Source of the DNA: Phycisphaerales bacterium
Lineage (GTDB): Bacteria > Bacteroidota > Bacteroidia > Chitinophagales > Chitinophagaceae
DNA length: 64,000 nt
Direction of reading: 5' to 3'
NCBI GenBank assembly: GCA_030054025.1
Contig: JASGCQ010000003.1
Coordinates: 182-64,181 of the forward strand
Positions 1 through 64,000 of this stretch are shown here, one piece after another. Under the pieces are notes generated by a model. The model had not been told where the DNA came from and ran no database searches. It saw nothing but the letters and a program-made list of their open reading frames with translations. How positions within the stretch are numbered: the first letter of the stretch is position 1; every line of letters begins with the position of its first letter. The position numbers were made by a program, and so were the translations under genes.

Positions 1-195
1 TTCTTGTGGATTGCCCACAGCCAAAGTATTGCCATCGGCACTGATGACCATTCCTTTAGTGCCATAGCCATTGCCGCTGCTGCTTGATAAAGTTGGGGCT
101 TTGATATAATCTATGGCTGTACAGGAACCGTACTGGGCTGTGGCTGGCTTGTAGCCTGCGAAGAGTAATAATAAAAAAAGGTAAATTTTTTTCAT
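1..195 (-). CDS. N-terminus of a secreted FG-GAP/integrin-like beta-propeller repeat protein (runs off the window start)
   Basis: Manual translation MKKIYLFLLLLFAGYKPATAQYGSCTAIDYIKAPTLSSSSGNGYGTKGMVISADGNTLAVGNPQE: signal peptide ending AQ, then YIKA...ISADGNTLAVG typical of FG-GAP repeats. Confidence 0.6.
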   Translation of the reverse strand, partial: MKKIYLFLLLLFAGYKPATAQYGSCTAIDYIKAPTLSSSSGNGYGTKGMVISADGNTLAVGNPQE

Positions 196-606
196 TTCAT
201 GTTTATTTAGATTTGTAAATTTAGTACAAAAGTACACAAAATAGTTAAAAAAAAAACATTATTGGTTGATAAAGTAATTTTCAGGTTGTGCAGTAGCGGT
301 ATTTTTGAGTAATCTACCCCAAAAACAGCCTCCTTTTTGAAGCGATATTGTTGCTAATTTGATTGATAATCAAATTTTTGTGTTGTATATTTTCTACTAC
401 TTTGCCCTTTCAATTTTCCCCAAAGCAGTCAATAGATACCTATTGCAAAATCTGTGTTAAAGTGTAATAATGCGGCAATTAGGACTTACTCAACAACTCA
501 GCCTCGTTGGGATATTGCAGATTATTTATTGCGGGGAACTAAAAATCAACGCCAATGTTCTCAATAAATCACCTTTTGTGTGGTGAATGTGTCGTGGCAT
601 GAAAAT

Positions 607-637
607 GAAAAGGGCTTCAATTGCTTGAAACCCTTTT
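607..637 (-). terminator. Intrinsic terminator after tRNA-Asn
   Basis: AAAAGGGCTTCAA-TTGC-TTGAAACCCTTTT hairpin directly downstream of the tRNA. Confidence 0.6.
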
Positions 638-646
638 GTATTGTTG

Positions 647-720
647 CTCTCCCTGCTGGACTTGAACCAGCGACCCTCTGATTAACAGTCAGATGCTCTA
701 ACCAACTGAGCTAAGGAAGA
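647..720 (-). tRNA. tRNA-Asn (GTT)
   Basis: Reverse complement TCTTCCTTAGCTCAGTTGGTTAGAGCATCTGACTGTTAATCAGAGGGTCGCTGGTTCAAGTCCAGCAGGGAGAG: cloverleaf, GTT anticodon, GGTTCAA T-loop; CCA not encoded. Confidence 0.97.
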
Positions 721-776
721 ATACTTTAGCCAATTTGGGATTGCAAAAATAGACAGTTTTCTGTTTCTGCAAAATA

Positions 777-2729
777 TTATTTTGACTTTCTTCCAATAAA
801 TTTCAAATTTTTGAGCACGATAGCAAAATCAATGCCTACTACATAATGCTCGGCATAACTCAAATCGGCCAAATGTGCTAGCGAGGATGTGGGTATATAG
901 TCCTCCTGAAGGTTATAGGTAGGCAATATGCCGGGTTTTACTTTGGGCAAGCTCGCCTCGTTGGCGGTGTAGCCAACCCATGTTTGGCGACCCAAGAGTA
1001 CAAAAAAGATATTCGCAAAAAACTGAAGCTTATGCTTTGTGTAAAAAAATAAGATGGGCGAAAGGATCAAGAAGCTAATCGCTGCCACGATATCAAAAAC
1101 TCGTTTATTGCGCTGAGATATAAAAGTGGCCATGTTATACCGCTTATCGGCTGTGTATAAATCTCCTGAAGAATTGCTAGAATTGCTACCAACAAAGCTA
1201 TTGCTACCCGGCAAGTGTATTTTGTAGTCAAATGCTGGCCCGCAATGCTGCATTTGCGCCAGTATGGTTTCGTAACTCAAGCCATTGACGCAAAAAACGA
1301 TTTCATTAATATTCAATGCGTGCAGCATAGGCTTCATGTCATGCACCGAGGTCAATACTGCAGCCTCATTTTGGAGCATACCTATTCTACCAACAATATC
1401 GGGCGCATAATGCACCCTATCCAATATTTGTGCCGTTGTTTTAAAGTGTTCTTCGGATGCTACAATAACAGCTCTTTTGGGCACACGATTGTATCGAACA
1501 ATCTTTGCAATCCCGAGCCAGTTGAGTAGTTCGTGTAAAATAACTAAAGCTAAAGCACCCAAAGCACCACTGAATAATATAACCGCACGAGAATAGCGAT
1601 ACTCTGCTGATAATACACCAAAATAAGCCAGTATAATAATCGTACCGATAATCATGCCTCGGATGACGCGCAAGGCACGATAGGGTTGGTCATATCCGCC
1701 ATTGAGATATACGCTCAATATCCACAACAGAATATAGACGGGGAATGTGGCATATAGGGTTGTTGAATCAATTGGTTTTAAATTCCGCACTCCTTCCACC
1801 CAAAAATTATTCATCAGTATCAAGATAGCCAGCAAAGCCAAAGCGTCGAACATGGGTGTTTTAAAAAATTTAAAAAACACTTTTAAAAAGGACCACAAAG
1901 CCCTAAAAGCAATACCTATATTAATCAGCAATATAAATAAGGCTGCATTGGCTTTGGTATAATGCTTACGCACAAAGGTGGATAGTGCTTCATTAAATAC
2001 TCGGATATAAGAAAGTGAGGCTTTTCGAGTACTTTCTCCTTTATAATGGATCAAGCTGGCTTCAGGAAAATAAATATTTTTGAAACCAGCATTCTGTACT
2101 CGAAACGATAAATCTACATCCTCGCAATACATAAAATAATCTTCGTCAAATGCCTTGCCTATGGTAGCTAATAAGGAATGACGCAACAGCATACAACATC
2201 CTGAAAGTACTTCTACTGCTGCAGTTTGGTCTTCTTTAATATGTACGGCATAATACTTGTTGATATAGGTAGAACGGGGGAATATTTTATTGAGGCCCGT
2301 AGTTTTGAATAGGGCAACGGATAGACTAGGGAATGATTTTTTGGCATCGGGTGCAAATAGACCTTTACCGTCTATCAATCGAGGTCCTAATGCGCCGACA
2401 TCGGGATGTTCGTCTAAATAAGGAATCGTTTTTTTGAAAAAATCTTCCGGCATTACGGTATCTGGATTGAGAAAAAGCAAATATTCGCCTTTTGCTATAG
2501 CAACAGCTTGATTATTCGCCTTTGAAAAGCCATTATTGTCTTTGTTTTCAATCAATATTACCGAAGGAAATTGTGTTTTGACCATGGTACAACTCGCATC
2601 TGAGGAATTGTTGTCCACGACTATTACTTCGGCATCAAAAGCATCAATAGCGCGCATAACCGAATGCAGGCATACTTCTAAAAAGTACTGCACATTGTAA
2701 TTGACTATTATAATGGATATTTTTTTCAC
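777..2729 (-). CDS. GT2 family glycosyltransferase with C-terminal membrane and sugar-transferase-like region
   Basis: ISIIIVNYN, VVDNNSSD, LFLNPD, FDEDYFMYCED, IHYKGES motifs, followed by several TM helices. Confidence 0.9.
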   Translation of the reverse strand: MKKISIIIVNYNVQYFLEVCLHSVMRAIDAFDAEVIVVDNNSSDASCTMVKTQFPSVILIENKDNNGFSKANNQAVAIAKGEYLLFLNPDTVMPEDFFKKTIPYLDEHPDVGALGPRLIDGKGLFAPDAKKSFPSLSVALFKTTGLNKIFPRSTYINKYYAVHIKEDQTAAVEVLSGCCMLLRHSLLATIGKAFDEDYFMYCEDVDLSFRVQNAGFKNIYFPEASLIHYKGESTRKASLSYIRVFNEALSTFVRKHYTKANAALFILLINIGIAFRALWSFLKVFFKFFKTPMFDALALLAILILMNNFWVEGVRNLKPIDSTTLYATFPVYILLWILSVYLNGGYDQPYRALRVIRGMIIGTIIILAYFGVLSAEYRYSRAVILFSGALGALALVILHELLNWLGIAKIVRYNRVPKRAVIVASEEHFKTTAQILDRVHYAPDIVGRIGMLQNEAAVLTSVHDMKPMLHALNINEIVFCVNGLSYETILAQMQHCGPAFDYKIHLPGSNSFVGSNSSNSSGDLYTADKRYNMATFISQRNKRVFDIVAAISFLILSPILFFYTKHKLQFFANIFFVLLGRQTWVGYTANEASLPKVKPGILPTYNLQEDYIPTSSLAHLADLSYAEHYVVGIDFAIVLKNLKFIGRKSK

Positions 2730-2988
2730 CTATTTGTATGCGGTCTGATGGACTGGAAAAGGATGCGAATATAAAGCTAGGGCGTGGTAAATCAATTGCA
2801 TTTGCTAAAAACATTTTGCGGATGGTAATCGTATAAAAATGTTGTTTTTATTTTATGGCTTAATGGTCTCATTTTCTCTGTTAGAATTGCTCAAAAATAC
2901 TTGTTCGTAGTTGATTTCACAAAAATGAAGCAATGGATTACTGATTATAATCATTTTATGCAGGGTATCAAATTCGACTAACAGCAAT

Positions 2989-2996
2989 TACCTTTG
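2989..2996 (+). promoter_or_regulatory. Bacteroidota sigmaA -7 element upstream of fumC
   Basis: TACCTTTG matches TAnnTTTG, 45 bp before the ATG. Confidence 0.6.
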
Positions 2997-3041
2997 CGGC
3001 GGTAAAAAATATTATTCATCTTATACTTTCATCAATCCACA

Positions 3042-4442
3042 ATGGAATTCCGCATCGAAAAAGACACTATGGGCGAAGTAAAAGTGCCTGTAACCGCTTA
3101 TTATGGCGCACAAACACAACGCTCGATTGACAATTTTAAAATTGCTCAAGACATCAACCGTATGCCCAAAGAAATCATTAGTGCTTTTGCTTATCTAAAA
3201 AAAGCAGCGGCTTTGACCAATACAGAGTTGGCGGGTCTTGCTCCCGAAAAATCTAAGTTGATTGGGCAGGTTTGTGATGAAATTTTGGCAGGGAAATTGG
3301 ATAACGAATTTCCTTTGGTGGTATGGCAAACAGGTTCGGGCACACAGAGTAATATGAACGTGAATGAGGTGGTAGCATATCGGGCGCATGTGTTGCAGGG
3401 TGGCTCTTTAAGCGATAAGGATAAATTTATCCATCCCAATGACGATGTCAACAAATCTCAATCTTCCAACGATACCTTCCCAACGGCAATGCACATTGCT
3501 GCCTACAAGATATTGGTAGAAACGACTATCCCCGGTATCAAAAAATTGCGTGATACTTTGGCTCAAAAATCCAAAGAATACAGGCAGGTGGTCAAAATTG
3601 GCCGTACCCATTTTATGGATGCAACACCGATTACTTTGGGACAAGAAATTAGCGGCTATGTTTCACAACTTGACCATGGTTTAAAAGCTATCAACAACAG
3701 CTTAGCTCACCTGAGCGAATTGGCTCTGGGAGGTACTGCGGTAGGCACAGGCATTAATACTCCGGTAGGTTATGCAGAAAATGTTGCGGATAAAATTGCC
3801 CAATTAACAGGACTACCCTTCGTAACTGCTGAAAATAAATTCGAGAGCCTTGCTGCCCACGATGCCATTGTAGAAGCGCATGGTGCTTTGAAAACGGTAG
3901 CGGTAAGTTTGATGAAAATTGCCAATGATGTGCGTATGTTGAGTTCGGGACCAAGAAGTGGTATTGGAGAAATTATGATTCCGGATAATGAGCCAGGCTC
4001 TTCTATCATGCCCGGCAAGGTGAACCCTACACAATGCGAGGCTTTGAGCATGATTGCTGCTCAAGTAATGGGTAATGATGTAGCGATATCAATAGGAGGT
4101 TCTAATGGTCATTTTGAGCTAAATGTGTTCAAACCTGTAATGATTTACAATTTCTTACACAGTGCTCGTTTAATCGGGGATGCTTGTGTATCCTTCAATG
4201 ACAAATGCGCTGTGGGCATCGAGCCGATTGAAAAAAACATTCAAGCTCATTTGAATAATTCTTTAATGTTGGTTACTGCTTTAAATACCAAAATTGGTTA
4301 TTATAAAGCTGCCGAAATCGCACAAACGGCACATAAAAAAGGACAAACTTTGAAAGAAACTGCGGTGGAATTGGGTTATGTAACTGCCGAAGAATTTGAT
4401 GCTTGGGTGGATCCGAAAACTATGGTAGGTGATATTGGCTAA
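3042..4442 (+). CDS. fumC: Class II fumarate hydratase
   Basis: [53 protein letters not shown] signature. Confidence 0.98.
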
Positions 4443-4458
4443 CAATATTGCTTCAATT

Positions 4459-4495
4459 AAAAAGAACCATCTACACAGTAGATGGTTCTTTTTTT
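4459..4495. terminator. Bidirectional intrinsic terminator between fumC and the convergent T9SS gene
   Basis: AAAAAGAACCATCTAC-ACA-GTAGATGGTTCTTTTTTT. Confidence 0.85.
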
Positions 4496-4521
4496 GCTCG
4501 AAAAAAACGATTGATAAGTCG

Positions 4522-6270
4522 CTAGATTTTTACAAACTTAATTCCCGTTATTCTTTGTTTGCTGTCTATAATCCAGACAAGGTATGTAGCCCGCGGCAAC
4601 ATGCTAATGTCATAATTTTCGGTTGGGTTATTTGCGGTAAATCCTAGCTCTACCCTTCCGATTAGATTGAGGATACGAATTTCTGAAGGACTAGAAAGTC
4701 CAGTAAGGGTAATATTAGCTTTTGCAGGGTTGGGATACAACACAATAGGGTTATCATCATCGCATATCACAAGGGCGGTTATGTTCTTCGACAAGGAGTA
4801 GTTGCCGGCAGAGTCCACATACAGCAAACGATAATAGTTTTTTCCGGTAACAGGAGAACTGTCCCAATATTGATATTCAGAATTATCGCCCTTGGGGTCA
4901 ATGGTGGCAATAGTAGTATAAACTACGCTATCTACACTATGTTGCAATTGAAATTTTTTAATATTTATTTCCTTAGTTGACTTGAATTTGATAGTTACCG
5001 CACAGTTGGCAGTATCTGTTTCAAACAATTGCAATACTATAGGTGCCGGTTGGAATGCAAAGGTTGATTTGGTAAAATAAGAAATGGAGTCGGTGGGTGA
5101 TGTAGCAAAATTATTATAGGTTCTTGTATTCGTACTCGAGCCTGCAATAGGCGTAAGCGTAGCATTTAGATTGCCTATAGAACTTGCTACACCTTTGTTT
5201 TTTTGCCAGGCAGTGCTACTGATGCTATCTCCTGTAGTATTCTGATTAATATCGCCCCATCTGGTTATAAAATTATAGGCTTCGGAAAATACAGTTCTGT
5301 TGGTAGCAGTATTGTGTTGTAAGGTAACGGAACTCACTCCTACCGCAACGTTTGCGTACACGTTCCATGTTCTGTCCACACCATCATCTACGGTATAGGG
5401 TGCGTTTTCGGTGGAGGTACTTGCCGTGTAATTTTTTACCATTACATGCATGGTATTGGCAGTAAAATTATTGATAGCGGCGGGTGTATAATCATTGTCT
5501 GCAATACCTACGGGGAATATCCAATTGCCGGTATAGTTTTCTTTTACTACATATCCAGAGCCTGAAGTAATAGCGAATCTATCGGATTGATAACCGTCTT
5601 GACTTGCATTTTGGCTAAAAACCAAATCATGATTACCTAAATCAATATTTCCATTTGCGACATCCCATTGCATTTGACCTTCGATACGGGTTGGGGTATT
5701 AATCAATAGTACATTGTTCGTATTTTTTAGGTGCAACACTACATCCATTGGCACATCAGCACCATCCAAATTTTGAAATGAATTTCCATCACCATAAGCC
5801 GCCAACCAAGGACTGCAATTGAGCCATGCACTAGGTATGCTTGGTCTTGAAGAAATAAAGCTTAAATCTCCACCGGGTATTGTATTCATGCTTGCGCCAT
5901 CTATTATGCTTGCACTAGCCGTATTTTCCCATGTTTTTCCATAAAAATTAATCACTGCACCTTTATGAACAATCAATTGGGCTTCGTTGAGCATATCGCC
6001 ATAAATAGTCAGCTGCCCTGCACTATCTACTTCAATTACGCCTTTATTGTGTATGGCGCCATAAACATCGTACACTCCGTTAGATCCGATTTCTAAATAG
6101 CCTGAAACATCTATATCCACATCGCCCCCGGAAGCTCCTTGGTAATTGATGTAATTGTTAGCGTTAATATAAATACCCTGACTGCCCCCCGCACCACTTT
6201 GGGCCCTTACGCTTCCAAAGCACATTAGGGTCAGACCAAATAGTAGATAGCTGGGGCAAATATTTTTCAC
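4522..6270 (-). CDS. T9SS type A sorting domain-containing secreted protein (likely GTG start 6270; ORF track starts 6342)
   Basis: Signal peptide ...SVRAQ; FPVGIADNDYTPAAI adhesin-like segment; PIVLQLF...F.LQHS.D Ig-like segment; CTD LYPNPA...IRILNLIG...RATYLV...KFVKI. Confidence 0.85.
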   Translation of the reverse strand: MKNICPSYLLFGLTLMCFGSVRAQSGAGGSQGIYINANNYINYQGASGGDVDIDVSGYLEIGSNGVYDVYGAIHNKGVIEVDSAGQLTIYGDMLNEAQLIVHKGAVINFYGKTWENTASASIIDGASMNTIPGGDLSFISSRPSIPSAWLNCSPWLAAYGDGNSFQNLDGADVPMDVVLHLKNTNNVLLINTPTRIEGQMQWDVANGNIDLGNHDLVFSQNASQDGYQSDRFAITSGSGYVVKENYTGNWIFPVGIADNDYTPAAINNFTANTMHVMVKNYTASTSTENAPYTVDDGVDRTWNVYANVAVGVSSVTLQHNTATNRTVFSEAYNFITRWGDINQNTTGDSISSTAWQKNKGVASSIGNLNATLTPIAGSSTNTRTYNNFATSPTDSISYFTKSTFAFQPAPIVLQLFETDTANCAVTIKFKSTKEINIKKFQLQHSVDSVVYTTIATIDPKGDNSEYQYWDSSPVTGKNYYRLLYVDSAGNYSLSKNITALVICDDDNPIVLYPNPAKANITLTGLSSPSEIRILNLIGRVELGFTANNPTENYDISMLPRATYLVWIIDSKQRITGIKFVKI

Positions 6271-6307
6271 CGAGTTATGATACAAAAGTATAGAAATTGT
6301 TTGTCTA

Positions 6308-7279
6308 TTAAGGTGTCTTAAAGAAAGTCTTTTGGCTGGCAAAAACTATAGCTCTTTGTGCGCTTGATGCATATTGGGTTACTACTATTTCTGATATCTT
6401 TAATATAGCAGAAGCCGAAGCATTACCATATATCTGATTGATTGCTATTATTGGGGTGTCGAGTGCGGCGGCGGTGGGGAATGGTAGTATTGAAGCTGAA
6501 GTAGTAGAATTATCTATTTCAAAATATGGTTCGCGACGCTGGAGCACTCTCCATAATGCGAGGTCGAGCGTTGTTGTATTATGGCTGATTGTACTCGCTG
6601 AATCTGCAATTCCAAATCTTGTTACCCCTAACTTGCCCGTGGCATAATAGGTATTGATATTGTATGAATATGTTGTACCTTGAGCTACCGCAGCATTATC
6701 GCCAGGAGTAGTTGCTCTATATACCGAAAATAAACTAGCAGCTGTAAGCCTAATTGCAGTGGTAAGACCTAAAAACATTAAAGTATGAAAACCGTTAAAC
6801 TGAATGGTAGCAATACTATTTTCTGTAATCAAAGTGCCGGCATTTACAATGCGCGGCTGGGCTGATGTTGTCGTTTGTACAGCATTATTCCTAAGACCAG
6901 ATTGATCGTACCAAGTATTTACATAAACATCTCTTCCACTGTAAAAGGTGCTAAAAGTCAAGGTAGAACCAACAGCAAGCCCGCCGGTGCCCGAGGAGGA
7001 AATGACAACGTTGCTATTTGCCGTTACTACATTATCATCAAATAGAACATCTGCCTCGGCATTATCCCCACTGCGCCTCACACGCATACATGAAGCGTTG
7101 TAGCTTCTTTTTAATTTACGAACACTATAGGCGGGTCCTATTGCATTAGCGAATTTGTCCACTAAGTCTAATAAATATAGATTCCGATTCAAAGCCCAAA
7201 ATTGCTGTATAGCACTTTGAGCCTGTAACTGTTGATTTAAGAGAGAAAAAAAAAGCAATAATCCAAAAATCTTACGCAT
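6308..7279 (-). CDS. Secreted lectin-like protein (arabinofuranosidase-B-catalytic-like / LamG concanavalin fold); likely start 7279
   Basis: Signal peptide ...LQAQ; AYSVRKL...Y...CMRVRRSGDNAE.D..F and VNTWYDQSG...NAVQTT...QPRIV motifs. Confidence 0.6.
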   Translation of the reverse strand: MRKIFGLLLFFSLLNQQLQAQSAIQQFWALNRNLYLLDLVDKFANAIGPAYSVRKLKRSYNASCMRVRRSGDNAEADVLFDDNVVTANSNVVISSSGTGGLAVGSTLTFSTFYSGRDVYVNTWYDQSGLRNNAVQTTTSAQPRIVNAGTLITENSIATIQFNGFHTLMFLGLTTAIRLTAASLFSVYRATTPGDNAAVAQGTTYSYNINTYYATGKLGVTRFGIADSASTISHNTTTLDLALWRVLQRREPYFEIDNSTTSASILPFPTAAALDTPIIAINQIYGNASASAILKISEIVVTQYASSAQRAIVFASQKTFFKTP

Positions 7280-7343
7280 AATCCAGATTTTCAATTAGAA
7301 AAAAAGTAAAACAGATCAATAAACTTAGTAGTCTAGTCATTAG

Positions 7344-8165
7344 TTAGTTATAGTTATTACCTATCGTCCAATAATAATTCGTACCATCATAATAGAAGGC
7401 CAGAATATCAACAGCACCAGCGGTTTGGGTCAAGTTTACCTTTCCTAATCCACCATTAACTACTTTAGAGTTTGAAGGTAAATTAATGACGCAACCTACT
7501 CCAGCATTAATCAAACGTATCAAACCACACATACCTGCTTTTGGATTAGTTATCGTTAAGGTATTGGTCGTAGCCAAAGTCCATACTGCATAAACTCCCA
7601 AATTCAAATTCCAAGTGCCGGAGATTGTCTGCACTGGTGAGGTATAGTTAGGGGCTGAAATGGTACTATCAGCACTAACTCTTCCTTTCACATCCAATTG
7701 TGCTGTATTAGTAGATTTACCAATACTCACATTTCCTGTAATATAAACATTATCGGTATTACTCGTAGATGGGGTAAGGGGGGGGCTACCTATAATATTC
7801 CATGGTTCTCTTACTATTGCATTAGGGCTTGCCCTTTTCAATACACCAGTACTAGGATCGACCATGACAATACTATCACTTACCGAACCAGAATTTAATG
7901 TAATAATACGACCTGTATTCACAACCAAACTATCCGTTGCTCTAATTTTTCCTGTTACATCCAGTTTGTAAGTTGGGGTGGTATTGCCAATTCCGACATT
8001 GCCCGTATTTTTATTGAAGATATTGCCCGCAGAAACTGGACTTGATAGCCCCCATTTACTACTATCTACAGACAAAACCGTACCCTTTTGATTCACAATA
8101 GAAACCTGAGCATTAAGTTTGCCTAACAAGAACAAGAATAGGATTGTAATTTTGACGTGTTTCAT
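7344..8165 (-). CDS. Secreted tail-fibre-like protein with GNVGIG repeats (likely start 8165)
   Basis: Signal peptide ...LNAQ; GNVGIGNTTPTYKLDVTG and GNVSIGKSTNTAQLDVKG; C-terminal beta-rich domain ending DILAFYYDGTNYY. Confidence 0.6.
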   Translation of the reverse strand: MKHVKITILFLFLLGKLNAQVSIVNQKGTVLSVDSSKWGLSSPVSAGNIFNKNTGNVGIGNTTPTYKLDVTGKIRATDSLVVNTGRIITLNSGSVSDSIVMVDPSTGVLKRASPNAIVREPWNIIGSPPLTPSTSNTDNVYITGNVSIGKSTNTAQLDVKGRVSADSTISAPNYTSPVQTISGTWNLNLGVYAVWTLATTNTLTITNPKAGMCGLIRLINAGVGCVINLPSNSKVVNGGLGKVNLTQTAGAVDILAFYYDGTNYYWTIGNNYN

Positions 8166-8806
8166 TTGAAAATTATTGCGAATCATATTTCACAACTACA
8201 TTTGGTATAACAAAAATAATACCACAAATTGTAAAATAAAAAAAACATACTCTTTATAAAAAAAATCTTATTCGATCACAGAACTTGTATCATTATGTAC
8301 TTAATACGATGTAGCGCTTCATATTGAAAATATCCATATCGAAACTATTGTATTGTTTTTTTAAAAAAAGGGGCAATAATGGTCTGCATTATAAACAATA
8401 AAAATTCACTTTGCCTATTTATTAAATGTAAGTAACCTTTTATCGCCATACTTTTTTAATACAGTCCCCCAAGGGTGATGCCTTTTTATTGGCCAATGAC
8501 TTAATCATCAAACTTCTAATTAGATGGGCTATTATTTGTGTAATTACATTGGGCTATTGATTACTTCAAACAAAAAACAAAAACACCTAGTTGTACCGCT
8601 TTTTTTTAGCTTAAAATCAAACCATTGGCGCACTTATAGTATTAGCTGTATATCATCAGGTGGTATATGTCTTGAAGGTTTTTTTTGGCTCCAAGGCAAG
8701 TAACAATGATAAGACCAATAGCCATTAAAAAGCATTAGATGGTTAAAATGATATAAGCCCCCAATGATAACCACAATTTACATCTATAGAGATTGGGATT
8801 ATTTTT

Positions 8807-8846
8807 AAAAAGCGACATAGGGCTAGATAACTAGACCTATGTTGCT
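8807..8846 (-). terminator. Intrinsic terminator downstream of the 586-aa repeat gene
   Basis: Minus strand AGCAACATAGGTCTAG-TTAT-CTAGCCCTATGTCGCT followed by TTTT. Confidence 0.7.
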
Positions 8847-8976
8847 TATTTTATTTTCAAATCACTTTCAATAATATGCGCTGCTATCGTCAATCTTGGC
8901 TTTGTTCTATCAACTTAACAAGAAACTGAGTAGTAAAGTACTAAAAAAGAAAATCTCGTTAGCCATTTAAGATTGA

Positions 8977-10737
8977 CTATTTTAACCACTGAACCTCTAT
9001 TCTGTCACCGGCAGAAACAGTATAGTTGTCAGGAGCGGGGTTTGAGGTTACTAAGGTAACAGTTGTTCCTGAAATAGTGTAATCAAAACCAGCAATTAAT
9101 TTTACGCCATTACGATACACCCATACGCGCGATGTATTAGAAGGCATGTTAGTAACTGTATAAGTGGTTAAGCCAGCAGTTGCTGTAAAGATTTGCTCAC
9201 CACTTGTAATCAATGTAGATGGAGAAACTCTTTTCAAAACACCTGCTGTATCTGCTACTACGATACTGTCTGAAGCAAGCGTACCACTTTGTAATCCTTT
9301 TACGGCTAAGGTATTGGTTGCAGAAGCTGTTATGGTAGTTGCCTTAGCCAATGTACCGCCCAATTGTACGGTATCACCACTTTTTGATAAACCGTTGCTG
9401 GCTTGTACTAGGCTAGAGGATGATTTTCTTTTCAATACGCCTGTTGAAGGATCAACGGTTACGATACTGTCGCCTGCTGCGGCACTTTGTAACCCTTGTA
9501 CGGCTAAGGTATTGGTTGCAGTTGTAGTTACTGTAGTTGCTTTAGCCAATGTGCCACCTAATTGTGTGGTATCACCACTTTTTGATAAACCGTTGCTGGC
9601 TTGTACTAGGCTAGAGGATGATTTTCTTTTCAATACGCCTGTTGAAGGATCAACGGTTACGATACTGTCGCCTGCTGCGGCACTTTGTAACCCTTGTACG
9701 GCTAAGGTATTGGTTGCAGTTGTAGTTACGGTAGTTGCCTTAGCCAATGTGCCGCCCAATTGTACGGTATCACCACTTTTTGACAAACCGTTGTTGGCTT
9801 GTACTAGGTTAGAGGATGATTTTCTTTTCAATACGCCTGTTGAAGGATCAACGGTTACGATACTGTCGCCTGCTGCGGCACTTTGTAACCCTTGTACGGC
9901 TAAGGTATTGGTTGCAGAAGCTGTTATGGTAGTTGCCTTAGCCAATGTGCCACCTAATTGTGTGGTATCACCACTTTTTGATAAACCGTTGTTGGCTTGT
10001 ACTAGGCTAGAGGATGATTTTCTTTTCAATACGCCTGTTGAAGGATCAACGGTTACGATACTGTCGCCTGCTGCGGCACTTTGTAACCCTTGTACGGCTA
10101 AGGTATTGGTTGCAGAAGCTGTTATGGTAGTTGCTTTAGCCAATGTGCCACCTAATTGTGTGGTATCACCACTTTTTGACAAACCGTTGTTGGCTTGTAC
10201 TAGGTTAGAGGATGATTTTCTTTTCAATACGCCTGTTGAAGGATCAACGGTTACGATACTGTCGCCTGCTGCGGCACTTTGTAACCCTTGTACGGCTAAG
10301 GTATTGGTTGCAGAAGCTGTTATGGTAGTTGCCTTAGCCAATGTGCCACCCAATTGTACGGTATCACCACTTTTGGTCAAACCATTGTTGGCAAACAAAC
10401 TCATTAAGTCTGCAACCGACATTTTTTTGATTTGTCCGGTTGTATTATTTACCATCATAACACTATCCGAACGACTACCACTTTGCAATCCAGTCAATTG
10501 AAGGAATTGAGTGGCTGAAGTAGCGATTGTGGTTGTTTCGGTAAGTGTACCACCCAGCTTTACAGAATCGCCAGATTTGGTCAAACCATTTTTAACATTA
10601 ATCAATACAGATGTAGTGCTATCTAGTACCCATTTGATGGTACCCTTATTGTCCACTACCCTAGTAGTAGCTTTTTGGGCATCTGCTACAGCAATAAGCC
10701 CAATGGAAATAGCGAGTGTTAGGATAATTTTTCTCAT
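8977..10737 (-). CDS. Secreted Thr/Ser/Ala-rich protein with seven 66-aa repeats (fibre/adhesin-like)
   Basis: Signal peptide MRKIILTLAISIGLIAVADAQ; repeats NGL.KSGDT.QLGGTLAKATT...DSIVTVDPSTGVLKRKSS; C-terminal domain with VWVYRNGVKL...DYT. Confidence 0.8.
   Translation of the reverse strand: MRKIILTLAISIGLIAVADAQKATTRVVDNKGTIKWVLDSTTSVLINVKNGLTKSGDSVKLGGTLTETTTIATSATQFLQLTGLQSGSRSDSVMMVNNTTGQIKKMSVADLMSLFANNGLTKSGDTVQLGGTLAKATTITASATNTLAVQGLQSAAAGDSIVTVDPSTGVLKRKSSSNLVQANNGLSKSGDTTQLGGTLAKATTITASATNTLAVQGLQSAAAGDSIVTVDPSTGVLKRKSSSSLVQANNGLSKSGDTTQLGGTLAKATTITASATNTLAVQGLQSAAAGDSIVTVDPSTGVLKRKSSSNLVQANNGLSKSGDTVQLGGTLAKATTVTTTATNTLAVQGLQSAAAGDSIVTVDPSTGVLKRKSSSSLVQASNGLSKSGDTTQLGGTLAKATTVTTTATNTLAVQGLQSAAAGDSIVTVDPSTGVLKRKSSSSLVQASNGLSKSGDTVQLGGTLAKATTITASATNTLAVKGLQSGTLASDSIVVADTAGVLKRVSPSTLITSGEQIFTATAGLTTYTVTNMPSNTSRVWVYRNGVKLIAGFDYTISGTTVTLVTSNPAPDNYTVSAGDRIEVQWLK
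9200..10590. repeat. Intragenic tandem repeat with a 198-bp unit: five near-identical copies (9397-10386) plus one diverged copy on each side
   Basis: CACTTTGTAACCCTTGTACGGCTAAGG recurs at 9483, 9681, 9879, 10077 and 10275, exactly 198 bp apart. Confidence 0.95.
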
Positions 10738-10785
10738 TATTATCTATTTAGTTGTTTGTTTACTTGCTAAAAAAAAATAAATTTA

Positions 10786-11316
10786 TTACGGTGTTACTAG
10801 TTGCACTATTTTAATTTCGTCATCCTTTTTACAAAAGGCATCCATTTCTAATTTTACGATTTTAGTACCTACTGTTGCACTAAAATTAATCTGTACTCCA
10901 TTTCTAAAGATTTGAATATTATTTTCATCAAAAACAATATCAGGACAAAGAAATGTAGAATCACCTGCGCTCGCAGTATATACAATTTTTAGCTGTCGCG
11001 CTTTCTGCCCATTACACATATTCTGCCACTCGCTTCCATTATATACACACAAGCAGGTGCTGTCTGTGTTGTAAATCATCATCCCCTTACTACTAGCTGT
11101 TACCGGAACCGAATTCATTTGTGCGGTATTCAACCGAACATTCAGAAAACCTTTATTCGTACTTTCCAATTCCATTAAGGAACCGAGCTGAATAGATGTT
11201 CTGTTTTCTCCAAATTTGGCTTGGGCAAACGCATTGCCCTGAAGCAACAAACATAGCAAAGCAATCAGTAAAATAAATTTACTCTTTTTAATGCTTGCTG
11301 TATCGGTAAAAAACAT
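10786..11316 (-). CDS. Small secreted protein of the fibre cluster
   Basis: Signal peptide ...AFAQ; LMELESTNKGFLNVRLNTAQMN...GMMIYNTD..CLCVYNGSEW module common in Bacteroidota fibre-like proteins; C-terminal IFRNGV domain. Confidence 0.7.
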   Translation of the reverse strand: MFFTDTASIKKSKFILLIALLCLLLQGNAFAQAKFGENRTSIQLGSLMELESTNKGFLNVRLNTAQMNSVPVTASSKGMMIYNTDSTCLCVYNGSEWQNMCNGQKARQLKIVYTASAGDSTFLCPDIVFDENNIQIFRNGVQINFSATVGTKIVKLEMDAFCKKDDEIKIVQLVTP

Positions 11317-11442
11317 TTTATAAATCTAATTTGTCTAGTTGCTGAAATCAATTTATGTTCTCACAGATTACGTTTCAAAAACTTTTTCAAAATTACCAAA
11401 AGTTGAATTTAAAAAAATGCCAACTCAAAAAAAAAATAAATG

Positions 11443-11475
11443 CAAAGGTACATATTAAAATGTGAAAAAACCAAA
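11443..11475 (-). promoter_or_regulatory. Consensus Bacteroidota sigmaA promoter for the fibre cluster
   Basis: Minus strand TTTG (11475-11472), 21-nt spacer, TACCTTTG (11450-11443). Confidence 0.7.
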
Positions 11476-11570
11476 TTTTTATTCTAAAATATTGAAAGCT
11501 GCGAGGCTAGGTACGCTCAGAAATCGAAATAATACCCATTCGACAACAAAGCAATTACGAAATAGGAGTA

Positions 11571-11602
11571 CCCTCTCCTTCGGAGTGGGTATAGGGCTGA
11601 GG
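11571..11602. repeat. Degenerate REP-like palindrome
   Basis: CCCTCTCCTTCGGAGTGGG-TATAGGGCTGAGG resembles the widespread CCCTCTCC..GGAGAGGG..GGGGTGAGG intergenic palindrome (recognised from memory). Confidence 0.35.
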
Positions 11603-11693
11603 TCAATTCTGGATACTGTGCAAAATAGTTGTCTGATTGGTATAATAATAGAAAATCGTTATAGCACTAAACCTTATTCTGTCTGATACCTGT

Positions 11694-11734
11694 AAAAAAA
11701 ACAAGGGTCAAACAAAAATTTATTTGACCCTTGT
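11694..11734 (-). terminator. Intrinsic terminator after plsX
   Basis: ACAAGGGTCAAA...TTTGACCCTTGT hairpin with an A-tract on the left (U-tract on minus). Confidence 0.8.
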
Positions 11735-11753
11735 ATAGCAGGAATAAATGAAA

Positions 11754-12701
11754 TTACCCCCTAAAAGAATTTTGGAATGCTTCAATCAATTTCGAATTGA
11801 CAATCTTTTCGATATTGGCAATCATATTATGAAATGCCCGAGCAGAAGAAATACCATGACCTATCATTACTGGGGCATTAATCCCCAATATAGGCGTACC
11901 GCCATATATTTCGTAATTGAAATTATCTAAAAAATCATCTTCGATCTTGCGCTCTTCTTTGAATATATGGTACACCGACTCAGCCAATTTCAAGACAATA
12001 TTACCCACAAAACCTTCACACACAAAAATGTCTGCCTTATCTAAAAATATATCTCTTCCTTCCGTATTGCCGACAAAGTTGATATTTTTAGCTTCTTTCA
12101 GCATTGGATAGGTAGCTTGTGCCAAAATATTTCCTTTTCCTTCTTCTTCTCCAATATTTAATAGCGAAACCCTTGGATGTTCAATCCCCATGACCAAATC
12201 AAGGTAGGCAGTACCCAATTGGGCAAACTGAACCAAATGTTCGGGTTTACAATCGGCATTAATACCCACATCTAGCAATAGATTGAAACGGCCATCTTGA
12301 CGAGGCACGAAGGAAGCTATTGTTGGTCTTAATACTCCATCTATGGTTTTGACAGAATACATAGCACCCACCAACATGGCTCCTGTATTACCGGCACCGA
12401 TAAAGGCATCAATTTTTTTCAAACCCAACATACCGAATCCAATAGCAATACTGGAATTGGGCTTTTCTTTAAAAGCTTTGGTGGGGTGCTCGTCCATCTC
12501 AATCATTTGAGTAGATGGCACAAAGGTGTAACGGTTCTTATAGGCTTCTATTAACGAAAAATAGGGCGAAACCGCTTGGGTATCGCCTATTAAGGTCAAA
12601 TGAACAGAAGTGTCGGTATTATTTTCAAAATAATTTTGAACGCCTTTCACGGCTTCAAGTGGCGCAAAATCACCACCCATCATATCTATACCTATATTCA
12701 T
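11754..12701 (-). CDS. plsX: Phosphate acyltransferase PlsX
   Basis: IGIDMMGGDFAP, GNTGA, LRPTIA, LLDVGINADCKPEHL.QFA, LLNIGEEEGKG, KADIFVCEGFVGN, IGHGISS. Confidence 0.96.
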   Translation of the reverse strand: MNIGIDMMGGDFAPLEAVKGVQNYFENNTDTSVHLTLIGDTQAVSPYFSLIEAYKNRYTFVPSTQMIEMDEHPTKAFKEKPNSSIAIGFGMLGLKKIDAFIGAGNTGAMLVGAMYSVKTIDGVLRPTIASFVPRQDGRFNLLLDVGINADCKPEHLVQFAQLGTAYLDLVMGIEHPRVSLLNIGEEEGKGNILAQATYPMLKEAKNINFVGNTEGRDIFLDKADIFVCEGFVGNIVLKLAESVYHIFKEERKIEDDFLDNFNYEIYGGTPILGINAPVMIGHGISSARAFHNMIANIEKIVNSKLIEAFQNSFRG

Positions 12702-12736
12702 CGGAATGAAGAGTAAGCGTGTGTTAGTACAAAGAA

Positions 12737-12952
12737 TTATTGCGCTGTACCGGTATCAGTTGCGGTAGCAGGAACTTTATCAATAATCACGTTGCCGCGA
12801 TAATACATTTTCCCTTCTACCCAATGTGCACGGTGACGCAAATGGCTCTCGCCTGTTACGGCATCTACGCTCCAAGTTTCGGCAGTAGCTTTATAATGCG
12901 TGCGGCGTTTTGCGCTTCTTTGTTGCGAGTGTCTGCGTTTAGGATTTGGCAT
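12737..12952 (-). CDS. rpmF: 50S ribosomal protein L32
   Basis: [21 protein letters not shown]...HLRHRA...YYRG; lies between yceD and plsX. Confidence 0.95.
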
Positions 12953-12954
12953 TG

Positions 12955-13524
12955 TTATTTATTTTTATGCTTGTTATTATTCTTGTTTATTTTGACGGAT
13001 TCTAATCCTTTCCAAATATCATTCTTTTTTTCTTGTGGTTGTTCTGCGAGCTGTCCTAATAATTTCAAGACCTCTTTATTGCAACCGCTTGCTCCATTGG
13101 CTTTATCAGCATGAATTCTTTGTAAAGGTATGCTCAATACAGTAAATTCATAGAGCCATTTTCGAATATCTAAAACTGTCTCGCTGCGTGGAATAAATAC
13201 TACATCAGCATCTTCTTCCATCTCTTCAGCTGTTTCGGTATCGCTTAGCTTGACAATCAAATCAAATTCATCCCAAAGCTGCATGTTCAATTCATCTCCA
13301 CAACGATCGCAAAGCGTCAAGAACTCACCTCCTATATCGAAATGAAGCTCAAAAAAATTGGCATGTTTTTCAAATTTAAGTGTCACGGAAGCCCTCACCT
13401 CTTTCACATCTTCAGGAATCTCTCCTTGCTCTGCCAAAAAATCGCTATTGAGCTGATATTCAAATATATGCTCGCCTAACTTTAATCCTTGCCAAGCCAG
13501 CTCAAATTCCATACTGCGTTTCAT
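12955..13524 (-). CDS. yceD: YceD/DUF177 family protein (likely start 13524)
   Basis: CDRC motif, [11 protein letters not shown]-terminal DIWKGL; upstream of rpmF. Confidence 0.88.
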
Positions 13525-13614
13525 AACTGTACCGCTTTTATTTGTGCTGTTATTAAAGAACTTTTCGCCCATTTTTTGCAAACGGAGTGCAAAGATAGGT
13601 TATTTCTCAATTTC

Positions 13615-14517
13615 TTATTGCATTTTATTTCGCTTGAGCAAAAAAGAATGCAAAATTTTGTCAACAGGCTCAGTCAAATCTATCTCTACCCTGCTGATAT
13701 TATATTGATAACATTGACTTTCAATCTTTTTTCGGAACAAGTCCATCTCTTTTAAGTACTGGTCTTTCATCTGACTCGGTTGCAATTTTACCCGTGTACC
13801 CGTTTCCAAATCTACAAACTCGTAGGGGCGATTTTCGAATTCGAATTGGAGTTCTTGCTGCTTATCCATAACATGAAACAAGATAACCTCGTGTTTGTTA
13901 TATCGCAAATGTTGTAAGGAATCAAATAAGGCATCCATTTGCTCAACATCATCTACCATATCGCTGATTATAATCACCAGGGAGCGTCGGTGAATTTGCT
14001 CGGCTATCTGATGAATAGACTGTGCAATGTTTGAGGTTTTATTGGTCGCTTCAAGGTCAAAGACACTCGAAATCTTCGTCATCAAGGAGCGATAATGTGT
14101 TGGTGCTGAACGACAATCGGAATTAAAATAAATCTGCTCGTCAAACAAAGCCAATGAGCAGGCATCCAATTGTCGCTTCAACAATTGCAACAAAGAGGCG
14201 GCGGCAACACAGGCGTATTGCAACTTGCTCAATTTTTCTTTTTCTTGAGGAAACTGCATTGAAGAAGAGGTGTCCACCATAATACAGCAACGCAGATTGG
14301 TTTCTTCTTCATATTTCTTGACAAACAGCTTATCGCTACGCCCAAAAACACGCCAATCGATATGCCGAAGCGCATCACCAGGATTGTATTGACGATGCTC
14401 GGCAAACTCTACCGAAAAGCCATGAAAGGGACTCTTGTGCAAGCCAATAATAAAACCCTCTACTGCCTGTTGGGCAATCAGTTCAAGATTATCGGCTGTG
14501 GGTTTTATGGCGAACAT
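13615..14517 (-). CDS. DUF58 domain protein (vWA-related, MoxR partner)
   Basis: GLHKSPFHGFSVEFAEHRQYNPGD.LRHIDWRVFGRSDKLFVKKYEEETNLR. Confidence 0.93.
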   Translation of the reverse strand: MFAIKPTADNLELIAQQAVEGFIIGLHKSPFHGFSVEFAEHRQYNPGDALRHIDWRVFGRSDKLFVKKYEEETNLRCCIMVDTSSSMQFPQEKEKLSKLQYACVAAASLLQLLKRQLDACSLALFDEQIYFNSDCRSAPTHYRSLMTKISSVFDLEATNKTSNIAQSIHQIAEQIHRRSLVIIISDMVDDVEQMDALFDSLQHLRYNKHEVILFHVMDKQQELQFEFENRPYEFVDLETGTRVKLQPSQMKDQYLKEMDLFRKKIESQCYQYNISRVEIDLTEPVDKILHSFLLKRNKMQ

Positions 14518-14524
14518 GTTTTTA

Positions 14525-14866
14525 TTATTTATCAGTCAATACTCTTTTCAATTCTTCAATTTGTTGTGCAGTTAGTGTAAGGTGCAAATTGCCATTATTA
14601 AATGGACTTAGAAGGTTGTTTTGAATGCCAACATTACTACCAACAGTTTTACCTATTAGCTCATTAACAGTAATGTCTAAAGCCTCGCAAATTTTGAAAA
14701 GGTTATTAATCGTAATCTGGGTATGTCCACTTTCTATTCGAGAATATGTATTGGGAGAAATGTCTAATTTTGTAGCAATATAGGATTGCAAAATACTTTT
14801 ATGCTCTCTAAGTTCTCTTATTTTTGCTGCGATTTTCTTATTATTGTCCATAATTTTTTTATTCAA
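14525..14866 (-). CDS. XRE-family helix-turn-helix transcriptional regulator
   Basis: KIRELREHKSILQSYIATKLDISPNTYSRIESG...INNLFKICEALDIT. Confidence 0.9.
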   Translation of the reverse strand: MNKKIMDNNKKIAAKIRELREHKSILQSYIATKLDISPNTYSRIESGHTQITINNLFKICEALDITVNELIGKTVGSNVGIQNNLLSPFNNGNLHLTLTAQQIEELKRVLTDK

Positions 14867-14968
14867 AGTACTGAATTTTTGAACTTAGTTCCAAATTTTT
14901 GATTTATTTTAGGCAATAATAAGGCTAATTTTTATTATTGTAATTCACTTTTTAAAAATTATACGATT

Positions 14969-15373
14969 ATGAAAAAAACAAGCTTTATCGTATTAGCAAT
15001 AGGTTTGCTAATTTTGTCTGCATTATCTTCATGCAAAAAAGAAGAAGTTAAAAAGGTTCCTTTGACAGCAAATAAAAGTAATATCTCAAATCTTGCTAAA
15101 AAAGGTGGAGTATGGTATGGTAGTTATTCATGTGAGACCGAAGCAGGAAAAGAAGGATGCGAATGTGTAATAACAACCGATGAAGAAACTTGTTCTATGC
15201 CTAAAGATTGTGGATCATCGTTCTTTTATCCAACGTATAATACTTTGCTTCACACCTTGTATACACCAACGCAAATTGCAATTATGTGTCAACAAGGAGA
15301 CCCTATTACAAACCCCGCTTTACTAAACGCCTTATTAGCCGATGGTTTTCCTGCAATTGTCCCGCAACCATAA
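14969..15373 (+). CDS. Small Cys-rich lipoprotein
   Basis: Lipobox LSSC followed by KKEE; cluster YSC..E.GKEGCEC.....EETC..PKDC. Confidence 0.75.
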   Translation: MKKTSFIVLAIGLLILSALSSCKKEEVKKVPLTANKSNISNLAKKGGVWYGSYSCETEAGKEGCECVITTDEETCSMPKDCGSSFFYPTYNTLLHTLYTPTQIAIMCQQGDPITNPALLNALLADGFPAIVPQP

Positions 15374-16580
15374 TTATAAAAATCTAAAACATAGCAACAT
15401 AACGGACAATTTTTATATATCCGTTGTGTTGCTATTTATTGTTTTTAGCATTGTTACATCTTGTGGAGTACAAAAAATGAAAGTTCCTCAATATAAACAT
15501 TATAGTAGCAATTTTTTGCCACTATTTAGTATTAATACAAATAGAGGAGACGTTGAGGCATTAATTTCTAATGACGAGGAACATCAGTATTTAATGACCT
15601 GCAAAGGTGAGTTTGTTTTTTTGGTAGATGTGCTTAAAGATAGCATTATTCGAACTTATAATTTATCAAATTACAAACAATCCACAATAATAGATAGCAT
15701 AGAGACTTTTATACCAGTATCAATATCTGCCCCAGATACAGCAAATTTTGCTATTTTATGTCTTGGTACAGGTGATAATAAGGATAATCCGACTCTTTAT
15801 ATATATCAAGCAGGTCATTTTAAAAAAACACATTACGATTACAATACTAATGGGCATGTAATTTATAAACATGCGAATATTCAGTATTTTCCAAAATATA
15901 ATATTGTAGTCTGCCATGTTATGCCTATTAATGGACGAGAAATTCCAAAAGATCAACGCCTTAATTGGGAAGCTTTTAAAGCATATCGTACTGATAAGGA
16001 TAGCTCTTATTTGTTACCCCTCATACACCCGAAACGATATTTTGGTTATACATATGGAATACCCCATGTTCATACTAGTAGTACGGGCAAGTATTTGATA
16101 GTAAGCTTTGGATACGATGAATATGTCTATAAAGTTGATTTGTCTAATAACACTATCGAAAAGCGAATTGTAATTGGGGCAACTAATGATTTGAACATTT
16201 CACCTACCAAAGGTAAAAAAGGTGTTGAATTAAAAGACGCTTTGTTAAAGGCTACCAAAAATAATGATTCTTATGGCATCGCTTTATGGGATACTATTAG
16301 TAATACTGTAATGCGTACCTATTACCCTAAACTACCTGAAAAAAAGCCTTCTGGTGCATACTTTTCGAATTCTGAAAAATCTTGCCATTTACTTTTATCA
16401 ACCCCTAAAAATCAATTTGAGTATATGTTACCAGGCAGCGATTTTTATAAGAGTGATATTACCAATTGGTTTTATAACGCAGAATCTGGTTATTATAATT
16501 TTGTAAAAGTTTTACCTCATGATAACAATAAAAAAGTTTGGAATTATTACATTGTTGGTGTGGAGTTGTATCAGCATTAA
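15342..16580 (+). CDS. Putative lipoprotein, DUF4221-like beta-propeller (true start probably near 15427)
   Basis: Hydrophobic stretch ending VTSC; LIVSFGYDEYVYKVD and SYG..LWD.....MRTY segments resemble DUF4221-type proteins. Confidence 0.5.
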   Translation: MVFLQLSRNHNYKNLKHSNITDNFYISVVLLFIVFSIVTSCGVQKMKVPQYKHYSSNFLPLFSINTNRGDVEALISNDEEHQYLMTCKGEFVFLVDVLKDSIIRTYNLSNYKQSTIIDSIETFIPVSISAPDTANFAILCLGTGDNKDNPTLYIYQAGHFKKTHYDYNTNGHVIYKHANIQYFPKYNIVVCHVMPINGREIPKDQRLNWEAFKAYRTDKDSSYLLPLIHPKRYFGYTYGIPHVHTSSTGKYLIVSFGYDEYVYKVDLSNNTIEKRIVIGATNDLNISPTKGKKGVELKDALLKATKNNDSYGIALWDTISNTVMRTYYPKLPEKKPSGAYFSNSEKSCHLLLSTPKNQFEYMLPGSDFYKSDITNWFYNAESGYYNFVKVLPHDNNKKVWNYYIVGVELYQH

Positions 16581-16923
16581 CCAAGATAGTTTTGCTCAGG
16601 CTAAGAAACTATACGATAAAGAAGAAGATGTAATTAATTTCTTTAAAAAAAATAAAATAGACACCAAAGAAGCAGATATTTTATTGATTCCTGCAACTGA
16701 TTGTATCGCTTGTTTAAAGGGGGATATTACTTTTATAAAATCAATTCCTAATACCATAATTATGGTAATGGAAGGACAAACATGTCCGATAGGATTTGAA
16801 ATGAATAAGTGTATTTTTTACAAAGAAAAAACTGCAAATAATTTTGGTATCTTAAGATTTTATATTCAGTATTTTAAAGTGAAAAGTGATAAGATTACAG
16901 AATATAAAGCTATTAATAATTAG
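16519..16923 (+). CDS. Small secreted protein with a CxxC motif (thioredoxin-like?)
   Basis: Signal peptide ...SFAQ; ILLIPATDCIAC; overlaps the upstream gene. Confidence 0.5.
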   Translation: MITIKKFGIITLLVWSCISINQDSFAQAKKLYDKEEDVINFFKKNKIDTKEADILLIPATDCIACLKGDITFIKSIPNTIIMVMEGQTCPIGFEMNKCIFYKEKTANNFGILRFYIQYFKVKSDKITEYKAINN

Positions 16924-16948
16924 GGTTGAAGTGTTTTTAGCTCATTTG

Positions 16949-17617
16949 TTATCTACTCCCAAACAACATACTCCCAATCCGCACCATTGTACTCCCCTCT
17001 TCAATGGCCATTTTGTAGTCGCCACTCATACCCATAGAGCAGGTATCAAAATAGGGCTTTCCAATAAAGAAACTTTTTTTCATTTGTCGGAATGCCGTAA
17101 AAATCTGCTGCATCTCAACCCGAAGTTGCAGTGTATCATCGGTAAAGCTAGCCATTCCCATAATCCCTCTTATGCGAATATGGGTCAAATTTTGTTGTTG
17201 AGCAGAGTAATATTCCAAGCAAGTCATCAATTCATTTTCGTCCATACCGTATTTTGTTTCCTCTTCGGCAACATGCAATTGCAACAGGACATCAATCACT
17301 CTATTGTACTTTGCTGCTTGCTTTTCGATTTCTTGCAATAGTTTAAAACTATCTACCGCATGTATCAAATGCACAAAAGGGACAATCATTTTTACTTTAT
17401 TGCTTTGCAAATGCCCAATGTAATGCCATTGAATATCTTTGGGCAGGGTAGATTGCTTCTCCAGCAATTCCTGTACATAATTTTCGCCAAAATCTCTTTG
17501 CCCCAAAGCATACAATTCTTCAATCGCAGCTATCGGTTTGGTTTTGGAGACTGCAACTAAGGTCACTTTATTGTCTTTACAGTATTCTTTCAGTTGGTGG
17601 TATTTATCTTGGCTCAT
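16949..17617 (-). CDS. yggS: YggS family PLP homeostasis protein
   Basis: LVAVSKTKP, FGENYVQEL, WHYIGHLQSNKVK, SMGMSGDY..AIEEGSTMVRIGS. Confidence 0.96.
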   Translation of the reverse strand: MSQDKYHQLKEYCKDNKVTLVAVSKTKPIAAIEELYALGQRDFGENYVQELLEKQSTLPKDIQWHYIGHLQSNKVKMIVPFVHLIHAVDSFKLLQEIEKQAAKYNRVIDVLLQLHVAEEETKYGMDENELMTCLEYYSAQQQNLTHIRIRGIMGMASFTDDTLQLRVEMQQIFTAFRQMKKSFFIGKPYFDTCSMGMSGDYKMAIEEGSTMVRIGSMLFGSR

Positions 17618-17653
17618 CTTTTTGGCTTACACTCTTTTCTTATCCTAAAAACG

Positions 17654-18046
17654 CTATTGAGCCTTTCTGACACTCAAAAAATCCATTTGGCTCACCAAAC
17701 CATCCCTTGGCTCTGCTTCTTGGTTTGTTTCATTTTGGGTGACAATAATTTTGCCATGTTCCAATTTAGAGTCTTTACCAAACAATCTCAAAGCCATAGA
17801 AGCCAAATCATTAGCTATCTGCTGGCGTTTCATTTCATCTGCTCCATACAAATCTTCGGAGCCGAGCGCAATTACCAAATTATCATTGTTTTGAACATTG
17901 ATAATAATGGATGCAACGGTGGGATAATTAGCAGAAATGGAATCTTTCATTTGAGTCATTACTTTCATATTGCCTTCGCTGGTAGCACAAGAAACAATAA
18001 GAGTAACGAAAAGTACACTAAGTATTATTTTGGACAAGGATTTCAT
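17654..18046 (-). CDS. Hypothetical lipoprotein
   Basis: MKSLSKIILSVLFVTLIVSC lipobox. Confidence 0.7.
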   Translation of the reverse strand: MKSLSKIILSVLFVTLIVSCATSEGNMKVMTQMKDSISANYPTVASIIINVQNNDNLVIALGSEDLYGADEMKRQQIANDLASMALRLFGKDSKLEHGKIIVTQNETNQEAEPRDGLVSQMDFLSVRKAQ

Positions 18047-18084
18047 TTTGATGAATTTTATTTAGAGTAAACAATAAACCTGAG

Positions 18085-18936
18085 TTAGATATAATGCTCC
18101 ATTTCCGATAATTTGAACGTCTGTTTGACACGCACTCCCTTATCAGTATGTTGTACGGTAGCGCATTCTATAGAAGGGTCGTGTTCAAAGAAAAGCACCC
18201 AATTATTATCAGCAGCCAACTGTAAAATTTCTTTCTTTTCATTTAAAGTCTCAATCGGCTGCATATCATAAGCCATCACCCATGGAATACTAAGATGAGC
18301 TGCACTGGGTATCAAATCGGCACAAAACAATATATGTGTACCCCTATAAGGGATTAGAGGCAACATCATACTCTCCGTATGCCCTTTCATAAATCGTACT
18401 TTAATCCCTTCTTTCCATTCGCCACCATCGTGAGTGCTTACAAATTCGAGTTTTCCACTCTCTTTAATTGGTATGATATTTTCTTTCAAAAAAGATGCCT
18501 TTTCACGATCGTTAGAATTTGTGGCAGCTTTCCAGTGCAATTTATCACTCCAATAAACGGCATTTTTAAATGCCGGAATCAATTGCTCCTCTACTCGCTT
18601 GATAGCTCCGCCACAATGGTCAAAATGCAAGTGAGTCAGAAATACATCCGTAATAGAGTCTAAGGTATAACCCAAATGTTCTAAAGAAGATTCAAGAGAA
18701 TCTGCACCATGTAAATAAAAATGACTGAAAAATTTTTCGTCTTGCTTGTCGCCAATACCACAATCTACCAATATGCGCGAATGCCCCGTATCTATGAGCA
18801 TACAACGCATAGCCCAGGTGCACATATTCGCTTCATCGGCAGGATTTACTTTTTGCCACATACTCTTGGGTACCACACCATGCATAGCACCTCCATCAAG
18901 TTTGAATAAGCCAGTGTTGATGGTATAAATTTTCAT
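18085..18936 (-). CDS. MBL-fold metallo-hydrolase (likely start 18936)
   Basis: FKLDGGAMHGVVPK, THLHFDHCGG, GHT, DLIP, FEHD metal-binding motifs. Confidence 0.92.
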   Translation of the reverse strand: MKIYTINTGLFKLDGGAMHGVVPKSMWQKVNPADEANMCTWAMRCMLIDTGHSRILVDCGIGDKQDEKFFSHFYLHGADSLESSLEHLGYTLDSITDVFLTHLHFDHCGGAIKRVEEQLIPAFKNAVYWSDKLHWKAATNSNDREKASFLKENIIPIKESGKLEFVSTHDGGEWKEGIKVRFMKGHTESMMLPLIPYRGTHILFCADLIPSAAHLSIPWVMAYDMQPIETLNEKKEILQLAADNNWVLFFEHDPSIECATVQHTDKGVRVKQTFKLSEMEHYI

Positions 18937-19005
18937 TATGATATCTTTTATGAAAGCAATGTACGCTAAAAAAGGGAACAAGATACTTGTGCTAAAAATA
19001 AGACT

Positions 19006-20334
19006 TTATTCGATTGTGCCTGTTGGATTATTTTTACCTAAAGCAATCCAAAGCAAGCACATACCCACCACAAAAAAAACAATCAGCGCCAATATGGAGT
19101 AGCGCATGGAAGATAGTATATGCTCTATCAGAGCAAAGGAAAACATCCCCAACACAATGGACATCTTTTCCATCACATCATAAAGACTAAAGAACGAAGC
19201 TGTATCCTGAGTGCCTGATGGCAGTAATTTGGAGTAGGTAGAGCGGCTCAACGACTGAATGCCGCCCATCAATAAACCTACACATACTGCAAGTATATAA
19301 AATTGGATATTAGTATAAGTAAAATAGGCAGCAATGCAAATACCCACCCATAGCACAACAACGCCCAACAAGACTTGCATATTTCCAAAACGCTTCGATA
19401 AACGTGCCATAAGCATAGCCCCTGCAATAGCTATAATTTGAATAATGAGAATAGCGGGTATTAAATCTTCGGCTTTCATGGCCACCCAATGACCATCCAC
19501 CATTTTTTTAATTTCTTTACTCCCGAAAATGGTAGCAGCCAACATCACGGTCTGCACCCCCATGCTGTAAAAGAAAAAAGCGGGCAAATACGCTTTTAAT
19601 TTGGGCATTTGCTTGGCTTGTTGCCATACTTTGTGCAATTCTTTAAAACCTCCAATCCAGACATTTTGTTGCTTATCTTCACTCAAAGCCCCCCCCTTTG
19701 GTAAAAATCTAAAACTAATTTGAGCAAATACCAGCCACCAAATACCTACCAATAAAAAGGAAAAGCGATATTGAATATTGTCGGTTTTAGCCGCACCTAA
19801 TAATTCAGGATAAAATACAAAAACAAAACATAACAATTGTAAAATCACACTACCAATATATCCGTAGGTAAAACCTTTGGCACTCAACTTATCTTGCTCT
19901 TCCACAGTCGCTATTTCGGGCAGGTAAGCATTGTAAAAAACAAGGCTACCGCAATACCCTATGGCCGCCAACATGGACAGTATTATCCCCAACTCAGTAT
20001 GCCCTGGGCGAAACCAAAATAACCCCATGCAAGCCAAAGCGCCTAAGTAACAATAAAATTGCATGTAGCGTTTTTTATTGCCCTCGTAATCTGCAACGGA
20101 AGAAAGGATGGGAGATAATAAGGCGATGATGAAATAGGCCAAAGACAAAGAATATTCGAGCAAAGTGCTATTGACCATCTGCCAACCAAAGAAGTTGATT
20201 TTTTTACCCGAATCGCCTCCCGTAATCGCAATATAATAAGCAGGAAAAATGGTAGAAGTAATGACCAAATTGTAGGCAGAATTTGCCCAATCGTACATAG
20301 CCCAAGCATTTTGTATCTTCTTAGTAGCTTCCAT
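19006..20334 (-). CDS. MFS transporter (UMF1/ATG22-like)
   Basis: AWAMYDWANSAY, VFYNAYLPEIA, GGIQSLSRSTYSKL; about 12 TM helices. Confidence 0.9.
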   Translation of the reverse strand: MEATKKIQNAWAMYDWANSAYNLVITSTIFPAYYIAITGGDSGKKINFFGWQMVNSTLLEYSLSLAYFIIALLSPILSSVADYEGNKKRYMQFYCYLGALACMGLFWFRPGHTELGIILSMLAAIGYCGSLVFYNAYLPEIATVEEQDKLSAKGFTYGYIGSVILQLLCFVFVFYPELLGAAKTDNIQYRFSFLLVGIWWLVFAQISFRFLPKGGALSEDKQQNVWIGGFKELHKVWQQAKQMPKLKAYLPAFFFYSMGVQTVMLAATIFGSKEIKKMVDGHWVAMKAEDLIPAILIIQIIAIAGAMLMARLSKRFGNMQVLLGVVVLWVGICIAAYFTYTNIQFYILAVCVGLLMGGIQSLSRSTYSKLLPSGTQDTASFFSLYDVMEKMSIVLGMFSFALIEHILSSMRYSILALIVFFVVGMCLLWIALGKNNPTGTIE

Positions 20335-20396
20335 ATTGCGCTACAAAAGAAACTGAATTTTTTCAGCTTTCAAAAGAATTGGGAGAATAGATAGTT

Positions 20397-21113
20397 TTAT
20401 TGTTGGGCAATTAATTCAAGGGCCTTACGGGCTGCCACTTGACCGGCATCTTTCTTATTGAACGCTGTACCTTCGCAGAGTAACGATTCGTTGAGCACGA
20501 TACCCACGGTAAACATTCTGTGTGAACCATCTCGCTTACCTTCCATCACTTCAAAGCTAAGGTTGTGACGATTGGTTTGTGCCCAATTCAGCAATTGATT
20601 TTTATAATTGGTGTCGGTGCTCGCCATCAATGCTACATCTATATAGGCATGCAAGAATTGTTTGATTACAAATGTTCTCGTTTTGGTGTAGCCTTGGTCT
20701 AGATATACTGCACCAACGAGGGCTTCGAGTGCATTGCCAAAAATATGACTCCGCTCAAATCCTCTATCACGAGTATTGTATTGCACTAACTTTTGTAGCC
20801 CCATCCGATTAGCCACATTATTGAGGGTTTCGCGGCGTACAATACGCGAACGCATTTCAGTGAGGTAGCCTTCATCCTGTGTAGGATACTTTTTAAACAG
20901 ATACTCGCCTACTATAGCCCCTAGAAAGGCATCACCAAGAAACTCTAAACGTTCATTATTACGCGCAAGATCATCATGCTTGCTACGGTGTGCCAATGCC
21001 AATCGGTAGTAGGGTAAATGCTTAGGCTTGAACCCCAACAAATGTTCCAATTGTGCAGACAATTGTTTGTCGGGAGAAAAAAGATTTTTTATGCGGGCAA
21101 GTAAGCGACGCAC
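20397..21113 (-). CDS. rnc: Ribonuclease III
   Basis: NERLEFLGDAFLG signature, GNALEALVGAVYLD, C-terminal dsRBD. Confidence 0.96.
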   Translation of the reverse strand: MRRLLARIKNLFSPDKQLSAQLEHLLGFKPKHLPYYRLALAHRSKHDDLARNNERLEFLGDAFLGAIVGEYLFKKYPTQDEGYLTEMRSRIVRRETLNNVANRMGLQKLVQYNTRDRGFERSHIFGNALEALVGAVYLDQGYTKTRTFVIKQFLHAYIDVALMASTDTNYKNQLLNWAQTNRHNLSFEVMEGKRDGSHRMFTVGIVLNESLLCEGTAFNKKDAGQVAARKALELIAQQ

Positions 21114-21118
21114 GGACT

Positions 21119-22384
21119 TTAATCTTGAAATTTTTTAAAGACAACAGAAGCATTGTGTCCGCCAAAACCAAATGTATTGGATATGGCAGCACGCACCACT
21201 CTTTTCTGTGCTTTATTGGCTGTTAGATTTAATTTAGAGTCAATAGCAGGATCCAAATCAAAAACATTGATGGTTGGTGGAATAGTATCTGTCATAACAG
21301 CCATAATCGTAGCTACAGACTCTATAGCACCTGCGGCTCCCAATAAATGACCTGTCATTGATTTTGTTGAACTGATGTTCAAGGTATAGGCATGTTCGCC
21401 AAATACTTTTTGAATAGCCCCAATCTCGGCAACATCTCCTAAAGGAGTAGATGTGCCATGCACATTGATGTAATCAATGTCTTCGGGCTTCATGTCAGCA
21501 TCTTCAAGAACATTGCGCATTACATTAATAACACCTAATCCTTCTGGCTGTGGAGCTGTAAGGTGATACGCATCTGCGCTCATCCCTCCACCCGCAACTT
21601 CTACAAGGATATGCGCTCCTCGTTTTTTAGCGTGCTCATACTCTTCGAGTATAATCGCTCCTGCTCCTTCGCCTAAAACAAATCCATCGCGATTAACATC
21701 AAAAGGGCGACTTGCCGATTTAGGATCATCGTTACGTTCACTCAATGCTTTCATGGCGTTAAAACCGCCAATACCCGCCTCTGTAACCACAGCCTCCGAA
21801 CCACCACAAATGATGGCATCTGCTTTACCGATACGAATGTAGTTGAAGGCATCAATCAATGCATTGGTAGAAGAGGCGCAAGCACTTACCGTAGAAAAGT
21901 TGGGACCTCGAAAACCGTACTTCATAGATATTTGCCCTGCGGCAATATCTAAAATAAGCTTAGGAATAAAGAATGGATTGAAACGGGGTGTACCGTCACC
22001 ACTGTTGAAATTTTTCATTTCTTCGATGAATGTAATCATTCCGCCAATACCAGAACCCCAAATAACACCGACACGATCTTTATCAATAGCTTCCGACTCT
22101 AAACCTGCATGTTTAACAGCTTCATCAGCAGCGACAAGAGCGAATTGAGTAAAGCGGTCAATTTTGCGTGCTTCCTTTCGGTCAAAATAGTTTTCAGGGT
22201 TAAAATCCTTCAACTCACAAGCAAAGCGTGTTTTGAACTTTGTTGCATCAAATTGTTTAATGAAATCGGCACCCGAAACACCATTGATCAGGTTGTCCCA
22301 ATAAATAGGTGCAGTATTGCCCAATGGGGTCAGGGCACCGACACCGGTAACGACTACTCGTCTAAACGGAAATTTCATCAACAA
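21119..22384 (-). CDS. fabF: Beta-ketoacyl-ACP synthase II
   Basis: RRVVVTG.G, VSACASS (catalytic Cys), DAYH, INVHGTST.LGD, SSTKSMTGHLLGAAG, SNTFGFGGHN. Confidence 0.97.
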   Translation of the reverse strand: MLMKFPFRRVVVTGVGALTPLGNTAPIYWDNLINGVSGADFIKQFDATKFKTRFACELKDFNPENYFDRKEARKIDRFTQFALVAADEAVKHAGLESEAIDKDRVGVIWGSGIGGMITFIEEMKNFNSGDGTPRFNPFFIPKLILDIAAGQISMKYGFRGPNFSTVSACASSTNALIDAFNYIRIGKADAIICGGSEAVVTEAGIGGFNAMKALSERNDDPKSASRPFDVNRDGFVLGEGAGAIILEEYEHAKKRGAHILVEVAGGGMSADAYHLTAPQPEGLGVINVMRNVLEDADMKPEDIDYINVHGTSTPLGDVAEIGAIQKVFGEHAYTLNISSTKSMTGHLLGAAGAIESVATIMAVMTDTIPPTINVFDLDPAIDSKLNLTANKAQKRVVRAAISNTFGFGGHNASVVFKKFQD

Positions 22385-22403
22385 ATAAAAGGGGGGGGTT
22401 AAA

Positions 22404-22640
22404 TTACTTTACGTGTTCTTCTAAATAGGAAACCGCTTGGCCAACAGTAGTGATGGTTTCAGCTTGTTCGTCAGGTATAGAGATATTGAATTCTTTTTCA
22501 AATTCCATAATCAACTCTACAGTATCTAAAGAGTCAGCACCCAAATCGTTGGTGAAGCTGGCTTCAGTATTTACTTCAGATTCGTCAACGCCTAATTTGT
22601 CAACGATGATTTTCTTTACGCGATTTGCAATTTCAGACAT
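22404..22640 (-). CDS. acpP: Acyl carrier protein
   Basis: [20 protein letters not shown]. Confidence 0.98.
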
Positions 22641-22783
22641 AGCTTGTGCATTTAAAATTTATGAGTGCAAAAATATACTTTTTAAGAGATTAGGAAAGGT
22701 TTTTTCAATCTTTATTTGAGAAAGAGTAAAAAAAAAATAAATTTTGGGATTTTCAAAATTTGATTGTGTATAAAAAAAATAAG

Positions 22784-23434
22784 CTACAAGATACGCCCAT
22801 CAAGCATTTCAAGATTTCTGTCGGCGAGTGCAGCCAATTCTTTATTGTGAGTAACTAGTATAAAAGTTTGTGCCAAATCTTTTCTTAAATCAACGAATAA
22901 GCGATGAATTGCATCTGCATTGGCACTATCAAGGTTGCCTGTAGGCTCATCTGCCATCACAACAGAGGGTTTATTGATCAATGCCCTTGCTATAGCTACA
23001 CGCTGCTGTTCCCCCCCAGACATTTCACTTGGCTTATTATTCTCTCGTAGGGCAAGACCTACCAAATCCAACATTTTTTTGGCTTCGTTTAACGCTTCTT
23101 TCTTTCCCTGACCAGCTATCCACAGTGGCATTGCCACATTTTCTATTGCCGTAAATTCGGGCAAAAGGTGATGAAATTGAAATACAAAGCCTATTTTTTC
23201 ATTTCTGAATTTCGCTTGCTTTTTAGAAGACAATGCAAATAAATTCACTCCGTCAATTTCCACCGTACCCGAATCTGGAATATCCAAAGCTCCCATCAGG
23301 TGCAGCAGGGTGCTTTTGCCTGCGCCCGATGCGCCAGTGATAGCCACTAGCTCTCCTTTTGCAATCTTGAGCGACACATCATTAACCACAGTAAGGTCTG
23401 CGTATTTTTTTATCAGATGATTAACTTCAACCAT
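22784..23434 (-). CDS. lolD: ABC transporter ATP-binding protein, LolD-like
   Basis: [50 protein letters not shown]. Confidence 0.85.
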
Positions 23435-23574
23435 GGTGTAAAAGTGGAGAATTTTGAACGAAAAACAAATAGAATATTTTGTTTTCTTCTTATGTGGGCA
23501 AAGAAAAAGCGAAGTGGGTAAAGAATTACGCTCCTCGCTTTTTTCAACTTTTATACAAAAACAAAATTATGTAC

Positions 23575-25539
23575 TTATGGTGTACTTGTGGGGCTGTAGG
23601 TTGCTCTATTATTCACTCTATTAAATTGGTAGCCAATTGTGATTTGAATGGATGGTAATTTGTAAAAGTCTTTAGATAATCGTTGGGCACCACTACCTGT
23701 GGCATTATCCCAAAACGAATTGACGATTCTCAAATCGGCTTGCCATACAGGGGTTATTTTATAACCCAAACCTAATACATAGCCAATTCCGAAACGTGTA
23801 CCAAAATCATTAATATCTAATTGAGGCGAAGAGGCTCTTAAAATGGGCTTGGCGACATTGGTAACAAGCACATAAGGATTAACTTTATCGTATTGCTTAT
23901 TCACATCCTCAACGTTTACTTTCAGATAGTACGCCAAGTTAATTCCCGCCAAAATACAAAATTTATTGATGGTGTATTTTAATGAAATAGGCATTTCAAA
24001 ACTATGCAGTGTAGAGAAGTTGAAATACCTGTTTGTAGAATCGGTAAGAATAGTGAAATAATAATTGAAACCTATAATGCTATCGGGCTTGCCAGAATAG
24101 ACTTCGCTGGCATAATTATCATTTACCGTTTTCTTACCTCCACTGCGGTTAAAATAGTTGATGGCGCCAAACAAACTCCAACGCTTGTTGAATACAAGCT
24201 CTCCGGTTGGACCGAAATGAACGCCTTGAAATGTGCTACTATTGTTGAACGTGTAATTAAGCCCTGCATTGAATCCGAAATAAAATTGTGCATTTCCCAA
24301 GTCTCTTTTGGCATCAGCAATAGCTTCTGGGAAATTCATTTTTTGCAGAAAATTGAGGCTTGATTTTTTTTCTTTCTTTTTACTTTCCGCAGCAGTTGTT
24401 GTGTTGTTATCCTTAGTCTTGCTGTTTGTAGCAACACTTGGCTTCTTTTGAACTTGGTTTTGGCTGGCATTCAATTTGATATCCTTAGTAGTGGTTTTAT
24501 CTTTTTTATTCGACTCGGCAGCAGTTACTTTCTTGTCTGTTGTTGCGGCAGTTTTTTTATCAGAAGCCACTGCAATTTTTTCTATTGCGATGGTGTCAAT
24601 CAAACTTATAGTCTTGCGAGGGTAAGTTTTGCTTCTCACTTCTTTACTAACTACAGAAATAGAGGCTATACTATCATTGGTTTCCGATTCTTCTTTTGTA
24701 TTCGCAGTTTTGTCTCCATTATTTAGGGTAGGTGTAGCTTTTTTGCTCACTGTTCCTGCAACATTCGCCGCTTGATGCAGATTCTTTTCTTTACGATTTG
24801 CCCGAGTCGGTTTTTGAGTGGTTTCAGCATTGCTATTGCTCGACTTATCACCAATTTTAGTTTGGGCTAGACTTGGATGCTGCTCATTATCAGGCATTAC
24901 ATCGCGTTGAGTGCCTTTTCTTTTTGAAGTTTTCGATGTGGCAGCTTTTGACTGTGCAGCCTCAAAATCACTAGAATTGACCAGGCTCAGTCTATTGCCA
25001 GAATGATTAGCCGCAACAGAAACATTATTTACAGCAAGCAATTGGTTATCAGAGCTATCCTTTATATGTTTTGCCTCTTTAGCAGCTCCACTGTTGTGCG
25101 TTTTTGCTGCCGAACTTATTTTTTCAGAAACTTTAGTAGTTGATGTGGTAACATTTTTATGTTCCTTAGCAAATTCAGGATTCGAATTTGTTTCATTTTT
25201 TTCTTTCGAAACTGAAATTGTATTGGTATTTGTTACCGTAGTACTACTAGTGGTATTGGTTTTGTTTGCAATGGTTGTTTTGTTTACCGTAATTGCCTCA
25301 TTATTATCAAGCTTACTCGCTAATTTATATCCGCCTACACAAAGAACACCCAACAATAATGCCGCAGCCATAAAAGCTAATGGTTTTCCGAAACGGAAAC
25401 CTATGGGAGCTACCCGTTCGGGCATCTCCTGATCCAATATAGCTTTCATCTTGAGCCAAGCAGAGGAATCATCCTTCTCTGTATGCGCTCCAAGCTTTTC
25501 TCTGATAAAATCATCTATATTAATCCTATCCTTATTCAT
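23575..25539 (-). CDS. Putative anti-sigma factor: N-terminal cytoplasmic domain, TM helix, long K/T/S-rich linker, C-terminal outer-membrane beta-barrel
   Basis: IDDFIREKL...SAW.KM..ILD, one TM helix, low-complexity linker, FGFNAGLNY...GIGY..GLGY..IQITIGYQF strands; directly downstream of an ECF sigma. Confidence 0.7.
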   Translation of the reverse strand: MNKDRINIDDFIREKLGAHTEKDDSSAWLKMKAILDQEMPERVAPIGFRFGKPLAFMAAALLLGVLCVGGYKLASKLDNNEAITVNKTTIANKTNTTSSTTVTNTNTISVSKEKNETNSNPEFAKEHKNVTTSTTKVSEKISSAAKTHNSGAAKEAKHIKDSSDNQLLAVNNVSVAANHSGNRLSLVNSSDFEAAQSKAATSKTSKRKGTQRDVMPDNEQHPSLAQTKIGDKSSNSNAETTQKPTRANRKEKNLHQAANVAGTVSKKATPTLNNGDKTANTKEESETNDSIASISVVSKEVRSKTYPRKTISLIDTIAIEKIAVASDKKTAATTDKKVTAAESNKKDKTTTKDIKLNASQNQVQKKPSVATNSKTKDNNTTTAAESKKKEKKSSLNFLQKMNFPEAIADAKRDLGNAQFYFGFNAGLNYTFNNSSTFQGVHFGPTGELVFNKRWSLFGAINYFNRSGGKKTVNDNYASEVYSGKPDSIIGFNYYFTILTDSTNRYFNFSTLHSFEMPISLKYTINKFCILAGINLAYYLKVNVEDVNKQYDKVNPYVLVTNVAKPILRASSPQLDINDFGTRFGIGYVLGLGYKITPVWQADLRIVNSFWDNATGSGAQRLSKDFYKLPSIQITIGYQFNRVNNRATYSPTSTP

Positions 25540-25553
25540 TGAGGATAATTAGT

Positions 25554-26129
25554 TTATTGTGTGATGTTTAATTGCAAATGTTCGATTTTTTCTTTCAGTA
25601 TCCTACGCCCTTCGCTCAAATGCCATTTTGATGTTCCTTCGCTCATTCCGAGCATTTCTGCTATCTCTTTGTGATGAAAACCCTCTATCACATTTAAGTT
25701 AAACACCGTCCTTGTGGTTTTGGGTAGCTCATTGACCAATTTTATTAACTGGTCGTAATACATCCGTTCGCCATGGTCTCGTTCTATAAATTCTTCTTTT
25801 TCAACAAAAACAATTTTATCATTGTACCGCTCATTAGATTTAATACTATCTAATGCTGTTCTTAACACTATTTTTCTAAGCCAACCTTCAAATGAACCCT
25901 GAAAGTTATACGTATCTATTTTCTGAAAACACTTCAAAAAACCAATATTCACAACATCCTCAGCGAGCGATCGATCGTTTACATAACGTATAGCCAACGA
26001 CATCATTCGCGGATGAAACATCTTGTACAATTTCTCCTGCCCACTTCGCTCATTACGCCCACAAGAAGCTATAATATCTTGGATATCAGTAAAATTAGTA
26101 CTTTCAGTGTATGATAATTCTATAGGCAA
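25554..26129 (-). CDS. ECF sigma-70 factor
   Basis: QEKLYKMF, AEDVVNIGF.K.F, SFEGWLRKI, VFNL..IEGF.HKEIAEMLGMSEGTSKWHL. Confidence 0.93.
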   Translation of the reverse strand: MPIELSYTESTNFTDIQDIIASCGRNERSGQEKLYKMFHPRMMSLAIRYVNDRSLAEDVVNIGFLKCFQKIDTYNFQGSFEGWLRKIVLRTALDSIKSNERYNDKIVFVEKEEFIERDHGERMYYDQLIKLVNELPKTTRTVFNLNVIEGFHHKEIAEMLGMSEGTSKWHLSEGRRILKEKIEHLQLNITQ

Positions 26130-26332
26130 TGGGGTTATTGTTTTGTAAAATCATACTCGAATTAGACTGCTCTAAGCAAGAAAAGGTTGGGTATTAGGTA
26201 CTGAATTCTATTTTTTAACATTTTTTTGACAAATAGAAACTACTTTTTAGCGCGTATAATAATCAAAAGTATCGCTTTTCTTGAAATTATAACAAGAAAG
26301 TACGCACAAAACCCATTTAATCGTAGTGAATA

Positions 26333-28273
26333 CTAAAATGTGCAAGTTAAAGCAAAAGCAAAATTGCGCATGGGCATTGCTCTCGAACTGATAATCTCGT
26401 ATGTCTTATTCCAAAGATTATTGCATTGGAACGAGAACTTAAAATCTGCACTAAGCATACGCTTTGAATACGAGGCATAGAAATTGCCAACATTGTAGGG
26501 GGATAGATATTGAGATTCGTCTATTGTAATGAATCGGTAGCCGATATAGGTATGATTGTAATTGCAAATCAATTTTTTAAATCCGAACCCAATATTCACT
26601 TGACCATTATAACGAGGTGAGTAAGGTATTTGTTTGCCTATACTGCCGTCATTGGGTATATCGCTCTGCTGAGTTGTTGCCAATACGAAAGAGGTATTGA
26701 GTCCAATATTTGCTTTCCAATTGCCTTGTTGCCAAACGAGGGTGTTAAAACTCTCGAGTCCTCTGCTATATACTTGAGCTATATTGTGTGGTGTCCATAT
26801 TGAGCCTCCAAACCACAATATCCAATCTTTTATACTCCGAGCAAACATACTAACATCATGACTGAACAACAAATTTGAATGAATGGGCAATTTGAGCTCA
26901 TACCCCAAATCTCCACTCCATCCTTGTTCTGGTTTCAAATCAATATTACCTCCAGGTTGGTAATACCATTCGTTTAGCGTCGGTGCTCGATAGGTACGCT
27001 GTACATTCAAGCGCAATTTGAGCTTTGAAACCATAGAATATGCCGCATTAAAACCCAAAAGAAAAATCTTTTGTTCGTTAATTTTTTCGACACGGGCATT
27101 GAGTGCCAATTCCAATTTGTTTTGGAACAGCCTATATTGGTAGGCGGCCGCTAAAGCTATTTTATTTTGGTATCGAACGACAATATCATTGGTAGGTTTT
27201 GTCCAAGCAATAGTTATGGGTGTGCATAATAAAAATTCATGTCGGCCACCAAATGATTTCTTGTATCCAAACTCTTGGTAAAGTTGATGAATTTGATTGT
27301 TGCTAACAAGGCTGATTGAAGAATCTTGGTAGCGCATGGCATCATTCATAAATGCTGTTTTGGAATACCAATTAGCTCCTATTGTTGTCTTGTGTACTAC
27401 TGTCAATAAAAAGCGCAATGAGGCATCCTCTTGATTTTTGACAGAAACCCGCTCAAACAAAGCTGGAGGAATTTCACGATAATAATGTTGATACCACGTA
27501 GAAAATTGCAGACTTGTCTTCCGTGAAATTTTATACCCCAAATTGAACATGCCGGATTGACTTTGAAAATGAGCATTACCCATGCTTTGTTTCAATCCAT
27601 TTTGACCGATATACTCAAAATTGTTTTGGGCAGACTGCTGCATCAATTTTAAAGAAATCAATAATTTTCGTGTTGCAAACTGTTCTTGAAAACTCACTTT
27701 TTGTTGTCCGAAACTACCAGCTTCTAGCCCCAATTTTGTTATCCATAGTTGAGTACTATCCGTTGTTTCAAAACGATTGTCCAAAATTAATGCGGCTCCA
27801 ATATTGCCACTACCTAGTAATGCCGCGGAGCCGCCATACACAATGTGAATTTGGTCGAAATGTTGGACACTCAGCATAGATATATCTGTGATGCCAGATG
27901 AGGCATTATTCAAAGGCACTCCATTCCATAATACTTGCGATTGAGCAGATGAAGAACCTCTAAAATTGAGTGTCGCCATGCTGTTAATACCGTAAGCCTT
28001 CACAAAAACAGGTACTTGTTGCGATAATAACTGACTTAAATTTTGGTAGGCATATTGCTTTAGGTATTGGCTGTCAATGGAGAGAATTTTCATTCCTGAG
28101 GCAAAAGAATGCAACTTTTCACCAGCTATTCTATTTTTGTCTGCTTTTTGGGAATGAATGCGCACCTCTTTCAGAGGCTTATCCTGAGCCGATACTGCTT
28201 CAATAACGGTAAAAAAGAGCAATGCCGTAAGGCTTGCTCTTTTTAAAAGTTGATATAAAAATTTCACTGTCAA
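26333..28273 (-). CDS. btuB: TonB-dependent receptor, BtuB-like cobalamin importer
   Basis: Plug RGSSSAQSQVLWNGVPLN; YRAPTLNEWYY..GGN.DLKPE; final aromatic residue; last gene of a cobalamin-riboswitch operon. Confidence 0.8.
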   Translation of the reverse strand: MTVKFLYQLLKRASLTALLFFTVIEAVSAQDKPLKEVRIHSQKADKNRIAGEKLHSFASGMKILSIDSQYLKQYAYQNLSQLLSQQVPVFVKAYGINSMATLNFRGSSSAQSQVLWNGVPLNNASSGITDISMLSVQHFDQIHIVYGGSAALLGSGNIGAALILDNRFETTDSTQLWITKLGLEAGSFGQQKVSFQEQFATRKLLISLKLMQQSAQNNFEYIGQNGLKQSMGNAHFQSQSGMFNLGYKISRKTSLQFSTWYQHYYREIPPALFERVSVKNQEDASLRFLLTVVHKTTIGANWYSKTAFMNDAMRYQDSSISLVSNNQIHQLYQEFGYKKSFGGRHEFLLCTPITIAWTKPTNDIVVRYQNKIALAAAYQYRLFQNKLELALNARVEKINEQKIFLLGFNAAYSMVSKLKLRLNVQRTYRAPTLNEWYYQPGGNIDLKPEQGWSGDLGYELKLPIHSNLLFSHDVSMFARSIKDWILWFGGSIWTPHNIAQVYSRGLESFNTLVWQQGNWKANIGLNTSFVLATTQQSDIPNDGSIGKQIPYSPRYNGQVNIGFGFKKLICNYNHTYIGYRFITIDESQYLSPYNVGNFYASYSKRMLSADFKFSFQCNNLWNKTYEIISSRAMPMRNFAFALTCTF

Positions 28274-29356
28274 TTAATCAAAATAAAATGAACTAACCCC
28301 TATACCCACAGCAAACTGACGCTGCAATTGTGCTTGTGCATTATACACAAGAACTGTACTTTTTTGAACAAAGCCTTTAGGGTCCCCCATGTATATGTTG
28401 CCCCCAACAGGCTCAATAGACAAAGCCCAAAAATATTGATTCGGTTGACATGAAATGAAAGGCGCATTGGGCAAATTAGTTGCCGTAATTGGCATTCGAT
28501 AAATACCATTATTTAAAACCCCTCCCGAATAATTTACTTCAATAAAATAAAGAGAATCCTTACCCGAATTAAAACAAGGTTTTATAGCTTCCACACCTTT
28601 TGCAAAGGGCAGTGTTTGTTCCAGCGTTTTAGATGCTACATCTATTTTGCTCAACGTTGCCAACTTGCTTTTATAGGCATTGCCAGCCATTACCCAAATC
28701 TTACCAACTTTATCTTTTAAAATTTCATGCGGAGCATTGCCTGAAAGAAGAATGCTATCCACTAAAGCATGAGTTGCCGTATTGATTCGATACAATTGAT
28801 TACAAGCCGTATCCCAACAACACACATAGGCATAGCCATCACTTAGCAGCATACCCTCTACATTTTGATAGGGCATTTGAATTTGTGTTTCGATAGCAAA
28901 AGTGAGTGTATTGACAACGTATATTTTATTACTGTACAATGAGCCCACATAGGCACGATGATTACCTATATCAAGCATATAGCGCGGCTTGAGAATATTG
29001 ATGCTTGCCACTTGCAACCAATTCATCGGATTAAGCACTACTATCTTACTCGAATTGTTGATGCACAAGAAATATTGATTGTCAATTTTTGCAAGACTTT
29101 GAAAAATATCTCCTAATACCTGATTATTTGCCAAGTTATAAACATCATTGTAAACGCTGTCTTTTTTAGGGAGATACAGGCTCATTTCTGCATTTCCATT
29201 GCCCAAACTACCTTCGCAAACAATCAGTACACGAGCAGTACTGTCTTTGGGCAAAATGACATTTCCAGTATTTGGCTTATCCTTTTTGCAAGATGCAAAA
29301 AACACCAAACAAAGCCAAGTCAGGCACCTTATATTTTGGAACATTTTCCGATACAT
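28274..29356 (-). CDS. btuG: Beta-propeller surface lipoprotein, BtuG-like (DUF5074/YncE)
   Basis: Lipobox FASC; LIVCEG.LGNGNA.MS.Y, NQVLGD.FQS, INNSSKI..L, PRYM; adjacent to btuB. Confidence 0.8.
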   Translation of the reverse strand: MYRKMFQNIRCLTWLCLVFFASCKKDKPNTGNVILPKDSTARVLIVCEGSLGNGNAEMSLYLPKKDSVYNDVYNLANNQVLGDIFQSLAKIDNQYFLCINNSSKIVVLNPMNWLQVASINILKPRYMLDIGNHRAYVGSLYSNKIYVVNTLTFAIETQIQMPYQNVEGMLLSDGYAYVCCWDTACNQLYRINTATHALVDSILLSGNAPHEILKDKVGKIWVMAGNAYKSKLATLSKIDVASKTLEQTLPFAKGVEAIKPCFNSGKDSLYFIEVNYSGGVLNNGIYRMPITATNLPNAPFISCQPNQYFWALSIEPVGGNIYMGDPKGFVQKSTVLVYNAQAQLQRQFAVGIGVSSFYFD

Positions 29357-30327
29357 TGTGTACTGCTTGTTTGGCTAAGGTGAATAAAATAGAGGCCTTG
29401 AGCCAGAGAACTCATGATGAGTTCATTGCGCTTCAAAGCTTTTTGCCTGAGTACTATTTTGCCCATACAATCACTCAGCATAATCTCGGCATTATCTGCT
29501 ATTGCATCGGGTATCGTAATGTACAGTTTATCATTTGCAGGATTAGGGAATATACTTGCTTCAGACAAATGGACAGCATTTATGACATCGCCTAAAACAT
29601 TAATAGCACCAACTGCATCTAAATCAAAGCCTCCTGTAGGAAATGGCGTAGGATAAGGATCATTAATGATTTGTCCCAAGTGGTCAAAAGATTGATAAGC
29701 GGCAACAGAGCCTACAACATCTATAATTCGGATAGAGGTAATATAATTAAGATTCAAACCTGATACATCCTTTAGATCATCTAAATCAAAAGGAGTGCCA
29801 TATTGCGTAATATATTTTCCTGCAAGATTATTGATGTATCGAGCATTCATATAATCACCGGTACCTTTCACTTGTGTTGTCGTAGTGGTATTAGAGGTGG
29901 CTGGAAAGCGATAATAGTGTTCGCCATCGGAACTAACCTCTACAAATGCCAATTCCAAAAAAGCCTCTTCGATATTATCGGGGTTTTGAAATCCATTTTC
30001 AAAAACCGAAAAATCGGGACCGACACCATTATAAATAGCTTGTACAAATTTTATGGTTGCCACGCCACTATCTCCAAGACTCACCACATTCCCATCCGCA
30101 AATCCCAAGACATCGGTACTATCGCCCAAAACAGGTTTGCCGGAAATTTTATCAGCAATATTCAACCAACCACGCCGAACACTACAATCGTTAGCCCAAG
30201 ATTTGAAAAGGGGGCTTGTTTTATGAATACCTATACTACCCGATATACCTACTTGAGGTGCAAATTGAGCATCTACATCGGGTAAGTATAAAACCCAAAA
30301 GGCAAACGCCATGAGATAAAGCTTCAT
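29329..30327 (-). CDS. T9SS-secreted protein with a putative B12-binding (BtuH-like) cell-surface domain
   Basis: Signal peptide ...DAQ; VSLGDSG.ATI.F...IYNG.GPDFSVFEN.F...ELAFVEVSSDG...NDPYPT.F..GGFDLDAVG; CTD SIFPNPA...GLYFI. B12 role inferred from the operon. Confidence 0.6.
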   Translation of the reverse strand: MKLYLMAFAFWVLYLPDVDAQFAPQVGISGSIGIHKTSPLFKSWANDCSVRRGWLNIADKISGKPVLGDSTDVLGFADGNVVSLGDSGVATIKFVQAIYNGVGPDFSVFENGFQNPDNIEEAFLELAFVEVSSDGEHYYRFPATSNTTTTTQVKGTGDYMNARYINNLAGKYITQYGTPFDLDDLKDVSGLNLNYITSIRIIDVVGSVAAYQSFDHLGQIINDPYPTPFPTGGFDLDAVGAINVLGDVINAVHLSEASIFPNPANDKLYITIPDAIADNAEIMLSDCMGKIVLRQKALKRNELIMSSLAQGLYFIHLSQTSSTQCIGKCSKI

Positions 30328-30331
30328 ATGT

Positions 30332-31312
30332 TTATTGTTTTACAAATCGAGTCGTTGTAATCTGAACAGCATTTCTAAAGGTCATAACATATACTCCGGG
30401 AGCATATTGATCGGTATGAATTTCGAGTTTAGAATTTTTAAATTCAAAAGACTCAATCGCTCTACCAAAAACATCTGTAATCAATACTTGTTGCGCAGTA
30501 GGTATAGAGGATTCTACAAACAAAATATTGGAGGTTGGATTAGGATAGACCTTAATGTCGGCTTGAATGGACTCTACAGGTATCGAAAGACCCGTTTCAT
30601 TGGTCATAAAATTATCCATACAGAAATAAGAAGGTGTATTCATACCGAAGGAACCATTATCAGATGATTGTAATCGGAACATCACACTATCTACTTTGCC
30701 TAATTTTGCTAAGTTGACCCATTGCCAATCTCTAACAATATAGTTTTGGGTGGTGTCCGTATTGCGAAAATCGGCAAGGTAAAAACTAACAGAATCTTTA
30801 GTAAGTGTACCTGCATAATAACCAAACACATCCAACCTGAAAAAATCCTTGTCTTTTGCCTTGAATTTTTTGGCAAAAGCATCACCATCTCTCATACTAT
30901 TATAAGCAAAAGTACTGTTGGTAACATAACAACCCAATAATGCTTTACCAAGTATAGGGGCTTTTAAGCGAACTACATTGTAGTTGCCGTAAGAAACGAC
31001 ATAGTTATTAGAACCAGCAAATCCTTTAGCCGTCTTGGCTGAGTATTGATTTGTATAACCACTTTTTACACTGTCTGTCCAGTTAGAATAGGCAAAGCCA
31101 TAAGACCAGTAATGATACCCATCCGAGGTATCATATACACAAGGGAAATAAGCAAGGCTATCATAAAATCCAACATCTTTTCCTGGCATCGAATGGTTGA
31201 TATAAGCGGTATCTTTCTTAGAAAGTTTTAGTGAATCAAAATTAGATACACCTTGAGCATTAGTTGTAAGTGAGATAACACCTACAGAAAGGGAAAGTAA
31301 AAGTTTGCGCAT
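30332..31312 (-). CDS. DUF4465 (BtuJ-like) domain protein with T9SS CTD (likely start 31312)
   Basis: YWSYGFAYSN, NQYSA..AKG..GSNNY.VSY, YVTNSTFAY.SM..GD.FAKKF, FYLADFR, WQWVNL..LG, SSDNG.FGMNTP.YFCMDN; CTD VYPNPT. Confidence 0.85.
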   Translation of the reverse strand: MRKLLLSLSVGVISLTTNAQGVSNFDSLKLSKKDTAYINHSMPGKDVGFYDSLAYFPCVYDTSDGYHYWSYGFAYSNWTDSVKSGYTNQYSAKTAKGFAGSNNYVVSYGNYNVVRLKAPILGKALLGCYVTNSTFAYNSMRDGDAFAKKFKAKDKDFFRLDVFGYYAGTLTKDSVSFYLADFRNTDTTQNYIVRDWQWVNLAKLGKVDSVMFRLQSSDNGSFGMNTPSYFCMDNFMTNETGLSIPVESIQADIKVYPNPTSNILFVESSIPTAQQVLITDVFGRAIESFEFKNSKLEIHTDQYAPGVYVMTFRNAVQITTTRFVKQ

Positions 31313-31465
31313 TGCGTTTGTTTTTAAATTTTTAATATCCATAAGCAAACTGCGAGCAAGATGAGAAAATACAGAGGAAGAAGAATAGACAGCTATCCGT
31401 GCACAGAAAGCGATTATTCATCACCTGAGCTTTTTATCCCGAAAGCAGCGATTCAATAATGAGCT

Positions 31466-31642
31466 TGGGTAGGTCTTCTGACTCGTTTCACTTTTGCGCC
31501 TTCCCATCCTTTTGCATCGCTTGCGGACAGTGGCTTTTGAAGATAATTGCAAAAGCATTTATAGAAACTTACAGCATCGGGTAATGTTCAGGATTTTCAC
31601 CTGATTCCCTTTTAATTCCTCCCTAAGAAGAAAACCTAAGCT
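31466..31642 (-). ncRNA. Cobalamin (AdoCbl) riboswitch
   Basis: Minus strand AGGTT..TTAAAAGGGAATCAGGTGAAAATCCTGAAC..ACCCGATGCTGTAA...GCCACTG...GGGAAGGC...GAGTCAGAAGACCTACC; all conserved boxes present. Confidence 0.93.
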
Positions 31643-31762
31643 GTGACGAAGATAATAGAATTGTTCAGAAAAAGAGCATTGTTTTTTTGTTAATAAAAAT
31701 TTAGACAATGCTCGCATATAGATTGTGTAGCTTTGCTACGTTTATACAGATAAAATTTCAAC

Positions 31763-33973
31763 ATGATTGTACCGCTCAACAAAATTGCAATATTGATTAC
31801 ACTCTGCTTGTGCCTTGGCAGTAATATTACCCAAGCCCAGAAAAAAGAAAAAAAAGAACCCCCAAAAGAGTTATCCCTTTATGACATTGACACTTTGATG
31901 CACCCCATTCCCATGCAGCGCAATTTGTTTTTTGACAAAGTAAAAAAACAACAACGAAGAGCAGATGCATCAGACGGGAAGATAGATAATTATATTTATT
32001 TCAGCGAAGATGTAGAGGGAGGCAAGATACTGACTCAAAGCCTTATGAGCGATATCAATCAAATTCAAATTATGATTGAAAACCTTCCTTATGAAGATAA
32101 TTTTATAGAAAACCAAACAAAATTGGGCTATCACCGCGCATTAGAAAATGTATTGTTGCATTTCAATAGTGATACTAAAGTGCAGCCCTCCTTTTACAAA
32201 AAACTGGTGCGCAATTTCAGAGCAATGGTAATTGCAAAATATGAAAACAAACTACCAGATTTTGTAAAAAAGAATGCCAATATCTACTCCATGATTAATG
32301 GACAACTATTGACGGACAGCGACCGAGATTATCTATGCCAAGAAGTGGGCAAAGAAGAGCCTGAAATGATGATTAAACGATTGAGCGAATTTGCTAACAA
32401 ACCTTGTGCAGATGTAGTCATAGCTGCTGCCGCAAAAGTACTGCCTGGCGAGATACTCAATTATGCCACATCCAGCAATATTATACTAAGAGGAGCCGTA
32501 GAAAGAAACACAGACCCATTGGTAAAGACGATTGTCCGCATTGCCCAAGAATCAAAAGCACCGTTGAAAGCAAAATCTTTTTTGAATGAAATCCATACCC
32601 AAAAATTGAGCATTGCCGAAGTTGATAACATAACAGCAGACCAAGATTTGTTTTTCAAAAATATGGTTCGTCTCAAATTAGAAGACCCTTCGCAAAACAA
32701 AAATATAGACGGAGAATTGGAATATAGGGCACTCCGAGATTATGTAAGGGTAATGGACGAATTGCACGAAAAGCCGGAGGCTGTTCGTTTTAAGTGTATC
32801 GAAAATTTAAGCCCCGAAGCGATTTATTTTATTATCGTCAATGGGCAAGAAGAAATTTATACCAGTTCCTTCACCGGTGCCTTCAAAAGAATGATGGAAA
32901 AGATGAAGCCCATGCAAGGCAATGAATTTCTAGAAAAACTACATTATGACAAATTTCGTACATTCATCAAGATGAGCGCAGGTTTTGGTCGTTTAGATCA
33001 ATTTCTTGCCACTTTTTCGGATGAAAAAAAGCAAACATTAATGAAGGACTTTGTTGCCAATCTTGACAAAGGCAAGGAAGAAAATCTTGAAGATGCGGTG
33101 GATGTAGCCGACGCCTTTGGCAGTATTGAGGATACCGCATTAATAGAATTTTTAAAAATAGAGGTAAAAGCGAATTATGAAAAAGCCTACCAAAACAGAA
33201 GTAAAAAAGGATTGAAAGTATATGCCTTATTATCTACACTTTTCGAAGGAGCAAAAGACAGTGTAACTGACGAAGCGGCCATAGAACGTTCTAAAAAATT
33301 GAATTTACCCCCTATCAATTTTGTACCTTATGCTCATTTGTTGAACGATAGCCAAGTCGTAGTAGAGCAGTTTTTCTTTTATGGCGACGAAGACGGCAAA
33401 ATGTCTTACAATAGTTTCTTAGCCAATTTCAAAAATTCGAAATGGAAAATCACCCCTAGCAAATATTGGGTCAACATCACCTCTACAAAAGGAAAACCTA
33501 TTAACATCTACGCAAATTTACCCCTTGCAGAACCAGATGACGAGGTGGCACAAAATGAATTGAACAAATACATGAATGAATATGAATTACAACCATCGGT
33601 ATTGGTACACAGAGGACACAGTTACCATTTGCCCACTACTCTACAACGCTTGTCGGACTTGACTAAGATTGTGATTTTAGGGTCTTGTGGAGGCTATCAT
33701 AACCTCTCCACCATATTGAGTAATTCTCCTGATGCACAAATTATTTCTACGAAGCAAACGGGAGCAATGGCTGTAAATGACCCCATTCTCCGTGCTATAG
33801 AAAGCGACCTTAATGAAGGCATTGATGTAAACTGGGTGAATATTTGGAAACGCTTAAGCATTGAGTTTAAAGGCAAACCCAGTGAAAGTTTATTTAAAGA
33901 TTATGTGCCTCCGCACAAGAATTTGGGAGCTATTTTTATCAAAGCTTATAAACGATTAGAATCTGATAATTAA
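31763..33973 (+). CDS. Secreted hypothetical protein, helical N-terminus, C-terminal putative caspase-fold (clan CD) His-Cys domain
   Basis: Signal peptide ...TQAQ; VLVHRGHS and IVILGSCGG spaced as in CHAT/gingipain catalytic strands. Confidence 0.55.
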   Translation: MIVPLNKIAILITLCLCLGSNITQAQKKEKKEPPKELSLYDIDTLMHPIPMQRNLFFDKVKKQQRRADASDGKIDNYIYFSEDVEGGKILTQSLMSDINQIQIMIENLPYEDNFIENQTKLGYHRALENVLLHFNSDTKVQPSFYKKLVRNFRAMVIAKYENKLPDFVKKNANIYSMINGQLLTDSDRDYLCQEVGKEEPEMMIKRLSEFANKPCADVVIAAAAKVLPGEILNYATSSNIILRGAVERNTDPLVKTIVRIAQESKAPLKAKSFLNEIHTQKLSIAEVDNITADQDLFFKNMVRLKLEDPSQNKNIDGELEYRALRDYVRVMDELHEKPEAVRFKCIENLSPEAIYFIIVNGQEEIYTSSFTGAFKRMMEKMKPMQGNEFLEKLHYDKFRTFIKMSAGFGRLDQFLATFSDEKKQTLMKDFVANLDKGKEENLEDAVDVADAFGSIEDTALIEFLKIEVKANYEKAYQNRSKKGLKVYALLSTLFEGAKDSVTDEAAIERSKKLNLPPINFVPYAHLLNDSQVVVEQFFFYGDEDGKMSYNSFLANFKNSKWKITPSKYWVNITSTKGKPINIYANLPLAEPDDEVAQNELNKYMNEYELQPSVLVHRGHSYHLPTTLQRLSDLTKIVILGSCGGYHNLSTILSNSPDAQIISTKQTGAMAVNDPILRAIESDLNEGIDVNWVNIWKRLSIEFKGKPSESLFKDYVPPHKNLGAIFIKAYKRLESDN

Positions 33974-34194
33974 ACTCTCAGCACAAAAAACAATGCAGTA
34001 TTTCAAACTGTATCATTCGAGGTTTGGAATATAATTGCATAAATTTTCTACTTAATTATAACCATAAAGAGGGCATCAACAATTTTTTCAAACCAAAAGA
34101 ATTGATTCTTGCCTTTTAAAAAACAAAAGTCTCGATATAATCGAGACTTTTGTAAATAGCATTAAGCAATGCCTTTCTTTTCGTGTTACTAAAA

Positions 34195-34416
34195 TTATTT
34201 AGTAGCAGGAGCAGCTGGAGCTTTAGTAGTGTCAGCAGCTGGAGTTGCAGCAGCAGCAGAATCCATAGCAGGAGCAGCAGGAGCTGGTTCAGCAACAACA
34301 GGAGCAGCTGTAGCAGCAGAATCAGCAGCAGGAACTGCAGTTTCAGCGTTACCACCGCAAGAAGCTAAGAAAAGACCCATAGAAAGGGCAACAATGCTCA
34401 TTTTTACCAATTTCAT
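34195..34416 (-). CDS. Small Ala/Pro-rich lipoprotein
   Basis: MKLVKMSIVALSMGLFLASC lipobox followed by a low-complexity tail. Confidence 0.8.
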   Translation of the reverse strand: MKLVKMSIVALSMGLFLASCGGNAETAVPAADSAATAAPVVAEPAPAAPAMDSAAAATPAADTTKAPAAPATK

Positions 34417-34638
34417 AATCGTTTGTTTTTAAAGTTTAATTTCCCATTAATACCACAACTCAAAAAAGGTAACCCAAACCTTTCAAATATTTTTATAATT
34501 AATTTGTTTTATTCCAGATGGAGGTATTCTAATCGGCGATTTATAAGAAGAAATTCAGCATTACCTTTGTCCTCTGCTACACAGCATATTTTTTGTTTCA
34601 ATTATTGGGTTACTTTTTACCAAAACAAGTATTAACAA

Positions 34639-35223
34639 GTGCAACTTTCTCTACTCAAAGAACATCAACTACTTGAGGGTATTGCTCAAAACGATCGTAA
34701 GATAACAGAGCAAGTATATCGAGACAATTATAAGCAAGTACAATCTTGGGTGCAAGCTCGAGGTGGCTCTGCGGACGATGGGGATGATGTTTTTCAAGAG
34801 GCGATGACGATACTTTTTCAGAAAGCGCAGCAAGAGGGATTTAGATTAAGTTGTAAGATTGGTACCTATTTGGTTGCAGTATCAAAATTTATTTGGTACA
34901 ATAAACTACAACTCCAAAATCGAAGACCCGATTTCATGCCTTTTGACAGCGGAGAAGAAGATGCCAATCATCAATACGCCTACCAAGACGATATAAGAGT
35001 ACAAGAAGAACGAGAATTGCATTTCGAACAACTGAACGCAGCGATGGAAGAGTTGGGAGAACCTTGTAGAAGTTTGCTAAAGGCATTCTATAACGAAGAT
35101 AAAAGCATGCAAGAAATAGCCTCAGTGTTTGGATATACCAATCCTGACAATGCCAAAACACAGAAATACAAATGCCTGACGCGGCTCAAAAAATTATTTT
35201 ACGCTGCACAGGTTCATAAATAA
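34639..35223 (+). CDS. ECF sigma-70 factor
   Basis: DDVFQEAM.ILF, TYLVAVSK..W, LGEPCRSLL.AFY..DKSMQEIA..FGYTNPDNAKTQKYKC. Confidence 0.92.
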   Translation: MQLSLLKEHQLLEGIAQNDRKITEQVYRDNYKQVQSWVQARGGSADDGDDVFQEAMTILFQKAQQEGFRLSCKIGTYLVAVSKFIWYNKLQLQNRRPDFMPFDSGEEDANHQYAYQDDIRVQEERELHFEQLNAAMEELGEPCRSLLKAFYNEDKSMQEIASVFGYTNPDNAKTQKYKCLTRLKKLFYAAQVHK

Positions 35224-35244
35224 CAAAACAGAAGTATTAGAGCG

Positions 35245-36321
35245 ATGACAATTGAAAACAACATTTGGAAACGAGCAGAAGGGTATCTTAATAATACGCT
35301 AAATGCTGATGAATTAAAATTTTTAGAGCAACAGATTGCTAAGGACAAGGATTTTGCTGCCGAATTTCATGGAGCAGCCAATATGCTGCGTTCAATTCAA
35401 GCCAATGCTGCTCAACAAAAATTTAAGCACCGATTAACCAGTATTCAAGCAAATATTCGCCAAGAACAAAAAGAACAACCGCGCAAAATCTCTTTGCGAC
35501 TGCATTATATCCGTACAGCGTCTGTAGCAGCTGGAGTAGCATTATTAGCATCTTTAGGTGTTAATTTTTGGAACAATCGCAACCAAAATAGTACTCCAAA
35601 ATACAGTGAGTTACGCAAAGTGCGAACTGAGATAGAAGGCATTAAACAATCACAAAAAAGAATCATTAAAGACCTAGACAACAAAGCCAACAAACCCGCT
35701 ATAGACAATATGTACAGCGGAACTGGTTTTGCTTTGACCAACGACGGCTATTTACTCACTAATTACCACGTTACCGAAGGTGCTGATTCTGTTTATATCC
35801 AAACACACAGTGGCGATTATTACAAGGCTTTTATGGTGAGTTTTGATGCAAAATCAGATATAGCAATTCTAAAAATTGAGTCCAAAAATTTTAAATTCAG
35901 TAAGCAAGGAGCATTACCTTATTCATTTGCTACATCAAAATCCAAACTGGGAGAGCGTGTATTTACACTAGGTTATCCTCAAGATGAGATTGTATATAGC
36001 GAAGGATACATCAGTAGTCGCAATGGTTTTATGGGCGATTCAATACAGTACCGTTTGGAATTACCTGCCGAACCCGGACAAAGTGGAGCTCCTGTTTTGG
36101 ATGCAGCTGGTAATGTCGTTGCAATCGTAACCGGAAAAGAAAGCAAAAGCTCAGGTACGACCTATGCCGTTTGCTCTAACACCATGCTACGCTTACTGCA
36201 CAATTTACCACAATCGAATATTATCAATCTACCCAAGTCTAGTAAATTGAGCGGATTGAGCCGTAGCCAACAAATTGAAAAAATTCAAGACTTCACATGC
36301 GTAGTCAATGTGTATAAGTAA
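35245..36321 (+). CDS. Anti-sigma-like N-terminus and TM helix fused to a trypsin-like (S1) serine protease
   Basis: AEGYL...L...E..F helix, TM, then SGTGF, LTNYHV (His), DIAIL (Asp), PGQSGAP (Ser). Confidence 0.85.
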   Translation: MTIENNIWKRAEGYLNNTLNADELKFLEQQIAKDKDFAAEFHGAANMLRSIQANAAQQKFKHRLTSIQANIRQEQKEQPRKISLRLHYIRTASVAAGVALLASLGVNFWNNRNQNSTPKYSELRKVRTEIEGIKQSQKRIIKDLDNKANKPAIDNMYSGTGFALTNDGYLLTNYHVTEGADSVYIQTHSGDYYKAFMVSFDAKSDIAILKIESKNFKFSKQGALPYSFATSKSKLGERVFTLGYPQDEIVYSEGYISSRNGFMGDSIQYRLELPAEPGQSGAPVLDAAGNVVAIVTGKESKSSGTTYAVCSNTMLRLLHNLPQSNIINLPKSSKLSGLSRSQQIEKIQDFTCVVNVYK

Positions 36322-36340
36322 ATCTTTTCTTAACAAGTAT

Positions 36341-36375
36341 AAAAATCCGACGTCAATACATGAAGTCGGATTTTT
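36341..36375 (+). terminator. Intrinsic terminator after the protease gene
   Basis: AAAAATCCGAC...GTCGGATTTTT. Confidence 0.75.
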
Positions 36376-36415
36376 CTATAGTAAAAATAGGAGAAGCTAA
36401 TATCTTCGCAATATA

Positions 36416-37141
36416 ATGACTACCGATACCAGTTGGCTTTCTCGTACTGAACTCCTTATAGGCATCGACGCACTCCATCAACTTACTCAAGCCCATGTTT
36501 TAGTGATAGGTATGGGAGGGGTAGGTTCTTTTGCTGCCGAATTTATAGCCCGTAGCGGTGTTGGGCGTATGACTATTGTAGATGGAGATGTGGTTGATCC
36601 CAGCAATCGCAATCGGCAATTGCCTGCCCTTGCCATCAATCATGGGCAAAGTAAAGTACACATCATGGCAGAAAGACTATTAGCAATTAATCCTGAGCTA
36701 GAGCTGAAAGTAGTGAATGAATTTGTACGCCCCGAGGCAATAAATGCTCTGTTGGATACTGATGCAGATTATATAATAGATGCCATTGACAGTCTTACCC
36801 CCAAATTAACTTGTATTAAAGCAGCCTATCGAAAAGGGATGCGTATCGTAAGCTCTATGGGTGCAGGAGGAAAACTCGACCCAACACAATTGCAAGTAAC
36901 CGATATTGCGAAAACCTATAATTGCCCCTTTGCCCAACAAATTCGTAAGCAACTTAAAATGGAGGGCATCAAAAAGGGTATAAAAGTGGTATTTTCTCCC
37001 GAGTTACCCGACAAAAATTCCATCATGCGTACCGACGGTACTAATTTCAAAAAATCGGCTTATGGTACCATCTCTTATTTGCCCGCAGTATTTGGTGCTA
37101 CCGCAGCTTCGGTGGTAATCAGGGATTTAATGACTGATTGA
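36416..37141 (+). CDS. tcdA: tRNA threonylcarbamoyladenosine dehydratase (ThiF family)
   Basis: SRTELLIG, GMGGVGS, DGDVVDPSNRNRQL, SSMGAGGK.DP, CPFA..IRK.L, GTISYLPAVFG. Confidence 0.92.
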   Translation: MTTDTSWLSRTELLIGIDALHQLTQAHVLVIGMGGVGSFAAEFIARSGVGRMTIVDGDVVDPSNRNRQLPALAINHGQSKVHIMAERLLAINPELELKVVNEFVRPEAINALLDTDADYIIDAIDSLTPKLTCIKAAYRKGMRIVSSMGAGGKLDPTQLQVTDIAKTYNCPFAQQIRKQLKMEGIKKGIKVVFSPELPDKNSIMRTDGTNFKKSAYGTISYLPAVFGATAASVVIRDLMTD

Positions 37142-37321
37142 TTTGATATTTTTCGTTGTAGAAAAAATGAATCGTAACGGTATATATCCCTTTTGAACGA
37201 ACCCATTCCAGAGGGCAAGATTGCTGCTGAGCTTATAAGAGAGCGGTGTACTTTTTCTGGTACATGAATGTAAGACTACAAAAACAAGGTTGCTTACTTC
37301 TACTAGAAATGATTTTACTTT

Positions 37322-38122
37322 TTATTGTAGTACAAATCTGATGGGTACACTAAATTTAGTTGCTACAATCTCCCCATCAATCTTTCCTGGCTTCCACTTA
37401 GGCATTTTCTCTATAATGCGGATTGCTTCATAATTCAAAGTCGAATGAATGCTTTTGTGAATTCTGACATCAGTAATATCCCCACTTTTATCTACTATGA
37501 AAATAATTCTGACCGTTCCCTGAACACCATGTTTGACAGCCTTATCGGGATATCTGATTTCATAACTGAGCCACTTATTTAATGCTTTTTCTCCGCCATT
37601 AAATTCGGGTGTTTCTCTGAAAGGATAGTGAGCTGTGTCTTTACCACTATGTGTGAAACATTTTCCATTTAAAAGGTCATCATTTTTATAATTTTCTTCT
37701 CGTTTTAAAGACTTGTCATTATAGTAAGATTTTAATTTCCCCTCTAACTTCCCTTCTAAATAATCTTCTTCAAAATGCAAGCTGCCATCTTCGCGATAAG
37801 ACCTCCATAAGCCCGACTTTTTTCCAGCGATATAGCTCCCTTCAGACTCTAATGTTCCAATTTTGGTGTAGAATTTAAAATAACCATCTTTTACGTCAGG
37901 CTCATTAATTTTATAAAAACCGGAAGACTCTATAAGCCATTCTTTAGTGTAATCTGCTACTTTCAAAGTGTTATATTCCTTTGTGCAGACTCTAAAAAAA
38001 TAGGCGTGTTCTTTGCTGCATGTATCCATATAATGCGAAAAGTAAAAGGTATCAGATTTTGAATTTTGTGCTACTGAGCTGTAATAGCTGCAAACAAAAA
38101 GAATAAGAGACAAAAATTTCAT
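37322..38122 (-). CDS. TonB family protein with MORN-like repeats
   Basis: GKKSGLWRSY..DG repeats; PEFNGG...IRYP..A...GVQG.V...FIVDK.G TonB_C domain. Confidence 0.85.
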   Translation of the reverse strand: MKFLSLILFVCSYYSSVAQNSKSDTFYFSHYMDTCSKEHAYFFRVCTKEYNTLKVADYTKEWLIESSGFYKINEPDVKDGYFKFYTKIGTLESEGSYIAGKKSGLWRSYREDGSLHFEEDYLEGKLEGKLKSYYNDKSLKREENYKNDDLLNGKCFTHSGKDTAHYPFRETPEFNGGEKALNKWLSYEIRYPDKAVKHGVQGTVRIIFIVDKSGDITDVRIHKSIHSTLNYEAIRIIEKMPKWKPGKIDGEIVATKFSVPIRFVLQ

Positions 38123-38144
38123 AAATGATAGGCAATTGGTTATG

Positions 38145-38177
38145 AAAAATCCCGCAAACGACTTGCTTGCGGGATTT
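38145..38177 (-). terminator. Intrinsic terminator after ahcY
   Basis: AAAAATCCCGCAA...TTGCGGGATTT. Confidence 0.7.
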
Positions 38178-38195
38178 CAAATTTAGTATAAAAAA

Positions 38196-39524
38196 TTAGT
38201 AACGATACATATCGCTTTTGAAAGGGCCTTCTTTTGGAATGCCGAGATAAGCAGCTTGAGCATCGCTCAATACTTCCAATTTTACCCCAATTTTACCAAG
38301 GTGCAAGCGAGCTACTTTTTCGTCGAGATGTTTTGGTAATACATACACTTCGTTTTTGTAGTTGCTGGCATTGTTCCAAAGCTCAATCTGAGCCAATGTT
38401 TGATTGGTAAAGCTGGCACTCATCACAAAACTAGGGTGGCCCGTAGCGCAACCTAGATTTACCAAACGTCCCTCGGCCAAGATGATGATGTCTTTACCAT
38501 CTACGTTGTACAAGTCTACTTGTGGTTTAATGGTGTCTTTAGTATGACCATAATTGTCGTTCAACCAAGCAATGTCAATTTCGATATCGAAATGACCAAT
38601 GTTACAAACGATTGCTTTATCTTTCATCAATTTGAAATGCTCACCAGTAATCAAATCACGACAGCCCGAAGCAGTAACAACGATGTCGGCAACCTTTACT
38701 GCTTCAGCCATTGGCATCACACTAAAACCGTCCATAGCCGCTTGTAGCGCACAGATAGGGTCTATCTCAGTTACAATCACGCGGGCACCCGCACCTCGAA
38801 GACTCATGGCAGAACCTTTTCCTACGTCACCATACCCACCAACAACGGCTATTTTACCCGCCATCATTACATCTGTAGCGCGGCGTATAGCATCTACCAA
38901 ACTTTCTTGACAACCGTATTTGTTATCAAATTTAGACTTAGTTACACTGTCGTTTACATTGATAGCAGGGATGGGCAAAGTGCCATTTGCCATACGCTCA
39001 TACAAGCGGTGAACACCTGTTGTCGTTTCCTCGCTCAAACCTTTGATACCACCGATGAGCTCGGGGTATTGGTCAAATACCATATTAGTTAAGTCTCCAC
39101 CATCATCCAAAATCATGTTTAATGGACGATCTTCACTACCAAAGAATAATGTTTGTTCGATACACCAATCTGCTTCTGCCTGAGTTTGACCTTTCCATGC
39201 AAAAACACCAATGCCCGCAGCGGCAATAGCAGCGGCAGCTTGGTCTTGTGTAGAGAAAATATTGCAAGAACTCCATTTTACCTCTGCACCCAATGCAATC
39301 AAAGTTTCGATTAGCACCGCAGTTTGAATCGTCATGTGCAGACAACCAGCAATACGAGCCCCTTTCAAAGGTTGGGTGGCTGCATACTCTTCGCGGATAG
39401 CCATCAAGCCCGGCATTTCAGCCTCGGCAAGTCTTATTTCTTTACGACCCCATGCAGCTAGGCTGATATCAGCTACCTTGTGTGCCAACGAAAAGTCGAT
39501 GTTTGGTTTTGTCATTGTACTCAT
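38196..39524 (-). CDS. ahcY: Adenosylhomocysteinase
   Basis: [73 protein letters not shown]. Confidence 0.98.
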
Positions 39525-39626
39525 TTGTTATAGTTGTTTAATTATTTTAGAAAAATGTTAGGCAAAAGTAAGAGTTAATCTCTTTTCTACAGAATAGAAA
39601 TATGAAATGTTTCTATAAAATATTGC

Positions 39627-40535
39627 TTAGAAATTTGCTAATTCTTCAAATTCTAACAATCGAGCGTCAATATCCTCTTTTGTAACTGTTTTTAAACGCT
39701 CTGGTCCAAACTCGGCAACACAATATGAGGCCATTACGGAGCCCATAATAACGCCTTTTTTCATTGTCTCGAAAGAGATGTCATCCTTCATAGCAATATA
39801 TCCAATAAATCCACCGGCAAAAGTATCTCCTGCACCTGTTGGGTCAAAGACTTCCTCTAGTGGTAATGCGGGAGCGGAGAAAATTTGTTCGTTGTAAAAC
39901 AACAAAGCCCCATGTTCTCCCTTTTTGATGATTAAGAATTTAGGACCCATACCACGAATCACTTTTGCTGCCTTTACTAAAGAATATTCGCCGCTCAATT
40001 GGCGCGCTTCGCCGTCATTCACTACCAATACATCTATCATTTTCAATACATCCTTCAGTTCGTCAAGAGCGATGTCCATCCAAAAATTCATTGTGTCCAA
40101 AACAATCAGTTTTGGACGGTTTTTTAATTGAGTAATCACACTTTTTTGAACAGCAGGAGCCAGATTGCCTAACATTAGGTATTGGCAATCTTGGTAAGAT
40201 TCGGGCAATTGTGGGTTAAATTGAGCCAATACATTGAGATCTGTAATGAGGGTATCTCGCGTATTCATATCTGTATGGTATCGTCCACTCCAAAAAAAAC
40301 TCTTTCCCTCTTGCACCACTTCTACGCCTTCGAAAGATACGCCACGATCGGCTAATTCATTCATTTCCTGTTGCTCAAAATCTCCGCCCACAATAGATAC
40401 TTGCTTGATGGGTTGATAAAAATTAGATGCCGACCAAGCAACATATGTTGCAGAACCGCCAACGATTCTATCTGTTTTTCCGAAGGGTGTTTCTATGGCA
40501 TCATAGGCCATTGTACCTACTACAATTAAAGACAT
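39627..40535 (-). CDS. PfkB family carbohydrate/nucleoside kinase
   Basis: GGSATY, DTMNFW, VNDGEA, IKKGEHGA, DPTGAGDTFAGG. Confidence 0.92.
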   Translation of the reverse strand: MSLIVVGTMAYDAIETPFGKTDRIVGGSATYVAWSASNFYQPIKQVSIVGGDFEQQEMNELADRGVSFEGVEVVQEGKSFFWSGRYHTDMNTRDTLITDLNVLAQFNPQLPESYQDCQYLMLGNLAPAVQKSVITQLKNRPKLIVLDTMNFWMDIALDELKDVLKMIDVLVVNDGEARQLSGEYSLVKAAKVIRGMGPKFLIIKKGEHGALLFYNEQIFSAPALPLEEVFDPTGAGDTFAGGFIGYIAMKDDISFETMKKGVIMGSVMASYCVAEFGPERLKTVTKEDIDARLLEFEELANF

Positions 40536-40643
40536 AAGGTTTTTGAAATTTTTTGCGAAGATAAAGGCTTAAAATTAAAACCCCGTTATACGGAGTGTTC
40601 TGTAAACTCTTTTGCCTATCTTTGCAACTGTAAAGTTAAATCT

Positions 40644-41117
40644 ATGGAAAAACTATTCTTATCTATTTTGGCATTAACCTTTGTTTTTGCAGCTTGTAAG
40701 AAGGACGATAAAAAATCAAATTTAGAAATACTTACAAGTAACACATGGGGAGTTTCTGATATATATATTGAAAAGGATGGTGCTGTAGTGCTGGATTATT
40801 ATTCGACAATGCAGTCGTGCGAAAAAGATAATTCATATACTTTTAATAAAAATTACACTATTACCTCCTATGAGGGTGTCAGTAAATGTGACGCTAGTGT
40901 AAAAGACACAGCTACTGATGGGTCTTGGGTACTAACGAATAATGAAACGGTTTTTGTCATCAAAGACAGCAAAATACTGCCTATCGCTGGAGATCGTGCG
41001 ATGAATATTCAATCTTTGGATAATAACACACTAAAACTAACGAAAGATACAAGCATTAATTATCCTGGTATCGGATTGATTAGTGGAACTGTGCATGCTA
41101 ACTTTATTAAAAAATAA
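40644..41117 (+). CDS. Lipocalin-like lipoprotein
   Basis: FAAC lipobox; CEKDNSYTF...EG..KC...DGSW. Confidence 0.75.
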   Translation: MEKLFLSILALTFVFAACKKDDKKSNLEILTSNTWGVSDIYIEKDGAVVLDYYSTMQSCEKDNSYTFNKNYTITSYEGVSKCDASVKDTATDGSWVLTNNETVFVIKDSKILPIAGDRAMNIQSLDNNTLKLTKDTSINYPGIGLISGTVHANFIKK

Positions 41118-41128
41118 AAGGGTTTATT

Positions 41129-41599
41129 ATGAAAAAAGTCATTTTTGCTTTGTCTGCTTTTCTATTCTTGTTTACTGCATGTAAAAAGAACGATTCTTCC
41201 CCAACAACTACCTATACTAAGGTAGATACCCTGCAAAGTGGTCAGTGGAAATTAACTAGTGCTACAGCATTTGGAGGAGTATATGATTTAACATCCACTA
41301 TGAAGGCTTGTCAAAAAGATAATTTATACACCTTTAATGCCAACAACACTATTACTGTAGATGAGGGTGCTACCAAATGTGCTACTACAGATGTGTCGCC
41401 GAGAACCGATGGCAATTGGAACTTGTCAGCTGACTATAAACAAATGACGGTGAGTGGCTCTTTGTTTACCTCGCTAGGTATTACTTCATTTACCGCTGAT
41501 CTGGTTAAACTAGATGCAACGACATTGCAAATGAAAAAGGATACCACAATTTCTTCACTGCCTACCACAATTAATATCATATTCACCAACGTGAAGTAA
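41129..41599 (+). CDS. Lipocalin-like lipoprotein (tandem paralog)
   Basis: FTAC lipobox; GQWKL, CQKDNLYTF...DEGATKC...DGNW. Confidence 0.75.
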   Translation: MKKVIFALSAFLFLFTACKKNDSSPTTTYTKVDTLQSGQWKLTSATAFGGVYDLTSTMKACQKDNLYTFNANNTITVDEGATKCATTDVSPRTDGNWNLSADYKQMTVSGSLFTSLGITSFTADLVKLDATTLQMKKDTTISSLPTTINIIFTNVK

Positions 41600-41619
41600 T
41601 AAAATTCTAAATTAAACAC

Positions 41620-41656
41620 AGAGCGTGCCTCCCCTTCAGGGCACGCTCTTCTTTTT
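41620..41656 (+). terminator. Intrinsic terminator after the lipocalin pair
   Basis: AGAGCGTGCC...GGCACGCTCT followed by TCTTTTT. Confidence 0.75.
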
Positions 41657-41679
41657 GAACAAAATGTTATCTTCGAAGT

Positions 41680-43365
41680 ATGAGATGGATACTAATCCTT
41701 TTGTTGTTACCAATGACTGCGATTGCTCAAAAAATACTTTATCCACAAGGCTATTTTCACAATCCTGTAAATATCCCCATTTTATTGGCGGGTAATTTTG
41801 GAGAATGCCGATCAGGGCATTTTCACAGCGGCATTGATATAAAAACAGAGGGTAAAGAAAATTTGCCTGTTTTTGCAGCCGCAGATGGTTATATATCAAG
41901 AGTAAAAATGGAGCAGGGAGGTTTTGGTCATGCTATTTATATCACTCATCCCAATGGCTATACAACACTATATGCACATCTCAATGATTTTTTCCCGGTG
42001 CTGCAAAAAGTAGTACACAAAGCGCAGTATGAGCGCAACAACTGGGAGGTGAATTTGAATTTTTCTCCTAATCAATTTCTCGTAAAAAAAGGACAACAGA
42101 TAGCTTGGAGCGGCAATACTGGAGGCTCTACAGCCCCACATCTTCATTTCGAAATTAGAAATACTAAAACTGAACATCCGCTCAATCCACAATTGTTCGG
42201 GTTCGATATCGTTGATACCATTGCCCCTGTAGTGAGTGCTATCAGTCTATATAATGGGCAAGAAAGCATTTATGAACAAACTCCTGCTCTCATTAACGTA
42301 AGAAAAAAAAACGATAAAAACTATTTTGTAAGAGATACCATAAAAACGAACAATCAGCAGGTTCGTTTAGGCATATTGGTCAACGATTATATGAATCGCT
42401 CTGAAAATACTTTATCCTTTTATATAGCTGAATGGTATGCTAATGATGAGTTGCAAGGCAGAATAATTTTGGATGACATCGGCTATGACGAAACAAGATA
42501 CTTAAATGCCTGTGCCGACTATAAAGCGAAATATTTGACAGGCGACTGGTACAATAGCTTGTTTGTGTTGCCCAATAACAAGTTGAATAAAATCTATAGC
42601 GATTTGAAAAATAAAGATGGCAGTATAAGCCTTTTAGAAAATACTATTAACCTAATTAAAATAGTGTTGAAAGACAATAATGGCAATGAATGCCTTGTAA
42701 GCTTTTGCATACTACAGGAGGGGAATGCCACCTCGCACAAAGAGTGTGCTGTTCTCTGGAAATCAGGGTCAAAAAACGAAATTACAAATCATCCCAATAT
42801 TCGACTGCTACAAGAACCCGATGCTTTGTACGATAATGTTTGTTTTGATTTTCGAAAGCAATACCAAGCCAATGCGGTTTCTAGTAGGTATAAAATTCAT
42901 TACCCTTATGTACCCTTACACAAATATGCCGATTTGAGTATTAAATCCGAGCAAGCAATTCCTTTTGCTTTAAGTAATAAAGTAGCATTGTTGTACAATG
43001 ACGGAAAAAAAACATCGGGTAAAGCTTGCACTTTAAGCGAAGGTTGGTTTACGGCATTGATTCGCAATTTTGGTGATTATTGGTTGGTAGTAGATACTAC
43101 AGCACCCAGTATAAAACCAATGATGAAAAGTGGTACTAAGCTTGGTGCTAGAAAAGAAATTCGCTTTTCTGTAAGCGACAATTATACCTCAATAAAGAAA
43201 TTTGTAGGGAGTATAAACAATCAATGGATTTGTTTCGAGCAGCACGAAAATAATTGGTTCTATAGAATTGACGAGTATTGCTCTAAAGGGAAAAATAAAG
43301 TAGATATAATGGTAGCCGATGAAAATGGTAATGAACAAAAAATCGTATATTATTTTGTCAGGTAG
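41680..43365 (+). CDS. M23 family metallopeptidase
   Basis: GNFGECR.GHFHSGID (HxxxD), YAHL, SGNTGGS.APHLHFEIR (HxH). Confidence 0.92.
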   Translation: MRWILILLLLPMTAIAQKILYPQGYFHNPVNIPILLAGNFGECRSGHFHSGIDIKTEGKENLPVFAAADGYISRVKMEQGGFGHAIYITHPNGYTTLYAHLNDFFPVLQKVVHKAQYERNNWEVNLNFSPNQFLVKKGQQIAWSGNTGGSTAPHLHFEIRNTKTEHPLNPQLFGFDIVDTIAPVVSAISLYNGQESIYEQTPALINVRKKNDKNYFVRDTIKTNNQQVRLGILVNDYMNRSENTLSFYIAEWYANDELQGRIILDDIGYDETRYLNACADYKAKYLTGDWYNSLFVLPNNKLNKIYSDLKNKDGSISLLENTINLIKIVLKDNNGNECLVSFCILQEGNATSHKECAVLWKSGSKNEITNHPNIRLLQEPDALYDNVCFDFRKQYQANAVSSRYKIHYPYVPLHKYADLSIKSEQAIPFALSNKVALLYNDGKKTSGKACTLSEGWFTALIRNFGDYWLVVDTTAPSIKPMMKSGTKLGARKEIRFSVSDNYTSIKKFVGSINNQWICFEQHENNWFYRIDEYCSKGKNKVDIMVADENGNEQKIVYYFVR

Positions 43366-44398
43366 TACTCATATTTGCTAGTTGTCCGCAAGCAGCAGCA
43401 ATATCCTTACCTCGGCTCCTGCGCAAGTGTGCATTGATGTGATGTTGCTGTAAATGTTGTACAAATGCGTCAATAGCAGATTCCTTAGGTTTTTGAAAAT
43501 TGGCATTTTGTATTGAATTGTATTCCAAAATATTGACTAGATGCACGGGTACTTTTTTGTAAAAAGCAATCAGTTCATTGGCATCCTCAATAGTATCATT
43601 GAATCCTTCTAACAAAATATACTCCAGTGTAATTTCATTCTTGCTTTTAGTATGAAAATAATTCAGCATTGCAATCAATTCTTCCAAACGATTACTTTCG
43701 TTAATAGGCATTATCTCGTTGCGCTTCTTATCATTGGCAGCATGTAGCGATAGCGCTAGGTTGATTTTTATTTTTTCATCGGCTAGTTTTTTAATCATTT
43801 TCGCAACACCCGCCGTAGAAATGGTAATCCGTTTCGGAGCAATGGATAACCCTTTTTGGTCTGTCAATTTTTCTACTGATTGTATCACATTTTGATAATT
43901 GAGCATAGGCTCTCCCATACCCATATACACCACATTGCTGATTGGTTTTTGATAATGTACCAATGCAAGGTCGTTCAATAAAACAACCTGATCTACGATC
44001 TCATCAAAAGTGACATTCCGCTTGCGTTCCATATAGCCCGTAGCGCAAAAACTACAGGAAAGGCTGCATCCCACTTGGCTAGAAACACACACCGTAATTC
44101 TGTGTTCTGTTGGAATCAGTACTCCCTCTATAAGATGCTTGTCAAACAACTGTAAACTACATTTAATAGTGCCGTCAGTACTCATCTGATTATTGAAAAT
44201 TTTTGTTTGCGGGATAAAGCAATGCTCGTTCAGCAGAATCAAAAGCCCTTCAGGCAGCTCAGGCATCTCAGCAAAATTATAGATATGCCGATACCAAATG
44301 GTTTCGTAAATGTAATTGGCCTTAGACTTTTTGAAATCCCAATTCGTTACCAGTGTTTGGAGTTCGCTTAAAGAAAGATGCCGAATATTCTGTTTCAT
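43358..44398 (-). CDS. rlmN: Dual-specificity RNA methyltransferase RlmN (radical SAM)
   Basis: CVSSQVGCSLSCSFCATG, YMGMGEP, ISTAG, LALSLHA, DIAAACGQL. Confidence 0.96.
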   Translation of the reverse strand: MKQNIRHLSLSELQTLVTNWDFKKSKANYIYETIWYRHIYNFAEMPELPEGLLILLNEHCFIPQTKIFNNQMSTDGTIKCSLQLFDKHLIEGVLIPTEHRITVCVSSQVGCSLSCSFCATGYMERKRNVTFDEIVDQVVLLNDLALVHYQKPISNVVYMGMGEPMLNYQNVIQSVEKLTDQKGLSIAPKRITISTAGVAKMIKKLADEKIKINLALSLHAANDKKRNEIMPINESNRLEELIAMLNYFHTKSKNEITLEYILLEGFNDTIEDANELIAFYKKVPVHLVNILEYNSIQNANFQKPKESAIDAFVQHLQQHHINAHLRRSRGKDIAAACGQLANMSTT

Positions 44399-44813
44399 TA
44401 TTTGATAGGATACTTTTTATTGACTAGCAAAGGCAAAGAGTCGTTGGTACGAAAAATTTATATCTCCGAATAATTCGTTTGCTTTTCAAATCTTTGCATT
44501 CTTTGTTCAAAACTGTCAATATTACTCTTATAGAAATTGTCCTAGTATGGCTGAGTATTTTTATGATGATAAGAATGTATTTCCCATCAATCGCCTTGCT
44601 GCTTTACTCCGAATGCCCCTACCTAGATTGGGGTTCGTTTGCTAGGCTGAATTTATAAACGGAAAAACCAAATGTCCGACTTTGAAAAACCAAATGTCAA
44701 AAAAAACGACATTTTTGTAATCCAATCTTAGCTTAAACAGGCCTCAAAACGATAAATTTTGAGGCTTGTTTTGTAGTCCATACTGCTTCCTTACTTTGCA
44801 AATGTACTGCTTT

Positions 44814-45056
44814 TTATGACCTCAAACTTGCACCAATGGCAACGGATTTTGTACACTCATCCATAAATATATCATCAATTTCTTTCGAGCTTTCCTTTAT
44901 AGTTTGTGATGTAATATTAAATACTTGCCCCCCAAACTTATGTTTACTGTTGTGTTGTTAGTGCCTCCTGTTGCTATTGCTTCAGTTATACTTTTACCAA
45001 TACCACCAACATTAGCATTTGTTTTTTGGGTACCTGTTGGGTTTTGTTGGTTTATC
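44814..45056 (-). pseudogene. Frameshifted 3-prime fragment resembling the C-terminus of a Bacteroidota phage tape-measure-like protein
   Basis: ...ITEAIATGGTNNTTVNISLG /shift at G6 run/ GQVFNITSQTIKESSKEIDDIFMDECTKSVAIGASLRS*; similarity from memory only. Confidence 0.3.
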
Positions 45057-45396
45057 CGCCCCCGCAATACGAGGGTGCTGCATCCATAGGAACGCATACA
45101 CAGCAAGCAATTAGCCAATTACTCTCTAGTCGCCAATTTGTACAGCAAAGCTATCAGAGTTGTCAAGGAATCCTTCGACTAGACTCAAAGCACCAAAAAA
45201 AGGCTAGAGTTGGCTTGCGAACGAGCATTACACTACAAATATGGTACTTATAAAGTTGTCCGCACCATTTTACCAAATGACCTAGACCAACCCAAAGGCA
45301 AACAAAAAACAGCCACTCTTTTCGACTTGCCACAACATGAGCATGTGCATGGCCCTGCTCATTATTTTTTAATCACAAATAAAATAACAATAAAAC
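45051..45396 (+). pseudogene. istA: IS21 family istA C-terminal fragment (frameshifted, N-terminus missing)
   Basis: AASIG..T..AI..LL..R..V.QSY.SC.GIL.L, then RVELACERAL...Y..V..IL..DLD...LP.HE.V.G..HY. Confidence 0.75.
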
Positions 45397-46134
45397 ATGA
45401 ACAACAATGCAAATCTTAGCCAACTCAATGAGTTGCGTTTATGAGGTATGACTTCCAGTAATGAAGCACTACTACAACTTCTGGTACACGAGTTGCCTAC
45501 TAGACACCAAATGCTTTCGCAGCTGCTACAAGCAGAATCCTTACACCGAAGGGAGCAGCGTACCGCTGCATTGATACCTGGTGATTGTTTTAGATACTCA
45601 GCTTCTATTGAAGAACTGAGTTTTGCGGCTAAACGGAATTTGGTCAAAGACCACATACTCGCACTTGCCGATTGTAGCTATGTCGGCAGAGCAGAAAGTT
45701 TACTCATTACCATCGCAACGAGAGGTGGCAAAAATTTTGTTGCTTCGGCATTAGGATACCAAGTGTGCTTAATGGATTATAAAGTGAGGTATTTGAACAT
45801 GAACAAACTCGCCGAAACGCCCTATCAAAGTAAAGCTGATGGCTCATTAGTAAGAGAGTTCCTTCGTATAGTGAAATATCAATTGCTCCTTCTCGATGAC
45901 TTTGGATTATAGCCAATGGATCAAGACGTGAAGTTGGCTCTATTGCAGGTTATAGAAGACAGTCATGGTAGGGGTGTTGCCATTATTAATTCACAACTCC
46001 CAGTTGCCAAATGGTATGATTTTGTCGCAGAACCGACTATAGCAGACACCATTATGGATAGGTTACTGGCTAAAGTCAATCGTATTGAGCTCAAAGGCGC
46101 ATCTATGAGAAGAAGTGACAAAATGAATGATTAA
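45397..46134 (+). pseudogene. istB: IS21 family istB ATPase with two in-frame nonsense codons
   Basis: LR.*GM (TGA 45442), decayed Walker A, LLLDDFGL*PMD (TAG 45910), SQLPVAKWYD..AEPTIAD.IMDRL...RIELKG.SMR. Confidence 0.88.
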
Positions 46135-46227
46135 AAGATATAGTTAATTTTGCAATGAGCTTTTTGGTGTTATCTTCAAATTTTGAAACAAATGGATAAT
46201 TTGGATGGAGATAAAGATGTTGCTGCA

Positions 46228-46974
46228 TTAATTGAATGATGATGAGGATAACTCTAGCAGTTTTTGCCCCATAATAGACCTGATTTTTTCTTTCAAATCA
46301 GGGATGTCATCCATCTGAAGTGTAGCAACTGAAACAGGCTGAAGAACATAAGCTCTATTTTTACCTGGCCACATCTTCCACCAATACGTATTAGTCCAGC
46401 GTTTATTAGTATCGGGAAAAATAATGGGCAATATATCTGTTTGGGTATCTACTGCTAATCGAAAAGCTCCATCGTAAAAAGATTTCATGGGCTCGGCCGT
46501 TTCATTAAATGTACCTTCGGGATACATAAAAATACTGCATTCTTCTTTTAGGGTTTTGTGCATTTGCAGCATGCTATTGGCTCGTTTCGTAGCACTACTC
46601 CTATCTACCAATAAGGCAATTTGAGCATACACAAAGCCAAATACAGGAATTTTTGATAATTCATATTTCGCTAATGGTCTGAAGAAAAAAGGTACAACGT
46701 CGTACACAGCAATCGGGTCGAGATAAGAAACGTGGTTGGCAATAACAATGTATTTTTTGTGGCGAGGCACTATGCCGGTGGTTTTTACCCACATACCAAT
46801 AGTGCGCAAGCAAATCTTTGACCATAGCCAAGTGAGCCTCCAGATTGGTTTTCGACCAAAAGAATGACTGAAAATACTGAATAACAAATAAAAGGGCAAC
46901 ACTAATAATAGTGTTGCCAGAAAAACGATGACTACATAACCTGTGTAGAAAGGTTGTAAAATTGCTCGTAACAT
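46228..46974 (-). CDS. plsC: 1-acyl-sn-glycerol-3-phosphate acyltransferase
   Basis: ANHVSYLD (HxxxxD), YPEGT, FYDGAF.LA. Confidence 0.9.
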   Translation of the reverse strand: MLRAILQPFYTGYVVIVFLATLLLVLPFYLLFSIFSHSFGRKPIWRLTWLWSKICLRTIGMWVKTTGIVPRHKKYIVIANHVSYLDPIAVYDVVPFFFRPLAKYELSKIPVFGFVYAQIALLVDRSSATKRANSMLQMHKTLKEECSIFMYPEGTFNETAEPMKSFYDGAFRLAVDTQTDILPIIFPDTNKRWTNTYWWKMWPGKNRAYVLQPVSVATLQMDDIPDLKEKIRSIMGQKLLELSSSSFN

Positions 46975-46983
46975 AGTTCACTA

Positions 46984-47472
46984 CTACATTCCTGGAAACA
47001 ATGGTCGAGCTATTGCTTCGCGGAAAGGCCATGGAATAGTGGCCAACATCAGAATCAAGGAGAGTAAGGAATAAATAAAAATCTTCTTGAACTTAGTACG
47101 GTGGTCAATAGCTTGTTTAGTCAATCGGAATGCTATATGAGCCAAAACAATCGCGATAATCATACCCACAGGGTGTTCTAGCGCACTAAAACGAAATGCA
47201 GCATTGGCCATTACATTGGCGGTACCAATATTTTGAAAATTTTGAAAGCCTAGTGGACGGGTAAAGTAAAGCATCAGCCCAAGCAATAATTGTATATCCA
47301 TTGCTATCATAAAAAGCAGAGGCCATTTACGGTCGCTCGCTCCAAAATCTTTGTTATTGCGCATGCCCGAAAAACTTTTGATAATAGTCAATAATGCTAA
47401 AATCAAAACTATCCAACGAAAGAGATTATGTGTATGAATCATGGTATATTTTTTACAAGCACAAATGTACAA
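46984..47472 (-). CDS. Four-TM membrane protein (Bacteroidota cytochrome-b-like family)
   Basis: HNLFRW, DIQLLLGL.LY, EHPVGMIIAI.LAHI, IPWPFR. Confidence 0.7.
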   Translation of the reverse strand: MYICACKKYTMIHTHNLFRWIVLILALLTIIKSFSGMRNNKDFGASDRKWPLLFMIAMDIQLLLGLMLYFTRPLGFQNFQNIGTANVMANAAFRFSALEHPVGMIIAIVLAHIAFRLTKQAIDHRTKFKKIFIYSLLSLILMLATIPWPFREAIARPLFPGM

Positions 47473-47530
47473 GAATGAATGAAGAAATAAAGCAGGGCAG
47501 AAATATTTATAGCACTTGCAGACTTAGATT

Positions 47531-48523
47531 CTATCTCAAGTCAATCTCTGTATTATCTCCAATATTTAGGCTTTGACTGCTGCCTCTCACAAAGGCATCG
47601 TTACCGATAATAGATTCATGCATGAGTACATCTTCCAACTCTGCGTATGAACCAATGATCGAATTTTTGATAATTGAGAATTCTATTTTTGTAGCCTCCC
47701 CTATGGTCACATTAGGTCCAATGATTGAATTTTTAATGCAGCAGCCTTTAGCAATATTCACTGGATGAATGATTACAGTATCATTGAATACTGCTTCTGT
47801 ATCCGTATGATCATTATTTTTTAATAAAGTGGCATTGGTGGTGAGTAATGTTTCCTTCTTGCCACAATCAAACCAAGTATTGACCCTAAAAGCATCAAAT
47901 TGTACATTCTTATGGGTAATCATATCGTCCAAAGCATTAGTTAATGAAAACTCTTGCAGGGACTCTTGATTGGAGGAGAGTAAGGAATCAATGGACTCGA
48001 ACAATAGTTTTGTTTCTTTAATAAAATAAATGCCCACCATTGCCATATTGGATTTGGGTATCAAGGGTTTTTCTACCACATGTAATACTCTATCATTTTC
48101 TATGAGTTCTGCAACGCCAAAATTTCTGGGGTCATCTACTTTTTGCACGCCTATCAGCGATATATTGCTAGACAATATTTTTCTAAAATCGTAATCGCAA
48201 ATCGTATCGCCCAATACAATAATGATTTCTTCGTTTCCTATTACCTCTTTGGTGAGTCCAATGGCATGTCCGGTGCCTTTTCTATCATTCTGATTGACAA
48301 ATACACAATTTAGATTGGGGTAGTGTAAGGCGACATAGTCTTGAATCTTTTCTCCCAAATAGCCAATTACAAAAACAAATTCTTGGACTCCTGCGTCGAG
48401 CAGTTGATCTACAATGACGCTTAGAATTGTTTTACCCGCAATAGGTATCAAAGCCTTGGGTTGAGTGTAGGTTAATGGGCGTAATTTGGTGCCAGCGCCA
48501 GCTACAGGAATAATTGCTTTCAC
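47531..48523 (-). CDS. Sugar-phosphate nucleotidyltransferase with a C-terminal hexapeptide beta-helix (likely GTG start 48523)
   Basis: KAIIPVAGAGTKLRP.T...PK, GTGHAI, LGDTI, DPR.FGV, WFDCGK. Confidence 0.9.
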   Translation of the reverse strand: MKAIIPVAGAGTKLRPLTYTQPKALIPIAGKTILSVIVDQLLDAGVQEFVFVIGYLGEKIQDYVALHYPNLNCVFVNQNDRKGTGHAIGLTKEVIGNEEIIIVLGDTICDYDFRKILSSNISLIGVQKVDDPRNFGVAELIENDRVLHVVEKPLIPKSNMAMVGIYFIKETKLLFESIDSLLSSNQESLQEFSLTNALDDMITHKNVQFDAFRVNTWFDCGKKETLLTTNATLLKNNDHTDTEAVFNDTVIIHPVNIAKGCCIKNSIIGPNVTIGEATKIEFSIIKNSIIGSYAELEDVLMHESIIGNDAFVRGSSQSLNIGDNTEIDLR

Positions 48524-48690
48524 GATTGATAATTTACTTGGGTAAATAGGAATGGTTACAATTTTAAAAAGCATTGCAAATGTACATACAATCCATAATT
48601 GACTCTGAACCTGTATGCAATGAAAAAAAAAAGGTCTGAGAAGTACATCCTAATCAGACCTAAAATATCTACAATAGTATATTGAGCAAA

Positions 48691-49134
48691 TTAAATTTTC
48701 CAAACATCTACATCAGCAGCATTGTCTTCAGTTGTAGTTGCTGATGGCGTTGCAGCTGCAACACTTACTGTTGCAGATAATGCTTCTATGCTTTCTACAG
48801 ATTTGCTTTGCTCGTATTGCTCTTGATCATCAGCATGATTAAAAGCGTCAAAGTCAAAGTCGGGCATCAATTCTGTTTTTACATAATTGACAGTTTCTAC
48901 AAGAGCCTCAGCAAATTTATTAAAGTCTTCTTTGTAAATAAACATTTTATGGCGGTCGTATCCATCATCTTCAAAACGTTTTTTACTTTCTGTAATGGTA
49001 ATGAAGTAATCATTGCCCTTAGTAGATTTTACATCAAAAAAGTAAGTTCTTCTTTTACCTGCTTTTACTCTTTTGCTAAAAATGCTTTCATTGTTACGGT
49101 TCGCATCTCCGTAGTTTTTGTTGTCGTACGCCAC
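48691..49134 (-). CDS. DUF3276 family (PUR-like) nucleic-acid-binding protein (likely GTG start 49134)
   Basis: IFSKRVKAGKRRTYFFDVKST..NDYFITITESKK...RHKMFIYKEDF.KF. Confidence 0.9.
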   Translation of the reverse strand: MAYDNKNYGDANRNNESIFSKRVKAGKRRTYFFDVKSTKGNDYFITITESKKRFEDDGYDRHKMFIYKEDFNKFAEALVETVNYVKTELMPDFDFDAFNHADDQEQYEQSKSVESIEALSATVSVAAATPSATTTEDNAADVDVWKI

Positions 49135-49291
49135 TATTCGTGAGTTTTTAGTTATCAATATATCAGGACAAAAATAAAAAAGTACTTGGATAAACCAATT
49201 ATATTTTATTCAGACATGACCAATAATAAAGAACTAAAACTCTTTTTTGTTTTCTCAATAAACATCCTATATTTGCAACCCAATTGAAAAC

Positions 49292-49364
49292 GGTGCGATA
49301 GCTCAGTTGGTAGAGCAATGGACTGAAAATCCATGTGTCGGGGGTTCAAATCCCTCTCGCACCA
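49292..49364 (+). tRNA. tRNA-Phe (GAA)
   Basis: GGTGCGATAGCTCAGTTGGTAGAGCAATGGACTGAAAATCCATGTGTCGGGGGTTCAAATCCCTCTCGCACCA; promoter TATATTTG at 49268. Confidence 0.97.
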
Positions 49365-49377
49365 CAAGAAAGGACAA

Positions 49378-49413
49378 GCCTTTCAGCCCATAAAGCTGAA
49401 AGGCCTTTTTTTT
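49378..49413 (+). terminator. Terminator after tRNA-Phe
   Basis: GCCTTTCAGC...GCTGAAAGGC followed by a T-tract. Confidence 0.8.
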
Positions 49414-49550
49414 AGGTCGAACATTTGCCTGTTTAATGAGAGACTGCCATTAGGTGGATGAAAATGAGCAGCATGTCTCCATAGTAGCGGAAGGTGTCGT
49501 AAAAAAGCCCCGAAAAATTCGGGGCTAATTTTCTGTCGGAATCTAAAAAT

Positions 49551-50063
49551 TTACTGTCTTTGGTAAGTTGAAATCATCGTCAAATTATCATACACGGTGT
49601 CTATGCTGCCGTCGTTGTAATAACGAGTGTATGGTCCTGTGTATTGTATTTTTAGTGTTGATTTATCTAATTGTATAATTTTCGAATCAGTTGCCTTACC
49701 GAGTATCACTATATGTAAGGTGTCTGATTTTACAGACCAAATACCACTGCGAATTAATTGGCCATCTGTACTATTACACTTTGTAGCACCTTCTTCAAGG
49801 TCAAGAATTTTCTGTTCTAAAAAAACTGTGAGATCATCTTTTCGACAATCGGGCAGAACATTCATTTCATAAAAATCATAGCCTGGTTTTCCGTCTGCAT
49901 CATAACCAATAGGCTTGTCTCCCTTTGCTGATAAGCATTTCCATTTTCCAACTATAGAAGTTGTTTCTGTTGTCTTTGGTGTTTCCTTTTCTTCTTCTTT
50001 TTTTGAACAGGAAAGGATTGTCATTGCGGCCATACAGGCCATTAGTTTAATTGCTTTGCTCAT
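49551..50063 (-). CDS. Lipocalin-like lipoprotein
   Basis: ILSC lipobox; SIVGKWK, CRKDD..VF...EEGATKC...SGIW. Confidence 0.75.
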   Translation of the reverse strand: MSKAIKLMACMAAMTILSCSKKEEEKETPKTTETTSIVGKWKCLSAKGDKPIGYDADGKPGYDFYEMNVLPDCRKDDLTVFLEQKILDLEEGATKCNSTDGQLIRSGIWSVKSDTLHIVILGKATDSKIIQLDKSTLKIQYTGPYTRYYNDGSIDTVYDNLTMISTYQRQ

Positions 50064-50087
50064 ATAATTATTGCTTTGTTTTTTGAT

Positions 50088-50567
50088 TTATTCCTGTACA
50101 AACAGTGCTGAAAAACGGCAACTGTCATGCTTATTATCGCGGTTCTTCATCCATATTTCAGGGATCTCAATTAGCTTTTTCCCGTCTGTACCAATTGATA
50201 CTTTTACGGTCGCTGTTTCATAAGGCCGACTGTCATAGACTACATTTACGCCCGTGATAGAGTCGTTTGCGAACATATATACCTGCTTCTGTTCTACGAG
50301 ATCGCCTATGGTATAGTTTCCGCTTTTTATCGGCTCATTGAATGATAAATACCACTGTGCTTTTAGTGTGGTTCCTTCATAAATGCTGCTTCGGAAAGCA
50401 TTGGTTTGGTACAGGACATCGTTAGCGGTGTTGCTATGCCCGTTCACTATCCAATGCGTTTTGAGTGGCTCGCCAGGTGTGTCCGGTGTTTTGTCCTCCT
50501 CTTTTTTGGAGCAGGAGAATAGCAATGTTGCGGTCATACAGACCAGCAGTGTTTTAATGTGTTGCAT
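50088..50567 (-). CDS. Hypothetical lipoprotein (likely start 50567)
   Basis: MQHIKTLLVCMTATLLFSCSKKEE lipobox. Confidence 0.7.
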   Translation of the reverse strand: MQHIKTLLVCMTATLLFSCSKKEEDKTPDTPGEPLKTHWIVNGHSNTANDVLYQTNAFRSSIYEGTTLKAQWYLSFNEPIKSGNYTIGDLVEQKQVYMFANDSITGVNVVYDSRPYETATVKVSIGTDGKKLIEIPEIWMKNRDNKHDSCRFSALFVQE

Positions 50568-50604
50568 TGTTGTATGATTATTTGTGTGAAAAAAGAATGT
50601 TTTT

Positions 50605-51015
50605 TTATTCTGTGTAAATCGTGCCGCATTTGTTGCAATGCCAGGATTTAAGCCATAGATCTCGCAATCCCGGATAAACATCTTTGTTATATCGAAACGC
50701 TTTAAAGGCTATGTATCCTCCAATGGCTGCAATGATGCCACCTAAAAGAACCGTTTGCGCATATACTGCAATTACAATTGCAATAAAAACTATCAGTGGC
50801 ACCCATTTATAGGATTTTTTGGGAGGAGGGGCTGCTTTAGAAGCCAAATATGATTGTGATTTACCAGAAGTGGTAGTTGTTGCCGAACCAATTCCAAAGC
50901 CCGTACCTCCACCGCCGCCAAAGGTGGTGCTTGTTGTGCTGATATGTTGTGTGCCAGATTGAAAAATAATACTCAATCGTTGTGTATTCTCTGATTTACA
51001 TTGTGGGCATTCCAT
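50605..51015 (-). CDS. Small membrane protein with terminal CxxC pairs (split Zn ribbon)
   Basis: MECPQC...Gly-rich linker...two TM helices...WHCNKCG. Confidence 0.7.
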   Translation of the reverse strand: MECPQCKSENTQRLSIIFQSGTQHISTTSTTFGGGGGTGFGIGSATTTTSGKSQSYLASKAAPPPKKSYKWVPLIVFIAIVIAVYAQTVLLGGIIAAIGGYIAFKAFRYNKDVYPGLRDLWLKSWHCNKCGTIYTE

Positions 51016-51039
51016 TGTTTGAATCGTTTTAATAGTTTA

Positions 51040-51255
51040 CTATTTGAGTTTACATTTTGCATTTTGTGAGCTGAATGTTTTTTCAAAAGACTGGCACATG
51101 TCCTTTGCATTCCCTTTTTTTGCAGGAAGCACTTCCTGAAAAACAACGTCACCATTGGCAGTGCATTCACATTGCCAGTCTTTGACTTTGTTACAAGCAC
51201 TAAGGCCACTTAGAATAGTAGTTGCTATAAGAGCAACAAGAAAATTTACTTTCAT
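51040..51255 (-). CDS. Small Cys-rich lipoprotein
   Basis: LSAC lipobox; WQCEC...C...C. Confidence 0.7.
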   Translation of the reverse strand: MKVNFLVALIATTILSGLSACNKVKDWQCECTANGDVVFQEVLPAKKGNAKDMCQSFEKTFSSQNAKCKLK

Positions 51256-51282
51256 ATATTTTATGTTTTTTGAGTGACTATT

Positions 51283-51933
51283 TTATTTGCTGTTTATTTG
51301 ATGCAGTAAATGGAATACCGTTGCCAAATGCCATTTGCAATTTTTGTTTCTGTAAGTGGGTATTTTTGCTTTATTCAATTCCTTTGTAATAGCGCGCATT
51401 GTAGTGTATCCCTTTGCTTGCAGTTCTTTTATTACAGGTTTCATTTTGTTTGCAAACCTTTTTGAAAGCCGTTTGTTTTTCTTGGCAAGAACAGCGCTGT
51501 ATTTACCCAGTTTTACACCCCTTCGTTTTGCCGCTGCAAGTGCTATTACTGTTCTATACGCTGTATCTTTTCTTTCTTTCTCCGCAACAGCAGCAAGAAT
51601 ATGAAGCGTGAAGGGTTCGGCAAAAGGCGCATCAATTGCCTTAAATGCAACCTTTGATTCAATGAGTGCTGCTATAAAAGCAACGCTTCTACTGAGCCTG
51701 TCCAGTTTTGCAATTAGCAAGGTGGCATTCTGAATTTGACATTCTTTTAGCGCCGCCCTTAGCCCTGGCCTTTCATTACGCTTCCCACTTTCAGTTTCCA
51801 GAAAATCATTGACGATTTTATATCGGTTTATTCTCGCAAATCCTTCCACAGCATACCTTTGAGCATCAAGACCCAGACCGCTGGCTTCCTGTTTTTTCCT
51901 TGAAACACGATAGTATGCTATTGCTTTTTCCAT
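51283..51933 (-). CDS. Small serine recombinase (resolvase/invertase) with a C-terminal DNA-binding helix domain
   Basis: AYYRVS (catalytic Ser), GLGLDAQR, ESGKR.ERP.L, LLIAKLDRLSR, MRAITKELN...IPT...KWHLATV. Confidence 0.92.
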   Translation of the reverse strand: MEKAIAYYRVSRKKQEASGLGLDAQRYAVEGFARINRYKIVNDFLETESGKRNERPGLRAALKECQIQNATLLIAKLDRLSRSVAFIAALIESKVAFKAIDAPFAEPFTLHILAAVAEKERKDTAYRTVIALAAAKRRGVKLGKYSAVLAKKNKRLSKRFANKMKPVIKELQAKGYTTMRAITKELNKAKIPTYRNKNCKWHLATVFHLLHQINSK

Positions 51934-51961
51934 ACCATTGCTACTCCAATTGTGCTCAAAA

Positions 51962-51995
51962 TGTTCAGGTATATACCAACGTTTACCTTTGAACA
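51962..51995 (+). other. Putative recombination site A (34 bp)
   Basis: TGTTCA-GGTATA-TACCAACGT-TTACCTT-TGAACA. Confidence 0.65.
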
Positions 51996-52110
51996 GATTT
52001 GTTCACAGATTAAGTTATTTGACAAGTAGATGATACAACGAAGCCCTGCTTATAGCAAGGCTTTCGAAGAAATTTCAGAAATGAGAATTGATGTATTTAG
52101 ACGGGAGTTT

Positions 52111-52144
52111 TGTTCATAAGTGTACGTTGGTTTACTTATGAACA
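52111..52144 (-). other. Putative recombination site B (34 bp, inverted relative to A)
   Basis: Minus strand TGTTCA-TAAGTA-AACCAACGT-ACACTTA-TGAACA: same arms, core and spacing as site A. Confidence 0.65.
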
Positions 52145-52216
52145 AAAAAATTACAGTATTTTTTTGAATCGGCTATAAATTTTGCGAGGAACAAAATTCA
52201 ATTGTTGCAAAAGTTG

Positions 52217-52711
52217 TTATAGATAGTAATTCAGCAAAGCCATTAAAAACTTGTTGGCATTTTCGAAATTATCTTTCTGTTCATTAATTAACCGTATATC
52301 TTTTTCGCCGTGGAAAAGATTGTTCCGCAATCGAAAAATGATTATTGCAATAGCAATAATTTTCTCATTGGTAGGTGCGGCTGTATTAGTAAGAGTGGTA
52401 GATACGAAAAGCATTTTATCGGCGGCTCTGAATTTTAAATGTTCAAACCTGTCATTGGTCTGCCTGTTCGTTACATACCTGTTTGAGAAGTAGGAATATA
52501 CCTCCTCAAATTGACTCCAATCCAAAGCCGTATTATTAATTAACGAACGTTCAATTACATCGGCGGTGCAGAACCTACCACAAACCTTGTCTTCAAAAAT
52601 GTTCCAGAATAGAGAGAAGTATTTAACGGACTCTAATTCTACTTCGTTCAGATCCACTCCAAACTTCAGATTTATCCAGTTGAGGAGGGGTGTGAATTTT
52701 GCTTCTGTCAT
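52217..52711 (-). CDS. Putative HEPN-domain ribonuclease
   Basis: FSLFWNIFE N-terminal helix and RLRNNLFHGEK (R-x4-H) near the C-terminus. Confidence 0.65.
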   Translation of the reverse strand: MTEAKFTPLLNWINLKFGVDLNEVELESVKYFSLFWNIFEDKVCGRFCTADVIERSLINNTALDWSQFEEVYSYFSNRYVTNRQTNDRFEHLKFRAADKMLFVSTTLTNTAAPTNEKIIAIAIIIFRLRNNLFHGEKDIRLINEQKDNFENANKFLMALLNYYL

Positions 52712-52770
52712 GTAATTCTACGATTAGTTTTATTTGAAATTGATTAAACTTAGATTAGGATACTTTGGTT

Positions 52771-53658
52771 TTATTGGTTTTCAACACTTCGTTCTTTATC
52801 CTTACAGATAATGAGCATTATCGGAACTCCAGGACGATCGTGCTCCGCTTTATATTCTGGGTAGTAATAATAATAGTTGAATAAATCTTTCAGATGCTCC
52901 AGTCCAATTCCTCGCACCGTGCGGCTTGGTGCTTTACCAGAACCTACATTCAGTAGATCATTCACAATACAGTTCCAACCGTTATCAAGTTTGTTTCTAG
53001 GAGTGGTAAATTTCAATCCCATTTTCATCTCAAGGAAAAGTTGGATAAAGCAATCCCATCCATAATTTAAATTGCTTGAGCTGGGAATATCCTTTGCTAC
53101 GGGATGCCCATTATTTAGTATCAGGTATGACAAAGCTCTGTCCCGCAAATGGTCATAGTCAGGTAACATTCTTAACGAGGATAAACTACTTGAAAATCTT
53201 GCGACTGTATTTGGCATTTCGAATGTTATATCAGATTCATAAAGGCACCTTTGAGATTCTGAATTAAGAACATCAGTTTTCTTTGCCTGCATAATATTGG
53301 CTGTTGAGAAAACGGTTTTCTTGTGCTTATCAAGCAATATAAATACCGTCATCAAATCACCTAGCTCGCAACCCGGAGAACTACCAGTGCAGCTTCCAAT
53401 TGAATCTGCTGTTCGGGTAATTATAGGCTTGCCATGACAGAATACCGAAGCGAATTTTAATTCAAAATTTGTTTCCTCAGTAATTTTCTTTGCAATATTT
53501 TGGTTTAAATAGTCAACCCCCTTTCCCGGGCTTAATAAATATTGTTTTATTATTTCTGGCTCCTCTTTTGCAAAGTTTATCCCAAGCCAACTATTGCTTG
53601 CTTCAGTTCTGATCAAATCCGAATAGGCAGAAATCATATTAATGTATTGTCTGATCAT
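52771..53658 (-). CDS. Putative PD-(D/E)xK restriction-endonuclease-fold nuclease
   Basis: CELGDL...ANIMQAK: acidic residue(s) followed by a QxK motif on a beta-strand. Confidence 0.5.
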   Translation of the reverse strand: MIRQYINMISAYSDLIRTEASNSWLGINFAKEEPEIIKQYLLSPGKGVDYLNQNIAKKITEETNFELKFASVFCHGKPIITRTADSIGSCTGSSPGCELGDLMTVFILLDKHKKTVFSTANIMQAKKTDVLNSESQRCLYESDITFEMPNTVARFSSSLSSLRMLPDYDHLRDRALSYLILNNGHPVAKDIPSSSNLNYGWDCFIQLFLEMKMGLKFTTPRNKLDNGWNCIVNDLLNVGSGKAPSRTVRGIGLEHLKDLFNYYYYYPEYKAEHDRPGVPIMLIICKDKERSVENQ

Positions 53659-54356
53659 ATGGGTTTGTTTTTTGTAATCTCATCAAAAGGAAGCGCACTA
53701 TTTTCAATTGTATAATAGCCGAATTTAATAGCAGCAATAACAAGCCCAACCCGAGAATTTATTTGTAGTTTTTCAAACAGTCTGGATCTTATACCATCAA
53801 TAGTTTTGAATGTAGTTCCACATTGAATCGCTATGTCAGCATAGCTTAAATCGGAACATATCAGTTTCATAAATTCAATCTCTCTATCATTCAATACAAC
53901 AGGTTTACTTTTTGAATTAGCTATCTCTTCTATCTTTCGTTCGCTTATTGTTTCATTATAGTAATAGCCTTTTGCAATCACTTTTTTAATTGCAAAATTG
54001 AGTTCCTCAGGTGTGCATGATTTCAGCATAAACCCATTTGCGCCTGCTTTTATCACCTCAATCACCTCATGTTCGTGATCAAAAGAAGATAGTATAATAC
54101 AAGGTAAACCTGGCCATCTTTTTTTTATTTCTTTCAAAAGAACAATCCCATTCATCACTGGCATATTTATATCAATAAGGCAGGCATCTGGTAACTCGTC
54201 AGATAATAAAAGCATATCCAACATTTCCTGACCATTCTTTGCCTGTATTGTTACTTTCATTTTTCTTTTTTCCTCAATGCAATGAGTTATTCCTTCACGG
54301 ACTGCATTATGATCATCGGCAAAAGCGATCTTCTTAATATTGGCTTTCGAATTCAT
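53655..54356 (-). CDS. NarL/LuxR-type response regulator (orphan)
   Basis: IAFADDH, CLIDINMP (phospho-Asp), ILSS, GFMLK, LNDREIEF..LI..DLSYADIA HTH. Confidence 0.92.
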   Translation of the reverse strand: MNSKANIKKIAFADDHNAVREGITHCIEEKRKMKVTIQAKNGQEMLDMLLLSDELPDACLIDINMPVMNGIVLLKEIKKRWPGLPCIILSSFDHEHEVIEVIKAGANGFMLKSCTPEELNFAIKKVIAKGYYYNETISERKIEEIANSKSKPVVLNDREIEFMKLICSDLSYADIAIQCGTTFKTIDGIRSRLFEKLQINSRVGLVIAAIKFGYYTIENSALPFDEITKNKPI

Positions 54357-54450
54357 TCGTTAAAAGTAAATGGGAAGTGCTATATCTAGGCGGGGAAAAT
54401 GACACGATTTTTTTAGGTTATTTTTTGAAAATTGAATGCATGATTTCAAT

Positions 54451-54484
54451 AAAAAAGGCTATTTCATTTGATGAAATAGCCTTT
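54451..54484 (-). terminator. Terminator after the 588-aa T9SS gene
   Basis: AAAAAAGGCTATTTCAT-TTG-ATGAAATAGCCTTT. Confidence 0.8.
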
Positions 54485-54505
54485 AATCAGGTTGTTTTGA
54501 AACGT

Positions 54506-56272
54506 TTATTCTTTCACAATCTTAGCTGAATAAACAGCACCATCCGCATTATGGATTTGCACGAGATACATACCTCTCGCCAAATGGCTTATCGCTAATT
54601 GTTCTTTGTTTGATTTAGCCACAAAACTTTGCACTTGCTGGCCAAGGACGCTGAACAGGCGAACCTCTGAACCGTTCTCTAAACCTTCGAAAGTGATTAC
54701 ATCCTGTGCAGGGTTAGGGTAGATTTTGATGCTTGAATTTGCTGTTACACTTTCATTAATAGATACAGGCTCTTTACAATCTGCTTCACCAAATTTGGCA
54801 ATGAAAAAATCAGTTTGACCACCATATTTTGTAAGCGTTGTAACACCATTTATTTCGAGTGTAGATTTAAAATATCCTCCCAAATAAAAGTTACCATTTC
54901 TATCTGCTACTAATGACTGAGCTTCCTCATAGTCGCCACCTCTCACACTGTCAATTGCAATAGTAGCACCTGTTGAAGCATTTAATCTAATAAAAAAAAT
55001 GTTTGAGGGTACAGCAAACATGCTATCTGTATCCCAATACATTTTTGAGTTTACATTTCCTGCAAATGCGATTTCTCCTTTATTAGATACAGATATACAC
55101 TTTGCTTGTGTGTTTGTTGATGCACTACCACTTTTACCCCAAACAAGAATGCCTGAAGGACTTACTTTGAAAACACAAGGAACGGCAAGACCACCAAGCT
55201 TATTGACAATACTATGACCTAAAAAATTACCTCCTCCATATTCGGATGTACTGATGTAAATATTGCCATCAGCATCTAAAACTGGCGTTGAAGAGAGTAC
55301 TCCTGTATAGCTAGTAGTTGAGGATTGTTTCACCCAGATATTTGCACCTGTATTGCTGAACTTTGACAAACAATTAGTGCCTGTCATTTTTGCTGTGCCA
55401 AATTTGGGATAATTAACACCAGTAGTACCGATATTTAAAGACATCAGGTAATAAACATCTGCTTTGTAATCCCAAACCATTCGAATTCTGAATAACGAGA
55501 TTTGCTCGCCTTCAGATATGTCCAATGGAAAGCCTTTAATAAAATTACCATTGGCATCATATTTTAGTATGTGCATTGAAGGTAATGCTGTTGATATTGG
55601 AACAATATAGGAGCCCTTAGCAAATGCACCTGAATGATTAATACAGGTCAACATGGATATATTTCCTGCTTTATCTACTTCCATTGATATTGATCTAGAA
55701 TATTTGGAAATGGACATTGTATCCGGTTCAGGCATTCGAAGCCATTTGTAATTACCAGAAGTGTCAAACTTTATTATAAACAAGGATTGATAAAAACGAA
55801 AAGGAGCAACAGTGGGGGAGCGAAGCATTGTATCTGTTGCAATCGCAACAGAATCAAACATACTACCTGCAAAAAAATTACCTGAGATATAGACTCCACC
55901 TAATGTATCTGTTTTTACATCACAAGCCACATCAGATTTTTTTCCTCCAAGTATTTTGTTCCACCTGAATTTGCCGCTACAATCAAAGCTAGTCAAACAA
56001 ATATCTTTATCCCCATTACCACTTCCAATTTTATTTCCGTCAATATCAATAGTGCCAGATACTTTATTTGTAAAAACAGTAGATAGAATATAACTGTTGC
56101 CATTGGCATCCGTGGCTAAAACTTTTAATTCATCGATGTCGGTGCTATTTATACCTGATACATTTGTACCACCCCGCTTTCCCCATTGCCAGCTCTGAGC
56201 AGAGGCTTCACCAATGCTAAATGATAATTGTGTAAAGATTAATGTTGCAAAAGCGCATAATATTTTTTTCAT
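54506..56272 (-). CDS. T9SS-secreted beta-propeller (SBBP-like repeat) protein
   Basis: Signal peptide ...SAQSWQWGKRGG; repeated D..GN.Y..G.F and KFD.SG...W blades; CTD IYPNPA...GMYLV...KIVKE. Confidence 0.85.
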   Translation of the reverse strand: MKKILCAFATLIFTQLSFSIGEASAQSWQWGKRGGTNVSGINSTDIDELKVLATDANGNSYILSTVFTNKVSGTIDIDGNKIGSGNGDKDICLTSFDCSGKFRWNKILGGKKSDVACDVKTDTLGGVYISGNFFAGSMFDSVAIATDTMLRSPTVAPFRFYQSLFIIKFDTSGNYKWLRMPEPDTMSISKYSRSISMEVDKAGNISMLTCINHSGAFAKGSYIVPISTALPSMHILKYDANGNFIKGFPLDISEGEQISLFRIRMVWDYKADVYYLMSLNIGTTGVNYPKFGTAKMTGTNCLSKFSNTGANIWVKQSSTTSYTGVLSSTPVLDADGNIYISTSEYGGGNFLGHSIVNKLGGLAVPCVFKVSPSGILVWGKSGSASTNTQAKCISVSNKGEIAFAGNVNSKMYWDTDSMFAVPSNIFFIRLNASTGATIAIDSVRGGDYEEAQSLVADRNGNFYLGGYFKSTLEINGVTTLTKYGGQTDFFIAKFGEADCKEPVSINESVTANSSIKIYPNPAQDVITFEGLENGSEVRLFSVLGQQVQSFVAKSNKEQLAISHLARGMYLVQIHNADGAVYSAKIVKE

Positions 56273-56315
56273 AGAAGAGGTTTTTGGTACTTTAAAATTA
56301 AGTCATTTTTTGATT

Positions 56316-56350
56316 AAAAAGCTGCCCCGCATTTTGCGGGACAGCTTTTT
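56316..56350 (-). terminator. Terminator after the PKD/T9SS gene
   Basis: AAAAAGCTG.CCCGC-ATTTT-GCGGG.CAGCTTTTT. Confidence 0.75.
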
Positions 56351-56362
56351 GTGTTCATCAAT

Positions 56363-58246
56363 TTACTTTACTACGCTTAATTTGCCATGTAAGAATACAT
56401 TGCCATCCTGACGCAGGATTACCTGATACAATCCTGAACTGAATCCATCCAGATTGAGGATAGCTGTGCCATACCTTTCCTGTACGGACTCACTCAGCAT
56501 TTTACGGCCAGCCATATCATACACTTCAATAGATCGTTGGTCGGACTTGCCTGTAAACCCAAACTCAATGCGTACTGTGCTTTGGGCAGGGTTAGGCATC
56601 ATGGTCAGACGGGCCAACTCATTGGCAACTACATTGCCGTTGTCGATGGTCGTGTCCTCTGTGCGTCTTGCCATGCTGTTAGGGCAGGGGGTTCCTATTG
56701 GCAAAGGAATTCTCGCCCTGCAAGACTGACCAGTCATTGGGTTATAAAAAATTGCCGTAATGAAATCTATCGGACCTGTAAATCCGGGATCTGCTATATA
56801 ACGGAATTTCTTGATTGGCGAGGGTCCGATACCCGTAGCAGGTAGCAATGTGCCATTGTCGCAATAGATGGTATAGGTCACAAAAGGAGCGCAACCTATG
56901 CCCAATTCTACTGTGTCATAACACATACCTCCACCCGCCATAGTCTGTGTCGCACTAATAAACTGAATACCGCCAAAACATCCGCCAGGACAATCCTTGA
57001 ACGAAATGTTCAAATCGCCGCTTGTATCAATACAAGGGGTGTTCTCCAATACCAGATTGTAGGTTCCTGGTGCAGTGACTGAATAAGTGGTCACTGTGCC
57101 AGTGCCTTTAGATACCATCGAACCGTTCATCAACCATTCCCAATAATCAAAACTGGCTGGTGCTTTTGGTCCTAGTAAATCGAATGGTGCTTCGTTTTCG
57201 CAAAGCTCATAACAACCAACAGGGAAAACGTATTGGTAGACATCGGGCTTGTGCGGAACATCGATGTCGCTATAGGACATACAGCCAAATTCATCGGTTA
57301 GCCAAACCCTGTAAGGACCACCTGTATAAACATACACAGGTGTACCTACATCACCCGAACTCCAATTGAATGTGCCGACACTTGAAGAAGTGGCCGTCAA
57401 CTCCACTTTATATTCGGCGCAAGACAAAATATTAAAGGCAGGGGTAGGATTGACCGGATAAGGATGCACGACTACTGTAATCGGATCACTGGTATCAGTG
57501 CAGGTCACACCGGATAGCGTTACCGAAATCACCAATCGATAGGTATAGGAACCCGCTATATTGGAGAAGTCGAAATAGGGCGTAGAGCCACTGAAGCTTG
57601 GTACACCATTTTCATACCAGGTGTAGGTAGCTGATGGATCGAAAGCCGCAGCAGGATAAAATACACGATACAAAGTACCTTCGCAAACACTGGTATCAGC
57701 CGATATCAGAGCTTCGGGCACACGGTTGAAATCAACAATCGTGGTAGCTGTTTTATCGCTACAACCAATTGCATCTTTTCCCCAAACCCAATAAGCACCT
57801 GGTTCGTATACTACTCTGGTACTACTTGTATTTTCTTCCAAAAAATTAGTGCTTTCATGCCATTTAAAAGTAGTTGGCATTCCTGGACCTGGAGTTGGAT
57901 CATAAGTAAGTGTTATCGGCGAACCAGAACAGGCTAATGATGATGACGAATCTAAATACCCATCTAAATTATTTGACCTAACATCAACCGTGGCTGTCAC
58001 AGAGTCAGAACAACCATAAAGGTCAGTAATGGTCAATGTTACTAAATAATTACCAATTGCATCAGCATAAATCTTCCATGGACTCCATAGGTTATTATCC
58101 GAGCCATCCCCAAAAGTCCAATGCGCGTTCCAGGCAGGTTCAGAAACAGTCGAAGTATTGGTGAACTCTACTACTGCATCGTCAATACAAGCGGGGTTGT
58201 ATTTGGGTATGGTAAAAGAAGCACTGAATTCAAGAGTGAAGTGCAA
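56363..58246 (-). pseudogene. 5-prime-truncated PKD-domain T9SS surface protein
   Basis: Starts mid-PKD domain (ASF...C....V.FTNTS...WTFGDG) with no signal peptide; intact CTD MMPNPA...GLYQV...KLSVVK; IS1380 remnant immediately upstream. Confidence 0.7.
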
Positions 58247-58254
58247 CCGATTAC

Positions 58255-58454
58255 AAAAAACTGAATTTTTGAAAGAAACGCATCAATGCCATTTTGTCCA
58301 TCATCTTTTGCAACAGCACAATGCCTCCGTGAGCAGTGATTTCTTTGTCGGTTTAGAAACAAAAAAAACTATTGACGGTCATTAGAAGATTAAAGCCTAT
58401 TGAACTTTTTGGGTTTAAACCAAAAATGGTCTCCCCAATACTTCTAGTTTTAGG
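58255..58454 (-). mobile_element. IS1380-family left-end remnant (transposase N-terminus with stop and frameshift)
   Basis: Minus strand from ATG 58382: MTVNSFFCF*TDKEITAHGGIVLLQKMMDKM /shift/ GIDAFLSK, like the IS1380 TDKEIT.WGG..LL..M.D.. N-terminus; possible terminus CCTAAAACTAGAAGTA at 58454. Confidence 0.6.
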
Positions 58455-58502
58455 GAGGCAATTTGAAATGGCGAAGTGGGGTCAGTTTTTCTGGTATTTA
58501 CA
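58453..58502 (+). mobile_element. Possible IS21-family terminal inverted-repeat remnant
   Basis: GGGAGGCAATTTGAAATGGCGAAGTGGGGTCAGTTTTTCTGGTATTTACA: two reiterated GG..CA.TTT..TGG motifs ending in ACA. Confidence 0.4.
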
Positions 58503-58530
58503 CTGAACCAATAAACCTACCTTTGCGGCA

Positions 58531-59859
58531 ATGCAACACAAAACATTCTCAATAGATACCATCCTCAATAATCTTAATATTGATAGCCTCAATCCTATGC
58601 AAGAGGAGAGCATCGCAATCATTCAAACATATTCCAATATCGTTTTACTCTCCGATACTGGAACGGGCAAGACATTAGCTTTTCTGTTGCCCATACTCAA
58701 ACGATTGGATGCAGACAATAAGAACACACAAGCCCTTATTATCGTACCCTCGCGCGAATTGGCGATACAAATAGAAAAGGTATTCAAAAGCTTAGGTACC
58801 GGATTCAAAATCACCTGTTGCTATGGTGGGCATTTGCGCGAAACGGAGGAAAACAACCTGATTCAGCCACCAGCCTTGATTGTAGGCACACCAGGACGCT
58901 TGGCCGACCATATCCGCAGAACCAACATCACCACCGATACCATTAGCTTTTTAGTATTGGACGAATTTGATAAATCATTAGAATTAGGTTTTACAGAAGA
59001 AGTATCTTTTATCATCGGCTCACTCCCTGCACTCGAAAAAAAAATGCTTACCTCTGCTACCGAAGCGGTGGACATTCCCGAATTTTTAGGACTCGAAAGC
59101 ATACACCGCATCAATTATCTATCCGAAGACAATAAACTGGTGGATGGTCTTGCTATTCAAGTCATTCACTCGCCCGAGGCCGATAAAATTGACACCTTAT
59201 TTCAGCTATTGTGCTATTATGGCGCACGCTCTACCATAGTATTTTGCAATCACCGAGAGTCGGTAGAACGATGCAGCAAATTATTGAGCGACAAAGGCAT
59301 TTATAACGAATTTTATCACGGAGCCATGGAACAACAAGAACGTGACAGTGCTTTGTGCAAATTCCGAAATGGCAGTACAGACGTACTTATCACCACCGAC
59401 CTTGCCGCGCGAGGACTGGATATTCCTAATATTCGTTATATCGTCCACTACCACCTACCTCATACCGAAGACATTTTTACCCATCGTAATGGGCGCACCG
59501 CCCGTATGGATGCTAGTGGCACCTCTGTACTCATCATTGGTCCCGATGAAGAAGTACCCGCTTACATTGATACTGAACTACAAGAATTAAACATACCCTC
59601 CCAATCTGCCCTACCCGATCGACCCAAATGGAGTACCTTATTTATTGCCGCAGGCAAAAAAGACAAAGTAAACAAAGTAGATATTGTAGGCTTCTTGGCA
59701 CAAAAAGGACAACTCAAAAAAGAAGATATAGGCCTGATAGAAGTAAAAGATTTCTTCTCCTTTGTCGCTATACGCAAAACCAAGCTGGGCGCAGCCTTAG
59801 AGCTCATCAAGCATGAGCGTATCAAAAACAAGAAAGTACGCATTGATGTGGCTAAATAA
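58531..59859 (+). CDS. dbpA: DEAD-box RNA helicase with DbpA-type C-terminal RNA-binding domain
   Basis: Q motif LNPMQ, TGTGKT, PSRELA.Q, GTPGR, LDEFD, LTSAT, HRNGRTAR; C-terminal AGKKDKVNKVDIVG. Confidence 0.85.
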   Translation: MQHKTFSIDTILNNLNIDSLNPMQEESIAIIQTYSNIVLLSDTGTGKTLAFLLPILKRLDADNKNTQALIIVPSRELAIQIEKVFKSLGTGFKITCCYGGHLRETEENNLIQPPALIVGTPGRLADHIRRTNITTDTISFLVLDEFDKSLELGFTEEVSFIIGSLPALEKKMLTSATEAVDIPEFLGLESIHRINYLSEDNKLVDGLAIQVIHSPEADKIDTLFQLLCYYGARSTIVFCNHRESVERCSKLLSDKGIYNEFYHGAMEQQERDSALCKFRNGSTDVLITTDLAARGLDIPNIRYIVHYHLPHTEDIFTHRNGRTARMDASGTSVLIIGPDEEVPAYIDTELQELNIPSQSALPDRPKWSTLFIAAGKKDKVNKVDIVGFLAQKGQLKKEDIGLIEVKDFFSFVAIRKTKLGAALELIKHERIKNKKVRIDVAK

Positions 59860-59972
59860 ACCAGTCCAAAACAAGATTCTGCACAATAGCTCTTTTCTAT
59901 CATTAAATGAAAAAGCAAAACGAGGATTTTACACTACATTTACAAATTCAAAAAACGCTCTTTTAAGGTATT

Positions 59973-60908
59973 ATGATTAGTCGCAGAAATATTCGGGTAA
60001 AAGTGATGCAAACTTTATACACCTCGCTATCTACCCAACCCGAAAACAAAGAATTGGCTACCGAAAGCGGACTGAAAATACTGAACGAAAAACTGTCATT
60101 ATCGCTCGAGTTGTTCACCACTGTTATTGGCTATATCGCTTCAGTAGCTCAATATGCCGAAGCAGATGCCCGATTTCGCTCATCGAAATACATACCCACA
60201 GAGGAAGATAAAAGTGTAAACACCAAAATTGCAGGCAACCACTTTATTTGGAAAACCCTAAGCAACGAAACTTACCAAGAAAAGCTCAAATCTTCATCCA
60301 TTGCCCAAAACATAGATGAGAACTGGGTGAAAAAATTGTACCAGCAACTCTGCCTCTCCGAGATGTATAAAACCTATATAGCCGCAGATAGCCGTGATGC
60401 CAAAAGCGAGAAAGCAATTATCCGCTATATATGGACAGAGCTTATCATCAACAACGAAGATTTTCAATCCTATCTGCAAGACGAGATTTCGGGCTGGGAA
60501 GATGACAAAGAGATGATTTATATCTTGATGGACAACTTTTTCAAAAACAGTTCGAACATCAACTTTATGGCATTACTCACCAGCGAAAAACTGGACTATG
60601 CCAAATCACTCCTGTCTACTGCCATAGAAAAGTTCGACTATTGTATGGAGCTGATAGAACCCAAGCTCATCAATTGGGAGGCCGACCGTGTGGCCTTGAT
60701 AGATTTGATATTACTGCGCTTGGGCGTTTGCGAGCTACTCTACTTCCCTACCATCCCCACAAAGGTAACCATCAATGAGTACATCGAAATCGCCAAACAA
60801 TACAGCACTCCACAAAGCGGACATTTTGTAAACGCCGTTTTGGATAAGATTTTGAAAGACCTTGAAAAAGATAAAAAAATAAGCAAACAAGACCGTTTGA
60901 CACATTAA
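59973..60908 (+). CDS. nusB: Transcription antitermination factor NusB (long Bacteroidota form)
   Basis: MISRRNIRVKVMQ.LY; NWEADRVA.IDLILL.LG..E....IP.KVTINEYIEIAK.YSTP.S..FVNAVLD. Confidence 0.95.
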   Translation: MISRRNIRVKVMQTLYTSLSTQPENKELATESGLKILNEKLSLSLELFTTVIGYIASVAQYAEADARFRSSKYIPTEEDKSVNTKIAGNHFIWKTLSNETYQEKLKSSSIAQNIDENWVKKLYQQLCLSEMYKTYIAADSRDAKSEKAIIRYIWTELIINNEDFQSYLQDEISGWEDDKEMIYILMDNFFKNSSNINFMALLTSEKLDYAKSLLSTAIEKFDYCMELIEPKLINWEADRVALIDLILLRLGVCELLYFPTIPTKVTINEYIEIAKQYSTPQSGHFVNAVLDKILKDLEKDKKISKQDRLTH

Positions 60909-60948
60909 TTTTGCACCTCGTTTGAACATCACAAAAAAAAATTGCACA

Positions 60949-61428
60949 ATGAAACTTTGGCACACCCTATTGCTTGCAGGCTGTAGTACAATCATATTGG
61001 CAGCTTGTGGCAACGAAAATACCGCAAAGTCAAATACCCCAAAAGGACTAGACCCCGCACTCATCAACAATCCTCGCTCGGCAGACGGCAACCCCTCCGA
61101 GCAAACCAAAGGACTCGCTACAATGGATTTTGTGGACACTACACATGATTTTGGCACACTTCAAGAAGGAGAAGCAGTCTCTTACGATTTCAAATTTACC
61201 AACAATGGCAAAGCACCGCTACTCATCGCCAATGCAGCAGGGACTTGCGGTTGTACCATTCCCAATTACCCTAGAGTTCCTATTGCTCCAGGGCAAAGTG
61301 CCGTCATCAATGTAAAATACAATTCACAAGGCAAAGTGGGGCATCAAAATAAAATGGTGAACATCTTTACCAACAGCAATAAAGGCTCTCATCAGCTCAA
61401 CATCATTGCCGAAGTTTTAGAAAAATAA
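60949..61428 (+). CDS. DUF1573 lipoprotein (likely start 60949)
   Basis: LAAC lipobox; HDFG...F.FTNNG..PL.I....GTCGCT.P...IAPG. Confidence 0.9.
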   Translation: MKLWHTLLLAGCSTIILAACGNENTAKSNTPKGLDPALINNPRSADGNPSEQTKGLATMDFVDTTHDFGTLQEGEAVSYDFKFTNNGKAPLLIANAAGTCGCTIPNYPRVPIAPGQSAVINVKYNSQGKVGHQNKMVNIFTNSNKGSHQLNIIAEVLEK

Positions 61429-61471
61429 TCCCGAGAACATTTTTATACAAACACAAAAAAACAAACAAAAC

Positions 61472-61822
61472 ATGATAATGAACACAGTAATGTTAGATGC
61501 TGCAGGAGCAGCACCCGGTGGCGGATTAGGATTCCCATTGATGATGCTTGCCATGGTAATAGTGATGTACTTCTTTATGATACGTCCGCAAGCCAAAAAA
61601 GCAAAAGAACAAAAGAAATTTACCGAAAGCATTGCCGCAGGCGAGCAAATCATTACCACTGCCGGTATCCATGCCAAAATAGCTAAAGTAAACGACGACG
61701 GCACCTTGAAATTAGAAATCAGCAACAACAATTTCATTACCATCGAGCGTTCGGCTGTGTCTATGGACATGACGATGTCTTATCGTAAAAAAATGAATCC
61801 AACCCCTGTAGCTACTAAATAG
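61472..61822 (+). CDS. yajC: Preprotein translocase subunit YajC
   Basis: MYFFMIRPQ.KK.KEQ.KF...I..G..IIT.AGIH.KI. Confidence 0.93.
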   Translation: MIMNTVMLDAAGAAPGGGLGFPLMMLAMVIVMYFFMIRPQAKKAKEQKKFTESIAAGEQIITTAGIHAKIAKVNDDGTLKLEISNNNFITIERSAVSMDMTMSYRKKMNPTPVATK

Positions 61823-61828
61823 CAAACA

Positions 61829-62413
61829 ATGCTCAAGGTAGGCATTACTGGAGGTATAGGCTCTGGAAAAAGTACAGTATGCCAAGTGTTCGAAACACTT
61901 GGCATACCTGTATTGTATGCCGATGGTATTGCCAAAATGCTCATGGAGCAAGACCCTCAACTGCGTGCGCAAATCATAGCTCTATTGGGTGCAGATGCCT
62001 ATAAGGGCAACAAACTCAATCGGGCCTACATTAGCCAAATCGTATTTGCCGACAGCGAAAGACTCCATCAACTCAACGCACTCACGCACCCTCCCGTAAT
62101 TGCCTATGGCGAAGCTTGGCTGCAACAGCAAAAAAGCGCCTACGCCCTCAAAGAAGCCGCACTTTTTTTCGAATCGGGTAGCGACAAAAATGTGGATCTA
62201 ATGATTGGCGTATCAGCCCCATTACACTTGCGCATACAGCGCAGCATGCAGCGGGAAGACATTTCGGAGCAAGCAGTACAAGAACGTATCGCCAAGCAAA
62301 TGGAGGAGCCCGAAAAAATGAGCCGATGCGATTATCTTATCTATAATGATGATGCTCATTCTATCATCGAGCAAGTACTCGAGCTGCACCAAGTGCTGTT
62401 GCAAAAGGAATAG
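61829..62413 (+). CDS. coaE: Dephospho-CoA kinase
   Basis: VGITGGIGSGKSTV, HP.V, KEAALFFES, RI..QM. Confidence 0.95.
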   Translation: MLKVGITGGIGSGKSTVCQVFETLGIPVLYADGIAKMLMEQDPQLRAQIIALLGADAYKGNKLNRAYISQIVFADSERLHQLNALTHPPVIAYGEAWLQQQKSAYALKEAALFFESGSDKNVDLMIGVSAPLHLRIQRSMQREDISEQAVQERIAKQMEEPEKMSRCDYLIYNDDAHSIIEQVLELHQVLLQKE

Positions 62414-62764
62414 CCCTTTCTACCCTTAACTTTTCTATTTTGTTTGCATTGTAGTTTTATCCGTTTATCAAAATATAGAGATGTGGGGAAATCAATACCC
62501 ACTATCCCAAAACGGTAAACTTACATTCTTGTCAAACAGATGCAAATTCATCTGGTCTGCAAGCATGGCTTCGGTAGCTTTGATACTCGCCCCTTCTCGC
62601 CTCGGTGCACAAAAGCAAAATAATACGACTACAATACGCAAGCCCATAGTACGCTCTACCCCCTGTAATAAACGCTACTGAAAAATTTGGGTTCAAAGCC
62701 CATCAATCAGCTACTTGATTGATGGGCTTTGAATAATGAGCAGCTTAATCTATGCAGGAAAACG

Positions 62765-63427
62765 CTACATATTAATATAATTCATGAGCAACTTATACCT
62801 ATCTACAATATCGTTTTCGATTTTTTGATCGCCGTAGGTATCAAGCACCGTATATTCAAATCGTTCGAGGGCTTGCACCACGGCAGACAAATCGGTACTA
62901 TTGGTTTTTAAGGTTACTTCGAGCTTGTCGGTTGCGACATTGGTTTTGACCTGAGCGCCTAAAATAAGCACTTGTTCATTTTCGCAAATACGGGCTATTT
63001 GAGACAAACTGTAATTGCGAGGCTCCATTTCGAGTACGATGATACCCCCGTTGATATCAATACTGATGTTTTCAACAAGGTATTTGAGCAAGTTATCTTT
63101 GGTAAGCGAGCCTGAATACTCATTATTGTCGGACAATACAGGCAAAATACTGAGTTCATACAAATGAAGTATGCGCAGTGCCTCAAAAGGGTGGGCATTG
63201 ATATTGATTGCAGGGCGAAAATGCTCATAAAACTGAGGGTTCATCTCTTCGGGAGCATCTTGATGCGATTGTAGTTCTTTGATGTCTAACAATCCAAGAT
63301 AGATGTCATCTGCTACAATTGGTATTTGCTCCAATTGCGAGGCAAGAAATAGCGAATTGATATAATCTATACTATCCTTTGGCGCTGCAATAGGCACATC
63401 GGCCGATAAAAGTTGATTGAGGAGCAT
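62765..63427 (-). CDS. CBS domain-containing protein
   Basis: Two CBS repeats, then GGIIVLE...NYSLSQIARICE and RF.Y.V..TY...RY..LM.YI.M, typical of the Bacteroidota family. Confidence 0.88.
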   Translation of the reverse strand: MLLNQLLSADVPIAAPKDSIDYINSLFLASQLEQIPIVADDIYLGLLDIKELQSHQDAPEEMNPQFYEHFRPAININAHPFEALRILHLYELSILPVLSDNNEYSGSLTKDNLLKYLVENISIDINGGIIVLEMEPRNYSLSQIARICENEQVLILGAQVKTNVATDKLEVTLKTNSTDLSAVVQALERFEYTVLDTYGDQKIENDIVDRYKLLMNYINM

Positions 63428-63484
63428 TTTTGGTTTTAGTCTTCTTGTTGCTTACTTTAGATAAGGCTTTCAGGAACAGCAATA

Positions 63485-64000
63485 TTACATTTTATGCTTG
63501 CTCAAGAAATCGTCCAAAATTGTATTAAATTCATCAGGAACTTCCATCATGGGAGCATGTCCACACTTATCTATCCAATGCAATTCGGAATGGAGTAAGA
63601 GTTTTTTAAACTCTTCGGCGACCATTGGGGGGGTAATCGTATCGTTATTGCCCCAAATAAGGCAAGTCGGCGATTTGATTTCATTGAGTTCCTGCCCTAA
63701 ATTATGACGAATGGCAGACTTTGCTAAAGAAATAATTTTCAACGCCTTGATACGGTTGTTTACAATTTCATAGACCTCATCTACCAACTCTTTTGTAGCC
63801 ACATTGGGGTCGTAGAAGGTCAATGCTGTTTTGTGGCGAATAAACTCATAATCTCCGCGTTTAGGGTAAGTTTCACCCATTCCATTTTCAAAAAGACCTG
63901 AGCTGCCAGTGAGGATTAAGGTATGAACTTTTTCTTGATGCTTCAGCGTATATACAAGTGCTATATGCCCGCCAAGTGAATTGCCCAACAAATGAAATTT
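63485..64000 (-). CDS. Alpha/beta hydrolase (N-terminus beyond the window end)
   Basis: GNSLGG nucleophile elbow, LIWG.ND.ITP (Asp), CGHAPM.E (His). Confidence 0.9.
   Translation of the reverse strand, partial: KFHLLGNSLGGHIALVYTLKHQEKVHTLILTGSSGLFENGMGETYPKRGDYEFIRHKTALTFYDPNVATKELVDEVYEIVNNRIKALKIISLAKSAIRHNLGQELNEIKSPTCLIWGNNDTITPPMVAEEFKKLLLHSELHWIDKCGHAPMMEVPDEFNTILDDFLSKHKM

What the first reader, a model, noticed from the sequence alone, without database searches (positions are those of the whole stretch)
51962..52144. Inverted 34-bp site pair whose inversion would build a perfect promoter for the adjacent serine recombinase
Seen: starting 28 bp upstream of the recombinase start are two sites with identical architecture in opposite orientation, 115 bp apart. 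A (plus) = TGTTCA-N6-TACCAACGT-TTACCTT-TGAACA; B (minus) = TGTTCA-N6-AACCAACGT-ACACTTA-TGAACA. The inner arm of A contains TACCTTTG (the TAnnTTTG -7 element) but has AATG where the -33 box should be. The outer edge of B has TTTG but no -7 box at the right distance. Crossover in the shared ACCAACGT core gives, on minus, TTTG-TTCATAAGTAAACCAACGTT-TACCTTTG: TTTG, 20 nt, TAnnTTTG, the exact Bacteroidota sigmaA consensus, pointing at the recombinase gene. Established: serine recombinases act on dyad sites with a central crossover, and inverted sites give inversion; Bacteroidota invertons usually flip an intact promoter. Inference: this switch is split, assembling the promoter from two halves (as at IS circle junctions), so the recombinase may control itself and the four small genes after it. 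The assembled state would be OFF.
Basis: partly seen in the sequence, partly recalled or inferred. Interest (0 to 1): 0.82.

Follow-up and report, generated by a model that had tools for sequence, protein, structure and literature searches.

The report
Self-controlled invertible promoter switch, split
Upstream of a small serine recombinase gene lie two inverted copies of its 34-bp recombination site, and flipping the 149 bp between their centres would join a fixed -33 box to a movable -7 box, making the only good promoter for the recombinase and four surface-protein genes; the layout recurs in 29 related loci, but the flipped form was never seen.

Summary
Sites A (51962-51995) and B (52111-52144) are 34-bp dyads, 115 bp apart. 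Their centre dinucleotides are inverted (AA/TT). They are the only two such sites in 64 kb.

The recombinase (51283-51933, minus strand) belongs to a large uncharacterised family of small serine recombinases. Most members, many on plasmids, have one such dyad 45-77 bp upstream. In one plasmid member a natural recombination joint maps to the dyad centre.

A Chitinophagales/Cytophagales subgroup has the two-site layout (29 distinct loci):
- Centre dinucleotides match in inverted orientation in all 25 checked loci, and they differ between loci.
- Only the proximal inner arm carries TAnnTTTG.
- The distal outer edge is TTTG.
- Of eight possible junction promoters, only the hybrid made by inversion scores 9-10 out of 10, in 17 of 17 loci.
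- No other gene-directed -7 box lies upstream.

All 29 loci, and every contig laid on the switch, are in the unassembled (OFF) orientation. No raw reads were available, so inversion is inferred, not shown. The -33 box is only an enhancer of promoter strength in this phylum.

Verdict: probably a real switch, a new variant of the invertible promoter, possibly self-resetting.

The parts
51962..51995 (.). It is a 34-bp dyad with its axis between 51978 and 51979. The centre dinucleotide is AA on the + strand.
   Evidence: The site is positionally equivalent to the single site at -45..-88 in relatives. It is 100% identical in loci whose recombinase is 89% identical, while the segment between the sites differs.
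52111..52144 (.). It is a 34-bp dyad with its axis between 52127 and 52128. The centre dinucleotide is TT on the + strand, so it is inverted relative to A. With its flanks it forms a perfect 14-nt arm palindrome, TTTTGTTCATAAGT/ACTTATGAACAAAA.
   Evidence: (pairs I1, I5).
51979..52127 (.). Predicted invertible DNA, 149 bp between the two crossover points. It consists of the inner arm of A, the 115-bp segment 51996-52110, and the inner arm of B.
   Evidence: Inferred from the dyad centres and the matched centre dinucleotides. Only this orientation was observed.
51984..51991 (+). -7 box TACCTTTG (TAnnTTTG) in the inner arm of site A. At present it points away from the recombinase gene.
   Evidence: The equivalent arm carries a perfect TAnnTTTG in 13 of 17 loci and a 5/6 match in the rest, whereas the other three arms never score 6/6.
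52143..52146 (-). Fixed -33 box TTTG at the outer edge of site B. After inversion it would lie 20 nt upstream of the -7 box.
   Evidence: TTTG at this place in 16 of 17 loci, and in 24 of 25. Caveat: the inner edge of the distal site is also TTTG in 12 of 17.
51960..51963 (+). AATG at the -33 position of the present, outward-facing arrangement. It is a poor -33 box.
   Evidence: The proximal outer edge is TTTG in only 1 of 17 unbiased loci.
52039..52066 (.). Imperfect hairpin, CGAAGCCCTGC-TTATA-GCAAGGCTTTCG, in the middle of the segment. Its role is unresolved.
   Evidence: Similar hairpins occur in some relatives (L002, L011, L014, L167), but the T-tract orientation is inconsistent. Folding energy is not significant against shuffles on either strand.
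51283..51933 (-). Small serine recombinase, 216 aa. It has an N-terminal resolvase catalytic domain (Ser11 in YYRVS), a long helix E, and a helical C-terminal DNA-binding domain of about 70 aa.
   Evidence: Pfam PF00239, E = 2.6e-23. Distant match to Gin, 4m6f, E = 1e-10. AlphaFold2 model pLDDT 82, with nearest folds being serine-recombinase catalytic domains.
49551..51255 (-). Four tightly spaced cargo genes after the recombinase. They are a 71-aa lipoprotein (51040-51255), a 136-aa zinc-ribbon membrane protein (50605-51015), a 159-aa lipoprotein (50088-50567) and a 170-aa lipoprotein (49551-50063).
   Evidence: The same gene order occurs in L167-L170. Identity to those loci falls from 80% to 31% along the operon, while the recombinase is 89% identical. 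No minus-strand TAnnTTTG lies between 49177 and 55854.

Best explanation
This is an invertible promoter switch run by the adjacent small serine recombinase.

Proposed mechanism:
1. The enzyme binds as dimers to the two 34-bp dyad sites, which have 17-bp half-sites.
2. It cuts at the centre dinucleotide (AA/TT) and inverts the 149 bp between the centres.
3. The essential -7 box (TACCTTTG) lies in the invertible inner arm of the proximal site. A -33 TTTG lies in fixed DNA at the outer edge of the distal site.

The two states:
- In the orientation found in this window and in every relative (OFF), the -7 box faces away from the operon with a poor -33 (AATG). No canonical promoter faces the recombinase gene.
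- After inversion (ON), TTTG-N20-TACCTTTG is formed at the distal position and reads through the flipped segment into the recombinase gene and four small surface or membrane protein genes.

Inferred consequence: the recombinase is itself the first gene under the switch, so ON makes the enzyme that can flip the switch back, while OFF depends on low read-through from the upstream response-regulator operon. The population would therefore sit almost entirely in OFF, with short ON episodes.

What is shown and what is inferred:
- Shown: the site anatomy, its conservation and covariation, and the location of a natural crossover in a relative.
- Inferred: the inversion itself, promoter activity, and the feedback.
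For: The sites are real:
- There are only two in 64 kb.
- They are 100% conserved in loci with an 89%-identical recombinase, while the segment between them diverges. The same contrast appears in a strain variant of L027, which has 15 differences in or beside the segment and none in the sites.

They are the family's crossover sites:
- Relatives across phyla carry one 34-bp dyad 45-77 bp upstream of the gene.
- In the plasmid-borne member P0086, contigs L189 and L190 are 100% identical over 5.6 kb from the right half-site onward and unrelated to the left of site positions 15-17.

D x P exchange is selected for:
- The centre dinucleotides are reverse complements within a locus in 17 of 17 loci, against 58 of 272 between loci. 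The count rises to 25 of 25 with extra loci.
- The dinucleotides vary between loci: AA, GA, AG, GT, AT.

Promoter logic:
- A perfect TAnnTTTG occurs only in the proximal inner arm, in 13 of 17 loci.
- The distal outer edge is TTTG in 16 of 17 loci.
- The hybrid made by inversion scores at least 9/10 in 17 of 17 loci (mean 9.76). The seven other junction combinations average 5.5-7.8.
- No gene-directed TAnnTTTG lies between the switch and the ATG in 17 of 17 two-site loci. Single-site Bacteroidota relatives have one within 100 nt of the ATG in 4 of 9.
- The consensus is used in this genome: the tRNA-Phe and tRNA-Asn genes are preceded by TTTG-N18-TAnnTTTG.

Cargo: small lipoproteins that diverge far faster than the recombinase, as expected for variable surface proteins.
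Against: - The inverted form was never observed. All 29 distinct two-site loci are OFF.
- Logan contigs of 15 runs show only OFF and no strand-change joints. Contigs drop rare variants, and no raw reads were available.
- A metagenome scan for the assembled promoter found only OFF-state proximal sites.
- The -33 TTTG is dispensable for activity in Bacteroidota. It is absent from most -7 boxes upstream of genes in this window.
- TTTG also flanks the inner edge of the distal site (12 of 17) and both edges of single-site relatives, so it may be part of the recombinase site.
- TAnnTTTG alone is not rare here: 98 occurrences against 88 +/- 8 expected.
- Six loci have a palindromic AT centre, which does not by itself dictate inversion.
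Confidence: 0.55

Rival explanations
1. An ordinary inverton. Inversion happens, but the -7 box alone is the promoter that is flipped. The fixed TTTG is a flank preference of the recombinase site (an A/T tract beside the dyad), and its coincidence with a -33 box adds little.
For: - TTTG also flanks the inner edge of the distal site in 12 of 17 loci, and both edges of single-site palindromes.
- The -33 motif was not detectable globally in F. johnsoniae and is not essential.
- Most -7 boxes upstream of genes in this window lack TTTG at -33.
Against: - The proximal site does not share the TTTG flanks. Its outer edge is TTTG in 1 of 17 loci and its inner edge is mostly TCTG, so the flank is not a general requirement of the enzyme.
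- The spacing to the -7 box after exchange is exactly 20 nt in every locus.
- Literature states that the -33 box is needed for full activity.
Confidence: 0.2
2. There is no inversion. The two dyads form a fixed regulatory or res-like region. The recombinase, ancestrally a plasmid resolvase, binds both sites to repress or loop its own upstream region, or one site is an accessory subsite. The outward -7 box drives a divergent or antisense transcript.
For: - Only one orientation is seen in 29 loci and in all contigs.
- The family is mostly plasmid-borne with a single site overlapping the gene's promoter region, like Tn3 res/tnpR.
- In 7 of 16 loci a divergent gene starts just beyond the distal site.
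Against: - Binding-only or accessory sites have no need for matched centre dinucleotides, yet these match in 25 of 25 loci while varying between loci.
- Both sites have the same 34-bp geometry as the proven crossover site.
- The upstream gene is co-directional in 9 of 16 loci, so an outward promoter has no consistent target.
- This reading leaves the operon without any canonical promoter.
Confidence: 0.15
3. Inversion occurs but acts through something other than promoter assembly. Examples are flipping a terminator or leader hairpin that gates read-through from the upstream response-regulator operon, or switching an outward small transcript on and off.
For: - A hairpin lies in the middle of the segment here and in several relatives. 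In L011 it is followed by a T-run in the gene direction.
- The upstream genes are co-directional and close: the 164-aa gene ends 72 bp from site B.
Against: - The hairpin is not present in all loci and its T-tract orientation is inconsistent.
- Folding energies are not significant on either strand, with mean z about -0.2 to -0.3.
- No terminator was called in the segment.
- This reading does not explain the conserved TAnnTTTG arm.
Confidence: 0.07
4. A chance palindrome pair with no function.
For: TAnnTTTG and TTTG are common in this AT-rich genome.
Against: - There are two sites where 0.29 are expected.
- The same architecture occurs in 29 loci with recombinases as little as 43% identical.
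- The sites are invariant while the intervening DNA diverges.
Confidence: 0.01

Closest known systems
Hin/Gin/Cin/Pin DNA invertases and their invertible segments (Salmonella H segment, phage Mu G segment)
   Same: - A small serine recombinase acts on two inverted dyad sites.
- A non-palindromic centre dinucleotide fixes orientation, and must match between the sites (own knowledge).
- In Salmonella the inversion moves a promoter.
- The catalytic domain here is detectably similar to Gin (4m6f, E = 1e-10).
- The core here, ACCAACGT, resembles the hix core.
   Different: - Sites are 34 bp with 17-bp half-sites, not 26 bp.
- There is no HTH_7 hit. The C-terminal domain is about 70 aa and weakly resembles the large-serine-recombinase 'Recombinase' domain.
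- The recombinase gene lies outside and downstream of the invertible DNA, not inside it.
- The segment is only 149 bp.
- The crossover lies between -33 and -7, whereas the Hin promoter is intact inside the segment.
- Whether a Fis-like enhancer is needed is unknown.
Bacteroides fragilis Mpi and the invertible polysaccharide promoters (Bacteroidales invertons)
   Same: A serine invertase in Bacteroidota flips short (about 150-230 bp) promoter-bearing segments that control surface molecules, using promoters of the TTTG / TAnnTTTG type (own knowledge).
   Different: - Mpi acts in trans on many loci from a separate gene, and the whole promoter lies inside the segment.
- Here each switch has its own recombinase as the first gene of the controlled operon, and the promoter spans the crossover.
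- The protein is not an Mpi family member: NF009949 scores 35 bits against a cut-off of 272.
Tn3/gamma-delta resolvase with res, and Sin/beta-type two-subsite res sites
   Same: - The recombinase binding sites lie immediately upstream of its own gene and overlap its promoter region, which allows autoregulation.
- The wider family here is mostly plasmid-borne with one site, and crossover at the site centre is seen in nature.
   Different: - res subsites have different spacings, and the accessory subsites are not crossover sites.
- Here both sites have identical geometry and matched, covarying centre dinucleotides in inverted orientation, which predicts intramolecular inversion between them.
Junction promoters of IS circles (IS911, IS30, IS2 and others)
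   Same: A strong promoter for the recombinase gene is assembled by the recombination event itself, from a -35-type half on one end and a -10-type half on the other. The assembled state is transient because the enzyme it drives destroys it (own knowledge).
   Different: - Those are DDE transposases joining two element ends in a circle.
- Here a conservative serine recombinase would do it reversibly by inversion at a fixed chromosomal locus, with downstream cargo genes co-expressed.
E. coli fimS with orientational control of FimE
   Same: Expression of a recombinase depends on the orientation of the switch it flips, which biases the population toward one state (own knowledge).
   Different: - FimE is a tyrosine recombinase encoded upstream of the switch and is controlled through mRNA stability.
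- Here it is a serine recombinase downstream of the switch, controlled through promoter formation.

Membership tests
Small serine recombinases (resolvase/invertase superfamily, PF00239) | N-terminal resolvase catalytic domain with the nucleophilic serine near residue 10 | tested here: met
   PF00239 E = 2.6e-23, residues 4-140. S11 in YYRVS lies in a column conserved in at least 90% of 34 relatives. The AlphaFold2 model's nearest folds are serine-recombinase catalytic domains.
Small serine recombinases (resolvase/invertase superfamily, PF00239) | Dyad-symmetric binding site with crossover at a central 2-bp overlap | tested here: met
   34-bp dyads. A natural joint maps within about 2 nt of the dyad axis in the relative P0086. 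Centre dinucleotides match in 25 of 25 loci. Cleavage chemistry was not tested.
Hin/Gin-type DNA invertases | 26-bp hix/gix-type sites and a C-terminal HTH_7 domain | tested here: not met
   Sites are 34 bp. No HTH_7 hit was found, only a sub-threshold PF07508 match. Similarity to Gin is limited to the catalytic domain.
Hin/Gin-type DNA invertases | Dependence on a Fis-bound recombinational enhancer | not testable with these tools
   No enhancer-like conserved element was identified. The segment between the sites diverges freely.
Mpi family master invertases (NCBIfam NF009949) | Score above the curated cut-off of the family model | tested here: not met
   35.2 bits against a cut-off of 272.
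Invertons (invertible promoters) | Inverted repeats flanking a short intergenic segment next to a recombinase gene | tested here: met
   Found in 29 loci.
Invertons (invertible promoters) | A promoter element inside the invertible DNA | tested here: met
   By motif only. TAnnTTTG lies in the proximal inner arm, conserved in 13 of 17 loci as a perfect match and as 5/6 in the rest. Promoter activity was not measured.
Invertons (invertible promoters) | Both orientations present in sequence data | tested here: not met
   Only one orientation was found in 29 loci and in the contigs of 15 runs, and pattern scans found no assembled form. The test is weak because only consensus contigs were available, not raw reads.
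Multi-subsite res sites (Tn3, Sin, beta) | Accessory subsites with different half-site spacing or arrangement from the crossover site, with no need for a matched centre | tested here: not met
   Both sites are 34 bp with the same arrangement, and their centres match and covary.

The most novel reading that the evidence does not exclude
A self-resetting, split-promoter inverton. Conservative site-specific recombination crosses over between the -33 and -7 elements, so the only strong promoter of the invertase's own operon exists in just one orientation. Because the invertase is the first gene of that operon, the ON state produces the enzyme that erases it. The result would be a portable pulse generator that keeps populations almost entirely OFF. 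Chitinophagales and Cytophagales have placed it in front of varied cargo: small surface lipoproteins, T9SS-secreted proteins, and radical-SAM peptide clusters.
Probability: 0.4. Interest if true: 0.85.

Novelty: new variant of a known kind. Interest (0 to 1): 0.7.

Why it matters
Invertible promoters are the main known route to phase variation in Bacteroidota. In the described cases a complete promoter is flipped, and the recombinase is expressed independently of the switch. Here the crossover point would lie inside the promoter, and the recombinase would sit under the promoter it builds.

If confirmed, this would have four consequences:
- It would add a new regulatory logic: negative feedback and strongly biased, pulse-like switching.
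- It would explain why read-free genome surveys see only one orientation.
- It would give annotation a recognisable signature: a 34-bp dyad pair, TTTG on the outside and CAAAnnTA on the inner proximal arm. This signature covers a family of thousands of proteins now labelled only 'recombinase family protein'.
- It would provide a compact (about 0.85 kb) natural part for recombinase-based circuits in Bacteroidota.

It also identifies the crossover site of a large, uncharacterised plasmid resolvase family.

Tried and rejected
1. Direct detection of the flipped form failed.
   - Logan contigs of 15 runs (X1-X5, X9, X10, X12, X16, X18, X24, X25, X32-X34) showed only the OFF orientation and no strand-change joints.
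   - No run was held as raw reads.
2. The metagenome scan for the assembled promoter (TTTGTTCA-N16-TAnnTTTGAACA) gave 85 hits. Only 5 lay next to a family recombinase, and all 5 were OFF-state proximal sites whose outer flank happens to be TT.
3. A looser pattern in viral contigs gave 113 hits, none near a family recombinase.
4. A third subsite was rejected. TGTTCA at 52000-52005 forms TGAACAGATTTGTTCA with A's right arm, but it is not conserved in the 89%-identical loci, which read TGCGGACA.
5. Cassette capture at the distal site was rejected. Homology with L167 breaks at 52146, but L167 carries remnants of the 295-aa gene, so the difference is a deletion there.
6. A conserved RNA structure or terminator in the segment was not supported.
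   - The apparently more stable 'anti' strand (14 of 17 loci) disappears when compared with shuffles: mean z is -0.2 against -0.3.
   - No terminator was called.
   - There were no Rfam hits.
7. An outward promoter serving a divergent gene was rejected as a general role, because the upstream gene is divergent in only 7 of 16 loci.
8. Membership in the Mpi or Hin families was rejected.
9. Literature searches for an inversion-split or inversion-assembled promoter found no precedent. The library lacks many subscription papers, and the Mpi and PhaseFinder papers were not held.
10. PADLOC and NCBIfam gave nothing for the two upstream genes.

Full report
**1. The observation**

The sequence is as described.
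- Site A is 51962-51995, TGTTCAGGTATATACCA|ACGTTTACCTTTGAACA.
- Site B is 52111-52144, TGTTCATAAGTGTACGT|TGGTTTACTTATGAACA.
- The repeat finder reports them as one inverted pair of 34 nt with 115 nt between the arms.
- Each site is itself a dyad. The axis falls between 51978/51979 in A and 52127/52128 in B. The centre dinucleotide is AA in A and TT in B, so the sites are inverted.
- With its flanks, B is a perfect 14+14 palindrome (pair I5).
- TGTTCA-N22-TGAACA with up to one mismatch occurs nowhere else in the 64 kb. The expected count is 0.29.
- Site A begins 28 bp from the ATG (51933) of a 216-aa ORF on the minus strand. That ORF has a Resolvase catalytic domain, PF00239, E = 2.6e-23.
TACCTTTG is at 51984-51991 (+) with AATG at the -33 position. 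TTTG lies at the outer edge of B on the minus strand. Exchange at the centres yields TTTG-N20-TACCTTTG on the minus strand.

**2. The recombinase and its family**

- The protein is only distantly related to characterised enzymes. Gin matches at E = 1e-10 over the catalytic domain. The Mpi family model gives 35 bits against a cut-off of 272. No HTH_7 domain is found.
- An AlphaFold2 model (pLDDT 82) shows the catalytic domain, a long helix E and a helical C-terminal domain of about 70 aa. The nearest solved folds are serine-recombinase catalytic domains.
- The family is very large, with at least 7,992 hits at E <= 1e-10. It is annotated only as 'recombinase family protein' or 'Pin-like invertase'.
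- It occurs on at least 106 PLSDB plasmids, in Hymenobacter, Spirosoma, Paracoccus, Roseomonas and others.
- In Proteobacteria, Verrucomicrobiota and many Bacteroidota the gene is preceded by one 34-bp dyad at about -45 to -77.

**3. The dyad is the crossover site**

Contigs carrying the exact protein P0086 show this. P0086 is 54% identical to this recombinase and sits on a ParA/RepA plasmid backbone.
- Two versions exist, L189 and L190. They are 100% identical over 5.6 kb from the right half-site through the gene and beyond.
- They are unrelated to the left of site positions 15-17.
- Several assemblies also break at this point.
- This is a natural recombination joint at the dyad centre.

**4. 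The two-site architecture is conserved**

Among 80 genome loci, 16 plus the window were picked up automatically as having two sites. The distal site lies at about -170 to -234 and the proximal site at about -50 to -88. They come from Chitinophagaceae, Ferruginibacter, Flavipsychrobacter, Runella, other Spirosomataceae and similar taxa. Four more genome loci, three loci found through protein look-ups, the 89%-identical P0001 loci and four metagenome loci bring the total to 29 distinct loci.

Shared properties:
- (a) Both sites are 34 bp with the same half-site pattern.
- (b) The centre dinucleotides are reverse complements within a locus in 17 of 17 loci, against 58 of 272 between loci. With the extra loci the count is 25 of 25. 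They differ between loci: AA, GA, AG, GT, AT.
- (c) The two sites are invariant between the window and the P0001 loci, while the segment differs. In a strain variant of L027, 15 differences fall in or beside the segment and none in the sites.

Point (b) is what a crossover requirement between the two sites predicts. A binding-only or accessory-site role does not predict it.

**5. The promoter halves**

- Across the 17 unbiased loci, a perfect TAnnTTTG occurs in the proximal inner arm in 13, with 5 of 6 bases in the other 4. It never occurs in the other three arms.
- The distal outer edge is TTTG in 16 of 17 loci.
- I scored all eight possible junction promoters, four in each orientation. The gene-directed hybrid formed at the distal position after inversion reaches 10/10 in 13 loci and at least 9/10 in all 17, with mean 9.76. 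The other seven average 5.5-7.8.
- No gene-directed TAnnTTTG lies between the switch and the start codon in any two-site locus. In contrast, 4 of 9 single-site Bacteroidota relatives have one next to or just after their site, where the recombinase could repress it.
- In the window no minus-strand TAnnTTTG lies between 49177 and 55854.
- The consensus is in use in this genome. Both tRNA genes are preceded by TTTG-N18-TAnnTTTG.

**6. Caveats on 'split'**

- In Bacteroidota the -7 box is the main determinant. The -33 TTTG was not detectable globally in F. johnsoniae (PMC7366714). It is described as not essential but needed for full activity (PMC2483708).
- In this window most -7 boxes upstream of genes lack TTTG at -33.
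- TAnnTTTG by itself is not enriched: 98 occurrences against 88 +/- 8 expected.
- TTTG also flanks the inner edge of the distal site in 12 of 17 loci, and both edges of single-site palindromes.
- The safest statement is therefore as follows. The -7 box is on the invertible DNA at the very edge of the crossover site. The -33 box that would complete it lies on fixed DNA across the crossover. How much the -33 contributes must be measured.

**7. Orientation in nature**

- All 29 loci are in the same (OFF) orientation.
- Logan contigs of 15 runs laid on the switch, or on L027, are collinear with OFF and show no strand-change joints.
- A metagenome scan for the assembled promoter returned only OFF-state proximal sites with a TT flank. 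A viral-contig scan returned nothing relevant.
- Contigs drop minor variants and no raw reads were held, so a minority ON population is not excluded. ON is clearly never the majority state.
- This is either evidence against inversion or the expected outcome of the wiring. The recombinase gene is the first gene downstream of the assembled promoter, so ON raises the enzyme level and OFF lowers it. That drives the population to OFF.
- OFF-to-ON switching would need basal enzyme. The most likely source is read-through from the co-directional operon upstream: response regulator 53655-54356, a 295-aa gene and a 164-aa gene that ends 72 bp from site B. This step is inference.

**8. Cargo**

- The four genes after the recombinase encode a 71-aa lipoprotein, a 136-aa zinc-ribbon membrane protein and two lipoproteins of about 160-170 aa. 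Intergenic gaps are 24-37 bp.
- The same order is kept in the P0001 loci. Identity there falls to 80, 57, 36 and 31%, while the recombinase is 89% and the sites 100% identical.
- Other two-site loci carry related small lipoproteins, a T9SS-tail protein, or a radical-SAM/SPASM enzyme with a 61-aa peptide.
- The switch-plus-recombinase unit therefore behaves as a portable regulatory module.

**9. Comparison with known systems**

- It works most like a Hin- or Mpi-type serine-invertase promoter switch, but it is a member of neither family (section 2; see the membership tests).
- Three differences stand out. The crossover lies within the promoter. The invertase gene is downstream of, and controlled by, its own switch. 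The site geometry is 34 bp.
- Promoter assembly by recombination is known from IS-circle junction promoters. Orientation-dependent recombinase expression is known from fimE. Both points rest on my own knowledge.
- Four literature searches found no description of an inversion-assembled promoter. The library is incomplete.

**10. Verdict**

- The sites are crossover sites: about 0.9.
- Inversion between them occurs: about 0.7.
- The full model as stated, including operon control through the assembled promoter: about 0.55.
- Novelty: a new variant of a known kind.
- Interest: 0.7.

Noticed in passing
L189:5560-5700 vs L190:4250-4390 (loci of protein P0086): The same plasmid backbone (recombinase, TIR protein, ParA, RepA_C) is joined to two unrelated left-hand modules exactly at the centre of the 34-bp dyad. 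One module has a TonB receptor, a cation efflux protein and ParDE. The other has an acetyltransferase, a HAD hydrolase, DprA and HigBA. The centre dinucleotides differ (AC and TC), which is unexpected for a simple 2-bp overlap exchange.
   Followed up: partly
L029, L030, L035 (genes starting 660-800 nt after the recombinase gene start): In Runella and other Spirosomataceae the same two-site switch and recombinase precede a 61-62-aa Cys/Asp-rich peptide gene and a 444-458-aa radical-SAM/SPASM-like enzyme. This is a possible phase-variable RiPP cluster. The sites there have a palindromic AT centre.
   Followed up: no
window 52217-53658 (-): Two genes (164 aa and 295 aa) between the response regulator and the switch have no hit in Pfam, NCBIfam or PADLOC. 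In the 89%-identical relatives (L167-L170) the 164-aa gene is absent and only remnants of the 295-aa gene remain.
   Followed up: partly
window 49246-49275 (+) and 744-773 (-): Both tRNA genes of the window (Phe and Asn) are preceded by TTTG-N18-TAnnTTTG. These are the clearest full-consensus promoters in the 64 kb.
   Followed up: partly
window 49551-51255 (-): The cargo proteins diverge steeply along the operon relative to the P0001 loci (80, 57, 36 and 31% identity), while the recombinase stays at 89%. This suggests diversifying selection or cassette replacement of the surface proteins.
   Followed up: partly
window 51990-52005: A's right arm and a further TGTTCA form the palindrome TGAACAGATTTGTTCA. 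It is not conserved in close relatives, so it is probably not a third subsite.
   Followed up: yes
window 51958-52105: A metatranscriptome run (X16, wastewater) holds a single 151-nt contig covering site A and the segment in OFF orientation, and nothing on the flanks. It cannot be decided whether this is RNA or contaminating DNA, nor which strand it represents.
   Followed up: no
window 53655-54356 (-); L167:1806-2507; L002 about 2184-2822; L185:1-174: A LuxR-type response-regulator gene lies upstream of the switch, on the same strand, in several otherwise different loci. It might supply conditional read-through that starts the switch.
   Followed up: no
window 51919-51987 (run X18): In one sludge metagenome the contigs fragment inside the switch. 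Two 69-nt variants both end at 51987. The break is not at the predicted crossover and looks like strain variation within or near the -7 box.
   Followed up: no

Follow-up and report, generated by a model that had tools for sequence, protein, structure and literature searches.

Stand-alone HEPN genes are found in BREX and restriction-modification (R-M) loci, where they are regarded as auxiliary or backup suicidal effectors (Anantharaman et al. 2013, PMC3710099; BREX survey 2026, PMC12839542). By the published definition, HEPN proteins contain an Rx4-6H motif with a polar residue (N/D/H) after the arginine (PMC3710099). AbiV (HEPN-AbiV) of Lactococcus is described as a single-protein abortive-infection RNase (bioRxiv 10.1101/2024.05.05.592566), and it typically lacks the motif histidine and uses another histidine (PMC3710099). 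Free HEPN RNases are also described as mostly toxic proteins that come with a neutralizing partner, HEPN-MNT and RnlA-RnlB being examples (PMC4621449, PMC8266594). As for regulation, BrxR is reported as a WYL protein that acts as regulator and flanks BREX operons (PMC9122589).

The locus analyzed here is located in a 64-kb stretch of DNA (the window) and contains a response-regulator gene, a gene for a 295-aa protein (the middle gene) and a gene for a 164-aa HEPN-like protein (the small gene). Detocs, an anti-phage system that resembles two-component systems, is composed of a kinase-like sensor, a buffer receiver and a receiver-effector protein. Our locus has in common with Detocs a receiver domain in an anti-phage context and the idea of effectors that are gated by a phospho-relay. 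Here, however, the receiver is joined to a DNA-binding domain of the LuxR type instead of an effector, neither kinase motifs nor a gene for a buffer protein are present nearby, and neither the regulator nor the two putative effectors give a PADLOC match; this last result is in line with the original prediction, in which no named system was recognized. The resemblance to BrxR-type regulators is that a gene for a DNA-binding regulator is located directly upstream of the gene for a defence effector that may be toxic, in the same or the divergent orientation. The regulator of our locus differs in being a two-component, phosphorylation-dependent protein and not a ligand-binding WYL protein, and its regulatory effect is putative. 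The reading that we favour, to which we assign a probability of roughly 55%, is that the locus is a defence islet assembled from modules by horizontal transfer and not a dedicated three-component system. A defence role of the locus is plausible.

Gene organization and the response regulator

All three genes are located on the minus strand, in the order regulator gene (54356..53655, 233 aa), middle gene (53658..52771, 295 aa) and small gene (52711..52217, 164 aa). The TGA stop codon of the regulator gene and the ATG start codon of the middle gene overlap in the sequence ATGA (53655..53658, minus strand), and a spacer of 59 bp (52712-52770) separates the middle gene from the small gene. A strong intrinsic-terminator hairpin with a 14-bp stem and a T-run (54454..54484, minus strand) closes the upstream gene, which encodes a T9SS protein. 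This indicates that the regulator gene starts a new transcription unit. Terminator-like sites were not found between the three genes, which may be co-transcribed.

According to the NCBI annotation the middle gene starts at Met8, in which case the protein would be 288 aa long and the overlap would be replaced by a 17-nt gap. However, the alignment of the middle family shows conservation N-terminal of Met8, and contig L107, which is 93% identical, likewise has a -4 overlap of the regulator and middle genes. The 4-bp overlap is therefore the better start call. Thus, apart from the differing NCBI start, these analyses confirm what had been proposed for the layout: three co-oriented and closely packed genes, a 4-bp ATGA overlap between the first two, and a HEPN-like gene that follows 59 bp after the second.

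The first gene encodes a bona fide NarL/LuxR-type response regulator. The protein contains a REC domain (Pfam Response_reg, 5.9e-25, residues 11-123) and a helix-turn-helix domain (Pfam GerE, 2.5e-7, residues 154-208), and its top NCBIfam matches are NarL/UvrY/UhpA-type regulators, all of them under the equivalog cut-offs. The phospho-acceptor pocket, as read off the translation, is intact (D14, D15, D62, S90 and K112; the codon of the acceptor D62 is located at 54171-54173). No G1/G2 ATP-lid motifs of histidine kinases were detected in a motif-level search of the ORFs of at least 100 aa and of every frame of the window, and a Pfam scan of the ten flanking genes did not reveal a kinase domain. 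With no cognate kinase alongside, the regulator is an orphan. Both expectations of the original prediction concerning this gene, namely that a NarL-type regulator has kept its phospho-acceptor motifs and that the window lacks a histidine kinase, the latter at motif level, are therefore correct.

The regulator was found together with the middle gene only in relatives that are 77-93% identical at the nucleotide level, i.e. on contigs L004 and L107. On L004, an orthologue of the regulator (75% aa identity) is located upstream of an orthologue of the middle gene (84% aa identity), and on L107 the regulator-middle pair is kept at 93% nucleotide identity. More distant homologues of the middle gene are without such a regulator; they are accompanied by a WYL-WCX gene (which adjoins the homologue on L017), by HTH_3-Peptidase_M78 or AraC regulators, or by none.

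These results bear on the possibility that the three genes form an integrated, signal-controlled system, in which an unlinked kinase would sense infection or envelope stress and, via the regulator, direct a joint DNase and RNase pair. An operon-like layout behind a terminator with a 4-bp overlap, intact phospho-acceptor residues, and effector families that are both defence-associated would all fit such a system. The junction of the middle and small genes is moreover also present in contigs of several other metagenomes, which indicates that this lineage inherits the combination stably and that the genes could yet form a functional unit in it. These contigs are from near-identical strains only. 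ATGA overlaps, however, are frequent between neighbouring co-directional genes and as such are no proof of functional coupling. In addition, kinase motifs are lacking nearby, the regulator is found only in close relatives, and the third position is swapped on L004 and L107. Outside this lineage the middle and small genes were not seen together: the middle gene was present in 0 of 136 small-gene loci, and the small gene in 0 of 24 middle-gene loci. The original prediction named a lack of co-occurrence elsewhere as grounds for its refutation, and this is what was observed outside near-identical strains. The idea that the genes constitute one co-evolving DNase-plus-RNase module with a regulator is therefore not supported. 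An integrated three-gene system is unsupported by these data and we consider it unlikely.

The 295-aa protein and its superfamily

The middle protein belongs to a superfamily of 235 representative clusters that is without annotation. In an alignment of 95 diverse homologues, residues E33, E98 and D101 are each kept in 94 sequences and Q124-A-K126 in all 95; Q136 and Y140 are invariant, and L139 is present in 94 of the 95. Further invariant residues are H75, P78 and W228. The core formed by E98-L-G-D101, Q124-A-K126 and Q136-x-x-L-Y140 is encoded by positions 53239..53367 (minus strand). Conservation of the D101...Q124-A-K126 motif across 95 diverse homologues argues against a chance occurrence.

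The AF2 model of the protein (pLDDT 92) has the predicted order α-β-β-β-α. In the model D101 is placed at the start of a strand, QAK closes the next strand and QxxLY is present in the following helix (134-141); E33 is located in a predicted helix. The QhxxY motif that follows the strand of the (D/E)xK position is thus represented by Q136, L139 and Y140, and a glutamine, Gln124, occupies the position at which PD-(D/E)xK nucleases have an aspartate or glutamate. The order of its motifs resembles that of the RecB/Cas4/lambda-Exo nucleases, with hhhGD at a strand start, h-h-Q-x-K closing the strand that follows, then a Q-x-x-x-Y helix, and an invariant glutamate in an upstream helix, and its motif set is comparable to that of Tn7 TnsA, which has a D...QxK variant of PD-(D/E)xK. 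Judged by its motifs and the order of its secondary structure elements, the middle protein is a putative RecB-like PD-(D/E)xK-type nuclease, and the glutamine replacing the second acid could mean non-canonical or non-nuclease chemistry.

Searches at the level of fold and profile gave a different picture. The 295-aa protein matched none of the Pfam, NCBIfam or PADLOC models and no PHROGs family, and Pfam scans of the 95 family members produced only noise, without PDDEXK, Cas4 or YqaJ. Nothing at E <0.5 was obtained when the AF2 model was compared by Foldseek with PDB and BFVD, profile HMMs of the family retrieved nothing relevant from the PDB sequences, and hhalign of the family profile against the nuclease domain of E. 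coli RecB gave a probability of 0.07. A homologue search with a broad profile returned no annotated relatives, and the plasmid collection contained no match to the middle gene. Thus, of the QxK nuclease that had been predicted, the motif set is real and kept in 94-95 of 95 homologues, whereas a nuclease fold was found by none of these searches (Foldseek, PDB profiles, hhalign). The middle protein differs from the RecB/Cas4/lambda-Exo nucleases by this lack of detectable sequence or structure homology, by the glutamine in place of the second carboxylate, by the additional invariant residues H75, P78 and W228, and by its size, as it forms a domain of ~300 aa with large elaborations.

PADLOC matches are abundant around genes of the middle family. 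The neighbours include AbiTii, nSTAND3, RmrA, RT-TIR, BstA, PD-Lambda-2, MTase/REase and TIR genes as well as integrases and IS elements. Two homologues (L001 and L002) are located amid housekeeping-looking genes with metabolic and translation functions. A 165-aa gene that follows the homologue on L003 was considered as a diverged HEPN gene and rejected, as it has neither similarity nor an Rx4H motif.

The 164-aa HEPN-like protein

The Rx4H motif of the small protein, R129-N-N-L-F-H134, is encoded by positions 52310..52327 (minus strand). It lies where predicted helix 3 (114-133) gives way to the loop that leads to helix 4. All of 60 diverse homologues, none of them more than 49% identical to the protein of the window, contain R129, N130, N131, L132 and H134. 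This invariance indicates that the motif did not arise by chance. The acidic residue E40, part of WNIFE in a predicted helix (23-44), is invariant in one family alignment and kept in at least 90% of the sequences in a broader one. The AF2 model (pLDDT 91.8) places the motif at the end of helix 114-133, with H134 as the first residue of the loop; the last helix comprises residues 139-163, and helices 50-108 form an insert between helices 2 and 3. The protein thus agrees with the published description of HEPN proteins in the position of the motif, the polar residue after the arginine, the acid in helix 2 and the insert that separates helices 2 and 3, and its assignment as a putative HEPN-type RNase is supported by these sequence and topology features.

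Matches to the 164-aa protein were absent from Pfam, NCBIfam, PADLOC and PDB. When 34 family members were scanned with Pfam, one HEPN_Apea match was obtained (E = 0.15), the remainder being noise. Profile searches of PDB gave two weak eS1 matches (E ~0.6) with one small-family profile and none with the other, and no HEPN protein. With Foldseek, the best PDB match of the AF2 model had an E value of 0.7; a chain of Csm6 came 12th (E = 1.2). The proposed HEPN RNase is therefore backed by its motif, the position of that motif, the acidic residue and the order of helices, but its fold was matched by neither Foldseek nor PDB profiles. In PHROGs the small protein matches phrog_27260, a family of unknown function, and its matches in the plasmid collection are all labelled 'hypothetical protein'.

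The family is spread over at least 161 species representatives from many phyla and is also present on plasmids and on 58 viral contigs. Immediate neighbours of small-gene homologues encode Ppl/TrlF ATPases, PglX/PglZ, HsdR/HsdS, GajB-like proteins, AbiO/Nhi, PD-T7-1 with Lit and T5orf172, and AbiLi. Some homologues are located inside named defence operons, i.e. between pglX and pglZ, overlapping hsdR by 4 bp, or after genes for Ppl-like ATPases. In line with the original prediction of defence effectors, both families have clear defence-island contexts.

The small family resembles the stand-alone HEPN proteins of R-M and Pgl/BREX loci in being small and free, in its Rx4H motif, polar residue after the arginine and acid in helix 2, and in that its genes lie inside BREX, type I R-M and ATPase-based defence operons or at their 3' end. 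It differs from them in that it matches no Pfam HEPN model, HEPN_Apea being the best, and in that the small gene of the window follows a gene outside any named system. As with AbiV, it concerns a short stand-alone HEPN protein present on mobile DNA and prophages and proposed to act alone as an RNase; unlike AbiV, the family keeps the canonical histidine (His134), and a PADLOC match to AbiV was not obtained. HEPN-MNT (HepT-MntA) likewise has a HEPN protein with Rx4H encoded in a small operon, but in our case an MNT or nucleotidyltransferase gene is present neither in the two neighbours nor among the recurrent neighbours of the family.

The genomic contexts also bear on the possibility that the locus has no role in defence. 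The middle gene would then be an ordinary, lineage-specific gene for nucleic-acid metabolism or stress under the control of the regulator, the small gene a passenger of a recombinase element, and the defence association a consequence of residence on mobile DNA. The metabolic and translation genes around the middle-gene homologues on L001 and L002 are compatible with this, as are the recombinase and variable slot adjacent to the small gene (see below) and the fact that neither family has an experimentally characterized member. Insertion of the small gene within operons of named defence systems (pglX/pglZ, hsdR, Ppl-like) and the richness of middle-family neighbourhoods in PADLOC matches argue against it, and we regard this possibility as improbable.

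Two relationships between the families were examined and rejected. A polymorphic toxin-immunity arrangement would have been suggested by a domain common to the 295-aa protein and the products of large genes upstream of small-gene homologues, but neither hhalign nor BLASTP revealed similarity. The closest small-gene homologues are followed by a 288-aa gene that was considered as a diverged middle gene; it encodes a multi-pass membrane protein.

A variable cassette and the modular reading of the locus

Contigs L107 and L004 lack the small gene and have other genes at the third position. Homology of the window to both contigs breaks off at 52775-52778, and homology to L004 resumes at 52146, at a conserved hairpin. 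The intervening variable cassette (52147..52774) is 628 bp long; besides the small gene it comprises the 59-bp spacer and the 70 bp that follow the gene. The hairpin corresponds to a perfect inverted repeat with 14-nt arms and a 12-nt spacer (52108..52147), the outer edge of which is the cassette boundary and which is kept at this boundary on L004. A small serine recombinase of the resolvase type (216 aa; 51283..51933, minus strand) flanks the cassette slot. The small gene is thus a separately acquired, swappable 628-bp cassette beside a serine recombinase.

According to the modular reading that we favour, the islet would consist of two modules. The first (54356-52771) comprises the orphan NarL/LuxR regulator and the overlapping gene for the 295-aa protein, a probable enzyme that resembles a RecB/Cas4-like PD-(D/E)xK nuclease with a glutamine for the second acid (E33, H75, E98, G-D101, Q124-x-K126, Q136-x3-Y140). 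This protein may be a Mg-dependent DNase that serves as a stand-alone effector against phages or mobile elements. The regulator, phosphorylated by an unlinked kinase, would most likely control transcription of its own operon, a role that may be likened to that of the WYL, HTH-M78 and AraC regulators beside other members of the superfamily. The second module (52774-52147) would be a stand-alone HEPN RNase cassette in the variable slot next to the serine recombinase. By analogy with other HEPN proteins, the small protein is expected to dimerize and so form a composite R-x4-H site, and it would cleave RNA upon infection, as an abortive-infection or 'backup' effector. Small-family genes probably serve as an add-on in many unrelated defence operons.

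A bolder version may be considered, in which the 295-aa protein founds a structurally unprecedented enzyme superfamily (its pLDDT-92 model has no PDB/BFVD neighbour) and acts in this lineage as a stand-alone anti-phage effector under phospho-relay transcriptional control, the HEPN family being a universal plug-in 'backup RNase' cassette. We hold this version to be speculative. If true, the locus would be a natural case of immunity in two layers (DNA plus RNA) that is gated by a signal.

Least probable, in our view, is a toxin-antitoxin or toxin-immunity pair, in which the HEPN toxin would be neutralized by the 295-aa protein, or the reverse, with the regulator autoregulating: although free HEPN RNases usually have a neutralizing partner (HEPN-MNT, RnlA-RnlB) and the small gene very often has a same-strand neighbour within 50 bp (upstream in 35 and downstream in 24 of 93 clusters), these partner genes are unrelated to one another, the 295-aa family is absent from all other small-gene loci examined, and the 295-aa protein has enzyme-like invariant residues and no MNT/nucleotidyltransferase or other antitoxin domain (Pfam, NCBIfam).

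Both effector families are of interest for annotation. They have no Pfam, NCBIfam or PADLOC model and, where a label exists, it is 'hypothetical protein'; yet both combine enzyme-like invariant residues with recurrent placement in defence islands. A model for the small HEPN-like family would improve the annotation of defence genes, and the family offers a concrete test of the 'backup RNase' idea, while the 295-aa superfamily is a candidate for a new effector of the nuclease type. The link to the regulator, although lineage-specific, makes the locus a tractable model for studying whether a defence gene can be gated by two-component signalling.

The start region of the serine recombinase gene is 93% identical on L004 and is more conserved than the regulator-middle pair (77%).

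Gene order and the orphan response regulator

The three minus-strand ORFs of the original prediction, with a 4-bp ATGA overlap and a 59-bp spacer, were confirmed. The regulator gene (54356..53655; 233 aa) shares the ATGA at 53655-53658 with the middle gene (53658..52771; 295 aa), and the 59-bp spacer separates the latter from the small gene (52711..52217; 164 aa). The NCBI annotation places the start of the middle gene at an internal methionine, Met8 (288 aa; window 53637-53658), which leaves a 17-nt gap to the regulator gene. Both the Logan call and the alignment of the family favor instead, as the probable start, the upstream ATG overlapping the regulator stop; the residues before Met8 are conserved among homologues, and the -4 overlap is also present in the 93% identical contig L107 of a close relative. 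Neighboring co-directional genes often overlap by ATGA; such an overlap indicates an operon, not a functional partnership. A hairpin with a 14-bp stem and a T-run (54454-54484) is the sole terminator-like site detected within 51200-54700, and none was found in this region between the three genes. Because this hairpin terminates the upstream T9SS-protein gene, the regulator gene opens a new transcription unit.

T9SS-sorted proteins (Por_Secre_tail; one also with a PKD domain) are encoded by the two large genes at 54506-58246, upstream of the regulator gene. Along with a DUF3276 gene at 48691-49158, they assign the window to Bacteroidota. A tRNA-Phe gene (49292-49365) is followed, up to ~51300 and before a recombinase gene, by several small genes without family match; their products are lipoprotein-like proteins (170 and 197 aa), a Zn-ribbon plus transmembrane protein (136 aa) and a protein of 71 aa. 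Two sponge metagenome runs contain the exact sequence, and biofilm and bioreactor metagenomes contain close variants of it.

The regulator matches the Pfam families Response_reg (5.9e-25) and GerE (2.5e-7), and its closest NCBIfam models are of the NarL/UvrY/UhpA type, all below equivalog cut-offs. Residues D14, D15, D62, S90 and K112 are all kept. A motif search of the whole 64-kb window revealed no histidine-kinase G1/G2 motifs, and the ten flanking genes encode no kinase domain. Judged from its sequence, the regulator is an orphan, as had been claimed.

Co-occurrence and a variable cassette slot

The original interpretation was borne out in part, and its central proposal, a single signal-controlled three-gene defense system, lacks comparative support: the small and middle genes occur together at 0/136 small-gene loci and 0/24 middle-gene loci, and the regulator lies beside the middle gene only in L107 and L004, another close-relative contig. 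An integrated signal-gated system is thus not supported by co-occurrence, while possible for this lineage.

Identity to the window is 75% (regulator, aa) and 84% (middle gene, aa) for L004, and 93% at the nucleotide level for the pair in L107. In blastn comparisons, the homology of both contigs ends at 52775-52778, at the middle-gene stop codon, and that of L004 returns at 52146, continuing with 93% identity into a small serine recombinase gene (51283-51933). The slot in between contains 628 bp in the window (spacer plus small gene), ~4 kb of other genes in L004 (methyltransferase-like, JmjC_2, acetyltransferase and others), and in L107 an unknown gene (≥510 aa) extending to the contig end. 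The fixed, exact edge of this slot is a hairpin ~175 bp upstream of the recombinase gene, an inverted repeat with perfect 14-nt arms (TTTTGTTCATAAGT-N12-ACTTATGAACAAAA; window 52108-52147) that is conserved in L004 (11884-11923). Conservation in L004 amounts to 93% for the hairpin together with the beginning of the recombinase gene, as against 77% for the adjacent regulator-middle gene pair; the inverted repeat may be the recombination site of a cassette-exchanging element. The middle/small junction is covered at ~97-99% identity by contigs of biofilm and bioreactor origin and by those of one organism-labelled run, so this arrangement is real and inherited, in close strains only.

The best reading of the locus is a mosaic of a lineage-conserved regulator plus putative nuclease module and an independently acquired HEPN cassette, which would have entered the recombinase-flanked variable slot on its own. 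HEPN-MNT, AbiV, WYL-regulated systems and Detocs are functional analogies to the locus, which belongs to none of them. What is new here is two unannotated defense-associated families together with a regulator of an unusual type, not a new multi-gene system.

The HEPN-like protein family and its neighbors

The 164-aa protein has no match in Pfam, NCBIfam or PADLOC, and PHROG returned one unknown-function entry only. A first homologue search yielded 34 homologues, and a genome scan found the family in at least 161 species representatives, among Bacteroidota, Pseudomonadota, Planctomycetota, Chloroflexota, Gastranaerophilales and one Nitrososphaeraceae archaeon. It is also encoded by 58 IMG/VR contigs and 10 RefSeq plasmids, in the latter always labelled 'hypothetical protein'. 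In 60 diverse members R129, N130, N131, L132 and H134 are invariant, and conservation is at least 90% at E40, R78, Y79, R127, G135, K137 and Q145. The AF2 model (pLDDT 91.8) is all-helical, with the motif at the end of helix 114-133, H134 starting the loop, and a last helix at 139-163; E40 lies within helix 23-44, and extra helices separate this helix from helix 114-133. Homology searches (Foldseek, PDB profiles, Pfam on members) did not confirm the HEPN assignment; the putative HEPN identity rests on the motif and the predicted topology.

Among 93 non-redundant loci, a same-strand gene is located within 50 bp upstream in 35 and within 50 bp downstream in 24. The partner genes are mutually unrelated, yet mostly known defense genes: Ppl/TrlF-like ATPases (966-1030 aa), pglX and pglZ (order pglX, small gene, pglZ), hsdR (4-bp overlap) and hsdS, GajB-like helicases, AbiO/Nhi helicases, AbiLi, and the ordered genes for PD-T7-1, a Lit-like peptidase and a T5orf172/GIY-YIG protein preceding the small gene. 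Stand-alone HEPN 'auxiliary/backup' effectors known from R-M, Pgl and BREX loci display the same locus pattern (PMC3710099; PMC12839542).

On plasmid pSinA (L113; NC_021209.1 18097-23777), five co-oriented genes encode, in order, a TrlF-family AAA-like ATPase, a TauD/TfdA dioxygenase, a hypothetical protein, a GIY-YIG nuclease and the small HEPN-like protein; a related row (PD-T7-1, Lit-like Peptidase_U49, T5orf172/MUG113, small gene) is present in several Proteobacteria (L055, L060, L063, L095). In the closest homologues (Psychroflexus, Algibacter, Galbibacter, Algoriphagus), the small gene is followed after 0-3 bp by the gene of a conserved protein of 288 aa, which spans the membrane several times and ends in a basic C-terminal tail (L027:498-1364; L028:4813-5679; L030:739-1605; L036:5475-6341). 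This protein has no significant Pfam match (one weak sub-threshold KIX_2) and no PADLOC match. The two genes possibly constitute a HEPN plus membrane-effector module.

The putative nuclease family

Pfam, NCBIfam and PADLOC likewise gave no family match for the 295-aa protein. An indexed search returned 28 homologues; extending the search with full HMMER to 1.84 billion representatives raised the number to 235, including 58 at ≤1e-30. Across 95 superfamily members, with identity down to about 20%, H75, P78, Q124, K126, Q136, Y140 and W228 are invariant, and E33, E98, G100, D101, A125 and L139 nearly so. In the AF2 model (pLDDT 91.9) E33 is helical, H75 directly follows strand 65-74, D101 starts strand 102-109, Q124-A-K126 ends strand 115-126, and Q136...Y140 lies in the following helix. 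The order of motifs II, III and QhxxY matches that of RecB/Cas4-type PD-(D/E)xK nucleases, but Gln occupies the position where the second acid is expected. Tn7 TnsA reportedly has a D...QxK motif. Because Foldseek (PDB, BFVD), PDB profiles, Pfam on all 95 members and hhalign against RecB gave no support for a nuclease fold or homology, 'nuclease' is a motif-level hypothesis for this protein.

Middle-gene contexts vary and are mostly island-like: NOV_C, Endonuclease_NS, SRAP and a serine recombinase (L005); integrase, Beta_protein and HTH_3-Peptidase_M78 (L003); AbiTii, transposase and nSTAND3 (L108); a divergent WYL-WCX regulator (L017); DUF2130 and an SMC/AAA_21 ATPase (L019); TIR, a group II intron and IS110 (L174); and a Dam methyltransferase plus DUF6996/6997 protein beside an integrase (L175, L176). 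Two loci (L001, L002) have housekeeping-looking surroundings. A PADLOC bulk scan of 95 middle-gene neighbors matched RmrA, RT-TIR, BstA, PD-Lambda-2 B/C, AbiTii, WYL, MTase_II and REase_II. For both effectors, their associations make a defense role plausible, and the invariant residues do the same for enzyme activity.

At L175:4564-7978, and alike in L176, a Dam-type methyltransferase, a DUF6996/DUF6997/DUF7226/AAA_assoc_C protein and P0224, a distant superfamily member, are encoded in a row beside the integrase. A DNase role of the superfamily would agree with this R-M-like trio. The proteins of one sub-branch (P0095-P0116; 419-509 aa) carry an extra C-terminal ~150-200 aa without Pfam match.
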